In this document: one piece after another, positions 1 to 64,000 of the stretch | How the letters are laid out: every line of letters begins with the position of its first letter | How positions within the stretch are numbered: the first letter of the stretch is position 1 | Assembly: GCA_934454145.1 (NCBI GenBank) | Contig: CAKSFT010000006.1 | Location: 65,149-129,148, forward strand | Direction of reading: 5' to 3' | Length of the DNA stretch: 64,000 nucleotides | From: an uncultured Clostridia bacterium | GTDB lineage: Bacteria; Bacillota; Clostridia; UBA1381 | Notes under the pieces: generated by a model | What the model was told of the DNA's origin: nothing | The model's input: the letters and a program-made list of their open reading frames with translations, nothing else | Database searches by the model: none | Position numbers and translations under genes: made by a program

Positions 1-518
1 AGGTCGGGGTGGATACGGTCTATGACACCGCGGATTATCTCCGCGCTCTCGATGCCGGTTGTTCCCAGTACTCCCGGCGCCATCGCATACACCGAAGAAA
101 TTTCGTCACTGAGCAAATCCTTCTTGTATTCTTTTATATGCCCCGTCACCATAAGCTTTTTCACCACATCGGGCCCCAGGGCATCGGGCGTTATGCGGTG
201 GTTTCCCAGCCCGACGACAAGCGTCTTTGCGCCGCTTTTATTTTTTGCCATTGCCCGTATCTCCCCTGCCAGCAAGCGGCATGTGTCCTCATACACCTTG
301 ATGCTGTACTTTATGTCCGGGGCTTCAATGGTGACATAACGCCCCTTGGGCTTGCCCAGGGCGTCCTCCCCGTTTTTGTTTGTTATGTCAATTCTGGTTA
401 TGCTGATTCCGTTTTCTTCTCTTATGTCCACCGAAACACCGTCGATTTTTTCCTCTTCTTCTGCCTCTGACGCACACATTTCATGTGCTTCCAGTGCAAG
501 GTCTGTGCGTACTGCCAT
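1..518 (-). CDS. gpr: Germination (spore) protease Gpr, N-terminal part; the gene runs off the left edge
   Basis: Absent from the ORF track because it is open at the window edge. My minus-strand translation from the ATG at 518 gives MAVRTDLALEAHEMC...VTIEAPDIKY...LVVGLGNHRITPDALGPDVV. The RTDLALE start and GLGN..TPDALGP block are typical of GPR endopeptidase. A G-rich SD-like run lies just upstream. Confidence 0.8.
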   Translation of the reverse strand, partial: MAVRTDLALEAHEMCASEAEEEEKIDGVSVDIREENGISITRIDITNKNGEDALGKPKGRYVTIEAPDIKYSIKVYEDTCRLLAGEIRAMAKNKSGAKTLVVGLGNHRITPDALGPDVVKKLMVTGHIKEYKKDLLSDEISSVYAMAPGVLGTTGIESAEIIRGVIDRIHPD

Positions 519-595
519 AAGTCCCCCCGCTTTCTGTGTTTTTTGAAATATATGTTATTCTGCCCGCCAAAACGGCAAAATATGCATGAAAATCA

Positions 596-624
596 TTGAC
601 TTTCCAATATGGGTTTAGTATAAT
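596..624 (+). promoter_or_regulatory. Sigma-70-type promoter: TTGACT, 17 nt spacer, TATAAT
   Basis: TTGACT at 596-601, exactly 17 nt of spacer, TATAAT at 619-624. It sits 35 nt upstream of the micro-ORF start. Confidence 0.6.
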
Positions 625-659
625 AACATATAATTATTATATAATTGGGGGTGTACATC

Positions 660-719
660 ATGCCGAGGGGCAAGAAAAGAAATAAAGCACACCCCACTCC
701 GAAAAAGCAAAGGCTGTAA
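660..719 (+). CDS. Candidate 19-aa Lys/Arg-rich micro-protein (MPRGKKRNKAHPTPKKQRL), or an sRNA
   Basis: GGGGGTG SD-like motif 6 nt upstream of the ATG, a consensus promoter upstream, and a stop codon embedded in a strong terminator hairpin. Too short for the ORF track. Confidence 0.3.
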   Translation: MPRGKKRNKAHPTPKKQRL

Positions 720-751
720 AAAAACTCTGAAGTTTTTTTACAGCCTTTTTT
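712..751. terminator. Bidirectional intrinsic terminator hairpin GGCTGTAAAAAAA/TTTTTTTACAGCC
   Basis: 13-bp stem at 712-745 with a T-run on the plus side and an A-run (T-run on the minus strand) on the other. It lies between the convergent micro-ORF and DUF3006 gene. Confidence 0.7.
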
Positions 752-948
752 TAGTCGACAAACAATCTGTTCATCTTTTCCCTTATGCGCTTTTTCCTCT
801 TTTCTTCTTCGTCACGGGAAATTTCCACGTGAATCACACTTCCCTCCGCGGTCCCTTCGGGGAGTGCCGCAAGCGGAATATCCACAAATCCACCATCGGT
901 TTCAACAACCGCCGTGTCATTTTCAATACGGTCTACTGTCCAAAACAT
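751..948 (-). CDS. DUF3006-family small protein
   Basis: 65 aa. The pattern VDRIENDTAVVE...IPLAALPEGTAEGSVI followed by a basic tail resembles DUF3006. Confidence 0.6.
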   Translation of the reverse strand: MFWTVDRIENDTAVVETDGGFVDIPLAALPEGTAEGSVIHVEISRDEEEKRKKRIREKMNRLFVD

Positions 949-1007
949 ATCATCACACTCCTGATTATATGTTTATTTTACCACACAAAGCGCATACCGT
1001 CAACATC

Positions 1008-1850
1008 TTATACAATTTTTTTCAGATATTCAAAGCCTTTTCTGATGCCTTCAATACAGTCCTCACTGCCTTCATATTCAATGTCAATATGCCCGTCAAA
1101 TCCTGCTTTTTTGAGTATCGCCACGCATTGTGCCACCGGCACGTCGCCCGACCCCACCGAAACACCTTTGAGATAATTGCAGCCCCTTGTCTGCAAAAGC
1201 CCCTCGGGATTTTTGCAATCGGCAAAGTCCATCCTCACAAAATCTTTTGCATGTGCCAGAAAAGCAAAATTTGCAACCCTCGACAATGCCATTGCCGGGT
1301 TTTCGTCTGCACACATAAAATTCCCCATGTCGGCAAGCAAGCCATAGTTCGGGTGGTTCACCGCATTGATAAACCGCTCCATTCTGTCGCTGTCCTGGCA
1401 TATAAAACCATGGTTTTCACTCATGGTCTTTATCCCTTTTGATGCGGCATATTCGGTCACTTTTCTCACATTTGCCGCCGCATACGGGAGCATCTCGTCA
1501 AAAGAACGGAACTCCCCGTAAGAAAACGAGATATCATGCCTGAAAAACTTTACGCCCAGGATTTCTGCCACATCAACGCATTCTTTCAGACGTTCAATTT
1601 CTTCTTGTGCGTCTTTTTTTGAAAAATCCGCACCGACAACATATGCAGAAATCCTTATTCCGCATTTTTCCGCCTCATCGCGCAGTTCTTTTGCACACTC
1701 TTGCACGGTTTTGCCGTCGGACGGCACAATGTCCGTAAACTCTATATACTCAAAGCCCATGTCTGATGCCGCCTTGATGGTGTCCTTCATTGTCATTTCT
1801 CCGGTTCTGATTTTCTGTGCAAAAGAATATGAGCTTACTCCAATCTTCAT
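1008..1850 (-). CDS. Sugar phosphate isomerase/epimerase (xylose-isomerase-like TIM barrel)
   Basis: 280 aa. MKIGVSSYSF...GFEYIEF start and overall AP-endonuclease-2/TIM pattern. Confidence 0.75.
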   Translation of the reverse strand: MKIGVSSYSFAQKIRTGEMTMKDTIKAASDMGFEYIEFTDIVPSDGKTVQECAKELRDEAEKCGIRISAYVVGADFSKKDAQEEIERLKECVDVAEILGVKFFRHDISFSYGEFRSFDEMLPYAAANVRKVTEYAASKGIKTMSENHGFICQDSDRMERFINAVNHPNYGLLADMGNFMCADENPAMALSRVANFAFLAHAKDFVRMDFADCKNPEGLLQTRGCNYLKGVSVGSGDVPVAQCVAILKKAGFDGHIDIEYEGSEDCIEGIRKGFEYLKKIV

Positions 1851-1872
1851 AAAACAACCATTCCTCTCTGTT

Positions 1873-2934
1873 TTATTTCACAACAACTTCATGCCCCGTT
1901 TTTGCGGATTCATAAATTGCGTCAAGGATTTTCATAATCACCACACCGTCCTCTGCCGGCGCAATGCACTTCGTTCCGTTTTGGATACAATCTGCAAAAT
2001 GTGCCATTTCCGCCTCAAACATATCTGTTGAGAACTTGTAATTCTCCGTCTTTGGTGTGACGTCTGCCAAATATCCGTTCATCTCGGTGAAAATCTTCAT
2101 GCCCTGCCCGTCAATCTTTATGCCGCCCTTGTCGCCAAAAAATTGTTTTTCGGTCTTTTCCTCACCGTTAAGGCTATAGCTTGTTTCCAGAAGTGTTGTT
2201 TTTCCGCCTTCATATCTTATCATTGCTGTTGCAAAATCTTCCACATTAAAGATATCGTCAGGCTTTGCGTCCTTCGGTTTCCAGCCCACATCTGTCTTTA
2301 AATACTTCCTGTCCTTAAGCTTGTCAGAAGTCACGGCAGTCACGGTCAACGGCTTGGGATTCCCCATAAGGCAGCGCGTCAGGTCAATCACATGCACACC
2401 CAAATCAATAACGGGGCCGCCGCCCGAAAGCTTTTTGTTTGAAAACCAGCCGCCCGGAGAGCCGTGGCGTCTTAAATATGTAGCCTTTGAATAATATATG
2501 TCACCCAGATATCCATTGTCGATAAAATCCTTTGTTATAAGGCTTTCCGGGTCAAATCTCAGCACAAATCCAATCATCAGCAGTCTGTCGTTGCGCTTTG
2601 CCGCCGCAAGCATGTCCTCTGCCTCCTGCACATTCATCGCCATCGGCTTTTCGCACAAAACGTGCAGCCCTGCGTCAAGCGCCTCCATGGTGCACTTTGC
2701 ATGGTTGCAATTCCACACGCACACGTCCGCCGCGTCAAGCTGTTCTGCCGCAAGCATCTCGGTTTCGGATGCGTATCTTTTTTCAATTCCAAAGATATCT
2801 GCAGTTTCCTTCATGCGGTCGGCATTTATGTCGCATATTGCGGCAATTTCCACATTGTCAAGTTTTTTATAAGCTTTCAGGTGCGCGTTTGCAATGTTCC
2901 CCGCGCCAACCAAACCTATTCTCAGTTTTTTCAT
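1873..2934 (-). CDS. Gfo/Idh/MocA family NAD(P)-dependent oxidoreductase
   Basis: 353 aa. N-terminal Rossmann motif RIGLVGAGNIANAHL and EKPMA motif. Confidence 0.85.
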   Translation of the reverse strand: MKKLRIGLVGAGNIANAHLKAYKKLDNVEIAAICDINADRMKETADIFGIEKRYASETEMLAAEQLDAADVCVWNCNHAKCTMEALDAGLHVLCEKPMAMNVQEAEDMLAAAKRNDRLLMIGFVLRFDPESLITKDFIDNGYLGDIYYSKATYLRRHGSPGGWFSNKKLSGGGPVIDLGVHVIDLTRCLMGNPKPLTVTAVTSDKLKDRKYLKTDVGWKPKDAKPDDIFNVEDFATAMIRYEGGKTTLLETSYSLNGEEKTEKQFFGDKGGIKIDGQGMKIFTEMNGYLADVTPKTENYKFSTDMFEAEMAHFADCIQNGTKCIAPAEDGVVIMKILDAIYESAKTGHEVVVK

Positions 2935-2991
2935 TTTTATATCCCTTTCCTTTCACTCTGCATGCTTCCCCTGTTTTGTTCAGCCGATACT

Positions 2992-3849
2992 TTAGTTTTT
3001 GTTTATGATTTCTGTCAGATATTCCGCCGCTTTCCTGATGTCTGCCGCCGGGTTGTCACCGCATTCTCTTTCTATTGTCAAGAATCCTCTGTATCCGATG
3101 TCCTCCAAGGCCGCAAGATATTCTGCAAACGGCACACTGCCCTCTCCCAGGGGAACTTCTTCAAAAAATCCGCCGTGCATATATTCTTCGGGTATCGGGT
3201 GCACAACTCCGTAAATAAATTCCGGATTTGACTCCTTCAGCTTGATTCCGTCTTTTGCATGTGTGTGCACAATATAGTCACGCAAAGTATACACCGCCTT
3301 CACAGGATCGTCGCCCGTGACCATTGCAAGGTTTGCCGGGTCAAGATTCACCGCGACACCCGACGAGCCGAGCGAATCAAGAAATGTCTTAAGCGTTTCG
3401 GCACGCTCCGGTCCCGTTTCGACAGCAAAGTGAGAACCAAGGCTGTCGGCAAATTCCGCCAGTTCGCGGCACGCCTCCTGCATAATTTTGTATCTGTCGG
3501 CGCCGCTGTCCCCCGGCACAACGCCAATATGCGTTGTAACAATATTGCACCCCAGTTCCTTTGCCAGCTCCATTATGCGCTTTGACTTTTCAACATTTAT
3601 TTTGTTTTCTGCGACATTGCCGAAGCCTTTCCCCAGGTCACCGCATATCGCCGAGAAAACCAATCCGTTTGATTTTGCAATGTCGAGCACCTCCTTGATT
3701 TTTGCGCTCGTCATGTTTTCGGGCGCATGTTCGCCGTTGGTGCAATACATCTGCAATCCTTTTGCCCCCAGTTCTCTTGCGTATTCCGCCGCCTGTCTGA
3801 AATCCTTTCTGAAAGATTCCACCATGACGCCTATTGGAAATTTAAACAT
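2992..3849 (-). CDS. Sugar phosphate isomerase/epimerase (TIM barrel), second copy
   Basis: 285 aa. TIM-barrel isomerase-like. It is the first gene of a three-gene minus-strand operon divergent from the AraC regulator. Confidence 0.75.
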
Positions 3850-3992
3850 AAAACAACACCTCTTCCTTTTAAAATATATTGCTTTTTTTGTATTTTTATT
3901 GTATAATCAACTTATAAAAAAGTCAATAATATATATTGCCCAAAAATAACAAAATATTGCTTTTTGGAAATTTTTACGAAAGGAAAACCGCA

Positions 3993-4820
3993 ATGCAAAA
4001 AATCTACGAAACACACCGTCTGAATGACAAACCGCTCCCATTTATATTCCATCTTGACACAATAACAAAACAATACTTTGACTCTGCCACGATGAACTGG
4101 CACCCAAACATAGAAATTCTTTATTTTGTGGACGGAGAGGGCACTGTCAGATGTGACACGGAAGAACACAGCGTGCAGAAGGAAGATATATTCTTAGTCA
4201 ACTCAAACCTCAGTCATGTCATTCTTTCCGATTCCGTTATACGCTATCATTGCCTCATAATCGACAATGAATTTTGCATTGCAAACAATATCGACTGCGA
4301 AAGCACAATATTTAAGAACCTCATCAAGGATTCCGAAGCTGTCGGGCTGTACCGCAACGTGATAAACGAATATGAAAAAAACGACCCGTACCGCAATGCC
4401 GGCATAAAATCGGCAGTTTTGCGGCTTATGGTTTATATAGCCAGAAATTATACCGATTCCGTGTCCGGCATGAAAAATCACGGCGGAGCAAAAACGGAAA
4501 ATATACGCCGCGCTCTGCGCTTTATACGCTCACATTCTGCTGAGCCCCTTACCCTCGACATGATTGCCTCACATGCCGGGCTCAGCAAATACTACTTTCT
4601 GCGTGAGTTCAAATCCGCAACCGGCTACACCCCGACGGCATACATCAACAAAATGCGCTGTGAAAATGCAAAAAAACTGCTTCTTTCCTCCTCCCTCAGC
4701 ATATCGGAGGTATGTGATAAAACAGGATTTGAAAACCTTTCGTATTTTTCAAAAAAATTTAAAGAATCGGAGGGCTGCACACCCTCCCAATATATAAAAA
4801 AATATTTCCCCCCAAAATAA
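3993..4820 (+). CDS. AraC family transcriptional regulator (cupin N-domain plus HTH_AraC)
   Basis: The C-terminal part (LTLDMIASHAGLSKYYFLREFK...TPTAYINKMRCENAKKLL...SISEVCDKTGFENLSYFSKKFK) is a classic AraC double HTH. I prefer the ATG at 3993 (MQKIYE, preceded by AAAGGAAAA) over the track start at 3936. Confidence 0.85.
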   Translation: MQKIYETHRLNDKPLPFIFHLDTITKQYFDSATMNWHPNIEILYFVDGEGTVRCDTEEHSVQKEDIFLVNSNLSHVILSDSVIRYHCLIIDNEFCIANNIDCESTIFKNLIKDSEAVGLYRNVINEYEKNDPYRNAGIKSAVLRLMVYIARNYTDSVSGMKNHGGAKTENIRRALRFIRSHSAEPLTLDMIASHAGLSKYYFLREFKSATGYTPTAYINKMRCENAKKLLLSSSLSISEVCDKTGFENLSYFSKKFKESEGCTPSQYIKKYFPPK

Positions 4821-4849
4821 AAATACAGCCTCATGGCTGTATTTTTATT

Positions 4850-6187
4850 TTATTCATTTTCCATTTTGTCAAGCACATTTTTCTTGATGTTTCTGTACAT
4901 AAACAAGCACATCAAAGCGCCCACAACCTCGGCAATACACATCGAGAACCATACGTATTCCAAGCCAAACAAATTCTTCAGAATAAACGCAAGCGGCAAT
5001 ATCACCACAAGCTGACGTGAAATTGAAACTATCATGCTGAGGTATGCCCTGCCGAGCGCCTGGAAACACGAAGAATAAACGATTGAAAGCCCGGAAAAGC
5101 AAAAGCCTATACATATGATGCGCAGTGCAGGCACTCCGATTCTCAAAAGTTCCGCATTTGCGTTGAATATCGCAAGGAACATGGCAGGGAACAGCTCAAA
5201 CAGCACCGTGCCGAGTGCCATAATCGACAAAGCAATGATAAGCGCAAGCCTTGCGGCTTTTATAATCCTGTCATGCTTGAGTGCGCCGTAATTGTATGCC
5301 ACAATCGGTATCAGGGCGCCCGTCAGCCCGAATATCGGCATAAATATGAAGCTGTGCAGTTTATAATACACGCCAAACACAGCTATTGCAGTGTCGTTTG
5401 CCAAAATCTTGTTCATGCCTACCGTCATAATTGATATAATCGACTGCATGATTATCGACGGCACGGCTATTTTATAAATTTCTTTAATCATTTGCCCGTC
5501 AAGACGGAATCCCTTTAAGGACAAGGATATTTCTTTGTTTTTCCATGTGTTCAAAGCAAACGCAAATATCATTGCGCCCCACTGTCCTATGACCGTCGCC
5601 CACGCCGCGCCGGCAATACCCATTTTCAGGGTAAATATAAAAATCGGGTCGAGAATTATATTTATAACCGCACCCATAATCTGTGATGTCATGCTGAACA
5701 TCGTTTTGCCTGTGGATATAAGCAGTTTTTCCGCCACAATCTGCATAAAGCACCCCAGGGAAAACACGGTGCATATCCACATATATTCCGCCGCCATTTT
5801 GACGGTTTCTGTGTCTTGTGTGAAAAATCCAAAAATTTTATCGGCAGTGATTCCGCCGAAGACAGCAAATACAAGCGAAGTCACAACCCCCAAAAACACA
5901 CCGTTCAGCGCCGCGCGCCCTGCCGCCGCGCGGTCGCCTTCGCCCAGCTTTCGCGACAAGACCGAATTTATACCGATTCCCGTACCTGCCGCAAAGGCAA
6001 TCATCAGAGTCTGAATCGGGAAGCACAGCGACACCGCCGTCAATGCCTTGTCACTGTAGCGCGCCACAAACACACTGTCCACAATGTTATACATAGACTG
6101 CACAAGCATGGAAATCATCATCGGCAGTGACATTGTGATGAGCAGCTTATTTATGCCCATGGTACCCATTTTGTTTTCTTTTTCCAT
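4850..6187 (-). CDS. MATE family efflux transporter
   Basis: ~445 aa polytopic protein. N-terminal KLL..SLPMMISMLVQSMYNIVDSVFV is typical of MATE. The exact start is uncertain (ATG 6187 or an internal ATG). Confidence 0.85.
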   Translation of the reverse strand: MEKENKMGTMGINKLLITMSLPMMISMLVQSMYNIVDSVFVARYSDKALTAVSLCFPIQTLMIAFAAGTGIGINSVLSRKLGEGDRAAAGRAALNGVFLGVVTSLVFAVFGGITADKIFGFFTQDTETVKMAAEYMWICTVFSLGCFMQIVAEKLLISTGKTMFSMTSQIMGAVINIILDPIFIFTLKMGIAGAAWATVIGQWGAMIFAFALNTWKNKEISLSLKGFRLDGQMIKEIYKIAVPSIIMQSIISIMTVGMNKILANDTAIAVFGVYYKLHSFIFMPIFGLTGALIPIVAYNYGALKHDRIIKAARLALIIALSIMALGTVLFELFPAMFLAIFNANAELLRIGVPALRIICIGFCFSGLSIVYSSCFQALGRAYLSMIVSISRQLVVILPLAFILKNLFGLEYVWFSMCIAEVVGALMCLFMYRNIKKNVLDKMENE

Positions 6188-6263
6188 CAAATTTCGTCAA
6201 TCCTTTTTTCAGTTATATATGAGGAGGCAAAACCCCGGAGTTTTTGCCTCCTCTGCTTCCCGG

Positions 6264-6449
6264 AGGGGATAGAAAAAAAGCTTTGGAATTAACAAACTGA
6301 ACCAAAGCTTTAGCTTTGGGTTACCCGACGGCGTACATGGGTACGCCAAGCGGTTAAGTTTGTTGATAGCAAGAAACGAAAAATCATATTCTCTATAATG
6401 TGTGCTTTACTTCTTTTCTTGCGTTCCGGAATTTTTTTACATTCCCTCC
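6264..6449 (-). ncRNA. Candidate structured RNA, repeat family 2 copy 1 (three-way junction plus intrinsic terminator)
   Basis: Nested helices:
- AACAAACT 6291-6298 / AGTTTGTT 6357-6364
- CCAAAGC 6302-6308 / GCTTTGG 6313-6319
- GGCGTAC 6330-6336 / GTACGCC 6341-6347
- GCAAGAAA 6369-6376 / TTTCTTGC 6415-6422
On the minus strand the element ends in AAAGCTTTGG...CCAAAGCTTT plus a U-run. A second copy lies at 35302-35539. Confidence 0.35.
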
Positions 6450-6488
6450 GCATATTTGCAAAGACACCCTTGGCTTTGCAAGTGTTTA

Positions 6489-7640
6489 TCAAACTATATA
6501 ATCAGCCGGGCGCTCTTCTTCCAGACCATATCTGTTCAGAATCGCACTGATAATCCTCCCCGAGGCATTTCCGTCCCCATACGGATTTGCCGCATGCGCC
6601 ATCTTTTTGTAGCTTTCTTCATTGTCAAGCAAATCCTTTGCCATTGCAACAATATCTTCATATTCCACACCGGCAAGTTTCACCGTCCCTGCCTTCACGG
6701 CCTCGGGGCGTTCCGTTTCACGGCGCAAAACAAGCACAGGCTTCGCCAATGCCGGCGCCTCCTCCTGTATTCCGCCCGAATCGGTCATCACCATAAAACT
6801 GCGGTGGATAGCATTGTGCAAATCGTCCACCGTCACCGGGTCTGTCAGATGCACCCCGGGGACATCGTCAAGAATCCCAAACACTGTTTCTCTCACAGCC
6901 GGGTTCAGATGCACAGGATACACAATTTCAACATCACTGTATTCATTCACAATGGTCTTGAGTGCATTGCATATGTTCTCAAGCGGCTTGCCAAGATTTT
7001 CTCTGCGGTGTGCGGTCACCACAATCACACGCTTGTTCTCAAAGTCCAGCTCTCCCATGACCTTGTCCTGAAAAACATATCCGTCGCGCACGGTGGTCTT
7101 AAGCGCATCAATAACGGTATTTCCCGTTATGTATATATTTTCTGCATTTATATTTTCTTTCAGCAGATTTTCTTTGTTCTGCACTGTCGGCGAAAAATGC
7201 ATGTCTGCAATTCTCCCTGTCAGGTTGCGATTCATTTCTTCCGGGAAGGGTGAATATTTGTCATATGTCCTGAGCCCTGCCTCGACATGCCCCACGCTGA
7301 CCTGGTTATAAAAAGCCGCAAGTGCACCTGCAAAGCTTGTTGTTGTGTCCCCGTGCACCAAAACAATGTCAGGCTTTGCTTCTTTTATAACTCCGTCAAG
7401 TCCTTCAAGCACCCTTGTCGTAATCCCCAAAAGGCTCTGGCGCTGTTTCATGATATCCAAGTCATAGTCGGGCTTTATGCCAAACAGCTCCAAAACCTGG
7501 TCAAGCATTTCCCTGTGCTGTGCCGTAACGCAGACAACACTCTCAATCTGCGGATTTTTTTCCATTTCAATCGCAAGCGGCGCCATCTTGACAGCCTCCG
7601 GGCGCGTCCCGAAAACCGTCATCACTTTAATCTTTTTCAT
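6489..7640 (-). CDS. mnaA: UDP-N-acetylglucosamine 2-epimerase (non-hydrolysing)
   Basis: 383 aa. MKKIKVMTVFGTRPEAVKMAPL...HVEAGLRT...DSGGIQEE are WecB/MnaA signatures. Confidence 0.9.
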   Translation of the reverse strand: MKKIKVMTVFGTRPEAVKMAPLAIEMEKNPQIESVVCVTAQHREMLDQVLELFGIKPDYDLDIMKQRQSLLGITTRVLEGLDGVIKEAKPDIVLVHGDTTTSFAGALAAFYNQVSVGHVEAGLRTYDKYSPFPEEMNRNLTGRIADMHFSPTVQNKENLLKENINAENIYITGNTVIDALKTTVRDGYVFQDKVMGELDFENKRVIVVTAHRRENLGKPLENICNALKTIVNEYSDVEIVYPVHLNPAVRETVFGILDDVPGVHLTDPVTVDDLHNAIHRSFMVMTDSGGIQEEAPALAKPVLVLRRETERPEAVKAGTVKLAGVEYEDIVAMAKDLLDNEESYKKMAHAANPYGDGNASGRIISAILNRYGLEEERPADYIV

Positions 7641-8706
7641 TGTACTCCTCCTGTTCTTCTTCCTCCGTGCCCGGCTTTTTCATCATCACGCTCTGTATAA
7701 GCAAAAATACCATCACACATATAAGCAGCAATATCGCGCGCAGTGCGCCGCTTTCTGCCAGAATCACCGCCGTGATTCCCAACACACCGCTGATTGCATA
7801 AAGTATAAACACCGTCTGTTTCTGTGAAAATCCCATGTCTATCAGCCGGTGATGCAAATGTCCGCGGTCTGCTTTCATCGGGCTTTGCCCCTTCAGTATC
7901 CGCCGAATCATCGCAAAAGACGCATCAAAAAGCGGCAGTCCCAAGATAAGCAACGGCACGGCAAAGGATATCACCGCATAACTTTTGAACACTCCCTGTA
8001 TGGAAATTGTCGCAAGGATAAACCCCAGAAAAGTCGAGCCGGTGTCGCCCATGAAAATCTTTGCAGGGTTGAAATTATAAGGAAGAAACCCAAAACACGC
8101 ACCCATAAGCGCCGTCCCGATAATCGCCACCGAATATTCGCCAAGGCGCGCCGCGATAAACACAAGGCTTACAGTCATTATCGCCGAAACCCCGGCGGCA
8201 AGCCCGTCCAGCCCGTCAATAAAATTGACAGCATTTGTGATGAGCACTATCCACAAAACAGAAAAAATCACCGACGCCCACATGGGGAGCACAATATACG
8301 GCTGTCCCGACCAAACTATGGGATTTGTGAACACGTCCACACGCACTTCGCCCCACAGCACAACAATCAATGCCGCTATTATCTGTATCACAAATTTCGG
8401 TTTTGCGTCCAATGCCTTGACATCGTCCACAATCCCCATCACGGCAATTATCATGGCGCCGATCAGAATTGCGGCAAGGCTTTTGGTCATCGTCCCAAAA
8501 CACATCGCCGACACCATAAACCCAAAAATTATCGCAAGACCGCCCAGGCGCGGAATCGGCCTCTTGTGCATTCTTCTGTTATCCTTCGGCACGTCCACCG
8601 CCTTTATTTTAAACGCAAATCGCTTCACAACAGGCGTCATGGCAAACGAAAACACAAAAGCGATAACAAAGGAAAATATCAAAAATACTATCTGTTGACT
8701 TGTCAT
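7627..8706 (-). CDS. tagO: Undecaprenyl-phosphate GlcNAc-1-phosphate transferase (MraY/WecA/TagO family, GT4)
   Basis: 359 aa polytopic protein. NAVNFIDGLDGLAAG and MGDTGSTFLGF motifs. Its stop overlaps the mnaA start by 14 nt. Confidence 0.8.
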   Translation of the reverse strand: MTSQQIVFLIFSFVIAFVFSFAMTPVVKRFAFKIKAVDVPKDNRRMHKRPIPRLGGLAIIFGFMVSAMCFGTMTKSLAAILIGAMIIAVMGIVDDVKALDAKPKFVIQIIAALIVVLWGEVRVDVFTNPIVWSGQPYIVLPMWASVIFSVLWIVLITNAVNFIDGLDGLAAGVSAIMTVSLVFIAARLGEYSVAIIGTALMGACFGFLPYNFNPAKIFMGDTGSTFLGFILATISIQGVFKSYAVISFAVPLLILGLPLFDASFAMIRRILKGQSPMKADRGHLHHRLIDMGFSQKQTVFILYAISGVLGITAVILAESGALRAILLLICVMVFLLIQSVMMKKPGTEEEEQEEYNEKD

Positions 8707-8725
8707 TTTTTATTCTCCTATTGGA

Positions 8726-9727
8726 TTATACAATAAATCCGACTTTCTTCTTTACTTTATTCAGAGTCCTTGCCGCCATCTTTGCGGCTTTTTCCGCTCC
8801 GTTTTTATAAACCGATTCCAGATAATCTTTGTTATTCGAGAGTTCATCATACTTCTCACGTATTGGACGTATATGCTCCACAACCGCCTCTGCAATATCG
8901 CTCTTAAATTCACCATAGCCCTTGCCGCTGTATTCTTTTGCGACTTGCTCAATTGTTTTCCCGGTCACCGCCGCCATGATACTTATCAGATTATTTACGC
9001 CTGCTTTTTCCGGGTCATTCTCTCTGTATTCAATGATACCCTCACTGTCTGTGGTTGCACTTTTTATCTTTTTGGCAATCACATTAAAATCGTCAAGCAT
9101 AGAGATGTAGCCCTTCGGATTCGGGTCAGACTTTGACATCTTTTTTGTCGGCTCTGTCAGGCTCATTATCTTTGCGCCCGACTTGGTCACAAACCCCTCC
9201 GGGATTGTAAACACATCGCCGTAGATTGCATTAAAACGCTCTGCAATATCCCTTGTTATTTCAAGATGCTGCATCTGGTCTTTACCGACAGGCACCAAAT
9301 CCGCACGGTAAAGCAGAATGTCCGCCGCCATCAGAACGGGATATGTAAAAAGCCCGGCGTTTATATTGTCTGCATGGCGTTTTGATTTATCCTTAAACTG
9401 CGTCATTCTCGAAAGCTCGCCCATATAGGTGAAACAATTCAGAATCCACGCAAGCTCTGCATGCGCCGAAACGTGTGACTGCATAAAGAGCAGATTTTCC
9501 TCCGGGTCTATTCCGCAGGCTATATAAAGCTTCAGCAAATCAAGCGAGCGCTTGCGGAGTTCTGCCGGGTTTTGGCGCACCGTAATCGCATGCATGTCAA
9601 CAATTGAATAACAGCAATGATAATCATACTGCAAATCCACCCAATTCTTCAGGGCGCCCAGATAATTCCCGAGTGTTATCACACCCGAGGGCTGTATCCC
9701 CGAAAATATTATTTTTTTATCATCCAT
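8726..9727 (-). CDS. trpS: Tryptophan--tRNA ligase
   Basis: 333 aa. FSGIQPSG..TLGNYLGA and KMSKS motifs. Confidence 0.93.
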   Translation of the reverse strand: MDDKKIIFSGIQPSGVITLGNYLGALKNWVDLQYDYHCCYSIVDMHAITVRQNPAELRKRSLDLLKLYIACGIDPEENLLFMQSHVSAHAELAWILNCFTYMGELSRMTQFKDKSKRHADNINAGLFTYPVLMAADILLYRADLVPVGKDQMQHLEITRDIAERFNAIYGDVFTIPEGFVTKSGAKIMSLTEPTKKMSKSDPNPKGYISMLDDFNVIAKKIKSATTDSEGIIEYRENDPEKAGVNNLISIMAAVTGKTIEQVAKEYSGKGYGEFKSDIAEAVVEHIRPIREKYDELSNNKDYLESVYKNGAEKAAKMAARTLNKVKKKVGFIV

Positions 9728-9799
9728 TTTTTATACCTTTTCCTTTCTGTGCCGCGGCAAAAGCAAATCATGTGCCTCTGCGCGCAATCTGCATATTTT

Positions 9800-10996
9800 T
9801 TAGCCCAGGACTTCGCAAAGTGCCTCTCCCAGCCGTCTTATGCCTTCTTCAATCTTTTCCGGCGCGGCAGACGAATAGTTGAGCCTGAACATATTTGAAG
9901 GCGCGCTCATGTCAACCGCAAAGTTTGAACCCGGCACAATTGCCACCTTCTTCTCAAGCGCCTTGTCCACAACCGGGGAGATGTCGTCCAGCTCCGGACA
10001 TTCACACCACAGGAAAATTCCGCCCTCGGGGACTGTCCATTTCACCTTGCCCTTGGGGAAATATTTTTCCATTGCAGAAAGCATGACATCACATTTTTTT
10101 CCGTAAAGCTGCCTGTTTTTCTCTATATAGTCGTCAATGTTGTATTTTTTCATAAATTCCACGCACATCATCTGTGTCAGCACCGGTGTGTGCACGTCAT
10201 TGACCTGTTTCAGAATCTCCACCTTTTCCAGCAATGCCTTTGCACCCACAACATAACCCAGACGCATGCCGGGCGAGAGTATCTTCGAGAAGGAACCCAC
10301 ATAAACAACCCTGTCCTCGGTGTCAAGAGATTTCAGCGTGGGCACATCGTCACCCTTGAATCTCAAATCCCCGTATGGGTTGTCCTCCACAACAACCACG
10401 TCATATTTGTTTGCCAGTTCTATAAGGCGTTTTCTCTTTCCAAGCGACATTGTCGTGCCCGTCGGGTTCTGGAAGGTCGGAATCGTGTAGAGCATCTTGA
10501 TTCCGTCATTATTTTGCAGTGTTTTTTCCAGTTCGTCCATGTTCATTCCGTCCGCTTCGACAGTCACGCCCAAAAGCTCTGCCTCATATGTCCTGAAGGC
10601 GTTCAGACTCCCGATAAAGCTCGGGCTTTCCACAATTATTTTGTCACCCTTGTTTATCAGTGCTTTTGCGGTCAGGTCAATCCCCTGGTTTGCACCGGTC
10701 ATAATCAAAACACTGTCGCCTTCTTTGTACGCACCGACCTTTTTCGCACGCGAAAGCGCCGCGTCCTTCATGCCGGGTGTCCCGTCGGTTGTGCCGTACT
10801 GCAAAGCCCCCGTGGGGTTTGTCATCAATATCTTCCCGGCGATTTTTGAAAGTTCTTCCCCCGGGAAAAGCTCTGATGCCGGGTTTCCCCCCGCAAGCGA
10901 AATAATCTCCGGATCCTGCATACGTTTAAACATTTCTCTTATCGCAGACCCTTTCATGGGTTTCACGCGGTCTGCATAAAATTTTTCATAATTCAT
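9800..10996 (-). CDS. PLP-dependent aminotransferase (class I/II fold)
   Basis: SAIREMF...LAGGNP...YTIPTFQNPTG...SFSKILSPGMRLGY pattern. I prefer the start at MNYEKF (GGAGA 8 nt upstream) over the track start at 11056. Confidence 0.8.
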   Translation of the reverse strand: MNYEKFYADRVKPMKGSAIREMFKRMQDPEIISLAGGNPASELFPGEELSKIAGKILMTNPTGALQYGTTDGTPGMKDAALSRAKKVGAYKEGDSVLIMTGANQGIDLTAKALINKGDKIIVESPSFIGSLNAFRTYEAELLGVTVEADGMNMDELEKTLQNNDGIKMLYTIPTFQNPTGTTMSLGKRKRLIELANKYDVVVVEDNPYGDLRFKGDDVPTLKSLDTEDRVVYVGSFSKILSPGMRLGYVVGAKALLEKVEILKQVNDVHTPVLTQMMCVEFMKKYNIDDYIEKNRQLYGKKCDVMLSAMEKYFPKGKVKWTVPEGGIFLWCECPELDDISPVVDKALEKKVAIVPGSNFAVDMSAPSNMFRLNYSSAAPEKIEEGIRRLGEALCEVLG

Positions 10997-11093
10997 AATA
11001 TTCATCTCCATTTTGTTTTGGGCAGTGTCAAAGACACTCCGTTTTCCCTTGTCCATTCGGTCGGTTTTATATACAGCATTGATATTTTCATTG

Positions 11094-12770
11094 TCATTTG
11101 TTGACCTTTGCCCACGAATCCTTCAGCGCAACAGTGCGGTTGAATATCTTTTTGTCATCTGTGCTGTCTTTGTCCACGCAGAAATAGCCAAGGCGCATAA
11201 ACTGGAAACAGTCCCCCGCTTTTGCGTCTTTCAGGTTACTTTCAAGCTTGCAGTTTTTCAAAACCTTCACAGAGTCCGGGTTCAGATTTTCGGTGAAGCT
11301 CCCCACCTTGCTTTCGTCAGAAGGGTTTTCCACATTAAACAAACGGTCATACAGGCGCACCTCCGCATCTGCCGCATGCTCTGCACTTACCCAGTGAATC
11401 GTACCGCGCACCTTTCTCCCGTCGGGGGTCTGTCCGCCGCGGCTTTCGGGGTCATATGTGCAGTGTATTGCCGTGATGTTGCCGTTTTCATCCTTGTCGA
11501 CAGAAGTGCATGTGACATAATATGCGCCCTTGAGTCTGACCTCATTGCCCGGGAACATTCTGAAATATTTTTTCGGCGGCTCTTCCATAAAGTCGTCGCG
11601 CTCTATATAAAGTTCTCTCGAGAAAGTGACACCCCTGGTGCCTGCCTCCGGGTTTTCGGGGTTGACCTCAACCGTGATTTCTTCGGTCTTACCTTGCGGG
11701 TAATTGTCCACAATGAGCTTTACCGGGTCTAAAACCGCCATAGCGCGCGGCGCTGTTTTGTTCAAGTCCTCTCTCACGCAATGCTCCAGAAGCCCAAACT
11801 CAATCACGCTGTTTGCCTTTGCGACGCCGATTCTTTCGCAGAAGTCGCGGATTGCCGCGGCGGTATATCCTCTTCTTCTCATGCCGCAGAGCGTGCCCAT
11901 TCTCGGGTCGTCCCAGCCCGAAACAATCCCGTCCGCGACAAGTTTCAGGCACTTCCTTTTGCTGGTCAGGGTATAATTCAGATTCATTCTTGCAAATTCA
12001 ATCTGACGCGAAGGTTTTTCATATTCCAGTTCTCTCAAAACCCAATCATACAAAGGTCTGTGATCCTCAAATTCCAGCGAACACAACGAATGTGTAACAC
12101 CCTCCACCGTGTCGGATATCGGGTGTGCAAAATCATACATCGGATATACACACCATTTGTCGCCCGTCCTGTGGTGATGCGCATGCATTATGCGGTATAT
12201 AACAGGGTCGCGCATATTGAGGTTTGGCGATGACATATCAATCTTTGCCCTCAGAACCTTTGCCCCGTTCTCAAATTCGCCTTTTGTCATGCGGTCAAAC
12301 AATTCCAGGTTTTCTTCGGCACTTCTGTTTCTGAAAGGGCTTTCCTTTCCGGGCGAGGTGAGCGTGCCCCGATATTCCCTTATCTCGTCGGCGCTCAGGT
12401 CGTCCACAAATGCTTTCCCCTTTTTTATAAGTTTTATCGCCGCGGCATAGATGTCGTCAAAATAATCTGACGCATAAAGCACCTTGTCCCACTCAAAGCC
12501 AAGCCACTTTATGTCCTCCATAATTGCATCGACATATTCCACGTCTTCTTTTGTCGGGTTTGTATCGTCAAGGCGCAGGTTGCAGGTGCCGCCGTATTTT
12601 TCCGCTGTCCCGAAATCAATGCAGATTGCCTTTGCGTGTCCTATATGCAGATACCCGTTCGGCTCGGGCGGAAATCTTGTCTGCACTCTGTCATACACCC
12701 CGTCCGCCAAATCCTTGTTTATCGCCTCATGTATAAAATTGGTACCTATATTTTCTCTGTTTTCTTCCAT
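11094..12770 (-). CDS. glnS: Glutamine--tRNA ligase
   Basis: 558 aa. [18 protein letters not shown], with the GlnRS-type anticodon-binding C-terminal half. Confidence 0.92.
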
Positions 12771-12785
12771 AACAAACCGTCCCTT

Positions 12786-14435
12786 CTACAGTGTTTTTAT
12801 CGCCTCGTCAAGTCTTTTTATGACCTCATCTTTTCCCAAAACTTTCAAAATCTGGTGCATATCGGGGGTATTCTTTCTCCCTGTCACGGCAACACGGATA
12901 ATTGTGCTGACATCACCCACATGCCCTTTATAGCTTTCGGGGTCTTTTTTATAAATCTTCGGCGCCTTTGCGTACCCCAGTTCTTCACTCATGCCGCGTA
13001 TTTTTTCAAACCATTCCTCCTGGCTGTCCTCGGGCGAATACAGTGCACAATAGTTTTCTAAAATCGCCTTTATGTCCTCTTTTTTCTGCCCCTCTGGATA
13101 TTCACGCTCTGTGGGTCTTTTATAAAAATATCTTGTATATTCCACAGTGTCTGCCCACTTTTCTATATCCTTACGCGGTTTTTGGTTTCCTCTTTCTATG
13201 CCGAACACAGCCTTGGCATAGTCAGAATCGTTTACAAGCGTTTCATAAAAATCACTGTCATACTCTTTTGCCCACAAAACCGCACTCTCATAAACCTCGT
13301 CCGCCGTCAGCCTTGAAATATAAGTCTTGCTGATATCTGTCAGCTTTGCCAGGTCAAACAGCGCACCTGTTTTGCTCATATTTTTCAGTTTGAAGTCAAA
13401 GCTTTCCAAAGGCTCGTCCGGATTTTCGGTCCGCCATTGTTCATAATTGGAATTTGCAATTGTCGCAAGATATTCCAAAACAGCGCCGTAAGGGTATCCC
13501 TTCTCGTGATAATATTCCACAGATGCCTCCGGGTCTTTGCGCTTTGACAGTTTTCTCTTTCCGCCCGTTTCCTCGTCATGCTTCATTATCGGTGAAATAT
13601 GTGCATAAACAGGCTTTGCAAATCCAAGCAAATCAAAAAGCTGTATGTGAATCGGCGCAGAGGATATCCATTCCTCACCCCTTATCACGTGCGTCGTGCC
13701 CATGAGGTGGTCGTCCACCGCATGCGCAAAATGATATGTCGGGATTCCGTCCGTTTTCAAAAGCACGATGTCCAGAATATTCTCCGGCATTTCGATTTTT
13801 CCCTTTATTGCGTCGTTTAAAACAACTTTTTTGTCCGCTCCCCCGGGTGACCTGAGCCTGACAACATAGCTTTCTCCGTTTTTGATTTTTTCTTCAATTT
13901 CTTCCAAAGAAAGATTGCGGCACTTTGCAAAACTGCCGTAATACCCCGGGAGGAGCTTGTCCTTCTCCTGGTCTTTTCTTATTTCATCAATTTCTTCCGC
14001 CGTGCAAAAACAGGGATACGCAAGCCCCTCTGCCACAAGCTTTTTGCAGAACACATGATAGATATCCTTTCTTGCACTTTGCTGATACGGGCCGTAATCA
14101 CCGACAGATTTGTTTTCCCCCATCATGCCTTCGTCAATCTTTATCCCAAAATCTTTTATTCCCTTTACAATCCCGGTGATTCCGTTTTCCACCTCGCGCT
14201 TTTTGTCGGTGTCTTCAATCCTCAGATAAAACACGCCGCCCGCAGAGTGTGCGGCGCGCTCCGCAACAAACGCCGCAAACAGCCCGCCTATATGCAAAAA
14301 CCCCGTCGGGCTTGGCGCAAACCTCGAAACAACCGCGCCTTCGGGGAGGGGTCTTTTCGGATATTTCGCCTCAATGTCCTCTGTGCTTTGTGTGACCTCC
14401 GGGAACAAAAGTTCTGCCAGCTTCAAATTATCCAT
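12786..14435 (-). CDS. gltX: Glutamate--tRNA ligase (long form)
   Basis: 549 aa. RFAPSPTGFLHIGGLF...RIEDTD...KLSKRK motifs. Confidence 0.9.
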   Translation of the reverse strand: MDNLKLAELLFPEVTQSTEDIEAKYPKRPLPEGAVVSRFAPSPTGFLHIGGLFAAFVAERAAHSAGGVFYLRIEDTDKKREVENGITGIVKGIKDFGIKIDEGMMGENKSVGDYGPYQQSARKDIYHVFCKKLVAEGLAYPCFCTAEEIDEIRKDQEKDKLLPGYYGSFAKCRNLSLEEIEEKIKNGESYVVRLRSPGGADKKVVLNDAIKGKIEMPENILDIVLLKTDGIPTYHFAHAVDDHLMGTTHVIRGEEWISSAPIHIQLFDLLGFAKPVYAHISPIMKHDEETGGKRKLSKRKDPEASVEYYHEKGYPYGAVLEYLATIANSNYEQWRTENPDEPLESFDFKLKNMSKTGALFDLAKLTDISKTYISRLTADEVYESAVLWAKEYDSDFYETLVNDSDYAKAVFGIERGNQKPRKDIEKWADTVEYTRYFYKRPTEREYPEGQKKEDIKAILENYCALYSPEDSQEEWFEKIRGMSEELGYAKAPKIYKKDPESYKGHVGDVSTIIRVAVTGRKNTPDMHQILKVLGKDEVIKRLDEAIKTL

Positions 14436-14523
14436 AACTTATCTCTCCTTGTTTTTTTTCAAAAAAGCTGCCGCATATAATCCGGCAAAGCATAGTTATC
14501 CATTATTTATGTATACTTTCAAT

Positions 14524-14552
14524 ATTATACCTTTTTTACCCATTAATATCAA
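14524..14552 (-). promoter_or_regulatory. Sigma-70-type promoter for gltX-glnS: TTGATA, 17 nt spacer, TATAAT (minus strand)
   Basis: Reverse complement of 14547-14552 is TTGATA. Spacer is 17 nt. Reverse complement of 14524-14529 is TATAAT. It lies ~90 nt upstream of the gltX ATG. Confidence 0.6.
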
Positions 14553-14613
14553 GCATTTTTGCCAAAAAAAATGCTATAATATGAAAAACCGGGTATGTAC
14601 GGCTTTTTTTAGG

Positions 14614-15111
14614 TTATTTTATACAACATTCACGGCTTTTTTCAAAAGCAATCCTCTCTGTGCCGTCGTCCGGCATATAAATCTTTCCGCAATACTTAAA
14701 GCCATGTTTTTTTATAAGCCTCTGCATCGGGACATTGTCAGCATGCGTATCAATCCTTATGTGCGGATACATACCAAAACAATAGTCAAGGCAAAATCCC
14801 CCTGTGCCTTTTTTTACAGAAGCAATGCGGTGCACAACTCCGTATTCACTGTGGTCCCCCCAGCCCCCTTCATAAATGTGCTTATACACACTGTCCCTGC
14901 CGACTTTAAAATAAAATACGCCGACAATCTTATCTTCATCAAGGCAAACATAGCTCGCTCCGTCTGCAATGTCGCCCAAAACCATTTCTTCCGGCGGATA
15001 TACAGTGCCCCACTGCGACGGATTCCCATGTTCTGCCATGAACCGCTGTGCCGCACGGTAAATCTCCATCACTCTCTCAAAATCTTTTTTTGCTGTTTTG
15101 CGTATTTCCAT
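14614..15111 (-). CDS. GNAT family N-acetyltransferase
   Basis: 165 aa. The size and the ...IVGVFYF...RIASVKKGTGG...N..MQRLIKKHGF pattern fit the GNAT fold. Confidence 0.75.
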   Translation of the reverse strand: MEIRKTAKKDFERVMEIYRAAQRFMAEHGNPSQWGTVYPPEEMVLGDIADGASYVCLDEDKIVGVFYFKVGRDSVYKHIYEGGWGDHSEYGVVHRIASVKKGTGGFCLDYCFGMYPHIRIDTHADNVPMQRLIKKHGFKYCGKIYMPDDGTERIAFEKSRECCIK

Positions 15112-15144
15112 CTCTCGTCCTCTCCCAAAATTTTATAACTATAT

Positions 15145-15360
15145 GGGTAATTGTAAAACTAACGTTTTTCAATTAAATTTCTTGGGTAGAAATAAAAAGT
15201 TCCATCTGATTTTAACTTTACGACAGGCCGAAACTTTTTATTTCAGCCAAAAATGACGCACATGCCGTCATTTTTGATTGCCAATCAGGGGGGTTGGCAC
15301 CCCCGATACTCCCGCAAAGATGCGGTAGGTAATTGTAAAATTTACATTTTACAATTACCT
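15145..15360. mobile_element. MITE-like non-coding element, family P copy A (216 nt)
   Basis: The two ends are inverted palindromes: GTAATTGTAAAAC... and ...AGGTAATTGTAAAAT-ttac-ATTTTACAATTACCT. At least 4 internal stem-loops. Flanked by the identical 15-mer ATTTTATAACTATAT at 15130-15144 and 15361-15375. Confidence 0.7.
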
Positions 15361-15459
15361 ATTTTATAACTATATTCTAACATATGATACCGCAAATTTC
15401 AAGATTATCTTTGCCGTGCCGAAAAAACATGGCCAAATATATTTTTTTCAAAAAAATAC

Positions 15460-15488
15460 TTGACATTTCGACTTTTTTCTGTTACAAT
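15460..15488 (+). promoter_or_regulatory. Sigma-70-type promoter for ylxM-ffh: TTGACA, 17 nt spacer, TACAAT
   Basis: TTGACA at 15460-15465, 17-nt spacer, TACAAT at 15483-15488. Confidence 0.65.
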
Positions 15489-15540
15489 AAAATGCGTTGT
15501 AAAGGTTATGGGCTTTACAAGGACGGAGAGTGATATAAAA

Positions 15541-15873
15541 ATGAGCAAAGATTTGTCAGTAAATATGCTTATGGATTTTTATGCCGAGCTTCTCACCGAC
15601 AAACAACAAGAGGCGCTTGGACTCTACTATGACGATGATTTTTCGCTTGCGGAAATCGCCCAGCACATGGACATATCACGCCAGGGTGTGCGCGACTTTA
15701 TAAAGCGCGGCGAAAAACAGCTTTTTGAATTTGAAGAATGTCTTGGTCTGGCAAAGCGTTTTGATTGTATCACAAAAGAAGTTCTCAAAATGGAAAAACT
15801 CATCAAAGCACTCCCCAAAAAGGACAATGAAAAGCTTTCGGAACAGCTTGAAAACATAAAAAAATATCTATAA
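15541..15873 (+). CDS. ylxM: YlxM/p13-like putative DNA-binding protein (UPF0122)
   Basis: LLTDKQQEALGLYYDDDFSLAEIAQHMDISRQGVRDFIKR is the sigma-70 region-4-like HTH of YlxM. The gene sits directly upstream of ffh, as is usual. Start at the ATG at 15541 (GGAGAG SD). Confidence 0.85.
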   Translation: MSKDLSVNMLMDFYAELLTDKQQEALGLYYDDDFSLAEIAQHMDISRQGVRDFIKRGEKQLFEFEECLGLAKRFDCITKEVLKMEKLIKALPKKDNEKLSEQLENIKKYL

Positions 15874-15874
15874 T

Positions 15875-15907
15875 AGGTAAGGTAAAACGTAAATTTTACA
15901 ACTACCT
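15875..15907. repeat. Solo, partly decayed family P palindrome in the ylxM-ffh spacer
   Basis: AGGTAAGGTAAAAC-gtaa-ATTTTACAACTACCT. Flanked by AAATATCTATAA at 15862-15873 and 15909-15920. Confidence 0.65.
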
Positions 15908-15938
15908 GAAATATCTATAAATTAAGGAGGGTGAGCAT

Positions 15939-17288
15939 ATGGCATTTGAAAACCTGGGCGACAAACTGCAAGGCGTTTTCAAGCGTCTGCGCGGCAAGGG
16001 AAAACTCACCGAAAAAGACATCAAGGATGCCATGCGCGAGGTCAAGCTTGCGCTGCTTGAGGCGGACGTAAACTTCAAAGTTGTAAAAAACTTTGTTTCT
16101 TCTGTATCGGAAAAAGCTTTGGGACAGCAGATACTCGAATCACTCACCCCATCGCAGCAACTTATAAAAATTGTGCGTGACGAGCTTATAGAGCTTATGG
16201 GCAGCGAAAATGAGCAGTTATCCTATGCCAAAAATCCGCCGACAGTATACATGATGTGCGGTCTGCAAGGCGCCGGGAAAACGACGGCTTCGGGGAAGCT
16301 TGCCCTTTCGCTGAGGAAGGCTTTCGGCAAGCGTCCGCTTATGGCAGCATGCGACGTACAGCGCCCCGCCGCCATAAAGCAATTGCAGGTTTTGGGCGCA
16401 CAGATTGATGTGCCCGTCTTTTCAATCGAAGGCGAAAAAGACCCAGTCAAAATTGCAAAAGAGGCAATTGCGCACGCAAAAAAGCATGGCAATGACCCGG
16501 TTATCATAGATACCGCCGGGCGTTTGCATATAGATGAAGTCCTGATGGAAGAACTCCGGAAAATCAAAGAGGAAACCAACCCGACCGAGATACTCCTTGT
16601 TGTCGATGCGATGACGGGACAGGACGCCGTAAACGTTGCGGAGCACTTTAATTCTCAGCTTGACATCACAGGCGTCATTCTCTCAAAACTTGACGGCGAC
16701 ACAAGAGGCGGCGCTGCAATTTCGGTCAAGGCAATAACGGGAAAACCGATTAAGTTTTCTTCGGTCGGCGAAAAGCTTTCCGACTGGGAGGTTTTTCACC
16801 CGGAACGAATGGCAAGCCGAATCCTCGGCATGGGCGACGTGATGACTCTCATCGACAAAGCGCAGGAGGCTTTTGACGAAAAGGAGGCGGCGGCGCTTGA
16901 GAACAAAATCAAAAAGCAGTCGTTTGACCTGGAAGATTTTCTTGCACAATTGCAGCAAATCAAAAAAATGGGGCCTCTGTCACAGCTTATGCGCATGATT
17001 CCGGGCATTGACAAAAAGGCATTGGATTCCATCGACATTGAGGACGGAGAAAACCGCATGAAACGCATAGAGGCCATCATACGTTCCATGACGCCCGAAG
17101 AACGGCAAAAGCCGCAGATTATCGGAGCAAACAGAAAAATACGTATAGCCAAAGGGAGCGGCACGAAGGTACAGGACGTCAACGCACTCCTGAAACAGTT
17201 TGACCAAATGAAACAGATGATGAAACAGTTCACAAATCCGCGCCAGCAAAAAATGCTTAAGCGCATGCAGAAACTGAGCGGAAAATAA
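15939..17288 (+). CDS. ffh: Signal recognition particle protein Ffh
   Basis: 449 aa. GLQGAGKTT, DTAGR and a Met-rich M-domain at the C-terminus. Confidence 0.95.
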   Translation: MAFENLGDKLQGVFKRLRGKGKLTEKDIKDAMREVKLALLEADVNFKVVKNFVSSVSEKALGQQILESLTPSQQLIKIVRDELIELMGSENEQLSYAKNPPTVYMMCGLQGAGKTTASGKLALSLRKAFGKRPLMAACDVQRPAAIKQLQVLGAQIDVPVFSIEGEKDPVKIAKEAIAHAKKHGNDPVIIDTAGRLHIDEVLMEELRKIKEETNPTEILLVVDAMTGQDAVNVAEHFNSQLDITGVILSKLDGDTRGGAAISVKAITGKPIKFSSVGEKLSDWEVFHPERMASRILGMGDVMTLIDKAQEAFDEKEAAALENKIKKQSFDLEDFLAQLQQIKKMGPLSQLMRMIPGIDKKALDSIDIEDGENRMKRIEAIIRSMTPEERQKPQIIGANRKIRIAKGSGTKVQDVNALLKQFDQMKQMMKQFTNPRQQKMLKRMQKLSGK

Positions 17289-17345
17289 TGCTATTGAAAG
17301 CTTTACGGCTTACAATATATAAAAATTTAACGGAGGTAAACAAAA

Positions 17346-17588
17346 ATGGCAGTTAAAATCAGATTGAAGAGAATGGGTGCAAAGAAGGCTCCTTTTTATA
17401 GAGTTGTAGTTGCAGATTCAAGATACCCAAGAGACGGCAGATTTATCGAAGAAATCGGTACATTCAATCCTTTGACAGACCCGGCTGAAATCAAAATTGA
17501 TGCGGATTTGGCAAAGAAATGGATTGGCAACGGCGCTCAGCCTACAGACACCGTAAAAGCTCTTCTCAAGAAATCCGGCATTATCTAA
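17346..17588 (+). CDS. rpsP: 30S ribosomal protein S16
   Basis: [26 protein letters not shown] is a canonical bS16 start. Confidence 0.95.
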
Positions 17589-17602
17589 GGAGGGTTCAAA
17601 AC

Positions 17603-17830
17603 GTGAAAGAGGTTTTGGAAGTTATCGCAAAATCACTTGTCGACAACCCGGACGAAGTAGACATCACCGAAATTGACGGTGACGGTTCCACAACTCTGGA
17701 GCTGAGAGTTGCCGAGAGTGACATGGGCAAAGTTATAGGTAAGCAGGGACGCATCGCCAAGGCTATACGCACTGTTGTCAAAGCAGCCGCAAGCCGCGAA
17801 GACAAACACGTTTCTGTAGAAATCATATAA
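17603..17830 (+). CDS. KH domain RNA-binding protein (YlqC-like)
   Basis: VKEVLEVIAKSLVDNPDEV...GKVIGKQGRIAKAIRTV. GTG start at 17603 with GGAGGG 8 nt upstream. The longer track ORF would overlap rpsP. Confidence 0.85.
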   Translation: MKEVLEVIAKSLVDNPDEVDITEIDGDGSTTLELRVAESDMGKVIGKQGRIAKAIRTVVKAAASREDKHVSVEII

Positions 17831-17841
17831 CCCGCAACGAA

Positions 17842-17873
17842 AATCGTGGTATTGTTTTTACCGCGATTTTTTT
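17842..17873 (+). terminator. Intra-operon hairpin plus T-run between the KH gene and rimM (attenuator or partial terminator)
   Basis: AATCGTGGT...ACCGCGATT (one G-U pair) followed by TTTTT. Confidence 0.4.
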
Positions 17874-17891
17874 ACAGGAAAGGAAAATTTT

Positions 17892-18401
17892 ATGGATTTG
17901 CTTGAAGTCGGAAAAATTGTCAACACACACGGGCTGAAAGGCGAAGTCAAGATTGTGCCTTGGACAGACTCGCCCGATGTTTTTGAGGATTTGGAATATG
18001 TAATTATACACCAAAAAAATCAGGAGAAAAAACTTGATATAACCGGAATAAAATATCAAAAGAACAACATTATAGTAAAATTTTCGGAAATCAACCGTAT
18101 TGAGGACGCCGAGCCCCTGAAAAACCTGGTTGTCCTTGCGCCGCGCGAAATGCTTGGCGAACTGCCGGAGGGCGTATATTATATTGCCGACCTCATCGGG
18201 CTGGGGGTTTTTGACGAAGAAGGCAATATGCTCGGCACGGTTTCCGATGTGTTTTCCACCGGTTCAAACGATGTTTATGAAGTAAAGCGCGAGGGCAAAA
18301 AGAACCTTCTCCTGCCGGTGATAGATGACGTTGTCAAAGAAGTTGACCTGACAAACAAAAAAATCACCGTCCGCCTCATGGAAGGACTGGACGAGTTATG
18401 A
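17892..18401 (+). CDS. rimM: Ribosome maturation factor RimM
   Basis: 169 aa. VGKIVNTHGLKGEVKI and the PRC-barrel C-terminal pattern. Confidence 0.9.
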   Translation: MDLLEVGKIVNTHGLKGEVKIVPWTDSPDVFEDLEYVIIHQKNQEKKLDITGIKYQKNNIIVKFSEINRIEDAEPLKNLVVLAPREMLGELPEGVYYIADLIGLGVFDEEGNMLGTVSDVFSTGSNDVYEVKREGKKNLLLPVIDDVVKEVDLTNKKITVRLMEGLDEL

Positions 18402-19138
18402 TACGTTTTGATGTTTTGACCCTTTTTCCCGACATGTTCCGCGCCGTCCTCGGCGACAGCATCATAAAGCGCGCATGCGAAAAGGGACTTGTTGAGCTTC
18501 ACTTCACCGACATACGCGACTATACAAAAAACAAACACCGAAAAGTGGACGACTATCCATACAGCGGCGGTGGCGGCATGCTTATGACCCCACAGCCGAT
18601 ATATGACGCATATATGAGCATTGCCGAAGGGCTTGACTATAAGCCATACACAATCTATATGTCCCCCCAGGGAAAGATCTTTGACCAGCAGACAGCCATA
18701 GACCTGTCAAAGCTGCAACACATTATACTGTTGTGCGGACATTATGAAGGCATTGACCAGCGTGTGCTGGACATGATTGTCGACAGCGAAATGTCCATTG
18801 GTGACTTTGTCCTGACAGGCGGCGAAATACCTGCCATGGCAGTGATTGACGCTGTGAGCAGAATGATTCCGGGCGTGCTTGCAAATGAAAATTCCTATTC
18901 TGACGAAAGCCATTTTTCCGGTCTTTTGGAATATCCGCAGTATACACGCCCCGAGGAATTTATGGGAGAAAAAATCCCCGAAGTGCTGATTTCGGGGCAC
19001 CACGCCAATATAAACCGCTGGAAAAGAGAAGAATCGCTGAGGAACACTCTAAAAAAACGTCCCGACATGCTGCAAAAAGCACAACTCAGCAAGGAGGACG
19101 TTGCCTTTTTGGATTCACTGAAAAAAAAGGGGTTGTAA
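18398..19138 (+). CDS. trmD: tRNA (guanine37-N1)-methyltransferase
   Basis: 246 aa. FDVLTLFPDMF...CGHYEGIDQRV...SIGDFVLTGGE. Confidence 0.93.
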   Translation: MIRFDVLTLFPDMFRAVLGDSIIKRACEKGLVELHFTDIRDYTKNKHRKVDDYPYSGGGGMLMTPQPIYDAYMSIAEGLDYKPYTIYMSPQGKIFDQQTAIDLSKLQHIILLCGHYEGIDQRVLDMIVDSEMSIGDFVLTGGEIPAMAVIDAVSRMIPGVLANENSYSDESHFSGLLEYPQYTRPEEFMGEKIPEVLISGHHANINRWKREESLRNTLKKRPDMLQKAQLSKEDVAFLDSLKKKGL

Positions 19139-19140
19139 AA

Positions 19141-19178
19141 AAGTTCCGGCAAAACGAAATTCGTTTTGCCGGAACTTT
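19141..19178. terminator. Bidirectional terminator between trmD and ntpD
   Basis: 18-bp stem AAGTTCCGGCAAAACGAA/TTCGTTTTGCCGGAACTT flanked by A- and T-runs. Confidence 0.75.
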
Positions 19179-19179
19179 T

Positions 19180-19797
19180 TTATTCATTGTTTTTGTTTCC
19201 CTTTATCAGTTTCATTCTTGTGTGCTCTTCTCTTTCTTTTTCTTCAAGAGCATTTGTTATATCCTTTGTTATTTTTTCATAAAGTGGAATTGTTATGTTT
19301 TTCAGCGCATTTGCCCTTTTCTGAGTCTTTTTTATACCCATGGCAAGACGGTAAACAGAGTTTTCTATTTCCGCCAGCCGAACCGTAAGTTTCTTGACAT
19401 CAGAAAACCTGACAAAGGTTTCGTCAAATGCAGATGTGGTTTCATAAAAGCTGTACGAAGGCTTGTCATTTGTGTCGGAAAGATGCGTCATCGGCAATTC
19501 CACACCCATGACACTGCGCAGATTTATCTGCACATTTTCCTCCACCGCAGCCGAGTGCGCCAAATCCTGAACTGTGTCACAGCCCATCATTATGTTTGCG
19601 CTCTCCAAAGCATGGTATGCATCGGCGAATGTTTTTTCAATCTTTTCTTCTATATCCTTTGCCTCGTCTATAAGCGCCATCATTTCTCGGATAAGGATAT
19701 TTCTTTTTTTGTCAAGCATCTCATACCCCTGGTGCGAGAGCCTCAGGGTGTTTTTTGCCGCCATAAGGTTGCCTTTCGTAGGCGCGGTCTGTGCCAT
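19180..19797 (-). CDS. ntpD: V-type ATP synthase subunit D
   Basis: 205 aa. PTKGNLMAAKNTLRLSHQGYEMLDKKRNILIREM is typical of V/A-ATPase subunit D. Confidence 0.9.
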   Translation of the reverse strand: MAQTAPTKGNLMAAKNTLRLSHQGYEMLDKKRNILIREMMALIDEAKDIEEKIEKTFADAYHALESANIMMGCDTVQDLAHSAAVEENVQINLRSVMGVELPMTHLSDTNDKPSYSFYETTSAFDETFVRFSDVKKLTVRLAEIENSVYRLAMGIKKTQKRANALKNITIPLYEKITKDITNALEEKEREEHTRMKLIKGNKNNE

Positions 19798-19817
19798 ATA
19801 TCCTCACTCCTTTACCT

Positions 19818-21215
19818 TTATTCTGCCGGTTTATAGTATTTGTCCAATATTTCGTCCGGCACACGGTCAAGCTCACTGCGCGGAAGAATCCCCAAAAGTT
19901 CCCAGCCCAGGTCAAGCGTTTCGGTGATGCTTCTGTTCTCGTCCTGACCCTGGTTCAAAAATCTGCTGTCAAAGGCTTTTCCGAATTCTATATATTTCTT
20001 GTCTATCGGCGAAAGCTCGTCCTCACCGATAACCGAGGCAAGACTCTTTGCATCGTTTACCTTGGAATATGCCGAGAAAAGCTGGTTTGCAAGTGCCGGG
20101 TGATCCTCACGTGTAAAACCTTCGCCGATTCCGTCCTTCATCAGACGCGAAAGCGACGGCAAAACCGACACCGGCGGATAAACACCCGAAATTGTCAAAT
20201 CTCTCCCCAAAACAATCTGACCTTCTGTGATATATCCTGTCAGGTCAGGCACAGGGTGAGTGATATCGTCATTCGGCATCGAAAGAATCGGCACCTGTGT
20301 AACAGAGCCTTTTGCATCTTTTATTATCCCTGCACGCTCATACAGCGATGCCAAATCGGAATAAAGATATCCCGGATATCCCTTTCTTGACGGAACCTCA
20401 CCTTTTGACGAGGAAATCTCACGCAAAGCCTCTGCATAAGAGGTCATGTCCGTCAAAATTACAAGCACATGCATATCGTGCTTAAACGCAAGATATTCTG
20501 CCGCGGTGAGCGCACACTTCGGCGTGATGATTCTTTCCACAACAGGGTCATTTGAAAGGTTCAAAAACATCACAACCTTGCTTAAAACACCGCTTTCTTC
20601 AAATGCTTTCCTAAAGTAATTTGCCACGTCATGCTTTACGCCCATCGCGGCAAAGACAATCGCAAACTTGTCGCCGGCTGTGTCCGACTCGTCAACAACC
20701 TTTGCCTGTCTTGCAATCTGCACCGCAAGATTATCGTGCGGCAGGCCGTCCCCCGAAAAAATCGGGAGCTTTTGCCCTCTTATCAAAGTTGTAAGACAGT
20801 CAATCGAAGATATCCCGGTCTGTATAAAGTTGTTCGGGTACTCTCTTGAAACAGGGTTTATCGGCTCGCCGTTTACATTTCTCATTTCGTCGGCATAAAA
20901 CTCGCCCAAACCGTCTATCGGGCGTCCGATGCCGTCCAGGGTTCTCCCCAGGATTTCCATTGAAAGCGGCATCATCATGGGCTTGCCCATGAGCTTTGTT
21001 TTTGTATTTGTAAGCGACAGCCCCGATGTCCCCTCAAATACTTGTATAACAGCTTTGTCACCCGACATTTCTATGATACGCCCGATTCTTTTCGAGCCGT
21101 CCTCCAGGGTAATCGTCACCATTTCCTCATTTGCCGCGCCGCTTATCCCTTCTATAGCAACAAGAGGTCCTTCTATATTTTTAAGTCCTATATATTCAAT
21201 TGCCATAACATTCAT
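19818..21215 (-). CDS. ntpB: V-type ATP synthase subunit B
   Basis: 465 aa. Non-catalytic B-subunit pattern (...GQKLPIFSG...[16 protein letters not shown]). Confidence 0.93.
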
Positions 21216-21232
21216 TCCTTTCCGAGTTTTTG

Positions 21233-22996
21233 CTAATTATCATATTCGGCACAAATCCCCGAAATCGCCGCGTCAATTTTGCTTTTCAAGACAAAAAACG
21301 GACTCATATCATCATTTTTTACAGTATATTTTATCCTTATCAATTCCTCGGTTATGCCCGTTTCGGCAACCTTGGAAACCGGAATGGAGCGTTCCACAAG
21401 CTCGTGAAGCTTCTCGTGGAAATAAAGGATTACATCCATCATTTTTTCCTGTTTTTCCAGCGGAACATATGTGTCCTCGGCATGGAAAGCATTCTGCTGC
21501 AAAAATCCCTGGCGTATAACCTTTGCGGTTTCCAGTGTTGCTTTTTGCGAATCCGGCAAAACATCAGAACCAATCAGCTTTACTATTTCCATAAGGTTTG
21601 CCTCTTCGCCCAAAATTGACATTATCTCGCCGCGCTTTTTGAAAAAGTCGGGTGAAACATTTTCCTTATACCAGTCCTCCAAATCCTCTGTATAAGCCGA
21701 ATAGCTGTTCAGCCAGTTTATCGCCGGATAGTGACGCGCATACGCAAGCGCCTTGTCAAGCGCCCAGAAACATCTCGTAAATCTCTTTGTGTTCTGTGTC
21801 ACAGGCTCTGAGAAATCTCCGCCCTGCGGCGACACCGCACCAATCAGGGTCACAGAGCCCTCCGTCCCGTTCAGGTTTGTCACATATCCCGCACGCTCAT
21901 AAAACGCCGACAGCCTTGACGCCAGATATGCCGGGAATCCTTCTTCCGCCGGCATTTCTTCCAGACGTCCCGAGATTTCCCTCAAAGCCTCTGCCCAACG
22001 CGAGGTCGAGTCCGCCATAAGCGCAACATGATATCCCATATCACGATAATATTCCGCCAAAGTCACACCAGTGTATATGCTTGCCTCACGCGCCGCAACA
22101 GGCATGTTTGACGTATTTGCGATAAGTACGGTTCTGTCCAGAAGCGGTTTGTTTGACTTCGGGTCGATAAGCTCCGAAAACTCTTCCAAAACCTGTGTCA
22201 TTTCGTTTCCGCGTTCTCCGCAGCCTATGTAAACAATGATGTCCGCATCGCACCATTTTGCAATCTGGTGCTGGTTCATTGTTTTCCCCGTGCCGAATCC
22301 GCCCGGAATCGCCGCCGCGCCGCCTTTTGCCAGCGGAAACATAGAATCCATGATTCTCTGCCCCGTGATAAGCGGACGTGAAATCGGCTGGCGCAGCTTG
22401 TACGGTCTTTCAGTCTTTATCGGCCACTTCTGCGTCATTGTGAGTTCCTTTTCGCCGTCCTCGGTTTTAAGTTTCATCACAACATCATTTATGGTATATT
22501 CGCCGTCAGCGGCAATCCATGTGATTTCACCCTCCATGCCGTACGGAACCATAACCTTGTGCGTGATAAGTGAGGTTTCGGGGACTTGTGCAAATATGTC
22601 GCCTGCGGCAACATGCTCCCCGACCTTTTTTACAAATGTCGTTTTCCATTTCTTTTCAATGTCAAGCGAATTGAAGCTTACGCCTCTTCCTATAAACGCC
22701 CCGAAACGGTCGCGTATATCGGTAAGCGGTCTTTCGATGCCGTCAAATATATTTGAAATTATCCCCGGCGCCAGCGTAACCGAAAGCGGACTGCCCGTCC
22801 CGACCACCGGCTCGCCAATCATAAGCCCCTGTGTATCCTCATACACCTGGATAACAGCCGCCTTGTCGGTGACGCCTATGACTTCGCCGATTAACTGTTC
22901 GTTGCCCACATACACCATTTCCTGCATGCAGAAATCCGACGCACCGCTCACCGTAACAACAGGGCCGTTTATTCCGTGAATACTGCCTTTAGTCAT
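21233..22996 (-). CDS. ntpA: V-type ATP synthase catalytic subunit A
   Basis: 587 aa. Walker A GGFGTGKT, with the non-homologous insert typical of A subunits. Confidence 0.95.
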
Positions 22997-23033
22997 AATA
23001 TATCAAATCCCTTCATTTTGTGTGTGCCGGTTC

Positions 23034-23648
23034 TTAGTCTATCACCAATCCGCTGTTTTGCAGAAAATCTGCTCTCTGCGCCTGCAAAAGCTCATAAAAC
23101 GAATAGTCAACCATGATACCTTTTTCAAGGTTTCTCACACGCACACCGCCCCAAAATTCCTTCTCGGGCACTGCCTCCAAAGCCACACCCTCGGGGAGTT
23201 CTCCCGAAACCGCGGCACAGTCCGCCTCTGTAAGATATGCTTGCTTTTTCCCTTCTCCGGCTTCCAGAACCGCCTTTTTCAAACGTTTTTTCAGCCATTC
23301 TCCGTATTCCGGGCTCCCTTTAAATTCATAAAGTTTCCTTGATGCCTCACCAAAAACATCATCAATTATCTCTTCACGTTTTTTCAGGAGCGCCTTTTTG
23401 GCGTCAAACTCCGCCATTCTCACTCTCTCATTGTCCTCTTTGCGTATTTTCGAAATACAGTCCTGTATTCTCTCATACGCATCTTCCAAAAATTCATCAT
23501 ATTTGCTTTCCAGCTTTGATGCCTTTTCAGACTTTATTTCTGCCTCCAGCTCTTCCAGTTTTTTCTGTGCGTCGTTCATGACATTGCTGGAAAACTTGTT
23601 AAGCTTTGCTTCCAATAAAGAATCCATAATTTTCATCGCCTTTCTCAA
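23034..23648 (-). CDS. ntpE: V-type ATP synthase subunit E
   Basis: 204 aa. Long charged N-terminal coiled coil plus a globular C-terminus, and position in the operon. Confidence 0.75.
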   Translation of the reverse strand: MRKAMKIMDSLLEAKLNKFSSNVMNDAQKKLEELEAEIKSEKASKLESKYDEFLEDAYERIQDCISKIRKEDNERVRMAEFDAKKALLKKREEIIDDVFGEASRKLYEFKGSPEYGEWLKKRLKKAVLEAGEGKKQAYLTEADCAAVSGELPEGVALEAVPEKEFWGGVRVRNLEKGIMVDYSFYELLQAQRADFLQNSGLVID

Positions 23649-23953
23649 AGTTTCAAACCGATAGATTCCGAAACCATGCTGTTTATGGAATTGCCGATAT
23701 CACGGCTTCCGTGTCTGTCGGGTATCTCAATGATAAGCGGAGTATGCAGGGTTATTTTCAGGTTTCTGACATATTCTGTGTCTATTGCCGCCGCCTTTTC
23801 GGTGAATATAAGCAAGCCTATGCTTTTATCCTCAACAGCCGACTTTACAGCCGACTTCAGCGCCTCTTCGTCATGGACGACAACGCCCTCAACACCTGCC
23901 ACCCTCATGCCAATCTGAGTGTCTATGTTGTCACTTATAAGAAACATTTTCAT
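23645..23953 (-). CDS. ntpF: V-type ATP synthase subunit F
   Basis: 102 aa. MKMFLISDNIDTQIGMRVAGVEG pattern. Confidence 0.8.
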   Translation of the reverse strand: MKMFLISDNIDTQIGMRVAGVEGVVVHDEEALKSAVKSAVEDKSIGLLIFTEKAAAIDTEYVRNLKITLHTPLIIEIPDRHGSRDIGNSINSMVSESIGLKL

Positions 23954-23982
23954 TTCTTTATCATTCCTTTTAAATTCCGATA

Positions 23983-24420
23983 TCAGCCGTTTATAATCAT
24001 GATTGATATAACCAGGCCGTAGAGAGCAATACCTTCTGCCAGGGCAACAAAGATAAGTGTTTTACCCATAATTCCTTCATTTTCGCTCATCGCGCCGATT
24101 GCGGCGGAAGCGGCGGACGCAACGGCAATACCGCCGCCGATGCCCGAAGTACCGGTTGCCAGAGCGGCGCCGATGTATTTCAGCCCGTCACCTACCGTCA
24201 GGCCTGCGCCTGCGGCTGCCGTTTCTGCAAAAGCCGGCATTGCGCCGTACAGCGAATAAACCGTCCCGGCAAGCATGAGACCGAAAAAGGTCACCATATT
24301 TATTATAAGACATTCTTTCCCGTTTTTGTTGCCCGAAAGCTTATACACAGCCAAAGGAGCCGCAACAGACACCAAAACCAACACAAACAATACATTTAAT
24401 AACATTTTCAATTCCTCCAA
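23983..24420 (-). CDS. ntpK: V-type ATP synthase subunit K (proteolipid c)
   Basis: 145 aa. Gly/Ala-rich hairpin TM repeats and a conserved Glu in LAEGIALYGLVI. Confidence 0.85.
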   Translation of the reverse strand: MEELKMLLNVLFVLVLVSVAAPLAVYKLSGNKNGKECLIINMVTFFGLMLAGTVYSLYGAMPAFAETAAAGAGLTVGDGLKYIGAALATGTSGIGGGIAVASAASAAIGAMSENEGIMGKTLIFVALAEGIALYGLVISIMIING

Positions 24421-24422
24421 TT

Positions 24423-26312
24423 TTATTTATTTTTAAGTGATGTAAAAGGCTTTCCGTTTCCTGTGAAATATCTTGAGAACATTTCATAATACTCAAGCCT
24501 TAATACCTGAATCGCAACAACAATACCTTCCAAAACCATAACCAGAATATTCCCCAAAACAGAAACTATAATCATTTTGACCGTTCCGCCGGTGGCAAGC
24601 ACCGAAACCGCCATCATCATGCCGACATGGACAATGGCAAATGCGCCGATTCTCAGGAATGAAATTGTGTTTGAAAAATAACTGAGCACAACTTCGACCA
24701 GCTCAAAAAAGCTCTGCACATAGAATATCCCGTCCTTCGGCAGCCAGTCCTTTTTGCCTTCGACAAGCTTTCCCAGCGGCTCGTTCAGATACACAGCCAA
24801 AATCGACACAATCATCACTGTCACGGGCACTGCCGCCGGCAGGTTTATCGCCCCGACAAACAAATCCAGCACAAGCACAATTGCCGATGCATAAAAAAGC
24901 AGTCCGGCAATGCCGTTGTGTCCAAAAATCATATCGCCGATTCGCCGGTTTTTCCACGCATTTATGATGTTTAAAATCATGCCGAGGATTATTATAAATC
25001 CGCCGATTGCCACCGTGCCCAAAAGCAGTGTTGTTATATTTTTCATTGGCGGCAAAACGCCGTGGATTATCTCTTCATTTCCAAAAACAGAACCGTAAAG
25101 CCAGCCGAACACCGTCCCCGATATGCCGACAATGCCGACAATACGCGCAAGTTCAAATTTTGTAAACTTATATATCAGAAATCCGCCGATTACAAACAGC
25201 AGGCTCTGCCCCACATCGCCGAACATCATGCCGAAAAACAATATATATGTTATCGCCAGAAGCGGCGTCGGGTCAATTTCGTTATAGCCCGGATAGCCGT
25301 ACATTTTTACAAAAAATTCAAACGGTCTGAAAAGAATATTATTCTTCAGTTTTGTCGGCGGCTTTACAATATCCTTCAGATTGTCCGGATTTTCCGAATA
25401 GAACAGCAGTATGTCGGAATCATTGTCCGCCTCTTTTTCCATCTTTTTTGCGTCTTTTTCCGCCATCCACCCGACTATATAGAAATAGTCTGCCGAATGT
25501 GCCGCCTTGTCGCGCACCTCCGAGAACTTCTGGCGTCTTTTTGCGGTGTTATAGACATCCATCAATTTCGGCTTATATTCCTCCAGTATATCGGAGGTCT
25601 TTTTTTCAAGTTCTTTTGCCTTTACGGCAATGTCATCATTTCGCTTTTTAAGCGCCTCGGCAATCTGTGCCGGGTTGCCTTCGATTCCTCTCGGGAACAT
25701 CACACGTTCAAAATACAGCGAGGTGAATATATCGTCCACGCGTTCTGCATCCTCGTGTGCAACAAAATAAAATCCCCAAATATTGTTTTCATCTTCGTCG
25801 GTTTTCAAGAAGATAATGTCCAAATCCGCAAGATATGTGCCAAGCATCTTATATCCGCCTTTTGGCACCTTCCCAAAACGGCACCGCAAAAATTCCAGTT
25901 CGCCCAGTCTTGAAATGTCACAGTTTACATTTTTCATGTGCTCCAGGCTCTTCAGACTTTTTTGGTTTTCCGCCTGTTCTTTTGACAGTGCCTCCCTTTC
26001 CGCCTTTTTCCCTTCAAATTCCAGATTAAGCTTATCTAAGAATCCGCGCATATCATCAATGCTCATTCCGCCCGTATGCATATCGGTTTTCCCTGCCGAA
26101 ATCCCGGCAAGCTTCATGATTCCTTCCGCGCTTTTGACAATTGAGTCATACTGCACGCTGTCGTCAAATGCAGAAAGCCTTTCTTTGTTTCCCAATACCG
26201 AAATGGCATTTTCAAGATGTATGTCCCTGTTGTAGATATATTTGCTTACGACATTGTCAAAATTATCAATTTTTCCGGCAATGGTCACGGCAACCATTTT
26301 TACAATAGCCAC
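24423..26312 (-). CDS. ntpI: V-type ATP synthase subunit I
   Basis: 629 aa. Soluble N-half plus polytopic C-half, with the conserved LRL in LRLEYYEMFSRYF. Confidence 0.85.
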   Translation of the reverse strand: MAIVKMVAVTIAGKIDNFDNVVSKYIYNRDIHLENAISVLGNKERLSAFDDSVQYDSIVKSAEGIMKLAGISAGKTDMHTGGMSIDDMRGFLDKLNLEFEGKKAEREALSKEQAENQKSLKSLEHMKNVNCDISRLGELEFLRCRFGKVPKGGYKMLGTYLADLDIIFLKTDEDENNIWGFYFVAHEDAERVDDIFTSLYFERVMFPRGIEGNPAQIAEALKKRNDDIAVKAKELEKKTSDILEEYKPKLMDVYNTAKRRQKFSEVRDKAAHSADYFYIVGWMAEKDAKKMEKEADNDSDILLFYSENPDNLKDIVKPPTKLKNNILFRPFEFFVKMYGYPGYNEIDPTPLLAITYILFFGMMFGDVGQSLLFVIGGFLIYKFTKFELARIVGIVGISGTVFGWLYGSVFGNEEIIHGVLPPMKNITTLLLGTVAIGGFIIILGMILNIINAWKNRRIGDMIFGHNGIAGLLFYASAIVLVLDLFVGAINLPAAVPVTVMIVSILAVYLNEPLGKLVEGKKDWLPKDGIFYVQSFFELVEVVLSYFSNTISFLRIGAFAIVHVGMMMAVSVLATGGTVKMIIVSVLGNILVMVLEGIVVAIQVLRLEYYEMFSRYFTGNGKPFTSLKNK

Positions 26313-26327
26313 TTAACCTGCACCTCC

Positions 26328-27368
26328 TTAACCAATCCTCACATGTTTTTTTATCATTTCAGGATTAATATCATACCTTACCCCTTCTATAATCCTTGTG
26401 ATATTCAATATTTCAAGCTCTTTCAAGCCCAGATATGCGAAAAGCCCCGCAATTGAATCGGGCTTTGTGCGGAAAATCGTTTTCGCGGTTTTATACCGTA
26501 TTTTTCTGTAGTTTTCCTCAATAAAATAGCCCTCGTCCAGCCTGTCAAACAAATGCCTGTAAGGCGTGTGTTTCAGCATATCGGCAATGGAATCGGCATC
26601 TTTTGCCTCGACAAGCATTGCTATCTGCCCGTCATACAATTTGTATTTCACCGGCAAAAGATACGTATAAATAATCTTATTGTCAAATTTAAAATACTTC
26701 TTGCCGCGGTATATCCATATGATATTAAGCATATCCGCATCGCTTCCCAGATATTTTTTCATATCCGTCTGCTCCGCCTTTGAAAGATATTTTTCCGCAG
26801 CATTCCACAAAAGCTTGTAATAAAGACCGTCCAAAGTCATCGCAACCGAGAAATAATCCGCCTCCACAGATTCTGCACGTTCCAAAACATCATGGTATAC
26901 CGTGCCCTTTGCCGCCTCGGTGAAATCTGAAAGCTTTTCCGCCTTCTTGCACATATCAACATCGATTGATGTGTGCTTTCTGAAAAAATCGTCCAGCTCT
27001 TCGGTATTCTCAAATCGGTAAAGACCGCTTTCGTGATTGTATATATTTCTTATGCAATGCTTCAGATAATCAACCTCACGCCGTGCAAACCAAAATTCCA
27101 AAACAGATGACTTTGACGAATCCACAAAGTTCAGCATGCGCTTATATTCATCGGAAATTTCCTTCCAGAGAAGATTTTCTATTTCCCCTCGGTGCACGTC
27201 CGCCTCATTCATATTGCTGAAGAACCGCCTGTACGAGCTTTTGTTTTTCAGATATGCAAATATTTCGCCCACGCTGCGCTTTCCCACAAGTGTCGCAAAA
27301 TCCGCGTCTGTAAGACACTCGCCATACATCGCCCTTGTCTTGGTTGCGGCGGCAATATAGCTGTTCAT
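26328..27368 (-). CDS. ntpC: V-type ATP synthase subunit C (d-type)
   Basis: 346 aa. All-helical protein whose size and operon position match NtpC. Confidence 0.7.
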   Translation of the reverse strand: MNSYIAAATKTRAMYGECLTDADFATLVGKRSVGEIFAYLKNKSSYRRFFSNMNEADVHRGEIENLLWKEISDEYKRMLNFVDSSKSSVLEFWFARREVDYLKHCIRNIYNHESGLYRFENTEELDDFFRKHTSIDVDMCKKAEKLSDFTEAAKGTVYHDVLERAESVEADYFSVAMTLDGLYYKLLWNAAEKYLSKAEQTDMKKYLGSDADMLNIIWIYRGKKYFKFDNKIIYTYLLPVKYKLYDGQIAMLVEAKDADSIADMLKHTPYRHLFDRLDEGYFIEENYRKIRYKTAKTIFRTKPDSIAGLFAYLGLKELEILNITRIIEGVRYDINPEMIKKHVRIG

Positions 27369-27378
27369 ATCAAAAACC

Positions 27379-27687
27379 TCACTTTACAACTGTATTTACC
27401 AGATTTTCAATCCAGCCTTCTCTGCTCTTCTTTGCCGTATCTTCAATCTTCCTCAAATCAGCCTCCAGCTTGGTGTTAATCTTCTCAATCTTTTTGTCAG
27501 CCTCATCGTCTTCATAATTTTTCAGTGTTTCCTGCTTTTTTTCAGCCCTGGCGCTGATTTCTTCCTGCATTTTTTTCACTTCGCCGTCTATGGTTTCGCC
27601 CAGATGTTCCTTTTCTTCGCGTGCTTTTTTTATGAGTTCCTGCGCTTCCTCTTCTATCTTTATAATGCGTTCAATAATCTCGTCCAT
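27379..27687 (-). CDS. Small coiled-coil V-ATPase subunit (G/H-like)
   Basis: ~102 aa and highly charged (IIKIEEEAQELIKKAREEKE...). It is the first gene of the ATPase block. I prefer the ATG at 27687 (AAAGGAAG 8 nt upstream). Confidence 0.6.
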   Translation of the reverse strand: MDEIIERIIKIEEEAQELIKKAREEKEHLGETIDGEVKKMQEEISARAEKKQETLKNYEDDEADKKIEKINTKLEADLRKIEDTAKKSREGWIENLVNTVVK

Positions 27688-27716
27688 TAAAAACACTTCC
27701 TTTTATTCCTTAATGT

Positions 27717-29096
27717 TTAATTCTTCAATGACTGGAGCGGTGCCGGGATTCTTCCCTTCCTGGCGATAAACTCCGCACTGCTGTATTTGCTTACCTCCAT
27801 GACCGGTCCGCTGCCCAGAAGACCGCCAAATTCCACAATGTCGCCAATCTTCTTCCCCGGCGCCGGGATAACCCTCACCGCCGTGGTTTTGCTGTTGACC
27901 ATGCCGATTGCTGCCTCGTCTGCAATGATTGCCGAAACAGTCGCCGCGGAGGTGTCCCCCGGCAGAACAATCATGTCAAGCCCCACAGAACATACACATG
28001 TCATCGCCTCAAGCTTTTCAAGCTTCAGGGCACCCGTCCTTGCGGCGTCAATCATGCCCGCGTCCTCACTGACCGGTATGAAGGCGCCCGAAAGACCGCC
28101 GACATATGAAGAAGCCATGACGCCTCCTTTTTTTACAGCATCGTTCAAAAGCGCCAGCGCCGCCGTCGTGCCGTGCGTGCCGCATTTTTCCAATCCCATT
28201 TCTTCCAATATATATGCCACGCTGTCGCCCACTGCCGGCGTCGGCGCAAGCGACAAATCCACAATACCAAACGGCACATTCAGGCGCCTGGAGGCTTCCC
28301 TTGCCACAAGCTGACCCATGCGCGTTATCTTAAACGCTGTTTTCTTTATGGTTTCGGCAACAACGCCAAATGGTTCTCCCTTGACCTTCTCAAGCGCACA
28401 TTTTACAACCCCGGGGCCGCTTACGCCCACATTGATTACACATTCGCCCTCGCCTTCGCCATGGAAAGCGCCCGCCATAAAGGGATTGTCCTCAACGGCA
28501 TTGGAGAACACCACAAGCTTTGCGCACGCAAATCCGCCGCTTTCGGCTGTCAGTTCCGCCGCCTTTTTTACGATTCTGCCCATCTGCTCCACGGCGTCCA
28601 TGTTTATCCCGGCGCGTGTAGATGCAACATTCACACTCGAGCATACAAGCTCTGTCTGCGACAAAGCATAAGGAATCGATTCTATAAGGATTTCCTCACC
28701 TTTTGTATATCCCTTGTGCACCAGCGCACTGTATCCGCCTATAAAATTGACCCCAACAGTGTGTGCCGCCGCGTCAAGTGTTTTTGCGATACGCACACAC
28801 TTTTCCACAGTCGGGTCATCAAGAGAGTCAACAAGCGATGCAACCGGTGTGACCGATATGCGCTTATTTATAATCGGGATTCCATAATTTGCTTCTATTT
28901 CTTCCCCCACCTTCACCAAATCTTTGGCAAGTGTTGTTATCTTCTTGTATATCTTGTCACACATGCGGTCTATGTCCGGGTCTGCACAGCTTTTCAGGCT
29001 TATCCCCATCGTTATGGTTCTTATGTCAAGATTTTCCTTGTCTATCATATGTATTGTTTCTATGATTTCGGGAGAATTTATCATATCCTTATCCAT
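27717..29096 (-). CDS. UPF0210 (DUF711) family protein
   Basis: [24 protein letters not shown] is the characteristic UPF0210 N-terminus. Length is ~455 aa. The start is uncertain (29096 or 29084; the track start at 29117 is a GTG). Confidence 0.8.
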
Positions 29097-29138
29097 TCCT
29101 TTCCGTACCGCAGGCACCTTCCAAAAAAAGGTCTGCTC

Positions 29139-29402
29139 TTATATGCGGTGCATCGACCTGAATACTTCTTCGTTTTGCAGATGTATGGAAAGCCCCATTT
29201 CGTCTGCAATTTTCTCAAGTTCTTCTGCAATTGTCTTGTGCAGCACATTAGACATGTCCACCATCATAATCATCGTAAACATGTCGTCCATTATAGTCTG
29301 CGATATATCCAGTATGTTTATCCCGTTTTCATAAAGAACATTGCTTACCCTTGCAATAATGCCCGTTTTATCCTTTCCCACAACAGTTATAACCGATTTC
29401 AT
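29139..29402 (-). CDS. ACT domain protein (UPF0237 family)
   Basis: MKSVITVVGKDKTGIIARVSNVLYENGINILDISQTIM. The usual partner gene lies directly upstream of UPF0210. Confidence 0.8.
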   Translation of the reverse strand: MKSVITVVGKDKTGIIARVSNVLYENGINILDISQTIMDDMFTMIMMVDMSNVLHKTIAEELEKIADEMGLSIHLQNEEVFRSMHRI

Positions 29403-29742
29403 AAAAAGCCTCCTCCACACTTTTTCCGCAGTTTCTTATACAAAAAACTAAGCACAATCCCCATAAAGAGATTGCACCCTTGCATCTTCCTTTTTAAAAC
29501 TGCACATCGTTTTTGAATATCATAATAATAATACTTTTATTTTCAAAAATCCAGTTTGATTTTTACACGTTTTATATCATAATTCACAATCAGAGCAATA
29601 TGTCGGCAAAATCCTCACAATTGCTCTGATTTTCTCGGAATATTAAGCTTTTTCTCAAATTTTACAATGTTTTTTTTACACATTCCCCTTTTTTTTTACA
29701 TTGTGTCCAATTTGAACAAATTATGTCAGTAATTTTTGTTAA

Positions 29743-30474
29743 TTATTTAACTCTCTGACGCGAGATTTCATACATCATCACAGCAGCGGCAACAGATGCA
29801 TTCAGCGAATTTATTTCGCCATACATGGGTATGCTCACCAAAAAGTCGCATTTTTCACGCACCAATCGGCTGATTCCCTCCCCTTCGCTGCCTATCACCA
29901 ATCCAATCGCACCCGTAAGGTTGGATTGATACATATTTTCGCCGTCCATGTCCGCCCCGGCAATCCAAAGCCCTTTGTCCTTCAGTTCATCAATCGTGCG
30001 TGCTATGTTTGTCACCTTGGCAACCGGGGTATATTCCAGCGCACCGGCGGCGGTCTTGGAAACCACGGCGCTCAGACCTACGCTGTTCCGCTTCGGGACT
30101 ATGATTCCGTCTGCGCCGACGCAGTTTGCCGTCCTTATGATTGAGCCGAGGTTGTGCGGATCGGTGATTTTGTCACATATGATTACAAACGGCGGTTTTC
30201 CCTTTTCTTCCGCCTTTTTCAGTATATCGCCGACAGACGCATAGGGGCACACCGCCGCAAGGGCAACAATGCCCTGGTGGTTTGCGCCCTCCGTCATTGC
30301 GTCAAGCTTTTGTTTTTCCGTTTCGGTCACGATGATTCCACGCTCTTTTGCCTTTTTTATTATGGATACAATCGAGCCTTCTGTCGCGCCTTTTTTCACA
30401 AAAATTTTATCTATTTCATGCCCAGCGCGAATCGCTTCCATGACCGGGTTTCTTCCTATAATTTTATCTTCCAT
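29743..30474 (-). CDS. rlmB: 23S rRNA (guanosine-2'-O)-methyltransferase RlmB (SpoU/TrmH family)
   Basis: IIGRNPVMEAIRAG...ICDKITDPHNLGSIIRTA...LVIGSEGEGIS...IPMYGEINSLNASVAAAV. Start taken at MEDKII. Confidence 0.88.
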   Translation of the reverse strand: MEDKIIGRNPVMEAIRAGHEIDKIFVKKGATEGSIVSIIKKAKERGIIVTETEKQKLDAMTEGANHQGIVALAAVCPYASVGDILKKAEEKGKPPFVIICDKITDPHNLGSIIRTANCVGADGIIVPKRNSVGLSAVVSKTAAGALEYTPVAKVTNIARTIDELKDKGLWIAGADMDGENMYQSNLTGAIGLVIGSEGEGISRLVREKCDFLVSIPMYGEINSLNASVAAAVMMYEISRQRVK

Positions 30475-30487
30475 AACCTGTTCCGCC

Positions 30488-31693
30488 TCAAAGCATAAAT
30501 TTGTCGTGTATAGCCACAACCGCACGTTCTGCGTCCTTCTGATCCACCAGAACCGACACCTTGATTTCGGAGGTCGATATCATATTTATATTTATGTCGG
30601 CATCGTAAAGCGCCTCAAACATCTTTGACGCCACCCCGACACTGCTCATCATGCCTGTGCCCACAATTGATACCTTTGAAACATCCTTCGACCATTTTAT
30701 ATCGTTGTAGTGCAGAGTATTGTTTTCCCCTTGCAGAATCTTCAGTGCCTCGTCACAATCGCCCTCTGTGACAGTGAAGCTGATGTCCTTTGTCACGCCG
30801 TTTCCTATGGATTGAATAATCAGGTCTACGCTTATGCCATGCTTTGAAAGCAGAGAAAATACCTCAAACGCTTTTCCCGGAGTGTCCTCTATTCCGCAAA
30901 GTGCAATTCTTGCACAATCGTTATCCCTTGTTACCCCTCTGACCAACATCTTTTCCACTTGTTTTACCTCCTTAACATATGTACCTTCATTATTATTCAA
31001 GCTCGACTTCACTGCCAGCTTCACCTTATACTTCTTTGCCATTTCCACAGAACGGTTGTGCAGAACATTCGCCCCCAAAGACGCAAGCTCCAGCATTTCA
31101 TCATAAGAAATGTCGTCCAGTTTATATGCGTTCTTCACAATTCTCGGGTCGGCAGTATAAACCCCGTCCACATCTGTATAAATTTCGCACACATCTGCGC
31201 CCAGCGCCGCCGCAAGCGCAACTGCCGAAGTGTCGGAGCCGCCGCGCCCGAGGGTTGTGATGTCGTCAAACTTGTTGATTCCCTGGAAGCCTGCCACGAT
31301 AACTATACGCCTTTTGTCAATCTCACTTTTCAGGCGCTCCGTGTCTATGTTTTTGATGCGTGCCACAGAATAATGGCTGTCTGTCGTCATTCCTGCCTGC
31401 CAGCCCGTCAGCGAAACAACCGGTCTGCCGATTTTTTCTATCGCCATCGCAAGCAAAGAAATCGAAATCTGCTCACCCGTGGACAAAAGCATATCCATCT
31501 CTCTTTTGGAAGGAGATGCATTTATCTCGTGTGCCTTTTCAATCAAATCATCTGTCGTGTCGCCCTGCGCCGAAACGACCACAATAACATCGTTTCCCTT
31601 GTCATAAGTTTCCACAACGCGGTTTGCAACATTCATGACGCGCTCTGCGTCCTTCACTGATGTTCCGCCGTACTTTTGCACAATCAAACCCAT
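30488..31693 (-). CDS. lysC: Aspartate kinase (monofunctional, two C-terminal ACT domains)
   Basis: 401 aa. IVQKYGGTSV...VVVSAQGDTTD...LGRGGSDTSAVALAAAL. Confidence 0.92.
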   Translation of the reverse strand: MGLIVQKYGGTSVKDAERVMNVANRVVETYDKGNDVIVVVSAQGDTTDDLIEKAHEINASPSKREMDMLLSTGEQISISLLAMAIEKIGRPVVSLTGWQAGMTTDSHYSVARIKNIDTERLKSEIDKRRIVIVAGFQGINKFDDITTLGRGGSDTSAVALAAALGADVCEIYTDVDGVYTADPRIVKNAYKLDDISYDEMLELASLGANVLHNRSVEMAKKYKVKLAVKSSLNNNEGTYVKEVKQVEKMLVRGVTRDNDCARIALCGIEDTPGKAFEVFSLLSKHGISVDLIIQSIGNGVTKDISFTVTEGDCDEALKILQGENNTLHYNDIKWSKDVSKVSIVGTGMMSSVGVASKMFEALYDADININMISTSEIKVSVLVDQKDAERAVVAIHDKFML

Positions 31694-31750
31694 TTTTTTA
31701 CCATTCCTTTCACTCTCTTACCCATACGGCGCAAAAGCGCCGTTTTTATA

Positions 31751-32653
31751 CTAACAATTTTTATATTTAACAACAGTCCCGACATTGTCTGCTGACAAAA
31801 TGCGTATATGATATGACATTTCGTTTGCTGAGAAAAATCCCTTCATGCCATCGACAAGTTCTCTTGTGTTTTTCCCCGTCACCGCCATTATTGTCGGGCC
31901 GGAGCCGCTCAGATACATTGCCTTCGCGCCCAGCTCATATCCTTTGTCAAAAATGTCATACATTCTGTTTATATATGAAGCCCTGTAAGGCTGGTGCAGT
32001 CTGTCGTCCGCAAATTCTCTCAAATCATCATATCTTCCGGTAACCATCGCCGCGGCAAACGCCGAAGCCCTTGCAAGGTTATGTGCCGCCGCTTCAAGCG
32101 TAACCTGCTCCGGCAAAACCTCTCTCGATTTCTTTGTCACCACATAATATTCCGGTATCATCGCGACAAAACGCAAATCCGCCTTGGGCTTTATACTTTT
32201 GCAAATCACACCGCTGTCGGTTTTCATCGAAATGCAAAACCCTCCGTACAGTGCCGGCGCCACATTGTCGGGGTGCCCCTCCATATTTGCGGCAAGGTTC
32301 AATATCTGTCGGCAGTCCAGCTTTCTGCCTGACAGCACATTTGCCGCCGTCATACCGGCAATGATGCATGCACTGCTGCTGCCCATACCGCGCGTCTGCG
32401 GTATGCTGCTGTACTGATATATCGAAAGTCCCCCGGGGTGATATCCCACGCAATCAAAAACTTCCTTCATCGCGCGGTAAATCAAATTGTTTTCCCCTGT
32501 CGGGACATAATCTCCCATACCGAAATTTCTTATCTTTAAACCCTCCGGTATCTCTTTTACCGACACAGTGCTATATAAATTCAAAGCCATGCCAAAACTG
32601 TCAAATCCTGTCCCCATATTGGCGGTTGTCGCCGGGACTCTGACCTCAATCAT
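31751..32653 (-). CDS. thrB: Homoserine kinase
   Basis: 300 aa. VPATTANMGTGFD and GMGSSSA (GHMP kinase) motifs. Confidence 0.92.
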   Translation of the reverse strand: MIEVRVPATTANMGTGFDSFGMALNLYSTVSVKEIPEGLKIRNFGMGDYVPTGENNLIYRAMKEVFDCVGYHPGGLSIYQYSSIPQTRGMGSSSACIIAGMTAANVLSGRKLDCRQILNLAANMEGHPDNVAPALYGGFCISMKTDSGVICKSIKPKADLRFVAMIPEYYVVTKKSREVLPEQVTLEAAAHNLARASAFAAAMVTGRYDDLREFADDRLHQPYRASYINRMYDIFDKGYELGAKAMYLSGSGPTIMAVTGKNTRELVDGMKGFFSANEMSYHIRILSADNVGTVVKYKNC

Positions 32654-33840
32654 TCTTCATACATCCTTATTTTCGAAATAACTCCGCTGCATCCGGAAAT
32701 AAATTCGGTAAAAGCCTTTTCTGTCATTTTTGGGGTGATATAAGCCTTCTCACCCTGTGCCACCCCTGTTATTTCCTCAAAGCCGGCGAATTTGCCGCTG
32801 TCGCCGGCTATGCGGACAATATAAGAAACCTCTTTTTCTTCATACGGGACAATTGTTTCCCCGTCGGAGGCTTCCCATAATATAGTATGCATTTTTTTAT
32901 GTTTTTGGCATTCTATAATGTCCGAAACCACTGCACTTGCCGTCGGGAGCTTGCCCGCACCGCGCCCATAAAACATCGCGTCGCCCAGCATGTCGCACGA
33001 GAGCATCACCGCATTGAAAACATCACACACATTGGCAATCGGTGATGATTTCGGGATTATCATCGGACTTACTCTTGCATAGATTTTGTCATTTTCGTCT
33101 ATGTCGGCATAGCCTATCAGCTTTATAACCGCGTCAAGCTTTTCAGCATATTTCACATCGTCCAGGGTCACTTCTGTTATCCCCTCGGTGTGGATATCAT
33201 TATAATCAACAAACTTTCCCCACGCAACAGAGGCAAGAATTGCAATCTTGCGGCAGGCGTCATATCCCTCTACATCAGCCTCCGGGTTTCTCTCTGCATA
33301 GCCCAGCTCCTGCGCTTTTTCAAGCACATCCAGAAAGCCTTTGCCCTTTGTAAACATTTCCGTCAATATATAATTTGTAGTGCCGTTTAAGATACCCATA
33401 ATCTTTTTGATTTTGTTGGCACCCAGGTTGTTTGTCATCGCGGCAATCACCGGTATTCCTCCGCCGACGCTTGCCTCAAAAAGATACCGCACACCGTTTT
33501 CACAGGCGAGGTTTAAAAGCTCTGTGCCGTATGTCGCCACAAGCTCTTTGTTTGAAGTAACAACACTCTTCCCCTTCTGCAAAAGCTGCTTTGTAAATTC
33601 ATATGCCGGGTGCAGTCCGCCCATAACCTCTGCCACCGCTGTAATTTCAGGGTCGTTCAATATATCGTTAAAATCCTTGGTGAGCAGTTTTTTAACCTCA
33701 GGTTCATCAAAATCTCTTATGTCAAGGATACGCTTTACCTCAATATCTTCTCCCGCCGCTTTCCCGAAGTTTTTTGATTTTATGATTTCCCAGACTCCGC
33801 TGCCGACTGTTCCAAATCCCATAACCGCAATTTTTGCCAT
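32650..33840 (-). CDS. hom: Homoserine dehydrogenase
   Basis: 396 aa. IAVMGFGTVGSGV...SNKELVA...ILNGTTNYIL, with a C-terminal ACT-like tail. Confidence 0.92.
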   Translation of the reverse strand: MAKIAVMGFGTVGSGVWEIIKSKNFGKAAGEDIEVKRILDIRDFDEPEVKKLLTKDFNDILNDPEITAVAEVMGGLHPAYEFTKQLLQKGKSVVTSNKELVATYGTELLNLACENGVRYLFEASVGGGIPVIAAMTNNLGANKIKKIMGILNGTTNYILTEMFTKGKGFLDVLEKAQELGYAERNPEADVEGYDACRKIAILASVAWGKFVDYNDIHTEGITEVTLDDVKYAEKLDAVIKLIGYADIDENDKIYARVSPMIIPKSSPIANVCDVFNAVMLSCDMLGDAMFYGRGAGKLPTASAVVSDIIECQKHKKMHTILWEASDGETIVPYEEKEVSYIVRIAGDSGKFAGFEEITGVAQGEKAYITPKMTEKAFTEFISGCSGVISKIRMYEE

Positions 33841-33856
33841 ATCTTGTTTCCTCCTC

Positions 33857-34294
33857 TTAATTCATTGCTATTATTCTGATTTTATTCACGCCGTCCAGCT
33901 TCTTCAAAATGCTTATAACATTGTCCAAATCAGCGTCAATATTGTCCATCTTAAAAGTCACTGTGACATTTGCCACTCCGTTTATCGGTATGTTTTGATT
34001 TATCGTAAGTACACTTGCAAAGTTCTCTGCAAGAATATTCAAAATTGCCGAAAGCACACCTTTTATGTCATCAAGCGTAAACTCCAGCGAAACCATTCTG
34101 TCCTTTTCCAGCTCACTGCATGCAAAAACATAATCCCTGTATTTATAAAACGTGCTTCTGCTTATCCCCACCTCGCGGATTGCATCATTTGTAGATTTAC
34201 ATTTTCCCGAGGCTATCTTGGTTTTTGCCTCAATCACCTTGAGATATATCCCCGGCACAATCCTTGAGTCCACCATAAGATAAATCGAATCCAT
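33857..34294 (-). CDS. HTH plus ACT domain protein (UPF0735/PheB-like), first gene of the hom-thrB-lysC cluster
   Basis: N-terminal STNDAIREVGISRSTFYKYRDYVF (HTH) followed by an ACT-like fold. Start at MDSIYL with GGAGG 6 nt upstream. Confidence 0.65.
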   Translation of the reverse strand: MDSIYLMVDSRIVPGIYLKVIEAKTKIASGKCKSTNDAIREVGISRSTFYKYRDYVFACSELEKDRMVSLEFTLDDIKGVLSAILNILAENFASVLTINQNIPINGVANVTVTFKMDNIDADLDNVISILKKLDGVNKIRIIAMN

Positions 34295-34502
34295 AACACA
34301 CCTCCGCGTCCGCCACAAACGTACATCTGTTTTACTAAGACAGTATATTATCATATTTGCAAATAAAAGTCAATATCTTAAATTATAAAAGTATATAAGT
34401 TTTGGGCAGATATTTTGTGTATTTATGCCATATATATTTACAGTATTTTTCCCGCTGCGTCCTGTTCATATGTAGAATCTGTCCAAAATTCATTTACCGT
34501 GA

Positions 34503-34531
34503 TTGACATAATGCATAAAATATTATATACT
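34503..34531 (+). promoter_or_regulatory. Sigma-70-type promoter: TTGACA, 17 nt spacer, TATACT
   Basis: TTGACA at 34503-34508, 17-nt spacer, TATACT at 34526-34531, upstream of the SCP2 gene. Confidence 0.55.
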
Positions 34532-34619
34532 TATTATAATATAGGTAGTTGCCCTTGTAAAGAAAAATCTTTAAATTCCGCATCACCTGTATACAATAAT
34601 AAAAGGAGGTCTGTTTATC

Positions 34620-35231
34620 ATGAACTTTTATCAGGCATTTGACAGCATCAAGGAAAGCATAAAAAATTTTGATTCGTCAAAATTCAGCGGTGACTTTGCC
34701 ATTCAGCTGACAATGACAAACAAAGACTGCGGCGGTATTTTTTACATTGAATACAAAAACGGTACACTGAATGTTGAGCCATACAATTATTATGACCACA
34801 ATGTGGACGTAACCGCAAGCTACAACGATTTGTGCAAGGCTCTTTCGGGGGCGCTGAACCTTAAAACCGCGGCAGAAAAGGGTAAAATTGCATTTTCGGG
34901 CGACTCCGGCATATTTGAGGCTTTTGTGTCCGCAATAAGCTTTGCGCCGGCAGAAAAGAAAGCGCCGAAAAAGACCGCTCCTAAAAAAACAACAGTAAAA
35001 AAGACCGCAAAAGAAACAGCGAAGAAACCCGCAAAAGAAACCGCAAAGTCAGTGACCGAAAAAGCGGTGAAAACCGCGAAGGAAACCGCCGAAAAGGTTG
35101 AACAGACGGTGAAATCAGCAGCGGAAAAAGCAGAAAAAACCGTGCAGGAAACAGCAAAAAAAGCAAAAGAAACAATAAAAGCCACAGCAGAAAAATCAAA
35201 AGCAACGGTAAAAAAAGGGCAGAAGAAATAA
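34620..35231 (+). CDS. SCP2 sterol-binding-like domain protein with a Lys/Glu/Thr/Ala-rich repetitive tail
   Basis: The N-terminal ~105 aa resemble an SCP2 fold (FAIQLTMTN...GIFYIEYKNGTLNVEPYNY...ALSGALNLKTAAEKGKIAFSGD). The C-terminal ~95 aa are iterated (K)TAKETA/EK(A/T)V units. Confidence 0.6.
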   Translation: MNFYQAFDSIKESIKNFDSSKFSGDFAIQLTMTNKDCGGIFYIEYKNGTLNVEPYNYYDHNVDVTASYNDLCKALSGALNLKTAAEKGKIAFSGDSGIFEAFVSAISFAPAEKKAPKKTAPKKTTVKKTAKETAKKPAKETAKSVTEKAVKTAKETAEKVEQTVKSAAEKAEKTVQETAKKAKETIKATAEKSKATVKKGQKK

Positions 35232-35256
35232 CGAATACAATATAACCACAAAAAAT

Positions 35257-35289
35257 GGGCTGTAAAAAATCAATTGATTTTTTACAGCC
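35257..35289. terminator. Bidirectional terminator hairpin GGGCTGTAAAAAAT-caattg-ATTTTTTACAGCC
   Basis: Perfect stem with an A-run before and T-rich sequence after. It follows the SCP2 gene. Confidence 0.7.
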
Positions 35290-35301
35290 TTTGATTTTCA
35301 G

Positions 35302-35539
35302 AGGAGATAGGAAAAAGCTTTGGAATTAACAAACTAAGCCAAAGCCTTTGCTTTGGTTTACCCGACGGCGTACACGGGCACGCCGAGCGGCGAGGTTTGT
35401 TGACAGCAAGAAACAAGAAATTATACGAAACCCATTTTTTGATTTTTCTGCCATAATAAAACCAAACTGTAACAATTGTATTTTCTATAGTGTGCGCTTC
35501 ACTTCTTTTCTTGCGTTCCGAAGTTTTTTACATCCCCTT
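35302..35539 (-). ncRNA. Candidate structured RNA, repeat family 2 copy 2
   Basis: Same helices as 6264-6449, with changes confined to loops or giving G-U pairs on the minus strand. About 55 extra nt are inserted in the loop of the outer GCAAGAAA/TTTCTTGC helix. Confidence 0.35.
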
Positions 35540-35551
35540 ATTCATAATGCT

Positions 35552-37525
35552 TTAATAATCCAGCACAACCATCTGGTGGCACTCAAATTTGTCTACAACA
35601 AAGCTTACCGTGCCGTTTTCCGCCGTGAACGGAATTTCGGTTTTCTGCGGTGCAAGATAAACCTTCTTTATGTCTTTGTCGGTTTTGATTTTCACCTTTG
35701 TGTCATAAACCGGCAAAATATCTTCAATGACTTCCACACCCTTGCCCCTTCTCACCGGAGAAGCATAAAGCAAGTGATTGATGAGCCTTTTCTCTGCTTT
35801 TTGTTCCATGATTGTCACGACGCCCTGTGCGCCAAGGTTTGTGCTTATGGTCTTATTCTCATCCAAAAGCAGGTCAAGCGCATGTGTGATGGTTCTCTTG
35901 AGTATCAAAGAGCCTTTTTGTTCATATTCGCCGAATACTTCCCATGCAATGTAAATCCCGTCCTTGCCTTGTGCCATGCCGGGGCCGCCGTATTCAAAGG
36001 AATTTGGCGTGTGTCTGTGCGAGCAAAAATGCTCTACATCTCTGTTGAAATACGGATTTTCGCGCCTGCCGAGTTCCTTTCCGCCCGAAAGCTCAACCTT
36101 TTCCCCATGCGAATAGAACACGTATGATGTGTCAAAAAGTCCTTCCATTTCAAAGCCCGGTCTGAAATAATCCGGGTTATACGGGTTTTCTCCCACATAC
36201 TTCACGCCGAAATCAAACGCAAACTCGTCCTCGTCAGCCTTGAGGCCGCCCTTGCCTGTGGCAAGAATCTTGCCGCCGTGTGCGATAAAGTCATCCAGCT
36301 TTGCCTTAAATTCCGGTGTAACACGCACCAAATCCGGCAATATCATCACTTTGTATTTGTTGAAGTCAACCTCCATGTCCACAACATCAAAAAGATATTT
36401 TCCTTCAAGCAGAATTCTTGCAACGCCTGCGTCTATACCTGTGGTCTTGCCCATTTGTCCCGTGCCGAAACAACCCGAATAGGACTCATAAGAAAATACC
36501 GCAATATCTGTCACCTGATTTACATTGTCAAGCCATTCTTCCTTTTCCTCAAGTTCCGCATAAGCGGCGCCGATAAGCTTGTATGTAGCCATGTCCATTT
36601 CTCCCGAAGGGTGAAGCTGATCACCGATGGAACTTTTTGCACCGTTTGCCGCCGCAAGGCTCACTTCATATCTCAACGCATTGGGATGCTTAAATCCGCC
36701 GAATTCGCCCCAGCTTTCGTGGAATTTCCCCGTCATGCCCAAGAAGTCCATGCCAAGGTTCTGCACATATCTGGCAGAAAGCGGGAAATGGTCGTATCCC
36801 CAGCCTCCCGTCGGCAGTGATTCCAGTTCTATGTGTGTGTTCATGTGTGCAATGTCGCGCCTTCCGCCTCTTATGTGTCCGCCGTTGTGGAAAACGGGCA
36901 GACCGGGCTTTACGGAATCAATTGTTTCTCTTACGCGTCTTGTATAATTTGCATACACTCTTTCCGCCAAATCCAGCACATCTTCAGGTTTTTTGCGGCT
37001 TTTGCCTTCTTCCTCCAGCGTCCTTATGCAATTGTGGCAATAGCACGGCTGCACGCCGACTATGTCCAGGAATATGCCGTCCGCGTCATATCTTTGGCAA
37101 ACCTCTTTTATCTGTGCCAAAAGATAATCCAGATACGGCGAATTCATGCAGAACTTGTGATATCCCGCTGTCATAAAATCCGGTGCCCAGGTTGTGTTGT
37201 CCTCTTGCGATCTGACAAGCCACTCGGGGTGGCGCACTGCCATTTTCTCGTCCAGCCCTGCCGAGAGATATACCGGTGTTTTCACTCCGATTTCATGTGC
37301 CGCCTCAATCTGCGCCCCCAAAAGGTCAAAATCAAGGTGCGGATGCATTTCATTTTTTTCTGACGGGTGATATGCCCAGCCGTGGTGACATTTTGAAAAA
37401 ATCGTAATCGAATTTACATGTCCCGCCTTCAGCGCCGCCTGAAACTGCTCTTTGCTGAATCTTTTGCCTATTCCCGGTATTTTTTCACTGGTGTGAAAAT
37501 CCAGATGTACCTGTCTGAAATTCAT
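35552..37525 (-). CDS. Putative glycoside hydrolase (GH42-like / GHL6 plus beta-galactosidase-trimerisation-type domains)
   Basis: 657 aa. MNFRQVHLDFHTS...ITIFSKCHHGWAYHPS... start and overall architecture. The family call is from memory only. Confidence 0.5.
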   Translation of the reverse strand: MNFRQVHLDFHTSEKIPGIGKRFSKEQFQAALKAGHVNSITIFSKCHHGWAYHPSEKNEMHPHLDFDLLGAQIEAAHEIGVKTPVYLSAGLDEKMAVRHPEWLVRSQEDNTTWAPDFMTAGYHKFCMNSPYLDYLLAQIKEVCQRYDADGIFLDIVGVQPCYCHNCIRTLEEEGKSRKKPEDVLDLAERVYANYTRRVRETIDSVKPGLPVFHNGGHIRGGRRDIAHMNTHIELESLPTGGWGYDHFPLSARYVQNLGMDFLGMTGKFHESWGEFGGFKHPNALRYEVSLAAANGAKSSIGDQLHPSGEMDMATYKLIGAAYAELEEKEEWLDNVNQVTDIAVFSYESYSGCFGTGQMGKTTGIDAGVARILLEGKYLFDVVDMEVDFNKYKVMILPDLVRVTPEFKAKLDDFIAHGGKILATGKGGLKADEDEFAFDFGVKYVGENPYNPDYFRPGFEMEGLFDTSYVFYSHGEKVELSGGKELGRRENPYFNRDVEHFCSHRHTPNSFEYGGPGMAQGKDGIYIAWEVFGEYEQKGSLILKRTITHALDLLLDENKTISTNLGAQGVVTIMEQKAEKRLINHLLYASPVRRGKGVEVIEDILPVYDTKVKIKTDKDIKKVYLAPQKTEIPFTAENGTVSFVVDKFECHQMVVLDY

Positions 37526-37556
37526 AGTTTTTTCTCCTTTTTTCTGATTTTTGCAT

Positions 37557-37590
37557 AGGTAATTGTAAAATGCAGATTTTGCAATTACCT
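37557..37590. repeat. Solo family P palindrome in the 5' UTR of the glycoside hydrolase gene
   Basis: AGGTAATTGTAAAAT-gcag-ATTTTGCAATTACCT. It lies 31 nt upstream of the ATG at 37525 and downstream of the promoter at 37634-37662. Confidence 0.7.
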
Positions 37591-37633
37591 GTCTGATTTT
37601 TACCGTTTTTTTTTGGAATTATTATCTTTTCAG

Positions 37634-37662
37634 ATTATATAACACAGTGCACGAAAAGTCAA
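37634..37662 (-). promoter_or_regulatory. Sigma-70-type promoter for the glycoside hydrolase gene: TTGACT, 17 nt spacer, TATAAT (minus strand)
   Basis: Reverse complement of 37657-37662 is TTGACT. Spacer is 17 nt. Reverse complement of 37634-37639 is TATAAT. Confidence 0.6.
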
Positions 37663-37774
37663 CAAATATATGCCAAAATTTTTATTTTTTCCATGCTCTC
37701 TGCTTTCTTTGGTGCTCTTTTTTTCCGTGCGGCCGATATTTTTGGTTATATATCAAAAAAATTGAGGAAATTAC

Positions 37775-37803
37775 TTGAAAAATCCTTATAAAAATGATAT
37801 AAT
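37775..37803 (+). promoter_or_regulatory. Sigma-70-type promoter for recJ: TTGAAA, 17 nt spacer, TATAAT
   Basis: TTGAAA at 37775-37780, 17-nt spacer, TATAAT at 37798-37803. Confidence 0.55.
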
Positions 37804-37846
37804 TAAGATTGTTACATTATTAATATGTAACTGATTATAAAAACAA

Positions 37847-37979
37847 TGTTTTACAATTACAGACTAGAGCGGAAATGACACACATGCCGTCATTTTTGAT
37901 TACCAATCAGGGGGTGGCACCCCCGATACCCCGCAAAGATGCGGTGGCTAATTGTAAAATTTACATTTTACAATTACCT
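37847..37979. mobile_element. Truncated family P MITE-like copy C (right ~2/3 only)
   Basis: Matches copy A from AAATGAC.CACATGCCGTCATTTTTGATT.CCAATCAGGGG...CCGCAAAGATGCGGT through the terminal palindrome. The left part is replaced by a half palindrome TTTTACAATTAC. Confidence 0.65.
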
Positions 37980-38007
37980 AAAACAATTTAAATTTTGGGA
38001 GAATCTT

Positions 38008-39732
38008 ATGCAGCAGAAAAAATGGGTCTATAAATGCGCAAAATTAAATCGCGAAGCCGTCTCGGAGTTTGCCTCCGCACACGGCATGTCCCTTGTCATG
38101 GCAACTGTATTTTTAAACAGAGGCATCAACACTGACGAAAAATTGAAAAAATTTCTCAAAAAGCCGCTTGACTGCATATACAATCCCATGCTTATGCCAA
38201 ACATGGAAAAAGCCTGCAAAAGGATACTGCACGCCATAGACAATCACGAAAAAATAACGGTATACGGTGACTATGACGCCGACGGCGTGACCTCAACGGC
38301 CATACTTTACACATTCTTAAAAGAGCTCGGCGCAGATGTCGGCTTTTATATACCCGACCGCTTTTCGGAGGGGTACGGGCTGAACATCATGGCGGTGAAC
38401 AAAATTTCCAAAAGCGGCACAAAGCTTTTGATAACGGTGGACTGCGGAATAGTTTCCACGGGCGAAGTTCAGCTTGCAAAAGCACAGGGCATGGAGGTCA
38501 TCATCACCGACCACCACACACCCCAGGAGAAGCTTCCCGAAACCATCATTGTCCACCCCGCGCTTGCGGATTCGGAATATCCTTTTTCGTCGCTTGCCGG
38601 CGCCGGCGTCGCCTTCAAGCTGATTCTGGGGCTGGGCATCATGACCGGCATGAAAAGTGCGGATATTTTCAACCGTTATGTCGGCATCGCCGCGATTGGC
38701 ACAATTGCCGATGTCGTGCCTCTTTGTGACGAAAACCGCGTCATTGCCGACCGCGGGACAAAAGCACTTGCAAAAACAGAAAACCCCGGCATAAAAGCAC
38801 TTATGGAAATCGCCGGCATAAACACAAAGGTTCTGACGTCAACCTCGCTGGCATTCGGCATTGCGCCACGCATCAACGCCGCCGGCAGAATGGGCAGTGC
38901 GACAGATGCGCTGGAGCTGATTCTTGCAAAAGACCGCGAAGATGCCTACAAAAAAGCTTTGTGGCTTGACACACAAAACAGAACCAGACAGGCAACGGAA
39001 CAAAAAATCCTTGCACAGGCGCTTGCCATGACAGAGGCGGACTGCAACTTTGAGAAAAAGAAAGTCATTGTGCTCTCGGGAGAAGGCTGGCACCACGGAG
39101 TCATAGGCATAGTTGCCTCGCGTCTTTGCGAAAAATTCGGCAAACCGTGTATAATGCTTTCCGAAGAAAACGGGCTGTGCAAAGGTTCGGCACGGTCGAT
39201 ATCGGCTTTTAGCATGTTTGATGCGCTTTTGCATTGCTCAGACCTGCTGACAAAGTTTGGGGGACATTCTCAGGCGGCAGGGCTTTCCCTGGCCGCTTCG
39301 GACCTTGAGACTTTTTCGCAGAAAATAAACAAATATGCCGATTCTGTCCTGACAGAAGAGGACATGATAAAAACCATTGAAATCGACTGCCGCATAAACC
39401 CGGCTGACATCAGCATGGATTATGCCGCGGCTCTCAGCGCGCTTGAGCCTTTCGGCGAGGCAAACGAACGCCCGGTATTCTCTGTCTGCGGCATACGCGC
39501 GGCATCTGTCGGGAAAATGGGCGCGGACGGCAAACATCTGCGGCTGCGCATTGCGGACAGAGGGCGGCAGATAAACTGTGCCGGCTTCGGCATGGGCGAC
39601 GCCGCCGACACAATCTGTGACGGTGATTTGGTGGACATTGCATTCTGCATCGATATAAACGAATTTAATGGAACAAGAAATGTACAGCTTTTGCTTAAAG
39701 ATATAAAAAAGGCGGCAAACGCCGCATCATAA
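38008..39732 (+). CDS. recJ: Single-stranded-DNA-specific exonuclease RecJ
   Basis: DHH motifs (YGDYDADGVTS, ITVDCG, ITDHH) and DHHA1 GGHSQAAG. Start at the ATG at 38008 (GGGAGAA SD). Confidence 0.92.
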   Translation: MQQKKWVYKCAKLNREAVSEFASAHGMSLVMATVFLNRGINTDEKLKKFLKKPLDCIYNPMLMPNMEKACKRILHAIDNHEKITVYGDYDADGVTSTAILYTFLKELGADVGFYIPDRFSEGYGLNIMAVNKISKSGTKLLITVDCGIVSTGEVQLAKAQGMEVIITDHHTPQEKLPETIIVHPALADSEYPFSSLAGAGVAFKLILGLGIMTGMKSADIFNRYVGIAAIGTIADVVPLCDENRVIADRGTKALAKTENPGIKALMEIAGINTKVLTSTSLAFGIAPRINAAGRMGSATDALELILAKDREDAYKKALWLDTQNRTRQATEQKILAQALAMTEADCNFEKKKVIVLSGEGWHHGVIGIVASRLCEKFGKPCIMLSEENGLCKGSARSISAFSMFDALLHCSDLLTKFGGHSQAAGLSLAASDLETFSQKINKYADSVLTEEDMIKTIEIDCRINPADISMDYAAALSALEPFGEANERPVFSVCGIRAASVGKMGADGKHLRLRIADRGRQINCAGFGMGDAADTICDGDLVDIAFCIDINEFNGTRNVQLLLKDIKKAANAAS

Positions 39733-39747
39733 AAGGAGGCCGTGTTT

Positions 39748-41976
39748 ATGGAGGAAAACAAAACAACAATTTTATCACCCGATAAAATACTGCACATCGC
39801 CGCGGACACGGACGAGATTATAGACCAAGTGATTGAAATGGTCAAAAAATACAGCCCAAAGGCAAACACAGACATGATATATGTTGCATACAGGTTTGCA
39901 AAAAACGCCCACAAGGGCGTGAAAAGACGCTCGGGCGAGCCGTATATCATTCACCCCGTCCAGACGGCATTCATCGCCGCACAGCTTGAGATGGATTGCA
40001 CCACCATTGCCTCTGCGCTCTTGCACGACGTCATCGAAGACACACCGTATACCTTCTCGGACTTAGAGGCAATTTTCGGCAAGAGTGTGGCAGAAATCGT
40101 GGACGGAGTCACAAAACTTACAAAAATACAATATTCTTCAAAAGAACAGCAACAGATGGAAAACCTGAGGAAAATGTTCCTTGCCATGGCAAAGGATATC
40201 CGTGTGGTTATCATAAAGCTTATCGACCGCCTGCACAATCTGCGAACACTTGACTATCAGACAAGGGAAAAACAGCTTGAAAAAGCAAAGGAAACACTTG
40301 ACATATATTCCCCTCTCGCGCACCGTCTGGGTATGTCAAAAATCAAAACAGAGCTTGAAGATTTGTCGCTCAAATATCTTGACCCCGTGGCTTATGAAGA
40401 AATCAGAAACGGCATAAACCAAAAAAAGGAAGAACGCGAAAGATATGTCGTCACCATAATAAATGCACTGGAAGAGCGCCTTGCAAAACTCAACATCAAA
40501 GCACAGGTCACGGGGCGTGCAAAACACTTCTACAGCATATTCCGCAAAATGTATGCGCAAAACAAAACACTTGACGAGATATATGATCTTTTTGCCGTCC
40601 GTGTAATCGTGGACAGCGTAGCAGACTGCTATGCGGTGCTCGGTATGGTGCACGAGATGTACACCCCTATACCGATGAGGTTTAAGGATTACATCGCCAT
40701 GCCCAAGCCCAATCTGTACCAATCATTGCACACCACAGTTGTCGGTCCCAACGGCACGCCCTTTGAAATCCAGATACGCACATGGGAAATGCACAAGGTT
40801 GCAGAAGAAGGAATCGCGGCGCACTGGAAGTACAAAGAAGGCGTGACAGGTACAACCGACATGGATTCAAAGCTTGCGTGGGTGCGCCAGTTGCTTGAAA
40901 ACCAGGTCGACATCATTGACACCGACGACTTTTTAAAAACCATAAAATTTGACCTGTTCAGCGAGGAGGTTTTTGCCCTGACGCCGAACGGCAAGGTCAT
41001 ATCCCTTGCAAACGGCAGTACGGTCATAGACTTTGCCTTTGCGATACACACCGCCGTCGGCTACAAAATGAGCGGCGCCAAGGTCAACGGGAAAATCGTC
41101 CCGCACAACTATGTCCTCCAAAACGGCGACATAGTTGAAATCCTTACCTCTGCAAGCGTGAAAGGCCCCAGCCGCGATTGGCTGAAAATCGTAAAAACCT
41201 CCCAGGCGCGCAACAAGATAAACCAATGGCTGAAGCGCGAATGCCGCGACGAAAACATAAGCCACGGCAAAGAACTGATGGACAAAGAAATCAAGCGCAC
41301 CAGGATTCCCGCCTCGGAGTTGCTAAAAAACGAATGGCTGGAGCCGATATGCAAAAAATACAGCTTTGCGACAATTGATGATTTGTACGCAAGCATAGGC
41401 TATGGCGGACTGTCGGCGCAAAAGGTTCTTCTGCGCCTGCGTGAAGAATATACAAAATTCAAAAAGAGCAGCCGTGAAAATTCTTCCGGGTCGGCTGTCG
41501 GCAAAGCAAGAAAAACAAACTATAACGGAATCGAAGTGGAAGGAATCGAAAATTGCCTTGTGCGCCTTGCGGGCTGCTGCAACCCCGTGCCGGGCGATGA
41601 GATAAAAGGATTCATAACAAAAGGCAGAGGTGTTTCGGTGCACCGTGCAGATTGCTCCAATATCCGCCCGTCATCGCTTTCGGAAGAGGACAGAAACCGC
41701 TTTATCGAAGTGCGCTGGGCAGAAGAAAAGCACGCATCTTACATCGCAACACTGCAAATCGAGGCGGACGACCGCATCGGTCTGATGATGAATGTTTCGG
41801 CATGCCTTGCAGACCTCAAAATCAATTGCTCTTCAATCGATTCACGCGCGACAAAAAAGGGGATTGCAATAATGAACTTCGGTCTGGAAATTTCCGACGC
41901 GTCCGACATGAAACGCGCGATGAACAAAATCAAGCAAATCCCCGGCGTCATATCTGTAAGCCGCAAAAACGGCTGA
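39748..41976 (+). CDS. relA: Bifunctional (p)ppGpp synthetase/hydrolase RelA/SpoT (Rel)
   Basis: ~742 aa. HD domain (HPV...LLHDVIEDT), synthetase domain (YQSLHTTV), TGS and ACT-like C-terminus. ATG at 39748 with AAAGGAGG 8 nt upstream. Confidence 0.95.
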   Translation: MEENKTTILSPDKILHIAADTDEIIDQVIEMVKKYSPKANTDMIYVAYRFAKNAHKGVKRRSGEPYIIHPVQTAFIAAQLEMDCTTIASALLHDVIEDTPYTFSDLEAIFGKSVAEIVDGVTKLTKIQYSSKEQQQMENLRKMFLAMAKDIRVVIIKLIDRLHNLRTLDYQTREKQLEKAKETLDIYSPLAHRLGMSKIKTELEDLSLKYLDPVAYEEIRNGINQKKEERERYVVTIINALEERLAKLNIKAQVTGRAKHFYSIFRKMYAQNKTLDEIYDLFAVRVIVDSVADCYAVLGMVHEMYTPIPMRFKDYIAMPKPNLYQSLHTTVVGPNGTPFEIQIRTWEMHKVAEEGIAAHWKYKEGVTGTTDMDSKLAWVRQLLENQVDIIDTDDFLKTIKFDLFSEEVFALTPNGKVISLANGSTVIDFAFAIHTAVGYKMSGAKVNGKIVPHNYVLQNGDIVEILTSASVKGPSRDWLKIVKTSQARNKINQWLKRECRDENISHGKELMDKEIKRTRIPASELLKNEWLEPICKKYSFATIDDLYASIGYGGLSAQKVLLRLREEYTKFKKSSRENSSGSAVGKARKTNYNGIEVEGIENCLVRLAGCCNPVPGDEIKGFITKGRGVSVHRADCSNIRPSSLSEEDRNRFIEVRWAEEKHASYIATLQIEADDRIGLMMNVSACLADLKINCSSIDSRATKKGIAIMNFGLEISDASDMKRAMNKIKQIPGVISVSRKNG

Positions 41977-41994
41977 GTTTAAGGAGAAATATAT

Positions 41995-42219
41995 ATGCAA
42001 ACTGAAAACATCAAGATAAAAACCGAATTTATCAAGCTTGACCAGCTTTTGAAATTTTCGGGAATCGCCGAAACGGGCAGCGACGCAAAGGACATGGTTT
42101 TGGACGGCATTGTGGCCGTAAACGGCGAACCATGCACAATGCGCGGCAAAAAAATACGTCCCGGCGACGAAGTCACCGTCACCTTTGAGGACGGGAAATA
42201 CAAAATATGCGTAGAGTAA
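41995..42219 (+). CDS. yaaA: S4-domain RNA-binding protein YaaA
   Basis: 74 aa. [29 protein letters not shown]...RGKKIRPGD pattern. Located upstream of recF. Confidence 0.85.
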
Positions 42220-42232
42220 GCGGAGCAGGCAG

Positions 42233-43330
42233 ATGTATATAAAAACGCTTTTGGCGGAAAACTTCAGGAATTATACACATCAGGAATTGTCGCTCTCGCC
42301 GGGCACAAATGTGTTTTTCGGCAACAACGCCCAGGGGAAGACAAATCTCCTGGAGGCATGTTATCTTTTTTCCCACGGCAGAAGCCACAGGGCAAAATCC
42401 GACTCCGAGATGATAAAGTTCGGCGAAAAACTGTTTACTCTCAAGTCAGTATTTGCCGACTCTTCACGCGATTATAACGCACTGATAAGGATAAACGCCG
42501 AGGGAAAAAAAATCATCAAAATCAACAATGTGGCAATAACAAAGCTTTCCATGCTGATGAGCTACCTGAATGTGGTAATGTTTTCGCCGGACGATTTGGA
42601 ACTTATAAAGGGTTCCCCATCGGTGCGCAGAAAGTTTGCCGACGCGGCGATAAGCCAGCTGTATCCGAATTATTTGGTTAACCTGATAAACTACAACAAA
42701 ACTCTGATGCAGAAAAACGCACTTCTGAAAAATCTCCGCCTCTCGGGCAGCCGCCGCGATGCCGCGCTCTCTGTCTGGAACGAACAGCTTGCCGGCTATG
42801 GCGCGGCAATACTGAAATACCGCCGCAGTTTTCTTGACGTGCTCGGCAAAGAAGCAAAAGCCGTGCATGCCGAAATAACCTCCGAAAGCTTTGGGCTTTC
42901 GTATCTTCCAAACATCAATTGCGGCGAGGACAACCCGGCGGAGGATTTTTTAAAAAAGCTGGAATCCTCACAAGAACGCGAAATTGACGCCGGGCTTTCG
43001 CAATACGGCGTACAGCGCGATGACTTCCGGCTCACAATAAACGACAAAGACGCCAAGATATACGGTTCGCAAGGTCAGCAGCGCACCTGTGTGCTCACAC
43101 TCAAGCTTGCCGAAACCGAATATATTAAAAATATAAAAAACGAGTATCCCGTGCTTCTCCTTGATGACATTATGAGTGAACTTGATATCACAAGAAGAAG
43201 CTATCTGGCAGAAAAAATACGTGCAAAACAGGTGCTCATCACCTGCACGGACATTGATTCACTGAAAAAGGATTCTGACACAAGAATCTTTAAAATATCC
43301 GGCGGAACTATCCAAAACGACATCCGCTGA
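42233..43330 (+). CDS. recF: DNA replication and repair protein RecF
   Basis: 365 aa. Walker A GNNAQGKTNLLEA, signature GSQGQQRT, Walker B LLLDD. Confidence 0.93.
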   Translation: MYIKTLLAENFRNYTHQELSLSPGTNVFFGNNAQGKTNLLEACYLFSHGRSHRAKSDSEMIKFGEKLFTLKSVFADSSRDYNALIRINAEGKKIIKINNVAITKLSMLMSYLNVVMFSPDDLELIKGSPSVRRKFADAAISQLYPNYLVNLINYNKTLMQKNALLKNLRLSGSRRDAALSVWNEQLAGYGAAILKYRRSFLDVLGKEAKAVHAEITSESFGLSYLPNINCGEDNPAEDFLKKLESSQEREIDAGLSQYGVQRDDFRLTINDKDAKIYGSQGQQRTCVLTLKLAETEYIKNIKNEYPVLLLDDIMSELDITRRSYLAEKIRAKQVLITCTDIDSLKKDSDTRIFKISGGTIQNDIR

Positions 43331-43345
43331 AAAAGGGGGCATAGT

Positions 43346-43627
43346 ATGTATCTTCATCTGGGGAATGACGCCGTTGTGAGGAAATGCGACATTGTTGCGA
43401 TTTTTGACATGGACAACACCACAATTTCAAAACAAAGCAGAAAATTTCTGACCGATGCACAGCACAGCGGCTCTGTCATAGACATAACCGACGACCTCCC
43501 AAAGTCGTACATCATCACAGAACACAACAAAAAAGTGAGCGTGTATATATCGTCGGTATCGTCAAAGACGCTTCAAAAACGTTGGAAATCAAAAAAAATT
43601 ATATATGAAACAGGAGAAAAACAATGA
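43346..43627 (+). CDS. remB: DUF370 (RemB/YaaB-like) protein
   Basis: 93 aa. [18 protein letters not shown] pattern. Sits in the usual recF-gyrB spacer position. Confidence 0.75.
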
Positions 43628-45549
43628 TTGATGAAAAGATTGAAACCAAATATGACGAGAACCAAATTCAGATCCTTGAGGGACTTGACGCAGTAAGAAA
43701 GCGCCCGGGCATGTACATCGGGTCGACATCTTCTGCCGGGCTGCACCACCTTGTGTATGAAATTGTGGACAACTCCATAGACGAAGCCCTTGCAGGCTAC
43801 TGTACAGAAATTCTTGTCGATGTAAACCCCGACAATTCTGTGACGGTGACAGACAACGGCCGCGGCATACCCGTCGGCATACATCCCCAGCAGGGAATCC
43901 CGACAGTCGAAGTTGTGCTCACCATTCTCCATGCCGGCGGGAAATTCGGCGGCGGCGGATACAAAGTGTCTGGCGGTCTGCACGGCGTCGGTTCCTCTGT
44001 CGTAAACGCGCTCTCCGAGCGTCTTGAAGTTGAGGTTTCGGACGGAGAGCATGTTTATTATCAAAGCTATGAAAGAGGAAAGCCCACATGCAAGTTGAAA
44101 GTGATAGGCGACACCGACAAGACCGGCACAAAAATCACCTTTAAGCCCGACCCGGAAATCTTTGAAGTGCTTGAGTTTGACTATGACGTTCTCTTGAAAA
44201 GACTGCGCGAGCAGGCATTCTTAAACAAGGGCGTAAAGATAATCTTCACCGACAAGCGTCAGGACCCGCCTGTCACGCAAGAGCTTTATGCAGAAGGCGG
44301 CATAAAGGAATTTGTTCAATTTATAAACAAAAACAAGGACCCTCTTCATGATGAGATAATATATTTTGAAGCCGCACGCGACGACATGATGGTTGAAGTC
44401 GCAATGCAGTACACCGACGCATACAGTGAGATTCTCCTGAGCTTTGCAAACAATATCCACACCGTCGACGGCGGAACGCACGAAACAGGCTTTAAGGCAG
44501 GGCTGACACGTGTCATAAATGACTATGCAAGGAAAAACAATCTCTTGAAGGAAAAGGAGAACAACCTTTCGGGTGACGACACGAGAGAAGGCTTGACCGC
44601 CGTCATCAGCGTCAAGGTCACCGATGCACAGTTTGAGGGACAGACAAAAGCAAAACTCGGCAATTCCGAGGCGAGAACACTGGTGGAAAACGCCCTGAAC
44701 GACAAGCTGTCGGCGTTTCTGGAAGAAAATCCGAGAATCGCAAAAACCATTGTGGAAAAAACCCTCACCGCCTCACGTGCAAGGGAAGCGGCAAGACGCG
44801 CAAGAGAAGCCACCAGAAAAAATTCCGCCGTTTCCAACTCGTCACTGCTCGGCAAGCTTGCGCGCTGTACAGACGAAGGCGCAGATTATGCGGAAATATA
44901 CATCGTCGAGGGAGATTCCGCAGGAGGCAGTGCAAAGCAGGGCAGAAACAGGCGTTTCCAAGCAATTCTGCCGCTTTGGGGAAAAATGCTTAATGTGGAA
45001 AAATCACGCATAGACAAAGTTTACAGCAACGAAAAACTTCTGCCGATAATCCAGGCACTCGGTACAGGAATCGGCGACGACTTTGATATTGAAAAGCTGA
45101 AATACGGCAAAGTCATCATTATGGCAGATGCCGATGTCGACGGACTTCATATAAGAACCCTGCTTTTGACATTTTTCTTCAGATATATGCGTCCGCTCAT
45201 CGACAACGGCAACATCTATTGTGCTCAGCCGCCTCTCTTTAAGGTTTTCAAAGGAAAGAACGCAAATCTCGTTGAAAAATTTGCTTTCAGCGATGACGAG
45301 CGCGACGCACTCATTGCAGAAATGGGAAATGGCTGCAAAGTTCAGCGTTACAAAGGTCTGGGAGAAATGGACGCATCAGAACTTTGGGAAACAACCATGA
45401 ACCCCGAAACGAGGACTATGCTCCGTGTAAGCGTTGAGGACGCCGTCGCGGCAGACCAGACATTTACTATCCTGATGGGCGACAAGGTTGAACCGCGCCG
45501 TGAATTTATAGAACAGCACGCAAAATACGTATCAAACCTTGATATATAA
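43624..45549 (+). CDS. gyrB: DNA gyrase subunit B
   Basis: 641 aa. [39 protein letters not shown]. Confidence 0.96.
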
Positions 45550-45564
45550 AAAGATAACAATTAT

Positions 45565-45593
45565 AAAGGGGCTTTGCAAAAAAGCCCCTTTTT
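45565..45593 (+). terminator. Intrinsic terminator after gyrB
   Basis: AAAGGGGCTTT-gcaa-AAAGCCCCTTT followed by TT. Confidence 0.7.
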
Positions 45594-45611
45594 GCTGAAA
45601 GGAAAATAAAG

Positions 45612-46787
45612 ATGAAATTCACCTTTAAACAAACAAAATACGCCTGTTATTCCGGATATATCACCCAGGCGGTCATCAACAACTTTACGCCGCTTTTGTT
45701 CGTGATATTCGCTTCCGATTTCGGGCTTAACATCACACAGCTTGCTTCTCTGATAACAATAAACTTTTTCACGCAGATGTGCGTGGACACTTTCGGCGCA
45801 AGATATGCCGAAAAAATCGGGTATCGGCGCGTATTGGTTGCGTCGCAGTTTGCCGCCGCCCTTGGCATGATCCTTTTAGGCACGCTCCCCTTTGTGATGC
45901 ACCCATATGCCGGGCTTATCATTTCTGTCATAGTCTATGCCATAGGCAGCGGCTTTACCGAGGTAATGGTCAGCCCCGTTGTCGAGGCAATCCCCGGCGA
46001 CGCAAAGGCGTCGTCAATGAGCCTGCTTCATTCCTTTTACTGCTGGGGACATGTATACACCGTGCTTGTCGCGACGGCTTATTTCAATATTTTCGGGCTC
46101 GAAAACTGGCGCTACCTCGCCTACTACTGGGCGGTTCTTCCTTTTATGACAGCGTTGCTGTTTGCCAAAGTGCCGATAAATGTCTTTGGCGAAGAGAACG
46201 GGGAAAGGACAAAATTTTCGGAATTTTTCCGTTCCGGTGCCTTTTGGGTATTTATTCTTCTGATGCTCTGTTCCGGTGCGTCAGAGCTTGCGATAAGCCA
46301 ATGGTCATCAATGTTTGCCGAAACAAGCCTTCACGTGTCAAAAAATACGGGTGACCTCTTGGGGCCGTGTATGTTTGCTGTATTCATGGGAATTGCGCGT
46401 GTGGGCTTCGGCAGATTTGGCGAAAAGCTGAACCTGAAACGCAGTCTGACACTCACTTCGCTTTTGTGCATAACCGGCTACATAACGGCGTCTGCAATTC
46501 CGCATCCTTTTATAAACCTTGCCGGCTGCGGCATATGCGGTTTTTCTGTCGGTCTGATGTGGCCCGGCACGATGAGCCTTGCGGCAAAGCAATTCCCAAA
46601 AGGCGGCACTGCCCTCTTTGGGCTTTTGGCGCTTGCCGGCGACATAGGCTGTTTCACAGGGCCGGAACTTGTCGCAACGGTTTCGGAATTTTCGACGCTA
46701 AAAATCGGAATCTTATCCGCTGTCATTTTCCCGGTTATATTGCTTTTGCTTACGTTTTATCTGCAAAAAACGCGTACATCAAAATAA
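45612..46787 (+). CDS. MFS transporter
   Basis: 391 aa with ~12 predicted TM segments in a 6+6 layout. Confidence 0.75.
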   Translation: MKFTFKQTKYACYSGYITQAVINNFTPLLFVIFASDFGLNITQLASLITINFFTQMCVDTFGARYAEKIGYRRVLVASQFAAALGMILLGTLPFVMHPYAGLIISVIVYAIGSGFTEVMVSPVVEAIPGDAKASSMSLLHSFYCWGHVYTVLVATAYFNIFGLENWRYLAYYWAVLPFMTALLFAKVPINVFGEENGERTKFSEFFRSGAFWVFILLMLCSGASELAISQWSSMFAETSLHVSKNTGDLLGPCMFAVFMGIARVGFGRFGEKLNLKRSLTLTSLLCITGYITASAIPHPFINLAGCGICGFSVGLMWPGTMSLAAKQFPKGGTALFGLLALAGDIGCFTGPELVATVSEFSTLKIGILSAVIFPVILLLLTFYLQKTRTSK

Positions 46788-46793
46788 AAAAAT

Positions 46794-46830
46794 GGGCTGA
46801 TTAAAAAACAATTGATTTTTTAATCAGCCC
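46794..46830. terminator. Bidirectional terminator hairpin GGGCTGATTAAAAAA-caattg-ATTTTTTAATCAGCCC
   Basis: 16-bp stem between the convergent MFS and eno genes. It is a sequence relative of the hairpin at 35257-35289. Confidence 0.7.
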
Positions 46831-46865
46831 TTGCTTTTGGGAAAAAGGAGAAACAGTAACATTTA

Positions 46866-46912
46866 CTTTTTTCTTCTTTTCTTGTGTTCCGGAGTGTTTT
46901 TACATCTCCCTT
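46866..46912 (-). repeat. Short family 2 module in the eno 3' UTR
   Basis: Minus strand reads AAGGGAGATGTAAAAACACTCCGGAACACAAGAAAAGAAG, starting 4 nt after the eno stop. It matches the 5' ends of the elements at 6405-6449 and 35495-35539. Confidence 0.4.
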
Positions 46913-46915
46913 ATT

Positions 46916-48241
<1,326 letters not shown>

Positions 48242-48290
48242 CTATTATTTTCCGTTTGACACAATTTTATCCTGAATTTGCGAAAATCAC

Positions 48291-48332
48291 AAAAAAACTG
48301 CATTGCAAAAAGTTTACACCATGCAATGCAGT
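48291..48332 (-). terminator. Intrinsic terminator after dut
   Basis: Stem ACTGCATTGCA/TGCAATGCAGT, followed on the minus strand by a 7-nt T-run. Confidence 0.7.
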
Positions 48333-48347
48333 CAAGTTTTATACAGC

Positions 48348-48851
48348 TTATTTTTTTGTCGTACTCCCAAAACCGCCGTTCCTTATTTCGGTTGCTCCGT
48401 CATCAACGGTGATGCCGTATTCACAAAAAATCCCCTGGGCAAAGCCTTCACCGGCTTTCACCTCCACGGTTTTCCCCTCGCGCGAATCATTTGTTATCTT
48501 TATAAATATATGCCCCTCGTTGTCCGAGTTGTAATAATCACTGTCGATAATCCCGACAGTGTTGTTCAGCTGCACGCGATACTTAAATCCCAAGCCGCTC
48601 CTGGGGTATATCTTAAGCACCCAGCCGTCGTCAATTTTCGCCCTTATCCCGGTTGCGATTTTGATGCTTTCCCCGGGCTTGAGCGCAAAATCCACAGGCG
48701 AATAAAAATCATATCCGGCAGAACCGGACGTTGCCCTTTTGGGGAGCTTCAATGCTTCATATTCCCCCTGCGGCTTTTTGCCAAAAGAATCCTCAAATCC
48801 TTGTGCAAACTGCTCACCCGAAACCTTTTCAAATTTGGCTATTCTCTTCAT
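48348..48851 (-). CDS. dut: dUTP diphosphatase (trimeric dUTPase family, YncF-like)
   Basis: 167 aa. SAGYDF, IYPRSGLG, GIIDSDY motifs. Confidence 0.85.
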   Translation of the reverse strand: MKRIAKFEKVSGEQFAQGFEDSFGKKPQGEYEALKLPKRATSGSAGYDFYSPVDFALKPGESIKIATGIRAKIDDGWVLKIYPRSGLGFKYRVQLNNTVGIIDSDYYNSDNEGHIFIKITNDSREGKTVEVKAGEGFAQGIFCEYGITVDDGATEIRNGGFGSTTKK

Positions 48852-48853
48852 CC

Positions 48854-49354
48854 CTATTCCCGTTCCTTTCCGTGCAAAACAACATCGCCCGACTCGAGCG
48901 TCTTTTTTACATCAATGACGCGCTGATTGGAGCTTCCTTTCCAAAAAAGCTTTTCGTCTTTCAGCTCTTCCACAAATTCGCCGTCAACCACCACGTCGGC
49001 AAGCTTTATATAATCCTCGTCCTTTATCTCGTCCCACGAAAAACCCGTATAAAGCCATATCGTCTTTTGCGGAAGCTTTTCTTTTATTTTTTTCATCAGC
49101 TTTGCCACCTCTGCCCTGTTTTGGGGGTGCAGCGGGTCGCCCCCGCTGAAGGTGACACCCGAGATATAGGGCTTGTTTATTGCCTCAAAAAGCTCCCTCT
49201 CCGCCGCCTCGTCAAACTCAATGCCGCCGTTTATATCCCATGTCACAGGGTTGTGGCAATTTTTGCATTTGTGCGTACAGCCGGCAACCCATAAAACAGC
49301 ACGCAGACCGTCGCCGTTCAACATGTCGTCCTTGGTTATGTTATGATAACGCAT
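48854..49354 (-). CDS. nrdG: Anaerobic ribonucleotide reductase activating protein (radical SAM)
   Basis: 166 aa. GCTHKCKNCHN cluster motif. Located directly downstream of nrdD. Confidence 0.9.
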   Translation of the reverse strand: MRYHNITKDDMLNGDGLRAVLWVAGCTHKCKNCHNPVTWDINGGIEFDEAAERELFEAINKPYISGVTFSGGDPLHPQNRAEVAKLMKKIKEKLPQKTIWLYTGFSWDEIKDEDYIKLADVVVDGEFVEELKDEKLFWKGSSNQRVIDVKKTLESGDVVLHGKERE

Positions 49355-49357
49355 TTT

Positions 49358-51478
49358 TTACATACTTCTCCTATCCTTTATTTCCGCCATCTTGGCCTCG
49401 TTCAGGCGCGTGTCGCCTTTCACCCTGGAATACGAAAGATATCCGTTCATACGGTCTATTTTGGTGAGGTTTTTGCTGCCGCACTTGGGGCATACGTCCA
49501 TCTCCAGCTCCTGGTGTCCGCAGTCGTCACAATAAGCAAGAGAAAGGTTTACACCCTCATAAAATCCCATGTCCATCGCACGGCGTATCAGGGTTTTGAC
49601 AGCCTCGACATTATAATCAATCGGATACTTGACATACTGGATTTTGCCGCCGTTCATCAAATTCCAGAAACGGTTCTCCAAATCCTGCTTCATAATCGGG
49701 GTGATGTCCTCCGACACATGGCAATGGAAGCTGTTTGACACATACTCCCTGTCCGACACATTTTCGATTATGCCATATTTTTTCCTGAATTGCTTAATCT
49801 GCAATCCGCAGAGATTCTCGGCAGGGGTGCCGTACATTGCGTACAAAACACCATCTTCTTTTTTGAATTCTGCTACCTTTTCATTTATGTGCTCCATAAC
49901 CTTTATGGCAAATTCTCCGTCCTCAACCAGCGATTTTTTGTTATAAAGCTGCTGCAATTCATTCAGGGCTGTTATGCCAAAGGATGCCGTTGCGGTTTTC
50001 AGAAGCGGCTTTATCTTGTCATGTATGCCCAGATGTCCGCCATAAAATCCGCCTTCACAATAGGCAAGCGGATTTGTGGAGGCGCGCATCTCGCCCAGAT
50101 AGTCATATGTCCTCAGATGAAGGTTCCTTATGAGATTCAGATAATAATCCAATACTTCATAAAAATCGCGGCTCTCTTTTTGCGCCTTTGCATAAATCAT
50201 CGGCAGATGCAGGCTGACCGCGCCGATGTTGAACCTCCCCACAAATACCGGCATGTCATTCTCGTCTGCCGGCTCCATGCCGCCTTTTTCATACCACGGC
50301 GACAAGAACGCGCGGCAGCCCATCGGAGAAATAACCTTTTTATATTTTTTGTAAATACCGGCAACATAGCCCTCACCCGTAAGCGACAGCCAGTCGGGGT
50401 ACATCGTTTTTCTCGAGCACTCCACCCCGGCCTCAAACACGTCCTCAAGCTCTTTGCCCGGGCCGTGCAGTTCTTCGTCATACAAAAATACGATTTTGGG
50501 GAAAAGCACCGGCTTTTTGCACCATTTCTTCCCCTGTCCCTTGCGGCGCACGTTGAGCATGATTATTGATGCCATTTTTTCAAACCTGCCTGTCCCCAGC
50601 CCGGCCGTCACCGTGATAAACGGATAATCGCCGCGGCTTGACGCGACAGTGTTAAATTTGTATTCCCAGCCCTGGAATCCTTGCTCAAAGTCAAGCGTAA
50701 TGTCCTTCATCGCCTCTTTTTCGCACACTTCCTCGGGGAGTCCCAGTTCTCTGTATTTTTCAAGCTGCTTATTATAGCTCTTTTCCGCATACGGCGCCAG
50801 GATTTTGTCCACCTCCGGCACAGTAAAACCGCCGTATTGCTGACTCGCCGCAGAAAGCACAATGTCCCCGATGACGTCAAACGCAACGTCCAGCGTCTTT
50901 GGCTCGTTATACCACAGGTTGCCCATCTCAAAGCCGCCCTCAAGCACGGTTTTGACATCAAACAAACAGCAATTCATCGTATCGCGCCTTGCCGACATGT
51001 CATGTACATAGATATAGCCCTCTCTGCATGCCTGCAATTCTTCCACGGTCATGAAAAACTTTTGGTACAGCTCTTTGTTTAGCTGGTTAAAAATAAGCGA
51101 ACGCTTTGTCGAAACAAGTGCAGAATCGGAATTTGAATTTTCCTTGTCCCCGATATACATGATTGCCTGACTCTTCTGGTACACTTCGTCAAGCATGTGC
51201 ACAAAGTCCTGCTTATAGTTTCTGTAATCCCTGTAGCTTTTTGCAACCACAGGGTTGACCATGTCAAGCGCACCCTCAACAATGTTGTGCATCTCCGATA
51301 TATGTATCTCATCTTTTTTAAGATTCAACACACGGCTGTCCACAAATATACATATTTTTTGTATTTCTTCATCAGTAAAAGTAATAAGCGCACGAAAGGC
51401 GGACTTTTTCACCGCTGTGACAACTTTTTGTACATTGTATTCTTCTTTTGTGCCGTCCTTTTTGATAATATAAATCAT
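49358..51478 (-). CDS. nrdD: Anaerobic ribonucleoside-triphosphate reductase
   Basis: N-terminal ATP-cone (IIKKDGTKEEYNVQKV), C-terminal Zn ribbon CDDCGH...CPKCGS and a glycyl-radical-type RMNGY. Start at MIYIIKK with GGAGG upstream. Confidence 0.93.
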   Translation of the reverse strand: MIYIIKKDGTKEEYNVQKVVTAVKKSAFRALITFTDEEIQKICIFVDSRVLNLKKDEIHISEMHNIVEGALDMVNPVVAKSYRDYRNYKQDFVHMLDEVYQKSQAIMYIGDKENSNSDSALVSTKRSLIFNQLNKELYQKFFMTVEELQACREGYIYVHDMSARRDTMNCCLFDVKTVLEGGFEMGNLWYNEPKTLDVAFDVIGDIVLSAASQQYGGFTVPEVDKILAPYAEKSYNKQLEKYRELGLPEEVCEKEAMKDITLDFEQGFQGWEYKFNTVASSRGDYPFITVTAGLGTGRFEKMASIIMLNVRRKGQGKKWCKKPVLFPKIVFLYDEELHGPGKELEDVFEAGVECSRKTMYPDWLSLTGEGYVAGIYKKYKKVISPMGCRAFLSPWYEKGGMEPADENDMPVFVGRFNIGAVSLHLPMIYAKAQKESRDFYEVLDYYLNLIRNLHLRTYDYLGEMRASTNPLAYCEGGFYGGHLGIHDKIKPLLKTATASFGITALNELQQLYNKKSLVEDGEFAIKVMEHINEKVAEFKKEDGVLYAMYGTPAENLCGLQIKQFRKKYGIIENVSDREYVSNSFHCHVSEDITPIMKQDLENRFWNLMNGGKIQYVKYPIDYNVEAVKTLIRRAMDMGFYEGVNLSLAYCDDCGHQELEMDVCPKCGSKNLTKIDRMNGYLSYSRVKGDTRLNEAKMAEIKDRRSM

Positions 51479-51523
51479 CTTTTGTTTCCTCCATCGGTCT
51501 TTCCTCAAAATTTTACATAAAAA

Positions 51524-51645
51524 GCACTATATATGCCATCCACAGCATGGTGTGCGCGGCATTTTGCCTTGTTGCAATACAACCGACATACAATATATAG
51601 TATGCCGGTTGTTTTTTGCAGTTCATATTATACTATATATTATAC
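51524..51645. promoter_or_regulatory. Putative NrdR boxes upstream of nrdD
   Basis: AT-core palindromes of the acaCwAtATaTwGtgt type:
- GCACTATATATGC at 51524-51536
- CATACAATATATAGTATG at 51587-51604
- TATACTATATATTATAC at 51629-51645. Confidence 0.5.
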
Positions 51646-51815
51646 ATCATACAAAGAGATAATACAAGTTTTTTTTGTCTGTCATTTTGCACCAAAAACA
51701 CCGTTTGCTTTTATGCATATTGTCAATTATGATAATTGATTTTTTGGGGCAATTTGTGGTAAAATAAATAGCATATAAAAATGTTTTATTTTCGTATAAT
51801 TATGAGGTGAAAATT

Positions 51816-52280
51816 ATGACAAAAAAACCCCCGTCGGATTCATACACAGAGCAGGTGCAGATTGTGTCGCAGGCAGACCTGAACGGTTTTTCACGTCTTT
51901 TTGGCGGAAGGCTTATGCAATGGATAGACATTGTCGCCGCGGTGTGCGCCAGACGCCATTGCGAGTGCAATGTCATAACAGCCATGGTTGACAAGCTGGA
52001 ATTCCATGCCGCGGCATATGCAAACGACATAATACTCCTGACCGCAAAAGTGACCTATACCGGGAAAACCTCCATGGAGATATGCGTGGAATCGTACGTC
52101 GAAAAGAGCAACGGCAAGCGGCTTTTGATAAACCGTGCGTTTTTCATCATGGTTGCGATGGATAAAAACGAAGTCCCGGCGCCCGTGCCGCAGCTTGACC
52201 CGCAGACGCCCAAAGAAAGGCTGGCATGGGAAGAAGGGTTTAAAAGATACCTTGCGCGCAGAGAAAAGCCACATTCATAA
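51816..52280 (+). CDS. Acyl-CoA thioesterase (hotdog fold, YciA-like)
   Basis: PSDSYTEQVQIVSQADLNGFSRLFGGRLMQWID...TSMEI pattern. ATG at 51816 with GAGG 8 nt upstream. Confidence 0.8.
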   Translation: MTKKPPSDSYTEQVQIVSQADLNGFSRLFGGRLMQWIDIVAAVCARRHCECNVITAMVDKLEFHAAAYANDIILLTAKVTYTGKTSMEICVESYVEKSNGKRLLINRAFFIMVAMDKNEVPAPVPQLDPQTPKERLAWEEGFKRYLARREKPHS

Positions 52281-52345
52281 TACGTCAAAAATATACAAAA
52301 TTTTCGTTTATTTTTTCTTAAATTACATTAAATACCTCATAAAGG

Positions 52346-52375
52346 TTGACATGTACCAAAAAAAAGTGATATAAT
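52346..52375 (+). promoter_or_regulatory. Sigma-70-type promoter for the LCP genes: TTGACA, 18 nt spacer, TATAAT
   Basis: TTGACA at 52346-52351, 18-nt spacer, TATAAT at 52370-52375. Confidence 0.55.
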
Positions 52376-52423
52376 GTGTTTGTTTGGTAAAAATTCTGTT
52401 TTGGCAGAAAAGGGGATAAAAGA

Positions 52424-53356
52424 GTGAAAAGAGCAAAGAAAACCGAAAAAAAAGCATTTATCATTGACTTCAGGATTCTGTTCGGCGCTCTTTTTGTGTT
52501 TATCGCCGCTTTTGTCTTTATTATTGTTCTGAGCGGGCTGACGGGGGAAAATGAGTCCCGCACAAAGACCGAACCGGTCAACGGACAAAGGATAAATCTG
52601 CTTGTAACAGGCTTTGACGCAGACGGGATACGCACCGACCTGATTATGGTTTCATCTCTTGAAACCGCGTCAAAGAAAGCCGACATACTTTTGATTCCCG
52701 AAAACACACGTATGTATGTAGGCGGGAGATATCAAAAAATAAGCGCGGCACATGCCATCACCCAAAACGGCAGGCAAAACGGAGTAGGCGGAACCGTAGA
52801 GGCAATACGCCGCCTGACCGCAATTGAACTTAACTACTACATCGAATTTTCAAGTGATTCATTTATAAAGTTTACCGACGCCCTTGGGGGGATAGAATTT
52901 GATGTACCGCAAACCATGAAATACTCCGACCCTCTCCAAAATCTTGACATAGATTTGAAAAACGGGTATCAGCGCCTGAACGGCAAAAAAGCGTGCGACC
53001 TGATACGCTTTGTGTCCTACAAAAACGGGCCCGAAGGGCGCACCGCTCTTCAGTCGGAATTTTTTGCGGAATTTGCGGCACAAAAACTTAACCCGAAGTA
53101 TATCGGCATGCTTCCCGGGCTTTTCCGGGACATTGACATAAACACAAACCTCACAGCAAAGGACGCAGTAAGCTATGCCAATCTCCTTCTTTCCCTTGAC
53201 AGCAGTGACATATCTTTTCACATCTGCCCCGGGCATCAGGAGGAACAGGGCGTGACATACTGGATTCCCGACACAGAAGCGCTGAAGTCGCTTATACGGG
53301 AAAATTTTGGCTGTGACCCGAAAAACATAACTGCCAACAAACCAAAAAAAGATTAA
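52424..53356 (+). CDS. LCP (LytR-CpsA-Psr) family protein
   Basis: 310 aa. Basic N-terminus, one TM segment, then INLLVTGFDADGIRTDLIMV...IPENTRMYV and an LCP core. GTG start. Confidence 0.85.
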   Translation: MKRAKKTEKKAFIIDFRILFGALFVFIAAFVFIIVLSGLTGENESRTKTEPVNGQRINLLVTGFDADGIRTDLIMVSSLETASKKADILLIPENTRMYVGGRYQKISAAHAITQNGRQNGVGGTVEAIRRLTAIELNYYIEFSSDSFIKFTDALGGIEFDVPQTMKYSDPLQNLDIDLKNGYQRLNGKKACDLIRFVSYKNGPEGRTALQSEFFAEFAAQKLNPKYIGMLPGLFRDIDINTNLTAKDAVSYANLLLSLDSSDISFHICPGHQEEQGVTYWIPDTEALKSLIRENFGCDPKNITANKPKKD

Positions 53357-53369
53357 AGAGGTAATTATT

Positions 53370-55139
53370 GTGAAAAGAGCCAGGAATAAAAGATTTAACC
53401 GAAAAAATAATATTGAAGAAGAAACACTGCAAAGATACACTGCCCAAGAGGACAGTTCCGCATACGCCGCCGACGATTCCGAGCCGAACGACTTTGCGCT
53501 CCCGGACGAGGTTTTCTCATCGGGCAATCAGGGCGCGGGCGGCGAGCCTGTGCATACAGACTTTGAAAACACCGCATCGGAAACGGAGCCGGATAATTTC
53601 GCGGTCACAGACAACGCTTTTGCAGCAGACATCACATCGGAACCGTCCGATTTTGAAAACACCGCAGAGGAAGAAATCCCCTTTGCCGCCGGTGCATTTG
53701 CCGGGGATATAATCCAACAGGAGCCGGGCGCCGAAAAACCGCAGCAAGTTCATCATTCGGAGGATTATTTGAAGAGAAAAGCCATGAACAAGAAAAAATT
53801 TGAACAAAAAAGAAAACGCAAAAGAGTCAGAACCGTCTGCATAGGTGTGCTTCTGCTTCTTGTTGTCACCGCCACGGTGATTCTGGGGCTTGATTTCTCG
53901 GGCGGCGACGGAGAAGGATTTACCACCCCTGTCGATACTCAGACAGGGAAACTAAACATTCTGCTTTTGGGCGTGGACAAAGACGGCGAGCGAAGCGACT
54001 CAATCATGCTTGTAAGCTATGATTTTGACGACCATTCGATAAATCTGCTTTCTGTCCCGCGTGACACAAAGATGTACGTGACCGACCGTGACGTGACGCG
54101 CAAAATCACAGAAGTACATGGCATGCACAACAGTGCCGGGAAGATGTACGGCGCGGCGGCAGTCGCCGAATCGGTGACCTCTCTGACAGGGATTCCGATA
54201 AACTATTATCTTGAATTTTCTTTTGACGCACTTGACAATGTCATGGATATCCTTGGGCCTGTCACCTTTGACGTGCCGGACATTGAAGGCGGCGGCAAGG
54301 GCATGAACTATGATGACGGTTATCAGGATTTGCATATCCACCTCAAACCCGGTGTGCAAGAGCTTTCGGGCAATCAGATACAGCAATTTTTGCGTTACAG
54401 AAAGAGCAACCGCGGCACAACCGACGGCAGTGATATCAGCCGTGTCGGACGCCAGCAGGAATTGCTCAAAGCTATAATTGACCAAAAGGTAAACCTTGAA
54501 CTTATCATAAAAATACCGGATATTTTTAAGGAAATGAAAACACAGCTGAAAACCAACTTTGGGCTCAAGGACGTAATCAAATATGCCGGATACTTAAAAG
54601 ACATATCCAGCGAAAACATGAATACCTATGTCCTGCCCGGCGAGTCTGCAAAAACCAGCGGTGCATGGTATTATATCTGTGATATGAATGCGACGGCAGA
54701 CTTAATCAGCACAACATTCGGCTATCCCGTGACTGTGAATCAGCTCACAAATGAGATAAGCCTGACCGGCAAAAAAACCTCCGGCAAAACCACACAGTCG
54801 TCGGAAACAAAAAAGAATGACACGTCAAACTCAGGCAAAACATCTTCAAATAAAGATTCGCAAGGCAGTTCTTCCAAAAAATCTTCATCCGGCACTTCTT
54901 CAAAGAACACGCAGGACAGCAATACTCCCAAGAACACTTCAACAAGCCAAACCGAATCCGCCCCGAAGAAGAATGACACCACGTCCTCCGGCAAGAACAA
55001 CGAGGAACCAAAGCACACCACAACTGATTCCGCGACAGAAACAACGCCAAAGCATGAGGACAAAACCACAACCGAAACCGAAACACCAAAACCTTCGGAA
55101 TCATCAGACAATGATGATGAAACAATTTCGCTTGACTAA
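53370..55139 (+). CDS. LCP family protein with a long acidic N-terminal region and a Ser/Thr/Lys-rich C-terminal tail
   Basis: 589 aa. TM segment near aa 155. LCP core LNILLLGVDKDGERSDSIMLVSYD...VPRDTKMYV. C-terminal ~120 aa of low complexity. GTG start. Confidence 0.85.
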   Translation: MKRARNKRFNRKNNIEEETLQRYTAQEDSSAYAADDSEPNDFALPDEVFSSGNQGAGGEPVHTDFENTASETEPDNFAVTDNAFAADITSEPSDFENTAEEEIPFAAGAFAGDIIQQEPGAEKPQQVHHSEDYLKRKAMNKKKFEQKRKRKRVRTVCIGVLLLLVVTATVILGLDFSGGDGEGFTTPVDTQTGKLNILLLGVDKDGERSDSIMLVSYDFDDHSINLLSVPRDTKMYVTDRDVTRKITEVHGMHNSAGKMYGAAAVAESVTSLTGIPINYYLEFSFDALDNVMDILGPVTFDVPDIEGGGKGMNYDDGYQDLHIHLKPGVQELSGNQIQQFLRYRKSNRGTTDGSDISRVGRQQELLKAIIDQKVNLELIIKIPDIFKEMKTQLKTNFGLKDVIKYAGYLKDISSENMNTYVLPGESAKTSGAWYYICDMNATADLISTTFGYPVTVNQLTNEISLTGKKTSGKTTQSSETKKNDTSNSGKTSSNKDSQGSSSKKSSSGTSSKNTQDSNTPKNTSTSQTESAPKKNDTTSSGKNNEEPKHTTTDSATETTPKHEDKTTTETETPKPSESSDNDDETISLD

Positions 55140-55156
55140 TCAACGAAAAGGTGCAA

Positions 55157-55204
55157 AAAAGGAGCTGCAACAAAATGTGATGATTTTGTTACAGCTCCTT
55201 TTAA
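55157..55204. terminator. Bidirectional terminator between LCP2 and the NUDIX remnant
   Basis: AAAAGGAGCTG.AACAAAAT-loop-ATTTTGTT.CAGCTCCTTTT. Confidence 0.7.
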
Positions 55205-55238
55205 GTTTTTTTGAAAATATTGCATAACAAAGTTCTTA

Positions 55239-55565
55239 TCAGTCAAAAATTGTCCTCCAATCCGGGGCGCAAAACGCATCAAAACATATTTTTATCTGTT
55301 CTTTATTGTTCTTTTCTTCTGCCAAAACGGGCAATTCATCATATGAAAAATACGCACTCCCCACGGTTTCAATATTTTCTTTGAATCCTCCGCCCAAAAC
55401 AGAACACATCACAAATATTTTGCACACCTTGTACGCATAAACCGGCAAGTTGTGTTTTTTCCTGTCCTGTACGGCGATAACCGCGTCGGCGCTGACGTCC
55501 AGCCCTGCCTGTGCAAGGCTTTGTAATTCCACTGCCTAGTCCAGCCATTTTTCATTTTTATCCAT
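55239..55565 (-). pseudogene. Decayed NUDIX hydrolase gene (in-frame TAG, Nudix box missing)
   Basis: Reading the minus strand from the ATG at 55565 gives MDKNEKWLD*AVELQSLAQAGL..., matching the KWL.WA.ELQ.LAQ.GL start of the Nudix N-terminal domain. A TAG at 55536-55538 sits where Trp is expected. The remaining 97 aa lack a GX5EX7REUXEEXGU box. Confidence 0.6.
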
Positions 55566-55580
55566 AACTGCTTACCCCTA

Positions 55581-56408
55581 TCAAAACCATCTTTTCCTTT
55601 TTATAAACCGATACATAAAACAACATACCACAACGCTGAATATTATCACAAAAAGATATCCGAATTTCCAGCCATATTCCGGCATGGCAAAATTCATTCC
55701 ATACCACCCCACAATCAGCGAAAGCGGAAGAAATATTGCCGTTATTATTGTGAAAATTTTCATAATCTGATTCTGTTCAATGTCAATCTGCGCCTGATAT
55801 GCTTCCCGTATCTGCGTCACATATTCCCTCAGATGCGCAACCGTTGCTTCGAGGTGGTCAATCCTGTGGCTGAGTGCCACAAAACGGTTCCTCAGCTTTT
55901 TGGGCATCGCCTCCGCCTCGTCCAGGGCAAGCATGTCTGCAACAGTGCTCAGCTGTTCATAATACCTCTTCATCTTCAGCAAAATACGCTTAAATATGAC
56001 AATGCGCGTCCCTGTGTCCTTTCTCAGTTCTTTTGAGGTAATAAGCTCTTCCTCCAAAACGCCAAACTCGTCCTCCATAGCGTCAAGCGTATCTATATCC
56101 CCTTCAATCAGCATATTGAAAAACATTTCAAGCATGCGCATAGAGCTTGTCTTTTCGCTTTCCCCCTCCGTCTCCGGCAGTCCCAGGTTGTCGCTTATCA
56201 AAACAAAATCTTTTTCATTGCAAAACACCGTCACGCGCTCTTCGGTTTTTGAAGTGTCCGTGATATCGCACCAGTCAAAAATTATCAAGTACGCTTTTTC
56301 CTCAAGAGGTATGCACAAATGGCGTATACCCTCCTGCCATGCATAAACGCTGTCCCCGACATATCTGCGCAGAACCTCGGCGCTGTCGGATTTAAACGCC
56401 ATGTTCAT
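55581..56408 (-). CDS. corA: CorA-family magnesium/cobalt transporter
   Basis: C-terminal two TM segments with the GWYGMNF motif. Start taken at the ATG at 56408 (GAGGGGG 8 nt upstream). Confidence 0.85.
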   Translation of the reverse strand: MNMAFKSDSAEVLRRYVGDSVYAWQEGIRHLCIPLEEKAYLIIFDWCDITDTSKTEERVTVFCNEKDFVLISDNLGLPETEGESEKTSSMRMLEMFFNMLIEGDIDTLDAMEDEFGVLEEELITSKELRKDTGTRIVIFKRILLKMKRYYEQLSTVADMLALDEAEAMPKKLRNRFVALSHRIDHLEATVAHLREYVTQIREAYQAQIDIEQNQIMKIFTIITAIFLPLSLIVGWYGMNFAMPEYGWKFGYLFVIIFSVVVCCFMYRFIKRKRWF

Positions 56409-56424
56409 CAAAAAATCCCCCTCA

Positions 56425-57597
56425 TCATGCTTTATACACCGTTTCACCGTCTATAACCGTCATCAGCACCTTTGCGCCAAACTCGCACGGCGGTTTGTCA
56501 AACAAAACAAAATCAGCGTCTTTCCCGACTTCTATGGAACCCACACGGTCATCAATGCCGCAATTTCTTGCGGCATTGATTGTGATGCCCGTGAGGGCAT
56601 ATTTTTTCTCCATGCCGTTTGCCGCTGCCATTGCCGCACACAGCGGCAGATTTTCTATTGTTATTTCCGGGTGGTCTGTTATGATGGCGACGGACAGTCC
56701 TGTTTCCGAAAGCTTTTTATATGTAGCAAAGCTGCTGCTTTTAAGCTCCGGCTTGCTTCTGTCACAAAGGGTCGGTCCCAGCATCACGGGGATTTCCTCT
56801 TTTTTCAGAATATCCGCAACAGTGCTCCCGTCTGTGCAATGCTCCACGGTCACCCGCAGGTCAAATTCCTTTTTTATCCTTATGGCACTGCATATATCAT
56901 CCGCCCTATGCGCATGAATTTTCACCGGTATTTCTTTTTTCAGCACAGGTATCAAAGCCTCAAGCTTGATGTCGAATTCGGGTTTGTCCGCCTCTTCCGG
57001 GTCATGGCGGTATTCCTCCCAATCCCTCATATATTCCTTTGCTTTATAAAGCGTTTCCCTTATCAAAGCCATGACCCCCATTCTTGTGACAGGCATCTGA
57101 CCTTTTGAATGATACACCGATTTTGGGTTTTCCCCCAGGGAAAACTTCATCGCCGCCGGTGCCTTTATCACCATGTCGTCCACGCACACACCCCGGGTTT
57201 TCATAGCGGCAAACTGACCGCTTATCGGGTTTGCGCTCCCCGGTCCTGTCAAAACCGTTGTCACCCCTGCCCTCACGGCGTCGGAAAAACCGCGGTCTTG
57301 CGGGTTTACGGCGTCTATGGCACGCATCTGCGGCGTCACCGGATCGGATTCTTCGTTTCCGTCGTCACCCTCAAAGCCCAGAGAGTCCTCAAACATTCCC
57401 AGATGGCTGTGCGCGTCTATAAGCCCCGGAAAAAGGCACTTGCCGCCGGCATCAATCACTTCGCCGACGTCAAATTCCGGCGTATCCTCCCCCACGTAAC
57501 GTATCTTGTCGTCATATATCACAATGCCGTTTTTTATCGGCTCACAACTCATGGTGTACACAATGGCATTCTTTATTTTTTTCACTTCTGCAATCAT
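56425..57597 (-). CDS. Amidohydrolase family protein (metal-dependent)
   Basis: 390 aa. PGLIDAHSHLG metal-binding motif and TIM-barrel amidohydrolase pattern. Confidence 0.8.
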   Translation of the reverse strand: MIAEVKKIKNAIVYTMSCEPIKNGIVIYDDKIRYVGEDTPEFDVGEVIDAGGKCLFPGLIDAHSHLGMFEDSLGFEGDDGNEESDPVTPQMRAIDAVNPQDRGFSDAVRAGVTTVLTGPGSANPISGQFAAMKTRGVCVDDMVIKAPAAMKFSLGENPKSVYHSKGQMPVTRMGVMALIRETLYKAKEYMRDWEEYRHDPEEADKPEFDIKLEALIPVLKKEIPVKIHAHRADDICSAIRIKKEFDLRVTVEHCTDGSTVADILKKEEIPVMLGPTLCDRSKPELKSSSFATYKKLSETGLSVAIITDHPEITIENLPLCAAMAAANGMEKKYALTGITINAARNCGIDDRVGSIEVGKDADFVLFDKPPCEFGAKVLMTVIDGETVYKA

Positions 57598-57619
57598 TCC
57601 TTCCTGCTTATCACAAAAT

Positions 57620-58537
57620 TTATCCCAACTGATTTATATAGCGGATTGCAGAAACAGCGGCAACCGCGCCGTCTGCTGCGGCGGTCACAATCTGCCGCAG
57701 CGGTGTGTCACGCACATCTCCGGCGGCAAAAATGCCCTTTACATCGGTCTGCATTTCGCGGTCTGTCCGCACAAAGCCGTCTTGGGTGAGAAAAACATAC
57801 TTGCCGGCAAGTTCGCTTTTCGGCACTCTGCCAATTGCCACAAAAACCGCCGATGTTTCTATTGTGCTTTCTCTTTTTGTCTGCACATTCTTAATCGTCA
57901 CCGAATCAACGGCGTCCTTGCCATGGATACACTCCACCACGCTGTCGGTGACAATCTCTATCCTGCCGTTGTTCATGGCTTGTTCCACAAGCTTGCGGTC
58001 TGCACGGAATTTTTGACTTCTGTGCACAAGATACACCTTCGGCGAAAATCTTGACAAATACAGCGCATCTTCAAATGCTGTGTTTCCGCCCCCGACCACA
58101 AGCGTTGTCTGCCCCCTGAAAAAAGCGCCGTCACATGTGGCACAATATGAAACGCCCAGACCCGAAAAAGTGTCCTCGCCGGGCACGCCGAGTTTCCGCG
58201 GTTCGGCACCTGTGGCAAAAATAACCGTATTTGTGCTGTATTCGTTTCTTCTGGTTTTCACAATCTTTATTTCCTTGTCACAGCCGTCAATTTCCCTCAC
58301 CTTTTCGGTGACAATCTGTGCGCCAAGCTTTTCGGCGTGCTTTCTGAAATTGTTTGAAAGTTCTTCGCCTTTCGGATTCTCATAAAATCCCGGATAATTG
58401 TCAACATCATATGTGTAATTTATCTGACCGCCGCAGCTCAGCTCCTCCAGCACAAGGGTTTTCATTCCGCCGCGGCATGCATATATCGCGGCGGACAGCC
58501 CGGCCGCGCCGCCGCCTATGATTACTATATCGTACAT
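57620..58537 (-). CDS. trxB: Thioredoxin-disulfide reductase
   Basis: YDIVIIGGGAAG, redox-active CATCDG, GGGNTAFE. Start at MYDIVI. Confidence 0.92.
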   Translation of the reverse strand: MYDIVIIGGGAAGLSAAIYACRGGMKTLVLEELSCGGQINYTYDVDNYPGFYENPKGEELSNNFRKHAEKLGAQIVTEKVREIDGCDKEIKIVKTRRNEYSTNTVIFATGAEPRKLGVPGEDTFSGLGVSYCATCDGAFFRGQTTLVVGGGNTAFEDALYLSRFSPKVYLVHRSQKFRADRKLVEQAMNNGRIEIVTDSVVECIHGKDAVDSVTIKNVQTKRESTIETSAVFVAIGRVPKSELAGKYVFLTQDGFVRTDREMQTDVKGIFAAGDVRDTPLRQIVTAAADGAVAAVSAIRYINQLG

Positions 58538-58640
58538 ATCCAAAATACCTCTCTTTTTTTGGTTCTTTATACTATTATATACCAATGCCATACATTTAAC
58601 AAGTATTATTTCAAAATATTCTCCTCACCTTTAGCAAAAT

Positions 58641-58860
58641 AGGTAATTGTAAAATGTAAATTTTACAATTACCACCGCATCTTTGCGGGGGTATCGGGGG
58701 TGCCAACCCCTGATTGGTAATCAAAAATGACGACATGTGCGTCATTTTTGGCTGAAATAAAAAGTTTCAACCTGTCGTGAAGTTAAAACCGGATGGAACT
58801 TTTTATTTCTACCCAAGAATTTTAATTGGAAACGTTAGTTTTACAATTACTTATTTATGC
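58641..58860. mobile_element. MITE-like non-coding element, family P copy B (inverted relative to copy A)
   Basis: The reverse complement aligns end to end with 15148-15360. By manual alignment there are roughly a dozen substitutions and a few 1-2 nt indels. Confidence 0.7.
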
Positions 58861-58917
58861 AAAAATAAAGGGTCACGGCAAAATCTGCTCTGCCGCAACC
58901 CTTTTGACAAGCCGATA

Positions 58918-59763
58918 TTAAAACTCAACCTCCATACCGTCATACGACGTTATGATGCCGGATTTCTTTGCGATTTCCGAAAATTCTTCATACAACATAT
59001 CGGCACCGTTGTGTGAAAAATGGTTTGAACAAAAGATTGTATTTTCATCTGCCGCGCCTATTTCCTTCAGGCGGTTCATGACGCGTATATTGTCATTCAG
59101 ATTCATATGCCCCACATACGTCATCGCCGGGTCATTTGCCTGTGTGCAGTCAAGGGAAACAAAATTCAGCTTTATGCCGCTTTTTTCAAAAAACTCCCAC
59201 ACTTCTTCGCAAAAATAGTTTGTGTCATGTGCATAGAGCAATCGCTTTCCCTCTTTGTTTTCAATGATATACATAGTCGGATATGAAGTCACATCATGGG
59301 TTGCTCTCAGCGCCGTGACGGTGTGTTCTCCGATTTTTTCCGGTTTGTACAGTTCCATCGGCTTTGCACCCAGATACTTCTCCGCCTCAAAATTCATGCC
59401 GCTGACAATGGAATGAATTTTTATCATTGCGCCGTACATGCCATGGAATGTAAACACCGGTGTACGTTTTGGGGTTTGCGAATATCCGGGGAATATCGAG
59501 GGCAAATCACCCGAATAAAAATGGTCTGCATGCATGTGCGTTATCAGACAGTCCTCTATGTCCGCAAGATTGATGTTGTTGTTTATACAGTGCACAAAAG
59601 TATCGGCAGGAAAGTCAATCAGCAGCTTCCCGTCAATCAAAGCCTGCGTCCTTGTCCTTATATTTTTTCCGCCGCGTCTGTGTGCCTCTCTGCACTTTTC
59701 ACACATACAAAACATCGCCGGGATTGCCTCTGCCGCCGCCGTCCCCAAAAACCTTATTTTCAT
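58918..59763 (-). CDS. MBL-fold metallo-hydrolase (PhnP-like)
   Basis: 281 aa. HMHADH motif, with an N-terminal Cys-rich CMCEKC insert as in PhnP-like enzymes. Confidence 0.75.
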   Translation of the reverse strand: MKIRFLGTAAAEAIPAMFCMCEKCREAHRRGGKNIRTRTQALIDGKLLIDFPADTFVHCINNNINLADIEDCLITHMHADHFYSGDLPSIFPGYSQTPKRTPVFTFHGMYGAMIKIHSIVSGMNFEAEKYLGAKPMELYKPEKIGEHTVTALRATHDVTSYPTMYIIENKEGKRLLYAHDTNYFCEEVWEFFEKSGIKLNFVSLDCTQANDPAMTYVGHMNLNDNIRVMNRLKEIGAADENTIFCSNHFSHNGADMLYEEFSEIAKKSGIITSYDGMEVEF

Positions 59764-59964
59764 AAAAAACTCCTTCCGCCGCCATACACCGGCACAAATA
59801 GTAATCTAATCTTCTCTTATCCGTATGGCAAGGAATGATAAGAGATTTTATGCCCATGTATGTTTCCGGGCGTAGTGAGGAAAATGTCACACGGGCAATT
59901 AAATTCTGCCAAAGGCATAGCATGAAAGGAACTTTCATGCTATGCCGCTTCCATATTTTTTATT

Positions 59965-59993
59965 ATATTATCACACACACACCGTATTGTCAA
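59965..59993 (-). promoter_or_regulatory. Sigma-70-type promoter for the MBL gene: TTGACA, 17 nt spacer, TAATAT (minus strand)
   Basis: Reverse complement of 59988-59993 is TTGACA. Spacer is 17 nt. Reverse complement of 59965-59970 is TAATAT. Confidence 0.5.
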
Positions 59994-60039
59994 GTTTTTT
60001 TTACTGAAAATTGAAATGGAATACATATTATAAAAAAGC

Positions 60040-60065
60040 AAAGAGGCTGTTTAAACAGCCTCTTT
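60040..60065 (-). terminator. Intrinsic terminator after the ferredoxin gene
   Basis: AAAGAGGCTG-tttaaa-CAGCCTCTTT, followed on the minus strand by GCTTTTTT. Confidence 0.7.
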
Positions 60066-60082
60066 CAAGCTTTATTTTCAAA

Positions 60083-60253
60083 TTATGCCTGTTCCGGCGC
60101 GCCTACAGGGCAAGTATCTGCACAAGCTCCGCATTCGATGCAGGTAGCTTCGTCAATAACATAAGCAGCATCACCTTCTGAAATAGCGCTTACAGGACAT
60201 GCATCTGCACAAGCTCCGCAGCTGATGCATGCATCACTGATTTTATATGCCAT
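60083..60253 (-). CDS. fdx: 2x[4Fe-4S] clostridial-type ferredoxin (56 aa)
   Basis: Below the ORF-track length cut-off. My translation is MAYKISDACISCGACADACPVSAISEGDAAYVIDEATCIECGACADTCPVGAPEQA, with two CxxCxxCxxxCP motifs. AAGGAGG lies 8 nt upstream. Confidence 0.9.
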   Translation of the reverse strand: MAYKISDACISCGACADACPVSAISEGDAAYVIDEATCIECGACADTCPVGAPEQA

Positions 60254-60389
60254 ACGAGAACACCTCCTTAAAAAAATACATTATACCCTTTGGTTTGACT
60301 GCAAACTTTACGTTTTCAGAAACATAGACCGTATCAAATGTGAGTATATAATTTCTATGTTCGTCCTCATTATAACATATTAATTTTAT

Positions 60390-61262
60390 TTATTCAAGTT
60401 TTTTTAGCATTTCTTCATCAATTTTTTCTCCTTTTTGTTCGTGGCGTCTGCCGCCTTTCAAAACTTTCACTTTTTTTACGGGATATTCCTGCAATGCCTT
60501 TTCCTTGTTGTCGTCAATCTTCACCTTCACCATGCCGCGCAAAAGGTTTACACTCTCAACCTCACCCTTGCCGTCGGGCGTCCTCACAACAGCGCCCACC
60601 CTCGGTGTGATGCGCAAAAGCTCTTCATAGTTTTCCTGTTCATATTTCAGGCAGCACATCAGCCTGCCGCATGCGCCCGAGATTTTTGCCGGGTTCAGGC
60701 TCAGCCCCTGTTCCTTTGCCATCTTTATCGACACCGGCTCAAATTCCCCCAAAAACTGTGTGCAGCAAAGCGCCCTTCCGCATACGCCTATGCTCCCGAT
60801 GCTTTTGGTTTCGTCCCTCACGCCAATCTGGCGCAGCTCTATTCTTATCTTAAAAATTGCCGCCAAATCTTTTACCAAATCGCGGAAATCCACACGTCCG
60901 TCGGCAGTGAAGTAAAACAGCACCTTGCTCCCGTCAAAGGTATATTCTACCTCTACAAGCTTCATTTCAAGCCCATGCTTTTTTATCTGCTCGTTGCAGA
61001 TTGCAAAAGCATTTTTTTCCTTCTGCTTGTTGTTGTTTCTTATCTGCATATCCTTTTCATTTGCGACACGTATGACACTCTTAAGCGGTTTCACAACTCT
61101 TTCCTTATTGATTTCGCACGGGGCTATGACAACCTCGCCCAGTTCTGTCCCGCGTGCCGTTTCCACAACGACAAAACCGCCCTTTTTTATTTCATAATCC
61201 GCCGGGTCAAAGTAATATACCTTCCCCGCGGTCTTAAAGCGTACTCCTACAATCTTAGTCAT
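60390..61262 (-). CDS. ricT: PSP1-domain protein RicT (YaaT, stage 0 sporulation protein)
   Basis: 290 aa. VGVRFKTAGKVYYFDP...GRLMCCLKYE and Cys-rich PSP1 core. Confidence 0.88.
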   Translation of the reverse strand: MTKIVGVRFKTAGKVYYFDPADYEIKKGGFVVVETARGTELGEVVIAPCEINKERVVKPLKSVIRVANEKDMQIRNNNKQKEKNAFAICNEQIKKHGLEMKLVEVEYTFDGSKVLFYFTADGRVDFRDLVKDLAAIFKIRIELRQIGVRDETKSIGSIGVCGRALCCTQFLGEFEPVSIKMAKEQGLSLNPAKISGACGRLMCCLKYEQENYEELLRITPRVGAVVRTPDGKGEVESVNLLRGMVKVKIDDNKEKALQEYPVKKVKVLKGGRRHEQKGEKIDEEMLKKLE

Positions 61263-61740
61263 TCATATACTCCTTTATCTTCTTGACAAACTTCTCGTCC
61301 GGCTCAAACACTATGATGTTCTTTTCATTTCCGCACACAATCACCGAGGTATTTTTGCGGCTGAATATGCTTGAGCACAGCCTGAGCTTTTTTCCCTTAA
61401 GCTTGGGGGTCTTTTTTATATACACATTCTTTATTTCATCAATAGGGATATCGTATTCCGTCACTCTGCTGCCGGTCTTTTTCTCTATCACGATGTGCTC
61501 GGAATTTATCTTATATTTGTATACCGACGCATAATAATTGTATACCCAAAACACTATCAGAACACACATCGCCGCAAGCATGATGTGCCCCGAAAGCCTT
61601 GCCGGGATTTTGCCGCCGCTTAAAAATCCCAAAAGCCCGCCCAAAAACTCGCTTATCACAATCGCCCCGAAAGCCATTGCAACAGTAATCAAAAAGCTTT
61701 TTACTCCTGCTTTATTTTCTTGTTTATACACATAAATCAC
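61255..61740 (-). CDS. Membrane protein (two N-terminal TM segments plus a ~80-aa soluble domain, possibly YdbS-like bacterial PH domain)
   Basis: 161 aa. The topology is evident from the sequence. The PH-domain idea rests on architecture only. It overlaps the ricT start by 8 nt. Confidence 0.45.
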   Translation of the reverse strand: MIYVYKQENKAGVKSFLITVAMAFGAIVISEFLGGLLGFLSGGKIPARLSGHIMLAAMCVLIVFWVYNYYASVYKYKINSEHIVIEKKTGSRVTEYDIPIDEIKNVYIKKTPKLKGKKLRLCSSIFSRKNTSVIVCGNEKNIIVFEPDEKFVKKIKEYMND

Positions 61741-61801
61741 CTCAATCTTACCCGATAATTATATTACAAAAACCCTGTCTTGTCAAGCGGAGGTCAAAAA
61801 A

Positions 61802-61842
61802 AGAGGCTGTTTAAAAAGTCAACTGACTTTTTAAACAGCTCT
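61802..61842 (-). terminator. Intrinsic terminator after the lipoprotein gene
   Basis: AGAG.CTGTTTAAAAAGTCA/TGACTTTTTAAACAG.CTCT, followed on the minus strand by a 7-nt T-run. Confidence 0.65.
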
Positions 61843-61885
61843 TGCTCTCTCTGCTTTTCTTTCATTTCGTTTTTTTACATTCTCT

Positions 61886-62854
61886 TTATTCCTTTTCCGG
61901 CAGCTTTATCCCCGGCAATGAAATGCTTATTTTTTGCGAAGCCTCGGGCTCATACCAATTTTTACCCACTCCAAAGGTAAATTCAATTTGTGAAATTTCA
62001 CTTATATCGGCAAATTCCCCTTCATACCTGTCTGCAAGGTTTGAAAGAAAAACATATGTCACATTTTTCTTTCCTGCGTTGATGCTGTCACTTGACCACA
62101 GCGAATCGTACACCTCATGCCCGTTTATAAACATATCCCTCAAAGACACATAAACCGTGTCGGAAGAATTGTTCTCCACCTCAAGCAAAAGTGACGGCTC
62201 TCCGTCAACATTTGTAAACACTGCCGAGGATGAAATGCATACATTATATTGGTTAAACAACTGCTCTTCCGAAAAATAATTCCGCACAGTGTCAAACCTT
62301 TTCTGCAATGCTCCGTTCTTCAAAACCGCACGATAGCTGTTTTTATCATAATTATACGAATCCGCGGCCGATGTTTTTATCGCCAGCGGCCCTGTATAAG
62401 TATAGTTATAATCATCATCTTTTATTGAAAACCCTATTTCCATATCGGCAATTTTGTTTATCCCGAAAACATTCAATGTGCTGAAATTATATGTAAGATT
62501 CTCTGTCTTGTTCTCGCCCGGCATAAGCTCACAATTCATATATCCGTCTTCAACCATATATCCGTTCACCGAATTGACGCTGTATCCTGCCGAACCGCAT
62601 ACAAATGACAGATTTTTATCACTGTTGTTTTCCACACTCACCGACAGCTGAGCCGAGAAATTGTCATAAGTCAGCCCGTTTGCCGTTATTTTCACTCCGT
62701 TTTCGTCATAAAGCACCGTCTGCTCAATCGTCGGCTTTGTGTCAAACTCCCCGAGTGTTGCACCTCCGCATGCCGACAGCGCCAATGCCCCGAAAAGCAT
62801 ACACACCGCCGCAAAAATACCCCTGTTTTTTCCTCTTTCACCTTTCATTTTCAT
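61886..62854 (-). CDS. Lipoprotein of unknown function with two internally similar beta-rich halves
   Basis: MKMKGERGKNRGIFAAVCMLFGALALSAC|GG is a signal peptide plus lipobox. AAAGGAGAA lies upstream of the ATG at 62854. ENNSDKNLSF...NGYMVED and ENNSSDTVYVSL...NGHEVYD suggest a duplication. Confidence 0.7.
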   Translation of the reverse strand: MKMKGERGKNRGIFAAVCMLFGALALSACGGATLGEFDTKPTIEQTVLYDENGVKITANGLTYDNFSAQLSVSVENNSDKNLSFVCGSAGYSVNSVNGYMVEDGYMNCELMPGENKTENLTYNFSTLNVFGINKIADMEIGFSIKDDDYNYTYTGPLAIKTSAADSYNYDKNSYRAVLKNGALQKRFDTVRNYFSEEQLFNQYNVCISSSAVFTNVDGEPSLLLEVENNSSDTVYVSLRDMFINGHEVYDSLWSSDSINAGKKNVTYVFLSNLADRYEGEFADISEISQIEFTFGVGKNWYEPEASQKISISLPGIKLPEKE

Positions 62855-62884
62855 CACTTCTCCTTTGTATAAATTTTTATTCAA

Positions 62885-62913
62885 GTAATTGTAAAACTGA
62901 TGTTTTACAATTA
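62885..62913. repeat. Solo family P palindrome (left-end type), 30 nt upstream of the lipoprotein ATG
   Basis: GTAATTGTAAAAC-tgat-GTTTTACAATTA. Confidence 0.65.
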
Positions 62914-62925
62914 AAATGCTGAGGT

Positions 62926-62964
62926 AAAAATAAAAAGTGTGCAGACACATCAAAGCCTGCACAC
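62926..62964 (-). terminator. Intrinsic terminator with no upstream CDS (end of a leader or sRNA)
   Basis: Minus strand: GTGTGCAG-gctttgatgtgt-CTGCACAC followed by TTTTTATTTTT. Confidence 0.6.
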
Positions 62965-63208
62965 CCAAAAATATACAGCTCCGACTGTTGCCAAACAAAA
63001 CTTTATGATACACAAATTCCTGCACATAAAATTCGGAGCATATATATTTTTGCCAAAGCAAATAAATATATGCCTGTGCATATATTTTGTGTATTATATT
63101 AAGTTTTGTTCGGCACTTGCTATTATATCTCATATTTTCTGAAAAAACAAGCAAAAAAGCAAAGGCTGTAAAAAAATCAAGGGACAAAAAGAAAAATGTC
63201 AAAAAATA

Positions 63209-63237
63209 TTGTAAATAGTGTGAAAATGTGTTATAAT
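63209..63237 (+). promoter_or_regulatory. Extended -10 promoter: TTGTAA, 17 nt spacer, (TGt)TATAAT
   Basis: TTGTAA at 63209-63214 and TATAAT at 63232-63237, preceded by TGT. Confidence 0.55.
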
Positions 63238-63284
63238 ATGTATGCTACAAACTTATAATCTATAATAGGATAGTTATAATCAAA

Positions 63285-63447
63285 TTTCAACAATTGGGGT
63301 ACACTCTATGTGAAGAGCGTACACTTCGATTATCATGCAACCCAAAAGTTGAAATTATGATTATAAGTGTGTAGCAACCTTTAACATCGAAGTCAATGCG
63401 TTTTTCAAGTGCGTGGCTCTGTGTAAAGGAGGCTACGCACTTTTTTT
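63285..63447 (+). ncRNA. Candidate structured leader or sRNA ending in an intrinsic terminator
   Basis: - TTTCAAC 63285-63291 pairs with GTTGAAA 63348-63354
- inner hairpin GTACACTCT/AGAGCGTAC
- competing TACACTT.ATTATCAT/ATGATTAT.AGTGTGTA pairing
- terminator AGTGCGTGGC 63408-63417 / GCTACGCACT 63432-63441 plus T7. Confidence 0.35.
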
Positions 63448-63609
63448 GTTTTAAAGATGCTTTCCTATAACAGCTCATGTAAAATTCGCGAATGATTTAA
63501 GAGAGTAAATATTTTTTAGAAACGGAGAGATGTGCATGAAAACAAAAATTTACTAAACGTACAAAACAAATTATAAAACCATTATCAGACAATGAAAGGA
63601 ACGAAAAAT

Positions 63610-64000
63610 ATGAAAAAATTTTTAACCAATGATATCTGTAAGAAAATCGGTATATCCGTGATTATGCTGGCAATTATGCTTTGTTCGGTATTTATTGTTT
63701 CTAAATTTGCAACTTCGCCCGAATATTATAAAGGCACCATGCAATCAATAGATGATAAAAAAGCAACAGTGATGGGGATTACTGCAGGAGCCGCAACAAC
63801 ATCCACTATTTTAGCAGCCTTTCCCGGTGATGTAACCACTCCTATTGCAAATCAAATCATGCAAATAAGTTCATATTTGATGATAGTAGTATGTGTACTT
63901 GTATTGGAAAAATCGGTATTGACTGTAATGGGATATTTAGCATTTAATATTCTGGTGCCTATTGCATGTGTGCTTTTTGGAATACATACATTTATAAGAA
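63610..64000 (+). CDS. Membrane protein of unknown function (5' part; runs off the right edge)
   Basis: ATG at 63610 with AAAGGAA 8 nt upstream. My translation is MKKFLTNDICKKIGISVIMLAIMLCSVFIVSKF...GITAGAATTSTILAAFPGD...YLMIVVCVLVLEKS..., with several TM segments. AT-rich codon choice differs from the rest of the window. Confidence 0.6.
   Translation, partial: MKKFLTNDICKKIGISVIMLAIMLCSVFIVSKFATSPEYYKGTMQSIDDKKATVMGITAGAATTSTILAAFPGDVTTPIANQIMQISSYLMIVVCVLVLEKSVLTVMGYLAFNILVPIACVLFGIHTFIR

Follow-up and report, generated by a model that had tools for sequence, protein, structure and literature searches.

What is the structured segment of about 185 nt that separates an mnaA-like epimerase gene from a MATE efflux gene in an uncultured gut Clostridia genome, and does it act on the gene that follows it? 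The segment was found in a window of 64,000 nt, which is the whole stretch of DNA analyzed here. A preliminary description of this window had read it as one member of a repeat family, folding on the minus strand into a three-way junction that excludes an overlapping intrinsic terminator, and had taken this arrangement as the logic of a riboswitch or attenuator. All of the motifs that it listed were found in place on the minus strand, and Pfam assignments confirmed that the segment sits between an Epimerase_2 (mnaA-like) stop and a MatE start, on their strand. The whole element, a short-form copy, spans positions 6262-6449 (-) and begins 40 nt past the mnaA stop codon (6491-6489). It was matched by a covariance model of the family, R1, at 167.1 bits (E = 1.3e-36), with the limits of the copy set by the model at 6254-6447.

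The window contains two further copies, as expected of a repeat. The second is a full, long-form copy at 35292-35538 (-) (covariance-model match of 146.8 bits) that starts approximately 13 nt past the stop of a glycoside-hydrolase gene, as assigned by Pfam; directly beyond it, at 35257-35290, a terminator scan called a palindromic terminator that is bidirectional. The third, at 46842-46909 (-), is a shortened derivative consisting of the 5' module alone; it lies approximately 6 nt past an enolase stop and is likewise followed by a palindromic terminator. Searches with BLAST and with the covariance model returned many homologues. In the 2.68-Mb genome to which the window belongs (G000), 36 BLAST matches and 14 covariance-model matches were obtained, spread over many contigs and including nine full long copies. 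The repeat was present in 87 of 151 sampled genomes and in 18 of 25 genera of the bacterial family, with up to at least 19 copies per genome, and those carriers that have names are gut Clostridia MAGs. The unit measures 150-170 nt in its short form, which dominates in the congener G003, and approximately 250 nt in its long form. Truncated and internally deleted derivatives are common, and subfamilies without one of the junction hairpins (P5, below) exist. The family was also unfamiliar to the preliminary description, and scans of the 64-kb window against Rfam 15 agree with that: no match reached a gathering score, and up to E = 10 nothing relevant appeared, the best permissive matches being unrelated and far under threshold. 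A full-text literature search found no description of this repeat. The family is thus an uncatalogued, dispersed, highly structured repeat of uncultured gut Clostridia (Christensenellales-like MAGs).

The ends of the element are joined by a closing helix, P1/P1b, which had been missed. Its 5' strand (6424-6449) reads, on the minus strand from 6449 to 6424, GGAGGG, AUG, A7UU and GGAA, and its 3' strand (6262-6288, read from 6288 to 6262) UUCC, AG, U7, UAU and CCCCUCC; the two strands pair both in the minimum free energy fold of the window copy and in the RNAalifold consensus. Across the family this helix is composed of a G/C clamp, an A-run/U-run stretch, in which the U-run pairs with the A-run of the 5' strand, and a GGA/UCC segment; it encloses the P2 hairpin and the three-way junction formed by P3-P5. 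In P2 (6369-6422), GCAAGAAA at 6422-6415 pairs with TTTCTTGC (RNA UUUCUUGC) at 6376-6369. This pairing had been taken for an outer helix around the junction, but both of its strands lie 5' of AACAAACT and it therefore forms a separate hairpin. The loop of P2 in the window copy contains a remnant of an insert of approximately 75 nt, B, carried by the long form; the window copy is without most of this insert and is a deletion derivative of the approximately 250-nt long form. The junction core follows at 6291-6364 (helices 5-8, paired at 94.5-97.8%, with double changes in each). Here P3 joins AACAAACT (6364-6357) to AGTTTGTT (6298-6291), or AACAAACU/AGUUUGUU in RNA form, and surrounds P4, GGCGTAC (6347-6341) with GTACGCC (6336-6330), folding as GGCGUAC-CCAU-GUACGCC, and P5, CCAAAGC (6319-6313) with GCTTTGG (6308-6302), folding as CCAAAGC-UAAA-GCUUUGG. 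A second CCAAAGC at 6286-6280 is followed by T7 at 6279-6273. The minimum free energy fold of the whole copy is -51.2 kcal/mol (z = -4.2), and 1 of 200 shuffled sequences folded equally well.

Two other hairpins flank the window copy, as read from the sequence. A small one, UUGCAAAG...CUUUGCAA, lies between the mnaA stop and the element at 6456-6481 (-), and a strong one without a U-tract, GAGGAGGCAAAA...UUUUGCCUCCUC, lies directly 3' of it at 6221-6253 (-). The first is part of approximately 290 nt of extra DNA that is missing in congeners, where the orthologous sites are empty, and alignment to these empty sites showed that the second is likewise missing.

Support for the fold comes from comparison among copies. 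When 77 distinct copies, drawn from many genomes, were set against the 43-pair RNAalifold consensus, 95.9% of cells were paired, and 30 of the 43 pairs displayed double compensatory changes, a number reached by none of 500 shuffles; slid controls gave 8-11 pairs. P2 displayed such changes at all six of its pairs. The terminal helix is hypervariable, its outer 6-8 bp differing between copies even within one genome, and complementarity is always kept (GGGGAU/AUCCCC, GGUGAU/AUCACC, GAAAAU/AUUUUC, UUGCGUA/UACGCAA and CGAAAGC/GCUUUCG). P3 and the nucleotides of the junction hardly vary from genus to genus, with conservation of 95% or more at several unpaired junction positions. One G-U pair is kept in 60 of the 77 copies. 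Overall, departures of the G-U type outnumber those of the A-C type by 125 to 71, but this excess is driven by one conserved G-U column; with that column and one A-C-prone column removed the counts are 65 and 52, so that the helices display no clear RNA-strand asymmetry and the comparison is uninformative. These results demonstrate that the conserved, non-Rfam secondary structure with its three-way junction is real, with strong covariation support. Ends that vary while remaining complementary, together with a conserved junction, are more suggestive of a selected RNA domain than of terminal inverted repeats bound by a transposase.

The terminator half of the original proposal fared less well. 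In the window copy it would occupy 6273-6311 (-), with AAAGCUUUGG (6311-6302), a 15-nt loop, CCAAAGCUUU (6286-6277) and a U-run to 6273. Mutually exclusive junction and terminator pairings can indeed be drawn in most copies, and the terminator helix is paired in 88.8% of cells. Its covariation, at 0.154 compared to 0.119 in shuffles, is slight, and alignment column 281 covaries 16 times with its P1b partner compared to 6 times with its terminator partner. The stem of 7-10 bp with U7 and a 15-nt loop was not called by the terminator scan. It has a folding energy of -10.9 kcal/mol in isolation, and folds in which it was enforced were 4.5-6.7 kcal/mol worse than the junction fold. The proposed terminator is a weaker, minor conformer. 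The apparent terminator of CCAAAGC and U7 is probably the product of a chance likeness between the 3' strand of the closing helix and the 5' arm of P5.

The position of the copies relative to genes is highly ordered. In 69 of 97 copies an incoming same-strand stop codon is found no more than 30 nt from the 5' end of the element, compared to 9 of 97 for the 3' end. The upstream gene is on the same strand for 82 copies and on the opposite strand for 10, with a median gap of 5.5 nt between stop and element. Downstream, the neighboring gene is convergent in 44 of 97 copies, and a strong hairpin occurs within 70 nt in 60 of 76 copies, compared to 22 of 76 on the upstream side. The upstream genes are functionally unrelated and include those for an epimerase, a glycoside hydrolase, an enolase, a HAD hydrolase, an aminoacyl-tRNA synthetase, a flavodoxin, a histidine kinase and YpeB (the serS-like and rubredoxin-like labels of genes in genus g26 derive from C-terminal peptides only). 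The nearby terminator is often palindromic and centered on CAATTG, and is itself a dispersed family of approximately 41 copies; it either travels with the element or attracts it. These positions show that copies sit with a fixed polarity in the gap of a few nucleotides that separates a stop codon from a terminator hairpin. A promoter scan of the element strand found no -35/-10 pair inside the first or second window copy. A coding role was considered and rejected: neither the ATG-TAA at the 5' end nor a 60-aa ORF at 6310-6492 is conserved, since an indel between the first and second window copies shifts the frame, and the copies in G003, read from their sequences, have no common reading frame either.

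Orthologous sites in related genomes were compared to assess the history of individual copies. At the mnaA-MATE junction the element is missing from all three congeners (G001, G002 and G003), and in G001 and G003 the junction is a tight stop-SD-ATG arrangement of approximately 20 nt. Three further copies in G000 correspond to unoccupied sites in G002. In genus g26, filled, remnant and empty states were observed at one gene end, and some copies are retained across species at orthologous loci. When species are compared, 3' modules from non-orthologous sites share 91-94% identity, compared to 65-82% for flanking coding DNA. Copies are, as these comparisons show, gained and lost at individual loci. 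The empty orthologous sites also rule out a guide-like, target-matched insertion in which the 5' strand of P1 is derived from the target; its sequence is absent from these sites and was therefore brought along by the element.

No vehicle for this movement was recovered. Neither a larger element with the same ends nor a transposase partner or cognate autonomous IS was found in G000 or in approximately 1 Mb of loci from many genomes, and two far end-pairs seen in that search proved to be neighboring separate copies. A PF01797 profile run over 41 genomes revealed no co-distribution of Y1/RAYT genes with the element: G009, with its 16-20 copies, gave no match to PF01797, and many element-free genomes have PF01797. 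BLAST searches of phages and plasmids and a pattern scan of viral contigs gave no matches. Direct repeats were slightly longer in the copies' own flanks than in permuted flanks (3.03 compared to 2.63 nt, with 0 of 500 permutations as high), and these repeats are short, variable and A-rich.

Taken together, the segment is probably an internally deleted copy of a non-coding, non-autonomous repeat of the MITE/BOX/ERIC kind, polymorphic by gain and loss and co-transcribed as a 3' UTR. Each copy would be transcribed as the 3' UTR of its upstream gene, from no promoter of its own, and the window copy would be a lineage-specific insertion that split a once-tight mnaA-MATE operon junction and senses no ligand on behalf of the MATE gene. 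Its likeliest effect would be that of a bulky, nuclease-resistant 3'-UTR structure placed before a terminator, as for REP, ERIC, BOX and bcr repeats. Counting against this explanation are the negative searches for a transposase partner, a parent element or a vehicle, the lack of co-distribution with Y1/RAYT genes, the faint target-duplication signal, the copies retained at orthologous loci in one genus, and the pattern of variable but complementary ends around a conserved junction. We consider it extremely improbable that the element is instead a riboswitch or attenuator leader for the downstream MATE gene, switching between the junction fold and an intrinsic terminator. The conserved junction core, the two exclusive pairings with a terminator helix paired in most cells, and the same-strand gene that follows this one copy are what such a leader would display. 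However, the element follows the stops of unrelated genes and almost half of its copies face a convergent gene; its neighbors, from enolase to YpeB and MatE, belong to no single pathway; and the orthologous mnaA-MATE junctions are without it. The terminator itself, with its 15-nt loop and poorer energy, covaries about as much as shuffled pairings while the competing P1b helix is better supported, subfamilies without P5 are unable to form it, and a separate strong terminator follows most copies. An origin as a multicopy family of independently transcribed sRNAs of approximately 110-190 nt, with promoters of their own (for example in the AT-rich B insert) and 3' ends at the U-run, is very improbable. 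Other bacteria do have multicopy sRNA families, the B insert contains TATAAT-like words, and a U-run does follow the structured core, but the element strand of both window copies scanned is without a -35/-10 pair, the short form has no B insert and the window copy has lost most of it, and part of the sequence required for the conserved closing helix would lie 5' of a promoter so placed.

Two further explanations concern the conserved structure. The covariation could reflect a DNA hairpin, that is, a folded single-strand substrate for a recombinase or an HUH/Y1 enzyme, as with attC sites, REP/RAYT or the ends of IS200/IS605; this we regard as improbable. The balance of G-U and A-C departures, the retention of structure but not of terminal sequence, the fixed polarity after an ORF (both reminiscent of attC) and the absence of a clean target duplication are consistent with it. 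Against it, Y1 transposases do not co-occur with the element, as the copy-rich G009 illustrates, the copies are scattered after housekeeping genes rather than assembled in cassette arrays, and a conserved interior with variable ends is the reverse of attC. A better possibility, although not one that we favor over a mobile repeat, is a cis-acting 3'-UTR RNA domain under selection, for which dispersal is secondary; it is compatible with the preferred explanation. Such a domain might be a binding platform for a protein or RNase, a stabilizer of mRNA 3' ends, or a structure opened by terminating ribosomes, the last suggested because its 5' strand begins approximately 5 nt past the stop codon. A closing helix that keeps complementarity and not sequence, the near invariance of the junction and P3, the retained G-U pair, strict polarity relative to transcription, orthologous retention in genus g26 and better conservation than flanking coding DNA all argue for selection on RNA. 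The balanced departures outside that one pair, the sister species that have no copy at orthologous sites and no replacement for it, and the many truncated copies argue against it, and the polarity could also be explained by insertion at the foot of terminator hairpins or by co-mobilization with them. A more speculative version, which we think rather unlikely, is a portable 3'-UTR module, more than a selfish repeat, that spreads with the palindromic terminator as a cassette among gut Clostridia. Its closing helix would start less than a ribosome footprint away from the stop codon, and through it terminating ribosomes, or a dedicated RNA-binding protein or RNase recognizing the junction, would set the fate of the upstream mRNA.

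Recognizing the segment as a repeat disposes of a riboswitch lead that was false. A large uncatalogued family of structured repeats in an uncultured, health-associated gut clade is thereby defined, complete with its architecture and a covariance model that works. Annotation of the repeat keeps ORFs, sRNAs and riboswitches from being called spuriously in these MAGs, and would account for variable intergenic lengths and for split operons such as mnaA-MATE. Strict stop-proximal polarity, a terminal helix conserved in complementarity only and an invariant junction core form an unusual trio for small bacterial repeats and make the family a good test case for RNA-level selection on repeats. If the element modulates 3'-end stability or termination, it would offer a natural portable 3'-UTR part, and were the portable-module reading true, the family would constitute a new class of structured RNA, hundreds of members strong, and would parallel in bacteria the 3'-UTR regulatory elements that derive from SINEs.

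Comparison with known systems places the element among small dispersed repeats. It resembles a riboswitch aptamer with its expression platform in that a variable closing helix surrounds a conserved multi-helix junction and an exclusive terminator may form, but it lies in the predicted 3' UTRs of genes that are unrelated, its copies are dispersed and polymorphic by insertion, and its terminator is without support. REPs form hairpins that measure 20-40 nt and are tied to RAYT (Y1) genes; the present element is 150-250 nt long, has a branched fold and does not co-occur with Y1 genes. ERIC is not known to have a fixed polarity relative to stop codons. ERIC/IRU and REP/BIME form imperfect palindromes in extragenic DNA that is transcribed; they are enriched where genes end or converge, and a role in mRNA stability has been proposed for them (PMC3184786). 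The palindromic character, the extragenic setting, which for the element is predicted to be transcribed, and the location at gene 3' ends and in convergent gaps are shared by the element. A dispersed repeat with a terminator-like motif has also been described (PMC3184786), and the companion CAATTG palindromic terminator is dispersed in the same way, but the element itself is a structured module upstream of a terminator hairpin, and its own terminator-like pairing is weak. Among Firmicutes, bcr1-bcr3 of the Bacillus cereus group are MITE-like repeats in UTRs and operon intergenic regions; for bcr1-bcr18 combined, about half of the copies are expressed within an mRNA, and bcr3 correlates with longer mRNA half-life (PMC3446304). 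They differ from the element in sequence and host clade, and the text of that paper describes neither stop-abutting polarity nor a three-way-junction core. MITEs such as Correia/NEMIS of Neisseria and RUP of Streptococcus pneumoniae are, like the element, small, multicopy, non-autonomous and often co-transcribed (as predicted for the element), with complementary ends, a whole unit that folds into a long stem, and presence/absence polymorphism. The element is small, non-coding, multicopy and dispersed, and is polymorphic at four sites in G000 and at one gene end in g26. However, the definition of a MITE requires conserved terminal inverted repeats and flanking target duplications (PMC3184786), whereas here the ends are hypervariable, the evidence for duplication amounts to a weak, A-rich signal, and searches for a parent IS found none. 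BOX of S. pneumoniae (boxA-boxB-boxC), which is counted among intergenic repeats (PMC3184786), is unrelated in sequence; the middle module of the present element is single and placed in a hairpin loop rather than tandemly repeated, and the three-way-junction core and stop-proximal polarity belong to this element. In its general organization the element nevertheless resembles BOX: both are dispersed, non-coding, intergenic and (for the element, by prediction) co-transcribed, modular with an optional middle, strongly folded, and without a transposase of their own.

All motifs listed in the preliminary description of the element at 6264-6449 were found on the minus strand, and the 186-nt segment folds with a minimum free energy (MFE) of -51.2 kcal/mol, as compared to a shuffle mean of -35.4 ± 3.8 (z = -4.2). 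As described, the element lies between an Epimerase_2 (mnaA-like) gene, with its stop at 6491-6489, and a MatE gene, on their strand. It also corresponds to no known Rfam family: scanning the whole 64-kb window against Rfam 15 gave zero matches at gathering score, and a permissive scan of the copy 1 region returned unrelated matches far under threshold. The original observation stands, with strong statistics behind it, but its anatomy was wrongly put together at two points. The pair GCAAGAAA/UUUCUUGC had been drawn as an outer helix; both strands are located 5' of the AACAAACU helix and form a separate hairpin, P2 (6422-6415 and 6376-6369, minus strand). In the MFE and RNAalifold structures, the 5' and 3' ends of the element are joined by a closing helix of GGAGGG-AUG-A7UU-GGAA (6449-6424) and UUCC-AG-U7-UAU-CCCCUCC (6288-6262), both on the minus strand, and the U-run is therefore the pairing partner of the 5' A-run.

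RNAalifold analysis of 22 short-form copies gave a consensus of 43 pairs, made up of a terminal clamp (P1), the A-run/U-run helix, GGA/UCC (P1b), the P2 hairpin and a three-way junction (P3-P4-P5). The alignment was used to build a covariance model, R1, with which 85 matches drawn from many genomes (77 distinct) were aligned. Although fitting the alignment to R1 introduces some bias towards structure, the margin over controls is large: in the 77 distinct copies standard pairs filled 95.9% of cells, as compared to 35–50% when partners were slid 1–3 columns, and both-sided changes occurred in 30 of the 43 pairs, as compared to 8–11 for slid partners. None of 500 shuffles reached the observed pairing and covariation values. 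The terminal helix covaries (GGGGAU/AUCCCC, GGUGAU/AUCACC, GAGGAU/AUCCUC, GAAAAU/AUUUUC, AUGGAU/AUCCAU), with UUGCGUA/UACGCAA, CGAAAGC/GCUUUCG and GGAGCU/AGCUCC in another family; P3 is almost invariant, and several unpaired junction nucleotides show at least 95% conservation. This pattern of substitution strongly supports the predicted secondary structure.

The element is repeated, as first proposed. Within the window, a second, full copy is present at 35292-35538 (minus strand; repeat comparison and covariance model) and a third, with the 5' module only, at 46842-46909 (minus strand; repeat comparison). Searches of the source genome (2.68 Mb, 16 contigs) yielded 36 matches by BLAST, nine full-length long copies and many fragments by nhmmer, and 14 covariance-model matches. 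In the long form, about 250 nt, the P2 loop is enlarged by an AT-rich insert, B, of about 75 nt; copy 1 is shortened and retains a remnant of B alone, and a clean short form of 150–170 nt is dominant in the sister species G003. B fragments also stand alone outside the window (source contigs C1:400652-400703 and C5:142517-142595), so B may be a separate small insertion-prone unit. One divergent subfamily, likewise outside the window (C7:163722-163947, C7:169052-169271, C1:359748-359872), lacks the P5 hairpin, which indicates that the architecture tolerates losing one junction arm; its P2 is GCAAAAAGG/CCUUUUUGC and its P2-loop insert differs.

By BLAST the family was present in 12 of 41 relatives, and with the covariance model 87 of 151 genomes of the bacterial family (18 of 25 genera) were positive, as were all six genomes of g26, a genus in a neighbouring family. 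The carriers with a name are MAGs of uncultured gut Clostridia, from human cohorts, the Hadza among them, and from water-deer rectum; one is a Congzhengia sp. No copy was found in the phage, plasmid and viral-contig collections searched. The 3' modules of the source genome and its congener G002 are 91–94% identical at non-orthologous sites, with flanking coding DNA at 65–82%, and in a tree of copies genera are intermixed, with only partial clustering by genome.

Orthologous sites reveal gain and loss. In each of the three congeners (G001, G002 and G003) the orthologues of mnaA and MATE lie side by side, and the element is absent between them. In G001 and G003 the junction is stop-SD-ATG, about 20 nt, and in G002 the spacer is 76 nt and opens with a solo 5' motif, GGGAATGTTAAAAAC. 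About 290 nt more stand here in the source genome: the element, flanked by a small hairpin (6456-6481) on its 5' side and a strong one (6221-6253) on its 3' side. Because both flanking hairpins (GAGGAGGCAAAA...UUUUGCCUCCUC, no U-tract, and UUGCAAAG...CUUUGCAA; 6221-6253 and 6456-6481) are missing from the empty sites, the insertion is composite. With concatenated flanks as queries against G002, three more source copies had unoccupied orthologous sites: one was truly empty, one held a different repeat, and one held the 5' terminal motif alone, directly ahead of a terminator, an arrangement consistent with deletion between TAAAAA repeats. In g26, filled, remnant and empty states were all observed at one gene end (the serS-like and rubredoxin-like labels of its genes come from C-terminal peptides only). 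Empty sites (G028, G036, G038) read stop, A-tract, terminator; in filled sites (G168, G169) the element stands in place of the last codon and stop; and G167 keeps about 20 nt of the element's 5' end. These comparisons show that the P1 5' strand belongs to the incoming element and was not already there in the target. Some g26 copies have a partial second copy behind them or occur as tandem pairs (loci L230/L231 in G168 and G169, immediately 3' of the element, and L236/L241, G167:C380); for example, AATTCTCCGGATACGAACAAAC is repeated directly after the element.

Gene context was assessed with gene calls from a longest-ORF heuristic. A same-strand gene ends just 5' of the element in 20 of 24 matches in the source genome. 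Among 97 distinct full copies from many genomes, the upstream gene is on the same strand in 82 and the opposite strand in 10, a count made partly automatic by convergent gene pairs, and the two element ends were therefore compared directly: an incoming stop lies at most 30 nt from the 5' end in 69 of the 97 copies and from the 3' end in 9. The stop-to-element gap in this set has a median of 5.5 nt (interquartile range 3–13). Where a convergent downstream gene is present, its stop is at a median of 51.5 nt, which leaves space for a terminator. A strong hairpin was found within 70 nt downstream in 60 of 76 copies, as compared to 22 of 76 upstream, and in 30 of the 76 the downstream hairpin belongs to a palindromic family (A-run, CAnnTG, T-run). 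That family, GGCTGT(nn)AAAAA(G)TCAATTGA(C)TTTTT(nn)ACAGCC, has about 41 sites in the source genome, 9 of which abut the element, two in the window (approximately 35257-35290 and 46800-46835), and others in other genera; it is itself a conserved, dispersed, bidirectional terminator-like repeat, often directly 3' of the element.

The riboswitch or attenuator logic first proposed for a leader of the MATE gene does not agree with this context. Genes of unrelated function lie upstream (epimerase, glycoside hydrolase, enolase, HAD hydrolase, class II aminoacyl-tRNA synthetase, flavodoxin, DnaC/IstB-like ATPase, histidine kinase, YpeB), the element follows their stop codons, and orthologous mnaA-MATE junctions do without it. 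Gene context largely excludes a leader or riboswitch role, and in position, gene association and conservation at the orthologous locus the element does not behave as a riboswitch. No promoter was predicted inside the element on its own strand. The pairing of the overlapping terminator (P5 3' arm with downstream CCAAAGC) can be drawn in most copies, with 88.8% of cells paired, but its covariation is near that of shuffles (0.154 vs 0.119), and 16 sequences show covariation of column 281 with its P1b partner, as compared to 6 with the terminator partner. Enforcing the terminator in the window copy costs 6.7 kcal/mol for the full element and 4.5 with polymerase at the U-run. The terminator stem has a 15-nt loop, was not called in a terminator scan of this copy, and is impossible in subfamilies without P5. 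Because the 3' strand of P1b resembles the 5' arm of P5, we read the pairing as a probable by-product of that likeness.

Two candidate explanations remain for what maintains the element. Constraint as an RNA domain is suggested by a closing helix that is variable in sequence yet always complementary, by the invariant junction, by polarity that follows transcription, and by the retention of copies at orthologous loci in g26. G-U departures in helices exceed A-C departures (125 vs 71), with 60 of the G-U cells from one conserved column; without this column and one A-C-prone column the values are 65 and 52. A selfish or DNA-level repeat is suggested by turnover of copies between species, abundant truncated derivatives and gene-conversion-like P4 allele swaps, and the polarity would likewise be expected if copies inserted at the feet of terminators or were mobilised together with them. 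Target duplication gives a weak, A-rich signal that agrees with insertion into the A-tract ahead of terminator hairpins. No larger element with these ends was found in the source genome or in about 1 Mb of loci, and Y1/RAYT genes do not co-occur with the element. An intact IS200-type Y1 transposase gene is present outside the window (C8:33827-34183; PF01797, 140 bits), and nothing was found that ties it to the repeat.

The window contains a second, unrelated repeat family (D1, D2, D5) of GTAATTGTAAAA...TTTTACAATTAC palindromes (15135-15382, 37541-37980, 58625-58675, 62873-62938), a copy of which occupies one G002 site orthologous to a source copy of the element. A 42-nt direct repeat, AAATGACGCACATGCCGTCATTTTTGATTGCCAATCAGGGGG (15251-15292 and 37873-37914, 95% identity), is probably part of it. 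A 44-nt near-tandem repeat (60099-60142 and 60186-60229; 87 nt apart, 84% identical) may be an internal duplication in a coding region.

By its behaviour the element belongs with a group of small, dispersed, structured bacterial repeats in intergenic DNA: BOX, ERIC, REP/BIME, SPRITE, Correia, RUP (PMC3184786) and bcr1-3 (PMC3446304). It resembles a MITE in size, copy number, insertion polymorphism and complementary ends; however, conserved TIR sequence, a fixed target duplication and a parent IS are not clearly evident. Dispersed structured repeats are a known kind, and the element adds a new family to them, one whose conservation is unusually RNA-like and whose placement behind stop codons is strict.

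Follow-up and report, generated by a model that had tools for sequence, protein, structure and literature searches.

A GNAT acetyltransferase gene (14614-15111, minus strand) and ylxM-ffh (15541 onward, plus strand) point away from each other, and the 429-nt spacer that parts them houses a hairpin-rich segment flanked by a direct repeat. What is this segment, and how did it come to lie in front of these genes? We addressed this question in the window, that is, the whole 64-kb stretch of DNA that was analysed, and in related MAGs. We consider it likely, with a probability of about 0.85, that the segment, hereafter copy A, is a non-autonomous cut-and-paste (DDE-type) transposon, a MITE. The exact placement of the family 5 bp upstream of ribosome-binding sites is an unusual target specificity and the main point of interest.

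Boundaries and anatomy of copy A

The initial annotation had placed a non-coding, hairpin-rich unit of 216 nt at 15145-15360, between the two copies of a perfect 15-bp duplication. Using an alignment of 33 full-length copies (212-221 bp; blastn and MAFFT, window and four related MAGs), we set the boundaries of copy A at TAGG...CCTA. This alignment upheld the element and moved its ends to 15144 and 15361, giving 218 bp. The duplication is indeed perfect, and the same alignment reduced its length to 13 bp (TTTTATAACTATA). Exactly two occurrences of the 15-mer ATTTTATAACTATAT exist in the window (15130-15144 and 15361-15375), against 0.12 matches expected by chance even with two mismatches allowed. 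The 15-mer overcounts the duplication because its outer A and T are the element's own last and first bases, which match the flanks by chance. The features of copy A and its site are as follows.

15122..15125, minus strand: Shine-Dalgarno (SD) core, GGAG, of the GNAT gene; target anchor of copy A, exactly 5 nt from the duplication
15131..15143, unstranded: left copy of the 13-bp target-site duplication TTTTATAACTATA; the family alignment puts the element start at 15144
15144..15361, plus strand: MITE copy A, the flagged element, 218 bp, with boundaries from the family alignment
15144..15158, plus strand: left terminal inverted repeat (TIR), TGGGTAATTGTAAAA, mutated at position 2 relative to the family consensus TAGGTAATTGTAAAA
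15144..15177, plus strand: left-end imperfect palindrome, made of the outer TIR and a degenerate inner copy
15189..15244, plus strand: long internal hairpin with the 13-bp stem GAAATAAAAAGTT / AACTTTTTATTTC
15249..15275, plus strand: bidirectional terminator-like hairpin, AAAAATGACG-CACATGC-CGTCATTTTT
15326..15361, plus strand: right-end perfect 36-bp palindrome (TIR, TTAC loop, TIR)
15347..15361, plus strand: right TIR, TTTTACAATTACCTA
15362..15374, unstranded: right copy of the 13-bp target-site duplication TTTTATAACTATA, from the family alignment

We found that all of the hairpins listed in the initial annotation are present and that the overlapping ORFs of copy A are all mechanical, at 42-52 aa, in agreement with its description as non-coding and hairpin-rich. 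The termini are inverted repeats of each other, as had also been described (TGGGTAATTGTAAAA on the left, TTTTACAATTACCTA on the right), and the perfect 15-bp inverted repeat TAGGTAATTGTAAAA ... TTTTACAATTACCTA is conserved across the 33-copy alignment. The first arm of the right palindrome is a direct repeat of the left TIR. Within the element, the 13-bp stem of the long hairpin is invariant among the 33 aligned copies, and the terminator-like hairpin, which was not flagged by a simple terminator scan, shows one compensatory change from A-T to C-G (locus L061). Folding of the copy A segment against dinucleotide shuffles gave z = -6.6 as RNA and z = -9.3 as DNA. Rfam returned no match at the gathering threshold in the whole window, and in a permissive scan of 15050-15600 the best sub-threshold models were unrelated miRNA and sRNA models, none of them credible. 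A 'tRNA-Stop' called by ARAGORN at 15280-15373 was rejected as a hairpin artefact.

Copies of the family and their target-site duplications

The three loci of the unit that had been reported in the window, A, B and C, were all located by sequence search. Six copies or remnants lie in the window in total, of which two are full-length, one is rearranged, one is a stump and two are solo 36-bp palindromes. Besides copy A these are the following.

15874..15908, unstranded: decayed solo palindrome between ylxM and ffh, within a perfect 12-bp duplication AAATATCTATAA (15862-15873 and 15909-15920)
37556..37591, unstranded: solo 36-bp palindrome, with the flanks TCTGATTTTTGCA / TCTGATTTTTACC
about 37831..37980, plus strand: MITE copy B, rearranged in its 5' half, with an intact 3' half and right palindrome
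58640..58853, minus strand: MITE copy C, 214 bp, with the duplication TTTTGCATAAA / TTTTGC-TAAA, then G-GTGA-GGAG
62882..62938, plus strand: copy D, a left-end stump, preceded by CTCC-TTTGT-ATAAATTTTTATT

A palindrome-pattern scan with one genome per species detected at least 62 loci. Among the matches listed, nearly all loci came from a few uncultured human-gut Clostridia MAGs (CAKSDE01, CAKSJU01, CASFSH01 and CALXWJ01). The comparison of the unit with relatives by BLASTN, which had been proposed as a check on copy number, thus bore out a multi-copy family, with 33 full-length copies that each have the shared ends. Copy A shares 91% identity with copy C and 82-89% with 31 copies of the related MAGs. 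Copies at different loci were 99-100% identical in CAKSDE01 and 99.5% identical in CAKSJU01, and therefore transposition there has been recent. We also found two further MITE types in other metagenomes with the same TIR and different cores, one of about 105 bp (L214) and one of about 220 bp (L216); the former has an 11-bp duplication beside CCTCCTTT, and the latter shows no clear one.

The suggestion that the sequence is unlike any described family held up in Rfam, in plasmid and phage collections and in the literature that was searched. Blastn in distant mode against the plasmid and phage collections gave no match to the element. Searches of IMG/VR returned only single chance matches with the TIR 15-mer and one chance match, inside a small viral contig, with the palindrome pattern. 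The anatomy of the element agrees with the published definition of bacterial MITEs (PMC3184786). Like the Correia elements of Neisseria, pneumococcal RUP and MITEAba12, it is shorter than 500 bp and non-coding, has TIRs, duplications and long stem-loops, lacks its own transposase and exists in many intergenic copies. It differs from the MITE families searched in that it shares no sequence similarity with them, each of its ends is itself a palindrome, and it almost always inserts 5 bp upstream of GGAG. The duplication made by Correia and RUP is TA, whereas that of the present family is long and variable, at 10-14 bp. Together, these results indicate that the element is a new, previously undescribed MITE family of uncultured gut Clostridia, of a kind that is well known.

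With the boundaries held fixed, each of 40 units (25 full copies and 15 solos) is bordered at its two ends by a direct repeat of its own, 9 bp or longer. The duplicated sequences are AT-rich, unrelated and different at every locus. Their lengths in full copies were 10 bp (four), 11 bp (nine), 12 bp (six), 13 bp (five) and 14 bp (one), and in solo palindromes 10 bp (two), 11 bp (five), 12 bp (seven) and 13 bp (one), with a mode of 11-12 bp and a range of 10-14 bp. This spread is real and does not reflect chance extension, because each candidate length was a separate alignment at fixed boundaries. The family-wide duplications are direct evidence that the target was cut in a staggered fashion at insertion, and they exclude any mechanism by which no duplication would arise.

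We then considered the site of copy A in other strains. Copy A was present in every conspecific contig retrieved via ylxM or GNAT, and copy C in 10 of 10 conspecific contigs retrieved via its neighbouring ferredoxin gene. Exact-protein look-ups with ylxM, GNAT, ferredoxin, recJ, trxB and the MBL gene returned filled sites only. The predicted empty-site string for copy A had no match among metagenome contigs, in a scan that included no positive control for the presence of the species. Among GNAT homologues, identity falls from 98% to 66%, and those at 66% lie in other contexts. At two loci (L049 and L044) the promoter regions are homologous, one carrying the element and the other lacking it; the flanking proteins are only 30-48% identical, and as distant homologues the loci were not counted as a clean empty site. 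Two other comparisons were discarded: the gltX locus of CAKSDE01 (L064), which has no synteny beyond gltX, and the intergenic regions of L017, L041 and L018, which are too diverged to align. No empty site was found for the window copies. Since every conspecific contig examined carries copy A, the case for mobility comes from the family-wide duplication pattern and not from strains that differ at this site. In the species of the window the family looks old, with copies A and C about 9% apart and a mutated TIR base in copy A.

Placement upstream of Shine-Dalgarno motifs

To describe the target, pre-insertion sites were rebuilt and then oriented by the nearest gene start, which gave 38 independent sites. 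At 28 of the 38, the duplication is followed by NN-AAA-GGAG and then by a start codon, so that the duplication ends exactly 5 bp before GGAG. Base counts in these oriented sites were 28/28 for G at +5, 26/28 for G at +6, 26/28 for A at +7 and 23/28 for G at +8, with A at +2 to +4 in 22-25 of the 28. Among the other sites, several show AAAGGAT or AAAGTGAG at the corresponding register. A GGAG at +5 on either side is found at 0.6% of random or AT-rich positions of the same DNA (binomial P ~6e-54). The distance from the element boundary to the start codon clusters at 26-39 nt. The orientation of the element relative to the gene is roughly balanced, and either end can face the gene.

The rule is obeyed by all six copies in the window, in either orientation. 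The site of copy A reads CTCC-caaaa-duplication, so that the rule holds via the SD of the GNAT gene on the minus strand. Copy B stands before recJ; from its right end to the recJ ATG (38008) there are 27 nt, which include AAACAATTTAAA + TTTTG + GGAG. The solo palindrome at 15874-15908 precedes ffh, and its duplication is followed by ATTAA-GGAGG-ATG of that gene. The solo at 37556-37591 precedes a glycoside hydrolase gene (35552-37525, minus strand) and lies 5 nt from its CTCC. The stump at 62882-62938 follows the rule through the CTCC-TTTGT before it. Copy C adjoins an SD-like GGTGAGGAG that precedes no gene.

Since the sites combine a fixed +5 register with duplications of 10-14 bp, one cut keeps a constant distance from a motif beyond the duplicated bases, and the position of the second varies. 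From this pattern in the rebuilt sites we infer that the transposase or a partner may recognise the SD motif as DNA. A stronger formulation, that the family is a ribosome-binding-site-homing transposon whose putative transposase would read (A)AAGGAG and cut exactly 5 bp upstream of GGAG, has in our judgement about even odds. In the literature that was searched, of which coverage is incomplete, no IS or MITE was described as targeting a position upstream of the SD.

An alternative is that the element is a MITE whose SD-side position reflects selection, in that only insertions in 5' leaders were kept because they serve as a 5'-UTR or promoter module. Such a module could be a stabilising hairpin, an attenuator, an outward -35 box or a C-rich anti-SD segment. 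The interior of the element is strongly structured, and compensatory changes keep its hairpins, for example AATT/AATT to AAAA/TTTT in six copies and CCGCA/TGCGG versus CCAT/ATGG. Copies also stand before housekeeping genes (ffh, recJ-relA), and no conspecific contig examined lacks them. In addition, both TIRs of copy A carry outward, -35-like TTTACA boxes that pair with -10-like hexamers in the flanks to form consensus promoter-like sites. The start sites implied by these hybrid promoters would lie within or past the SD, which argues against this alternative, and we do not put forward a promoter function for the boxes. Keeping insertions somewhere in the leader cannot yield a single-nucleotide +5 offset at 28 of 28 oriented sites; the nearly equal orientations are unexpected for a strand-specific RNA function, and the gene-less site of copy C also speaks against it. 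Selection could in principle contribute to the SD-side position, and alone could enrich leader insertions. As the explanation of the position we consider it unlikely.

Proposed mechanism of insertion, decay and possible consequences for genes

For the preferred reading, a DDE-type MITE, we infer the following course. A putative transposase supplied in trans would bind the 15-bp TIRs (TAGGTAATTGTAAAA), and the element would be joined into staggered cuts 10-14 bp apart, with gap repair producing the flanking duplication. One cut would fall 5 bp upstream of the GGAG in (A)AAGGAG and the other 10-14 bp further upstream. Copy A would have landed in this way 32 nt upstream of the GNAT start codon and would now be old and decaying.

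We searched for the helper in several ways. As the initial annotation had stated, the window has no transposase: none of its 56 ORFs carries a transposase domain in Pfam, and the domain search found no Y1, RAYT or TnpB gene among them. The window and some 450 kb of related loci yielded neither an autonomous element nor a transposase. In these loci, TIR pairs 240-4000 bp apart with a duplication were absent except for a 488-bp nested MITE. Isolated TIR matches were all decayed palindromes with no parent IS. Proteins repeated among the loci were ordinary cellular proteins by Pfam, with no transposases, and a regular expression for the Y(2)R(3)E(6)K motif found nothing in ORFs totalling 168,415 aa. 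When metagenomes were scanned for SD, duplication and TIR not followed by the palindrome, the L214 and L216 MITE types and two chance matches came up, and no IS. Short-read MAGs usually lack multi-copy IS elements, and the absence of a helper here is therefore weak evidence.

Could the element have been moved by something other than a DDE transposase, such as target-primed copying, an integrase or casposase-like enzyme, or an SD-guided system? For most DDE families, duplications that vary between 10 and 14 bp would be unusual. The variable duplication with one cut fixed to an external motif would suit such a mechanism, as would the failure to find a DDE transposase in the window and the roughly 450 kb of loci. 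Perfect 15-bp TIRs and orientation-independent insertion are hallmarks of DDE elements, and there is no poly-A or 3' tail. Moreover, IS4-family duplications are about 10 bp and variable per element, with target-arm specificity in some members (PMC2266710). We regard non-DDE mobilisation as highly improbable.

Within the DDE elements, the IS4 family provides the best fit by behaviour. Direct repeats are 10-13 bp in the IS4 subgroup and 10-12 bp in the IS231 subgroup, their length can vary for a single element (PMC2266710, Table 1), and some elements of the IS4 subgroup have strong specificity in target arms outside the duplication (PMC2266710). The present family appears to share with them variable duplications of about one helical turn and a specificity that lies outside the duplicated bases. 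Its ends read TAGGTAATTG, with TAAT only from position 5, and do not match the published signatures (CAT... for IS231, -AATR... for IS4; PMC2266710). It also differs in that its 14-bp duplication is just beyond the published range and no DDE/YREK transposase was found in the ORFs searched. By analogy, the family resembles IS4 elements in how it would work, which is not to say that it is a member.

The remaining alternative is an IS200/IS605-derived PATE or a REP/BIME-type repeat moved as ssDNA by a Y1 (HUH) transposase or a RAYT, comparators that the initial annotation had named. The likeness is that the units are short, hairpin-rich, intergenic and multi-copy, with palindromic units also occurring singly. 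IS200/IS605 and REP/RAYT systems make no target-site duplication, and their ends are not mutual inverted repeats. PATEs insert 3' of a fixed target of 4-5 nt, and REP/BIME units are imperfect palindromes of about 20-40 nt associated with a RAYT gene that REPs flank. The hairpin ends (the right one a perfect 36-bp palindrome), the solo palindromes scattered in intergenic DNA and the strong DNA-level fold would suit such a repeat, which is nonetheless barely credible given that 40 units have 15-bp TIRs and duplications of 10-14 bp, that no 4-5 nt target adjoining one end is conserved and that the window has no Y1, RAYT or TnpB gene. The duplications, present even on solos, together with the TIRs contradict these comparators and mark a classical TIR-plus-duplication MITE instead.

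The solo palindromes have the same duplication lengths and follow the same target rule as the full copies. Several of them (L039, L058 and L074, for example) have the left-end loop and inner arm joined to the right-end terminus, and look like left-end/right-end recombinants. The 36-bp solos are most simply explained as internal-deletion remnants that kept the original duplication. In such a deletion the left TIR or left palindrome would recombine with the right-end palindrome, leaving a solo inside the original duplication. In this respect they resemble solo-LTR-like or internal-deletion derivatives, in that they keep the flanking duplication and the target position, some with hybrid arms. Alternatively, the 36-bp TIR-loop-TIR unit may transpose alone as a minimal element. 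Two strains (L005 and L009) have a 30-nt deletion that has cost copy A its right palindrome, which shows that deletion continues at this locus. Truncated copies are also present, and one 488-bp copy is a MITE with a nested second element.

What the insertions do to the genes behind them can be considered from their structure. The terminator-like hairpin has an A-tract and a T-tract, and several stems of the element are kept by compensatory changes across subfamilies; from its sequence this hairpin resembles a weak bidirectional terminator. The elements lie between the promoter and the ribosome-binding site of presumably expressed housekeeping genes, and read-through would therefore have to occur. 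The landing site at a fixed distance from the SD parts the promoter from the ribosome-binding site and leaves the coding sequence unharmed.

With our results, the hairpin-rich intergenic blocks and solo palindromes of these Clostridia can be annotated as members of a single MITE family whose ends are defined. The repeat also explains breaks in MAG contigs, such as those that end inside the element (L020, L067 and L076). If homing to ribosome-binding sites is true, a structured cassette of 36-220 nt would systematically be set between the promoters and translation starts of dozens of genes, in either orientation and without destroying them, with the housekeeping genes ffh and recJ-relA among the targets. 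The family lends itself naturally to the study of two questions, namely how the distance to an external motif is measured by a transposase and how expression responds when the 5' leader receives a large structured insertion. A transposase with 5'-leader specificity, if found, would be of possible practical interest for inserting leader cassettes.

Variation at copy A

In two contigs of the window's own species (L005 and L009), 30 nt corresponding to window 15337-15366 are missing from the right end of copy A, one of the MITE copies in the window. The deletion takes nearly the entire right-end palindrome and joins GGTAGGTAATT to TTATAAC. This loss is a palindrome excision; copy A is present in all other contigs examined.

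A junction was also found at the left end. In a 1984-nt contig with about 2x coverage (L010), positions 1-880 are followed directly by sequence that corresponds to the window from 15143 on, and the junction, ..AAAAAA followed by TGGGTAATTG, is the exact left boundary of copy A. The partner sequence comes from an unrelated gene, one that the window lacks, and is its 3' end. Either the DNA was rearranged at the end of the element, or the assembly is chimeric across the repeat.

ARAGORN called a 'tRNA-Stop (tta)' at window 15280-15373 (-), overlapping the right half of copy A. We rejected this call as a false positive that arises from the element's stacked hairpins; Rfam gave no tRNA match.

Other conserved non-coding sequences

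Sequence comparison of the window, together with three loci from other contigs (L030, L074 and L041), revealed a second conserved block, which is non-coding, about 250-300 nt long and unrelated to the MITE.

Copies of the second non-coding block
Window 35250-35545: copy
Window 6275-6437: copy
Window 46842-46900: partial third copy
L030 7019-7306: copy
L074 3628-3943: copy
L041 3521-3791: copy, inner GC-rich hairpin deleted

Identity ranges from 70 to 87%, both from copy to copy and across species. The block adjoins a bidirectional terminator-like hairpin and contains a long-range helix, AACAAACT / AGTTTGTT; it had no match in Rfam. It is a candidate for a structured sRNA or another repeat family.

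A different conserved stretch emerged when two promoter regions were compared (L049 1486-1853 and L044 2812-2954). Two divergent gene pairs, each comprising a GFO/IDH/MocA oxidoreductase gene and its neighbour, share about 70 nt, TATGATATAATAAAT.TATC..AATATCAAA..TTTGTCAT, at about 85% conservation; one pair carries the MITE and the other is without it. The encoded proteins are only 30-48% identical. These observations suggest a common operator or promoter module of a paralogous sugar-metabolism gene family.

Nested and end-sharing elements

Three further loci carried elements related to the MITE by insertion or by their ends.

L043 3622-4109: MITE copy with a nested insertion, 488 bp
L214 1395-1436 region: short element, about 105 bp, unrelated metagenome contig
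L216 1597-1837: short element, about 220 bp, unrelated metagenome contig

The nested insertion in L043, about 275 bp long, lies inside the GGGG/CCCC hairpin of the MITE and is bounded by inverted ends of its own, GGCATTAGAGATTCGAATCC ... GTTCGAGTCCCTAATGCC, that are tRNA T-arm-like. This insertion probably represents a second MITE family. The L214 and L216 elements have the same TAGNTAATTGTAAAA ends as the MITE, with different interiors, and the L214 element shows an 11-bp duplication, AAAATCAATAA, adjoining CCTCCTTT; the L216 element shows no clear duplication. A single helper, a putative transposase acting in trans, probably serves several MITE families.

Follow-up and report, generated by a model that had tools for sequence, protein, structure and literature searches.

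A probable MITE copy between ylxM and ffh, and its family at Shine-Dalgarno motifs, in an uncultured Clostridia bacterium

The ylxM–ffh junction and its inserted palindrome

We analysed a 64,000-nucleotide stretch of DNA, here called the window, from the genome of an uncultured Clostridia bacterium (G000). In it the ylxM and ffh reading frames follow one another on the plus strand and are both intact. A promoter-like TTGACA-17-TACAAT lies upstream of ylxM at 15460–15488, and a terminator scan found none between the two genes. The spacer between them holds an imperfect palindrome of 33 nt, preceded by a T and followed by a G, and this whole unit is flanked by two copies of the 12-mer AAATATCTATAA, at 15862–15873 and 15909–15920. 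The features of the junction are as follows.

15541..15873, plus strand: ylxM (UPF0122, 110 aa), from the ORF list, with a Pfam PF04297 match on the identical protein
15862..15873, unstranded: left copy of the 12-bp target-site duplication AAATATCTATAA, single copy in relatives
15874..15908: inserted element, 35 nt in the window strain, made of T, a 14-nt arm, GTAA, a 15-nt arm and G
15874: T preceding the left arm
15875..15888, unstranded: left arm AGGTAAGGTAAAAC, 14 nt, with a 1-nt deletion and a T>G change against the consensus AGGTAATTGTAAAAY
15889..15892: GTAA loop between the arms
15893..15907, unstranded: right arm ATTTTACAACTACCT, 1 mismatch to the consensus ATTTTACAATTACCT (minus-strand match)
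15908: G closing the inserted element
15909..15920, unstranded: right copy of the duplication AAATATCTATAA
15921..15931, plus strand: 5-nt gap ATTAA, then the ffh Shine-Dalgarno motif (SD) GGAGGG (15926–15931), the proposed anchor for target choice
15939..17288, plus strand: ffh (SRP54, 449 aa), ATG at 15939, from the ORF list and Pfam SRP54 families

The left AAATATCTATAA copy consists of the final three ylxM codons and the TAA stop. An earlier note on this DNA had described a 12-bp duplication around the palindrome that takes in the ylxM stop, and we found it at both positions; the note's placement of the palindrome at 15875–15907 and its partial decay also hold, with the small correction that the left arm is 14 nt long, one T having been lost. 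The insert of other strains is 36 nt, T-AGGTAATGGTAAAAC-GTAA-ATTTTAC(C/A)ATTACCT-A, and it is relative to their AGGTAATGGTAAAAC that the window arm lacks this T.

Relatives provide the uninterrupted junction. Two genomes of the same genus (G001 and G002) read ...AAAAGAATATCTTTAA once, with the SD immediately after it and then the ATG, and a third (G003) reads ...GAATACTTATAA once, followed by the SD. The single 12-mer that the note had predicted for the ancestral junction can thus be read directly in all three, and relatives that lack the palindrome and still carry both AAATATCTATAA copies, which would have spoken against an insertion, were not seen. The distance from the ylxM stop to the ffh start is mostly 11–26 nt in 29 relatives of the taxonomic family versus 65 nt here; removing the 47 inserted nucleotides from the 65-nt spacer leaves ATTAAGGAGGGTGAGCAT, 18 nt. 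As these sequences show, the ancestral ylxM–ffh arrangement was a tight stop-codon/SD junction with one AAATATCTATAA.

The insert landed 5 bases before the ffh ribosome-binding site, with the ylxM stop codon inside the 12 duplicated bases, and therefore neither ylxM nor ffh was damaged. The left copy of the duplication preserves the 3' end and stop of ylxM, and the right copy preserves the native sequence before the ffh SD. As the end of ylxM is just 5 nt from the ffh GGAG, the staggered cuts came to lie within its last codons. The same stop-codon-side event is found at C9:5260, after a MiaB-like gene.

We considered whether the 12-bp repeat could have arisen by chance or by slippage in AT-rich DNA, with no relation to the palindrome. 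The region is AT-rich, and the window has eight other 12-mer repeats within 100 nt, where a first-order Markov model gives 0.48 perfect 12-mers repeated within 20–100 nt per window (maximum 3 in 100 runs). Most of these eight are spaced by multiples of 3 and do not bracket a family palindrome, and one that we read directly has no palindrome. The ylxM–ffh repeat, in contrast, lies precisely at the two edges of a family member, which has the T...R termini and the 5-nt distance to GGAG typical of the family, and relatives have the 12-mer once. Of 5000 AT-rich control sites with a gap of 34 nt, only 0.14% reach a repeat score that the ylxM–ffh site exceeds. The probability of such an origin is, in our judgement, negligible.

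Family members and their position at Shine-Dalgarno motifs

The palindrome has many relatives in the same genome. The arm AGGTAATTGTAAAAT occurs 561 times with at most 3 mismatches in the 2.68 Mb of G000, and in the window the 15-mer arm at this tolerance is found 13 times versus 3.05 expected. Strict 15-4-15 palindromes number 110, and looser criteria give 190. BLAST with the 216-bp copy at 15145–15360 returned 51 end-to-end copies with 69–100% identity (mostly 86–93%), as well as truncated and internally deleted copies. There are also about 65–75 solo palindromes (75 solo candidates), in which two arms make up the whole element. The long form and the ends of the family are described by two further entries.

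15130..15375, unstranded: reference full-length copy, 216 bp at 15145–15360, with the 15-bp duplication ATTTTATAACTATAT on either side
Family end motif pair: TAGGTAATTGTAAAAY ... RTTTTACAATTACCTA

Each end of the full element is itself a palindrome, AGGTAATTGTAAAAC-taac-GTTTTYCAATTAAAW on the left and GGCTAATTGTAAAAT-ttac-ATTTTACAATTACCT on the right, and arms of 15–16 bp, T-AGGTAATTGTAAAAY, form terminal inverted repeats at both ends of full copies. Of 52 clean copies, 41 have T immediately before AGG and 39 have A immediately after CCT, and therefore the element proper is T-AGG...CCT-A. It is small and non-coding, 35–36 bp as a solo and about 215 bp in full, with no ORF and no Rfam family.

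Flanking direct repeats are a property of the family. A repeat score of at least 8 was reached by 35/51 full copies and 17/75 solos, versus the same 0.14% of the AT-rich control sites. The sequence of the flanking repeat is different at every family locus, and it is therefore target DNA and not part of the element. This genome-wide survey revealed a strong enrichment of duplications of 10–16 bp with a mode of 12–13 bp, and the reference copy has 15 bp, in agreement with the earlier note's suggestion of unusually long duplications of 12–15 bp. All structural features of a bacterial MITE are present: small non-coding elements, terminal inverted repeats, target duplications with empty sites, and many dispersed copies.

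These observations lead us to conclude, with a probability of about 85%, that the ylxM–ffh palindrome is one copy of a MITE, a non-autonomous transposon with inverted repeats, and that this copy is fixed and decays slowly. Read as such, it offers a clean before-and-after view of how a transposon landed at a stop-codon/SD junction in an essential operon. The length of the duplication means that the end of the upstream gene and the translation-initiation context of the downstream gene are both rebuilt, which explains how such elements can sit within operons and get fixed.

The family is also distinguished by where its copies lie. An SD-like motif was found at most 40 nt away from 47/51 full copies and 55/75 solos versus 18% of controls. 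Forty copies have a clean repeat and GGAG on one side. GGAG lies 5 nt beyond the repeat's gene-side edge in 21 of them, 4 nt in 11 and 6 nt in 5, and duplications of 10, 11, 12, 13, 14, 15 and 16 bp occur in 4, 7, 10, 9, 3, 5 and 2 copies, respectively. Either end of the long element may face the gene (23 versus 17). The family sets the gene-side edge of its duplication 4–6 nt, mostly 5, upstream of GGAG and extends it by a variable 10–16 bp further upstream, in either orientation. With its 12-bp duplication and 5-nt gap to GGAG, the ylxM–ffh copy is typical.

This geometry suggests how targets may be chosen. A transposase supplied in trans would use the SD motif, read in duplex DNA, as an anchor on one side; one transposon end would be joined at a fixed distance from it and the other about one helical turn off, with some slack, and gap repair afterwards would produce the duplication. 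Against this mechanism, one DDE transpososome would be expected to produce a narrower spread than 10–16 bp. The SD-proximal pattern may be due in part to selection, which does not readily account for single-nucleotide precision. SD-anchored targeting with a long and variable duplication is unusual, and no description of SD-anchored insertion was found in the open-access literature on bacterial IS elements or MITEs. The single-nucleotide anchoring together with the loose 10–16 bp stagger points to a target-selection mechanism of a kind that the literature searched does not describe for these elements.

Age of the insertion and origin of the solo palindromes

Ten conspecific metagenome contigs encode an identical YlxM, and the insert is present in 10/10; it is therefore old and fixed. 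Four of the ten read AGGTAATGGTAAAAC-GTAA-ATTTTACCATTACCT-A, where a T>G and an A>C change pair with each other, and two are intermediate, with G opposite A. The remaining four are of the window type, AGGTAAG-GTAAAAC ... G, and one of these has ACAATTACCT in its right arm in place of ACAACTACCT. Judged from these sequences, the ancestral insert was a standard 36-bp family member. Variation affects 5/36 columns of the stub, and both 12-mers and the SD region are invariant across the ten contigs; ffh has 38 segregating sites in 1350 nt. Stub variation is about that of unconstrained sites, provided that most ffh sites are synonymous, and the stub now evolves about neutrally. For the same reason we rejected a hypermutable hairpin. 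At window positions 15875–15907 the paired arm change (TAATTG>TAATGG with CAATTA>CCATTA) sets L034, L035, L037 and L038 apart from L036 and L040, and two strains have an intermediate form. Both hairpin-templated correction and selection for pairing could account for the change.

Such pairing bears on another possibility, namely that selection keeps the palindrome for a function in cis, as a translational hairpin or as the operator of a dimeric regulator, and that it is not a mobile insertion. At many genes, family members keep a constant position with respect to the SD and start codon, their 15-bp arms have perfect dyad symmetry, and the compensatory pair (T>G with A>C) retains pairing in 4/10 strains. 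Site-specific flanking duplications and empty sites in relatives nevertheless indicate insertion. The ylxM–ffh copy has lost pairing, its RNA fold (−9.2 kcal/mol, z = −0.15) being no better than that of shuffled sequence, and an Rfam scan of the palindrome gave no match above threshold. The 5/36 variable columns approximate the density of unconstrained sites, and what is invariant is the 12-bp repeats and the SD region. We regard conservation as a cis-element as very unlikely for this copy, and some loci may have undergone secondary co-option. In uncultured gut Clostridia, stubs of this kind upstream of genes can pass for regulatory hairpins or operators.

Two other solos and two full copies were likewise fixed in every strain found, and among the sites tested no insertion was polymorphic for presence or absence between strains; the family looks inactive in the G000 species today. 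On a 2-kb contig of 2x coverage (L041:833–1134), the left flank of the G000 C5:111282 copy is linked with the flank that the 15145–15360 copy has on its ylxM side; the contig may be a chimera assembled through the repeat, or it may record a real rearrangement between the two copies.

A second species of the genus carries the family as well. The 2.62 Mb of G002 analysed, contigs C1–C20, contain 34 full copies with the same kind of repeats adjoining SDs, and 34 solos. Most G000 insertion sites are empty in G002 and few sites are common to both; of the 12 mappable G002 solos, 7 lie at sites that are empty in G000. As few sites are shared and most are specific to one species, the family must have been active before the divergence of the two species as well as after it. 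G011, of another genus, likewise has the long element in abundance, and in most other relatives this element is rare or absent. Perfect solos were located by a contig scan at only two sites, each within the G002 MAG.

Single SDs have been hit repeatedly, as seen in tandem copies in G000 and in full copies of opposite orientation at one orthologous site. The latter pair (G000 C12:30529–30742 and G002 C10:71550–71760) shares its SD-proximal site and its flanking repeat; either the target was hit twice independently, or the element inverted in situ between its terminal repeats. Two further stretches (G000 C2:57640–57850 versus G002 C1:72391–72466, and G000 C2:129400–129800 versus G002 C19:23616–23872) include a decayed solo and a full copy and are ~95–99% identical, where typical genes are about 75–80% identical between the species. 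This suggests recent interspecies exchange or unusual conservation.

How solos such as the ylxM–ffh stub arise can be approached through their state of preservation. Intact duplications flank 17/75 solos versus 35/51 full copies (odds ratio 7.5, Fisher p = 4e-7), and solos are therefore older on average. Their centres fall into an R type (T-ttac-A, 14 solos) and L types (C-taac-G and variants, 17 solos), with most others one mutation away; these classes match the right and left palindromes of the long elements in similar proportions, and both are expected from crossovers at either arm pair. Internal deletions have occurred independently: three "two-palindrome" minis have differing deletion junctions, several copies lack positions of about 50–106 or 50–125, and in one strain (L036:1095–1360 versus window 15105–15400) 29 nt of the right terminal palindrome (ATTGTAAAATTTACATTTTACAATTACCT) are gone from the long copy upstream of ylxM. 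The fewer intact duplications in solos, the loops that mirror both end-palindromes and the independent internal deletions make us favour collapse of a full element as the probable origin. An element of ~215 bp would have landed first and later collapsed to the 36-bp stub, presumably by slippage or recombination between the 11-bp direct repeats TAATTGTAAAA present in both terminal palindromes. Full and solo alleles were not found at one and the same site in different strains, the strain-level sites tested being all monomorphic. The lone cross-species pair of a solo and a full copy at the same SD (G000 C1:473875 and G002 C6:89931) is not assignable to one event, since two hits on one SD are possible.

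The earlier note had instead proposed that the palindrome alone can be the mobile unit. The 34–36 bp palindrome, two terminal repeats back to back, would then have been inserted on its own with a 12-bp duplication. Many solos do have their own 10–15 bp duplications with the SD geometry of full copies; solos outnumber full copies, and most G000 solos are absent from G002. Some stand in tandem with full copies on triplicated targets, such as C7:103762 beside C7:103810, which represent separate insertion events at one site. Each of these observations is predicted by the collapse of full copies as well, and a solo that keeps its duplication is also what a collapsed 215-bp element would leave. Moreover, the solos are significantly more decayed, which is unexpected if one enzyme moved both forms at the same time, and their loops mirror both ends of the long element and not one lineage. 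To our knowledge, two ends only 4 bp apart cannot be synapsed by a DDE transposase by bending duplex DNA. An apparent two-palindrome composite at C9:98951–99282 was rejected, since another element had there made a 34-bp duplication of a solo. The note's proposal is not supported in the form given, the indirect evidence leaning to collapse, and we consider independent mobility of solos possible but doubtful. A stronger version, that the 36-bp palindrome is itself transposable (the smallest known) and is moved by an enzyme that reads the SD in DNA as a one-sided anchor, placing the ends 5 bp upstream of GGAG and 10–16 bp further, appears unlikely to us.

The element at C9:98951–99282 belongs to another MITE-like family, unrelated to the first, about 266 bp long and ending in TCAGACTGTCGAAAAAG...CGACACGCTGA, which has three more copies in G000 outside the window (C4:253243–253500, C1:162345–162619 and C7:185440–185696). 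On either side of every copy stands the same complete hairpin of 22–34 bp, duplicated in direct orientation, which is a terminator-like stem in three cases and, at C9, a 34-bp solo palindrome of the TAGG...CCTA family, which this second family duplicated as its own target. The pattern suggests hairpin targeting with very long duplications.

Search for a transposase and comparison with known systems

We searched for an autonomous partner of the TAGG...CCTA family. No arm pair encloses a transposase gene in G000 or in contigs C1–C20 of G002, both being metagenome-type assemblies, from which multi-copy IS are often missing. Arm pairs 260–8000 bp apart with a flanking repeat enclose only housekeeping genes or another repeat in the two genomes. 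No partial copy lies beside a transposase gene, and contig ends carry no arms. Orphan arms in G000 revealed no autonomous partner either, two perfect half-sites (C2:149209 and C2:151282) lying in a restriction-modification island without a transposase. There, at L001:2895–6822 (G000 C2:146894–150821), a cytosine-methyltransferase gene and two large neighbouring ORFs resemble such an island, and a lone perfect half-arm TTTTACAATTACCT stands at L001:7283, just before the SD of the next gene.

Individual transposase types gave the same result. G000 has no PF01609 transposase, and 30 PF01609 loci in relatives are without the family's terminal repeat. It has no IS256-type transposase, its ISL3 is only a truncated remnant without family arms, and its Y1 enzyme is an ordinary IS200-like TnpA (C8:33827–34183) not flanked by family hairpins. 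Cas1 (PF01867) is absent from G000, G002 and G011. The rve domain occurs in one G000 gene, IS3-like, beside a tRNA and without family arms. This transposase gene (438 aa) adjoins the tRNA gene at the start of its contig (L042:1–1546, G000 C2:1–1546), and after the tRNA there is a different hairpin, AGGTAATTCGAAC-tatt-GTTGTTCCAATTACC. No partner was found, and the mechanism proposed above is read from its footprints.

Among known bacterial MITEs, Correia duplicates TA. Chunjie duplicates 9 bp and IMU 5 bp (PMC3184786). Our family resembles bacterial MITEs (Correia/NEMIS, RUP, Nezha, Chunjie; PMC3184786) in being small, non-coding, multi-copy and hairpin-rich, with terminal inverted repeats, target duplications, and empty versus filled sites. 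It differs in its variable duplications of 10–16 bp, in that each end is itself a perfect 15-4-15 palindrome, and in its insertion 4–6 nt from an SD GGAG.

Long duplications invite comparison with the IS4 family; MITE-like derivatives of its member IS231 occur in Firmicutes. The IS4 subgroup makes duplications of 10–13 bp and the IS231 subgroup duplications of 10–12 bp, which vary within one element (PMC2266710), and both are similar to our family in this length of about one helical turn; the upper range of 14–16 bp seen here exceeds theirs. Their ends are CAT... or -AATR... (Table 1 of PMC2266710). We rejected derivation from this family given the ends TAGGTAAT of ours and the PF01609 results.

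[quoted passage not shown] The IS1202 family includes a subgroup with 16–28 bp duplications and a second transposase-binding site near each end; ISAjo2 and IS1202 have TGT...ACA ends and a TnsB-like DDE transposase, and the site-specific group makes 3–5 bp duplications and has a single insertion orientation (PMC10132070). Membership was rejected here too: our family ends in TAGG...CCTA, the sole rve match is IS3-like, and insertions occur in both orientations with longer duplications than those of the site-specific group.

Hairpin-forming ends and short solo palindromes in intergenic DNA are also found in IS200/IS605 PATEs and REP/RAYT systems. Those systems lack target duplications, and we rejected such an origin given the duplications of our family and a Y1 TnpA locus that is not flanked by family arms. 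A casposon-derived MITE, moved by a Cas1-type integrase with a 14–15 bp duplication, was rejected on the absence of Cas1 and on the variable length and 12–13 bp mode of the duplications.

Host-mediated deletion between short direct repeats in inverted ends is familiar from the "nearly precise excision" of Tn10 and from solo LTRs, where it leaves a palindromic stub and keeps the original duplication. The collapse that we favour for the stub between ylxM and ffh would, by analogy, resemble these remnants.

Follow-up and report, generated by a model that had tools for sequence, protein, structure and literature searches.

Short palindromes that stand at a near-constant distance upstream of start codons in the window, the 64,000-nucleotide stretch of DNA analysed here, are probably the termini, or the deletion remnants, of a non-autonomous, MITE-like transposable element whose insertion would be anchored on the Shine-Dalgarno (SD) motif. 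Judged from the sequence comparisons below, this reading has a probability of about 80%. Insertion anchored on GGAG appears to be an undescribed target preference. Copies of the element bear signatures of mobility, keep an exact register with GGAG, and are oriented at random relative to the genes, and the pattern is replicated in independent data.

Architecture of the element and its sites in the window

The palindromes are the ends, or the leftover stubs, of a non-coding element of about 210 bp (205-213 bp) that carries a near-identical 36-bp palindrome at each end and no gene, its longest stop-free stretch being 56 codons. The 36-bp terminal unit reads TAGG-TAATTGTAAAA-N6-TTTTACAATTA-CCTA. 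The outer 15 bp of the element constitute terminal inverted repeats (TAGGTAATTGTAAAA ... TTTTACAATTACCTA) that are conserved in about 30 copies, and the termini read 5'-TAGG or 5'-TAGC. The interior does not form a single long foldback but consists of four local hairpins in series. Shorter copies measure 165, 145, 115, and about 75 bp, and the series ends in 36-bp solo palindromes; intermediate deletion forms are observed among the copies. The window has 7 occurrences of the palindrome pattern, compared with none in 100 shuffled versions of it. An outward promoter built on TACAAT in the element terminus was considered and dropped, because no convincing -35 element is present.

An earlier note on this DNA had measured the gaps between four palindromes and the ATG of the neighbouring gene, and re-measurement returns the same values: 31 nt for a glycoside hydrolase (palindrome 37557-37590, ATG 37525, minus strand), 31 nt for ffh (15875-15907, ATG 15939), 30 nt for a lipoprotein gene (62885-62913, ATG 62854, minus strand), and 28 nt for recJ (37947-37979, ATG 38008). 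Pfam searches bear out the gene identities (GHL6 glycoside hydrolase, Ffh/SRP54, and RecJ), and the fourth gene has the lipobox LALSAC. The shared offset is thus real, but it was undercounted. Where the note had four of six palindromes, at all six insertion sites one end of the element is 15-18 nt away from a GGAG; the sites that had been missed are the composites at 15144-15361 (by its left end) and 58640-58853. About 1 gene start in 10 is occupied in the window.

The first of these composites, here called element 1 (15144..15361, plus strand), is a full-length copy of 218 bp with a left loop of CTAACG, a right loop of TTTACA, and four internal hairpins between them; about 30 copies in other genomes share 83-89% identity with it. 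Its left end faces an ORF at 14614..15111 on the minus strand, which is gene-called in 8 strains. The duplication TTTTATAACTATA adjoins the element on both sides and is identical at 13/13 positions (gene-proximal copy 15131..15143, second copy 15362-15374). The GGAG within the SD of the ORF (GGGAGAGG) lies at 15122..15125 on the minus strand, 5 nt past the duplication, and the ATG is at 15111. A precise empty allele would read CTCCCAAAATTTTATAACTATATTCTAACATATG. The neighbouring ffh solo (15874..15908) is a degenerate palindrome located after the ylxM stop codon and before ffh. It is flanked by the duplication AAATATCTATAA, identical at 12/12 positions, whose distal copy (15862..15873) includes the ylxM stop codon and whose proximal copy (15909-15920) is followed at +5 by the ffh GGAG (15926-15929).

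The 36-bp hydrolase solo (37556..37591) precedes the GHL6 gene (35552..37525, minus strand). The promoter described in the earlier note, TTGACT-17-TATAAT, is confirmed at 37662..37634 on the minus strand as a σ70-type sequence with 11/12 matches and, since it lies upstream, the solo palindrome is inside the 5' UTR. The duplication TCTGATTTTT occupies 37543..37555 on the gene-proximal side, of which 10 bases (37543-37552) are exact, and 37592-37601 on the distal side; the GGAG at 37537-37534 (minus strand) is 5 nt past it. The 3 nt at 37553-37555, beside the element, mismatch between the two copies.

The recJ composite (37828..37980, plus strand) is internally deleted, its left palindrome is degenerate, and its right end points toward recJ. 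The recJ GGAG (37998-38001) is 17 nt from the element end, and no recognisable duplication is present at the flanks of this composite. A promoter, TTGAAA-17-TATAAT with TG just ahead of the second hexamer, is located upstream of it at 37775..37803. The second composite that had been missed (58640..58853, minus strand) is an inverted full-length copy whose right end adjoins GGTGAGGAG. Its duplication is imperfect (TTTTGCTAAA versus TTTTTGCATAAA), and a GGAG is found 5 nt past it at 58624-58621 on the minus strand, within an SD-like motif (58621-58629) that has no ORF behind it. Finally, the lipoprotein-gene element (62882..62938, plus strand) is truncated and retains the left palindrome with about 25 nt of the interior; its left end is toward the gene, 18 nt from the GGAG at 62863-62860 (minus strand).

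Target-site duplications and the GGAG register

Perfect direct repeats of 8-15 bp adjoin the 36-bp units at composites and solos alike, and AT-rich duplications of 10-14 bp flank nearly every copy, whether in the window, in Clostridia genomes, or in separate metagenomes. The earlier note did not mention these duplications. Copies outside the window came from a scan of public genomes that gave 50 loci from at least 5 uncultured Clostridia MAGs, each locus being an 8-kb sample of a MAG rather than a complete genome, and from a replication set of 31 further loci in independent JGI metagenomes. At 30 clean sites the duplication measures 10 bp (5 sites), 11 bp (9), 12 bp (11), 13 bp (4), or 14 bp (1). 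When a duplication is defined as a direct repeat of at least 9 bp with at most 1 mismatch, there are 41 unique sites, plus 14 in the replication set, and the duplicated sequence is different at every site.

Among these 41 sites, which were selected only on a clear duplication, 29 have GGAG exactly at +5 to +8 past the duplication, on one side only; most of the others have GGAT or GGGA at these positions, and an exact GGAG at +5 is missing from about a quarter of the copies with a duplication. The same register is found at 10 of the 14 sites in the independent JGI set. A sequence logo of 30 sites has G at +5 and +6 in 29/30 and A at +2 to +4, and no motif appears in it distal to the duplication. 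The target consensus is therefore [duplication]-NN-AAA-GGAG, and the ruler is set on the SD motif, not on the ATG. Consistent with this, the distance from the end of the unit to the start codon (22-33 nt, mean 28.5, sd 2.4) is more variable than the distance to GGAG.

The earlier note had argued that a fixed offset is unlikely to be a product of chance. This holds in the larger sample: with the window and the 50 public loci combined, an SD, a start codon, and an ORF are present on exactly one side of 48 of 73 units, while random positions pass the same test in 5.3% of cases. Orientation relative to the gene is random, the right end being proximal in 12 cases and the left end in 9, and 'left-type' ends facing genes about as often as 'right-type' ends had escaped the earlier note. 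Some insertions adjoin SD-like motifs that no ORF follows (window 58621-58629 and public loci L042, L032, and L034), which argues for targeting of a DNA motif over selection on translation. Nevertheless, true SD motifs share the AAAGGAG consensus, and thus recognition of the motif and survival only at true gene starts are not fully separable.

These results fit a process in which insertion would be aimed at the SD motif read as DNA. The gene-proximal joint would be set exactly 5 bp before GGAG (NN-AAA-GGAG) and the second joint in AT-rich DNA another 10-14 bp upstream, and the stretch between the joints would thereby be duplicated. With one joint fixed and this stretch duplicated, the distance from one end of the element would be 15-19 nt to GGAG and about 28-31 nt to the start codon; that is, the distance to the start codon would be constant because the insertion sits 5 bases upstream of GGAG. 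The two ends are equivalent, and either orientation would thus be expected. The cut was probably a staggered one of about one helical turn made by a transposase acting in trans, with an asymmetric target selector for AAAGGAG, and the solos may have arisen by deletion between the two near-identical terminal palindromes, via the shortened forms. The duplication would keep 15-19 nt of native sequence upstream of the SD, and the site would be a safe harbour within 5' UTRs and operon junctions. Of the explanations offered in the earlier note, a preference for inserting into AT-rich DNA immediately before SD sequences was the right one, and it is now sharpened to a junction 5 nt before GGAG and to the duplications.

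The choice of target site is the main way in which a transposon limits harm to its host. Known safe harbours include single attachment sites, REPs, terminators, tRNA genes, and other mobile elements. Homing just ahead of the ribosome-binding site, with the native leader duplicated and translation initiation preserved, would be a new strategy. By placing hairpins of 36-210 nt in many unrelated gene leaders and at operon junctions, the element would provide a ready source of variation in expression, and in the annotation of gut Clostridia these repeats could otherwise be mistaken for regulatory motifs.

Relation to known mobile elements

Like the bacterial MITEs (Correia/NEMIS of Neisseria, RUP of S. 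pneumoniae, Nezha, and MITEAba12), the present element is short and non-coding, with terminal inverted repeats, site-specific target-site duplications, no transposase gene, and many dispersed intergenic copies that form hairpins and are probably mobilised in trans. To our knowledge, however, known MITEs have duplications of 2-9 bp and at most loose targets (TA or AT-rich DNA), whereas this family duplicates 10-14 bp and holds a one-nucleotide register 5 bp before GGAG. It also differs in having a complete palindrome as each terminus, a four-hairpin interior, and no parent insertion sequence that could be found.

IS231, whose hosts are Firmicutes, has non-autonomous derivatives, and the known targets of IS231 and IS4 are symmetric; the present target, in contrast, is asymmetric and lies outside the duplication. 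A duplication of about one helical turn that varies in length for a single element is a property of the IS4 family (PMC2266710), and the 10-14 bp seen here is a feature in common with its members (IS231/MIC231 and IS4). The 5'-TAGG/TAGC ends of the present element lack the conserved 5'-CAT that marks the termini of the IS231 and ISH8 subgroups (PMC2266710).

The location of the target at a fixed distance from a motif outside the duplicated bases (GGAG at +5, 29/41 sites) recalls Tn7 (TnsD/attTn7), and the chosen site likewise spares host genes, as it does for Tn7 and for other safe-harbour strategies (IS1397 and IS621 into REPs). Tn7 uses a single site per genome in a specific orientation and duplicates 5 bp, whereas the present element uses a motif found at most genes, inserts in either orientation (12 versus 9), and duplicates 10-14 bp. 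REP/REPIN-RAYT systems and the IS200/IS605-derived PATEs are similar in being short extragenic palindromes, often paired, with hairpin-forming ends. REPs, however, are G+C-rich imperfect palindromes, mostly 3' of genes, and have no target-site duplication, while the present repeats have A+T-rich stems, a location 5' of genes, and duplications at their flanks. PATE insertion is strand-specific, takes place on the 3' side of a motif of 4-5 nt, and leaves no duplication; the present element, in contrast, has 10-14-bp duplications and occurs in both orientations. Casposon-derived MITEs would have duplications of 14-15 bp; here 14 bp is found at 1/30 sites and the mode is 11-12 bp. The Neisseria REP2 and Borrelia IR repeats lie immediately upstream of many genes and contain internal stem-loops (PMC3184786). 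Those repeats bring their own promoter, ribosome-binding site, and ATG, whereas in the present case the host target supplies the ribosome-binding site, which is outside both the element and the duplication.

The gene maps of the window contain no transposase, and among the public loci no repeated coding sequence was found that could represent an autonomous partner. Pairs of orphan half-sites at insertion-sequence-like spacing were attributed to chance, the best pair (L020) being inside polC. BLAST searches with the element gave no match to phage and plasmid records, and scans of viral contigs gave 0 hits for the palindrome and for an interior motif; the 120 single hits to the 15-nt half-site in these contigs were chance. 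Rfam searches for a cis-regulatory or small RNA family gave no match at gathering score in the window and, with an E-value threshold on the element itself, only sub-threshold chance matches. Full-text literature searches returned neither a MITE or insertion sequence that targets the SD nor the palindrome sequence itself.

No precisely empty orthologous site was recovered among the strains with identical flanking proteins, all of which carry the insertions. At the ffh locus, 10/10 strains with an identical Ffh have both element 1 and the ffh solo, the latter with stem mutations, and in contigs with the same MBL-fold and TrxB proteins, either the element is present or the contig breaks there. 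In two cross-species orthologue pairs the insertion is absent from one species, with upstream regions too divergent to align. A search for excision footprints found tandem duplications 5 bp from GGAG at 1 site, no more than at control offsets.

Alternative explanations and copies in other genomes

The constant offset could, in principle, reflect selection rather than targeting: an element with a loose preference for AT-rich DNA would be retained where its hairpin is useful because it protects the 5' end from RNase J, offers RNase III a processing site, or modulates translation. The elements do have good promoters upstream and occupy transcribed 5' UTRs or operon junctions, their palindromes are predicted to fold as RNA hairpins that leave the SD unpaired, and the two ffh-region insertions, element 1 and the ffh solo, are fixed in all strains that allow comparison. 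Of the six window sites, this strain evidence covers these two and, only through short-read contigs that break there, the composite at 58640-58853. Yet a register of one nucleotide (G at +5 and +6 in 29/30) is far tighter than the positioning of a hairpin needs, and copies that are fixed in the species decay, with non-compensatory stem mutations and a 29-nt deletion of a palindrome. The stem-loops are weak, only about -8 to -12 kcal/mol as estimated from folds of 81-91-nt segments (whole-segment minimum free energies -9.2 to -13.7 kcal/mol), and fold z-scores are -1.4 to -1.8 in 3/4 tested segments and +0.35 for ffh. In addition, some copies sit at SD-like motifs without a gene, and the 210-bp interior is found in either orientation. 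With no positive support for the stabiliser hairpin or RNase III site proposed in the earlier note, selection on the hairpin is an improbable source of the offset. The same note's suggestion that the 14+14-bp palindrome is the operator of a dimeric DNA-binding protein, co-regulating the downstream genes as a regulon, draws on the perfect dyad symmetry and on recurrence at a constant offset upstream of unrelated genes. Against it, nearly every copy has its own site-specific duplication, many copies are the ends of a 210-bp repeat dispersed over multiple genomes, and the stems decay between strains; moreover, the genes are functionally unrelated (hydrolase, ffh, recJ, lipoprotein, polC-adjacent genes, and others), and the site follows the promoter, within the UTR, and is found at operon junctions as well. 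An operator is thus very unlikely. That the window offsets are a coincidence of small numbers was a fair concern with only four cases, and the earlier note held that a flat distance distribution would bear it out. It has become negligible, given the 48/73 units versus 5.3% expected at random, the exact GGAG register at 29/41 sites, and replication in an independent collection.

Closer to the preferred reading is the proposal that the element and target are as described and the enzyme is of a non-DDE type, either a single-strand HUH/RAYT-type protein that recognises hairpins or a Cas1-casposase-like integrase that makes two ruler-spaced joints. Both ends are full hairpin-forming palindromes, like the ends of IS200/IS605 and REPINs; of the two joints, one has a fixed position and the other shifts by +/-2 bp, as for anchor-plus-ruler integration; and an asymmetric target motif outside the duplication is unusual for DDE dimers. 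However, HUH Y1 elements and REPINs lack target-site duplications, casposon duplications exceed the mode found here, and single-strand mechanisms are usually strand-specific, whereas orientation here is random. Duplications of about one helical turn and variable length are also typical of the IS4 family (PMC2266710), and a non-DDE enzyme is therefore rather unlikely. Within the preferred reading of an SD-anchored MITE-like element, a possible, if doubtful, candidate is an undescribed transposase or integrase in which a separate asymmetric selector would read AAAGGAG as DNA, set one joint 5 bp off, and leave the second to a loose ruler; in its boldest and most speculative version, the selector would be an RNA with an anti-Shine-Dalgarno sequence. 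Such an enzyme would amount to an integrase that reads sequence through a very short and common motif, and the element could then colonise a large share of 5' UTRs as a genome-wide modifier of mRNA leaders.

Comparison among genomes shows a dispersed repeat that different genomes share. Between the window and the public loci, genes are about 70% identical and the element 83-92%. Composite copies have a mean identity of 93% within a genome (up to 100%) and 81-84% between genomes, and the identical copies in the CAKSDE and CAKSJU genomes suggest that the putative partner may still be active there. The same target has been hit twice in L013, L015, and L046. Short-read assemblies and contigs tend to break at the composite repeat.

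Palindromes, the genes they face and the composite element

The palindromes share the consensus GGTAATTGTAAAA-N6-TTTTACAATTACC, a pattern with 7 matches in the window versus 0 in 100 shuffles. An earlier note placed them at a fixed 28-31 nt before four start codons, and re-measuring gives the same gaps: 31 nt for a GHL6 glycoside-hydrolase gene (35552..37525, minus strand) and for ffh (start 15939), 28 nt for recJ (start 38008), all three identified by Pfam, and 30 nt for a lipoprotein gene (ATG 62854, minus strand) whose signal peptide ends LALSAC. The hydrolase promoter named in that note, TTGACT-17-TATAAT, is present at 37662..37634. A separate promoter at 37775..37803 serves recJ, and therefore the hydrolase-side and recJ-side elements both lie within 5' UTRs. 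As RNA hairpins, the palindromes are predicted to be of modest strength. Minimum free energies of four test segments of 81-91 nt range from -9.2 to -13.7 kcal/mol, and the stem-loops alone are estimated at roughly -8 to -12 kcal/mol. Three segments have fold z-scores of -1.4 to -1.8 and the degenerate ffh segment has +0.35.

Repeat analysis of the window reveals that the palindromes are paired, each end of a ~215-bp unit being a full palindrome. The unit at 15144-15361 is repeated, inverted and 93% identical, at 58640-58853, and 37828-37980 is a third copy with an internal deletion. The left palindrome has the loop CTAACG and the right TTTACA, and the interior contains four conserved local hairpins. 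There is no gene within the element, and it matches no Rfam family and no phage or plasmid record. Across the 64 kb window (1-64000, both strands), Rfam reports zero families at the gathering score, which is slightly unusual given that this Firmicutes region contains aminoacyl-tRNA synthetase and amino-acid biosynthesis genes.

A public scan of one genome per species yields 50 loci, mostly from two Hadza-gut uncultured Clostridia MAGs plus three others, with zero overlap with the window. Element identity to the window copies is 83-92% despite shared genes that are only ~70% identical. Composites, which retain both ends, average 93% identity within a genome (some copies are identical) and 81-84% between genomes, a pattern that fits lineage-specific amplification. 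The loci of the census are 8-kb stretches sampled from MAGs and metagenome contigs rather than from closed genomes. Short-read and MAG contigs often stop inside the element (at the end of L062, the starts of L064 and L065, and in L006, L035 and L046); because the family breaks assemblies, copy numbers in MAGs are underestimates. One 480-bp copy (L019:3626-4105) carries, nested in its GGGG...CCCC hairpin, a second, unrelated element of ~270 bp with inverted ends AGGCATTAGAGATTCGAATCC / GTGTTCGAGTCCCTAATGCCT, probably another MITE family of these genomes.

Target-site duplications and their register to GGAG

Comparison of the flanks of all 101 palindromes indicates that nearly every unit, whether composite or solo palindrome, is edged by 4-nt extensions, TAGG/TAGC on one side and CCTA/GCTA/ACTA on the other. 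Outside these, 210-bp composites and 36-bp solos alike are flanked by a direct repeat, 8-15 bp long and perfect, whose sequence is different at each site. This repeat is a target-site duplication. A few bases past it, on a single side only, is a Shine-Dalgarno sequence. In a gene test requiring an ORF of >=60 codons, 48/73 units combine a Shine-Dalgarno sequence, start codon and ORF on exactly one side, versus 5.3% of random positions. Among these 48, distances from the unit end are 10-21 nt to the motif (mode 16) and 22-33 nt to the start codon (mean 28.5, sd 2.4).

When sites are instead chosen by a clear duplication alone, with genes ignored, GGAG occupies exactly +5 to +8 past the duplication at 29 of 41 unique sites; most of the remaining 12 show GGAT or GGGA at this position, or are shifted by one base. 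The logo of 30 clean sites gives the target consensus [duplication 10-14 bp, 86% A+T]-NN-AAA-GGAG, with G at both +5 and +6 in 29/30. These sites have no motif on the distal side of the duplication under either boundary alignment. In 31 further loci from JGI metagenomes, GGAG is at +5 in 10 of the 14 units with a clear duplication. An orthologous insertion before a 329-aa gene, with the duplication TAATAAGATAAC, occurs in L002, L005, L011 and L089, which represent three MAGs and one metagenome contig; it is inherited, not independent, and was counted once. The gene test, the duplication-only test and the JGI replication exclude chance as the source of the offsets, as the earlier note had argued. 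Since the register from duplication to GGAG is fixed across tests, the distance to GGAG is the constant, and the 28-31 nt to ATG follow from it together with ordinary, slightly variable Shine-Dalgarno-to-start spacing.

All six insertion sites of the window obey the rule, with GGAG 15-18 nt from the unit end, and occupy about 1 gene start in 10. The left end of 15144-15361 faces an ORF (14614..15111, minus strand) gene-called in 8 strains, with a 13-bp duplication and GGAG at 18 nt. Element 15874-15908 faces ffh at 17 nt across the 12-bp duplication AAATATCTATAA, whose distal copy contains the ylxM stop codon, and 37556-37591 faces the hydrolase gene at 18 nt (duplication 10 bp). No duplication is recognisable at 37828-37980, 17 nt from the GGAG of recJ, or at the truncated 62882-62938, 18 nt from that of the lipoprotein gene. 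Element 58640-58853 has an imperfect duplication, GGAG at 15 nt and no gene directly faced. Here a strong Shine-Dalgarno-like sequence, GGTGAGGAG (within 58592-58639), lies 5 nt past the duplication and is followed by just TTG-AAA-TAA; the start of a trxB-like gene is 49 nt (323-aa ORF) or 103 nt (305-aa gene call) away. GGTGAGGAG may mark the remains of a former gene start or act as a start-stop leader; alternatively, the element may have inserted at a motif that is no genuine ribosome-binding site. Like this site (58621-58629), a few duplication-flanked copies elsewhere (L042, L032, L034) adjoin A-rich, G-rich motifs that no ORF follows.

Orientation, deletion forms and decay

The orientation of composites relative to the gene is random, the right end being proximal in 12 and the left in 9, so the earlier restriction to right-type or solo palindromes was needless. 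Shortened forms of ~165, 145, 115 and 70-77 bp are intermediate between the full element and the solos; the solos themselves most plausibly arose by deletion between the near-identical terminal palindromes, which left the original duplication in place. In four loci (L013:6950-7194, L015:745-995, L046:175-244, L070:10746-10822), two units sit side by side before one Shine-Dalgarno motif. Because insertion regenerates the target, such double insertion is expected, and these pairs are consistent with it.

The composite and the ffh solo are present in 10/10 strains with identical Ffh. These strains vary by non-compensatory stem mutations in the insertions, and two of them (L053, L055) have a 29-nt deletion of the composite's right palindrome (window 15326-15361). 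The palindromes are deletion-prone, and the strain differences represent decay, not maintenance. Neither a precise empty site, among the strains and orthologous loci compared, nor an excision footprint was found.

Target choice and its interpretation

The best-supported reading is that the element transposes non-autonomously, by insertion machinery that reads the Shine-Dalgarno sequence as DNA, an effect not fully separable from survival at true gene starts. An insertion preference for AT-rich sequence upstream of Shine-Dalgarno motifs was among the proposals of the earlier note; the A+T content of the duplications bears it out, and the register to GGAG makes it precise. The enzyme, presumably supplied in trans, would make a staggered cut of about one helical turn, with a target selector separate from the cut: the first joint would form 5 bp upstream of GGAG and the second another 10-14 bp upstream. 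No transposase is present in the 64-kb window or in the public loci. Orientation would be random because the two termini are equivalent, and insertion would be nearly harmless because the Shine-Dalgarno motif regains 15-19 nt of its native leader through the duplication.

The earlier note also considered a 5' stabiliser hairpin or RNase III site. Selection for a useful 5' hairpin cannot explain the data: it accounts neither for a one-nucleotide register nor for the decay seen in fixed copies, the sites lacking a gene and the random orientation. Individual copies may have been co-opted later for function. The operator for a dimeric protein that was proposed as well, and with it an operator regulon, cannot be reconciled with the site-specific duplication that flanks nearly every copy.

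The kind of element is already known; its target choice appears not to be. The element has every testable property of a MITE except a located parent. Its motif, asymmetric and located outside the duplication, is reminiscent of Tn7-type targeting or the anchor-plus-ruler logic of Cas1 integrases. Given this placement, an IS4-like duplication and absent 5'-CAT ends, the element is assigned to no transposon family. In the IS4 family, the duplication is likewise about one turn and variable in length, but the subgroups IS231 and ISH8 have 5'-CAT ends, which the element lacks (PMC2266710). Among repeats located upstream of genes, the nearest parallels are Neisseria REP2 and Borrelia IR, both of which bring their own ribosome-binding site (PMC3184786). 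Full-text literature searches revealed no MITE or insertion sequence targeting the ribosome-binding site, nor the palindrome sequence itself. The family concerns both mobile-DNA researchers and annotators of gut microbes.

The window also contains a second, different intergenic repeat, at 6275-6437, 35312-35529 and 46842-46900, which includes ...TCTATAATGTG... and CTTTTCTTGCGTTCCGGAATTTTTT. The first two copies are 85-87% identical and the third 69%; L010 and L018 contain similar sequence, as does L032, where it precedes a gene. This repeat may represent another mobile family or else a promoter or regulatory region that is conserved.
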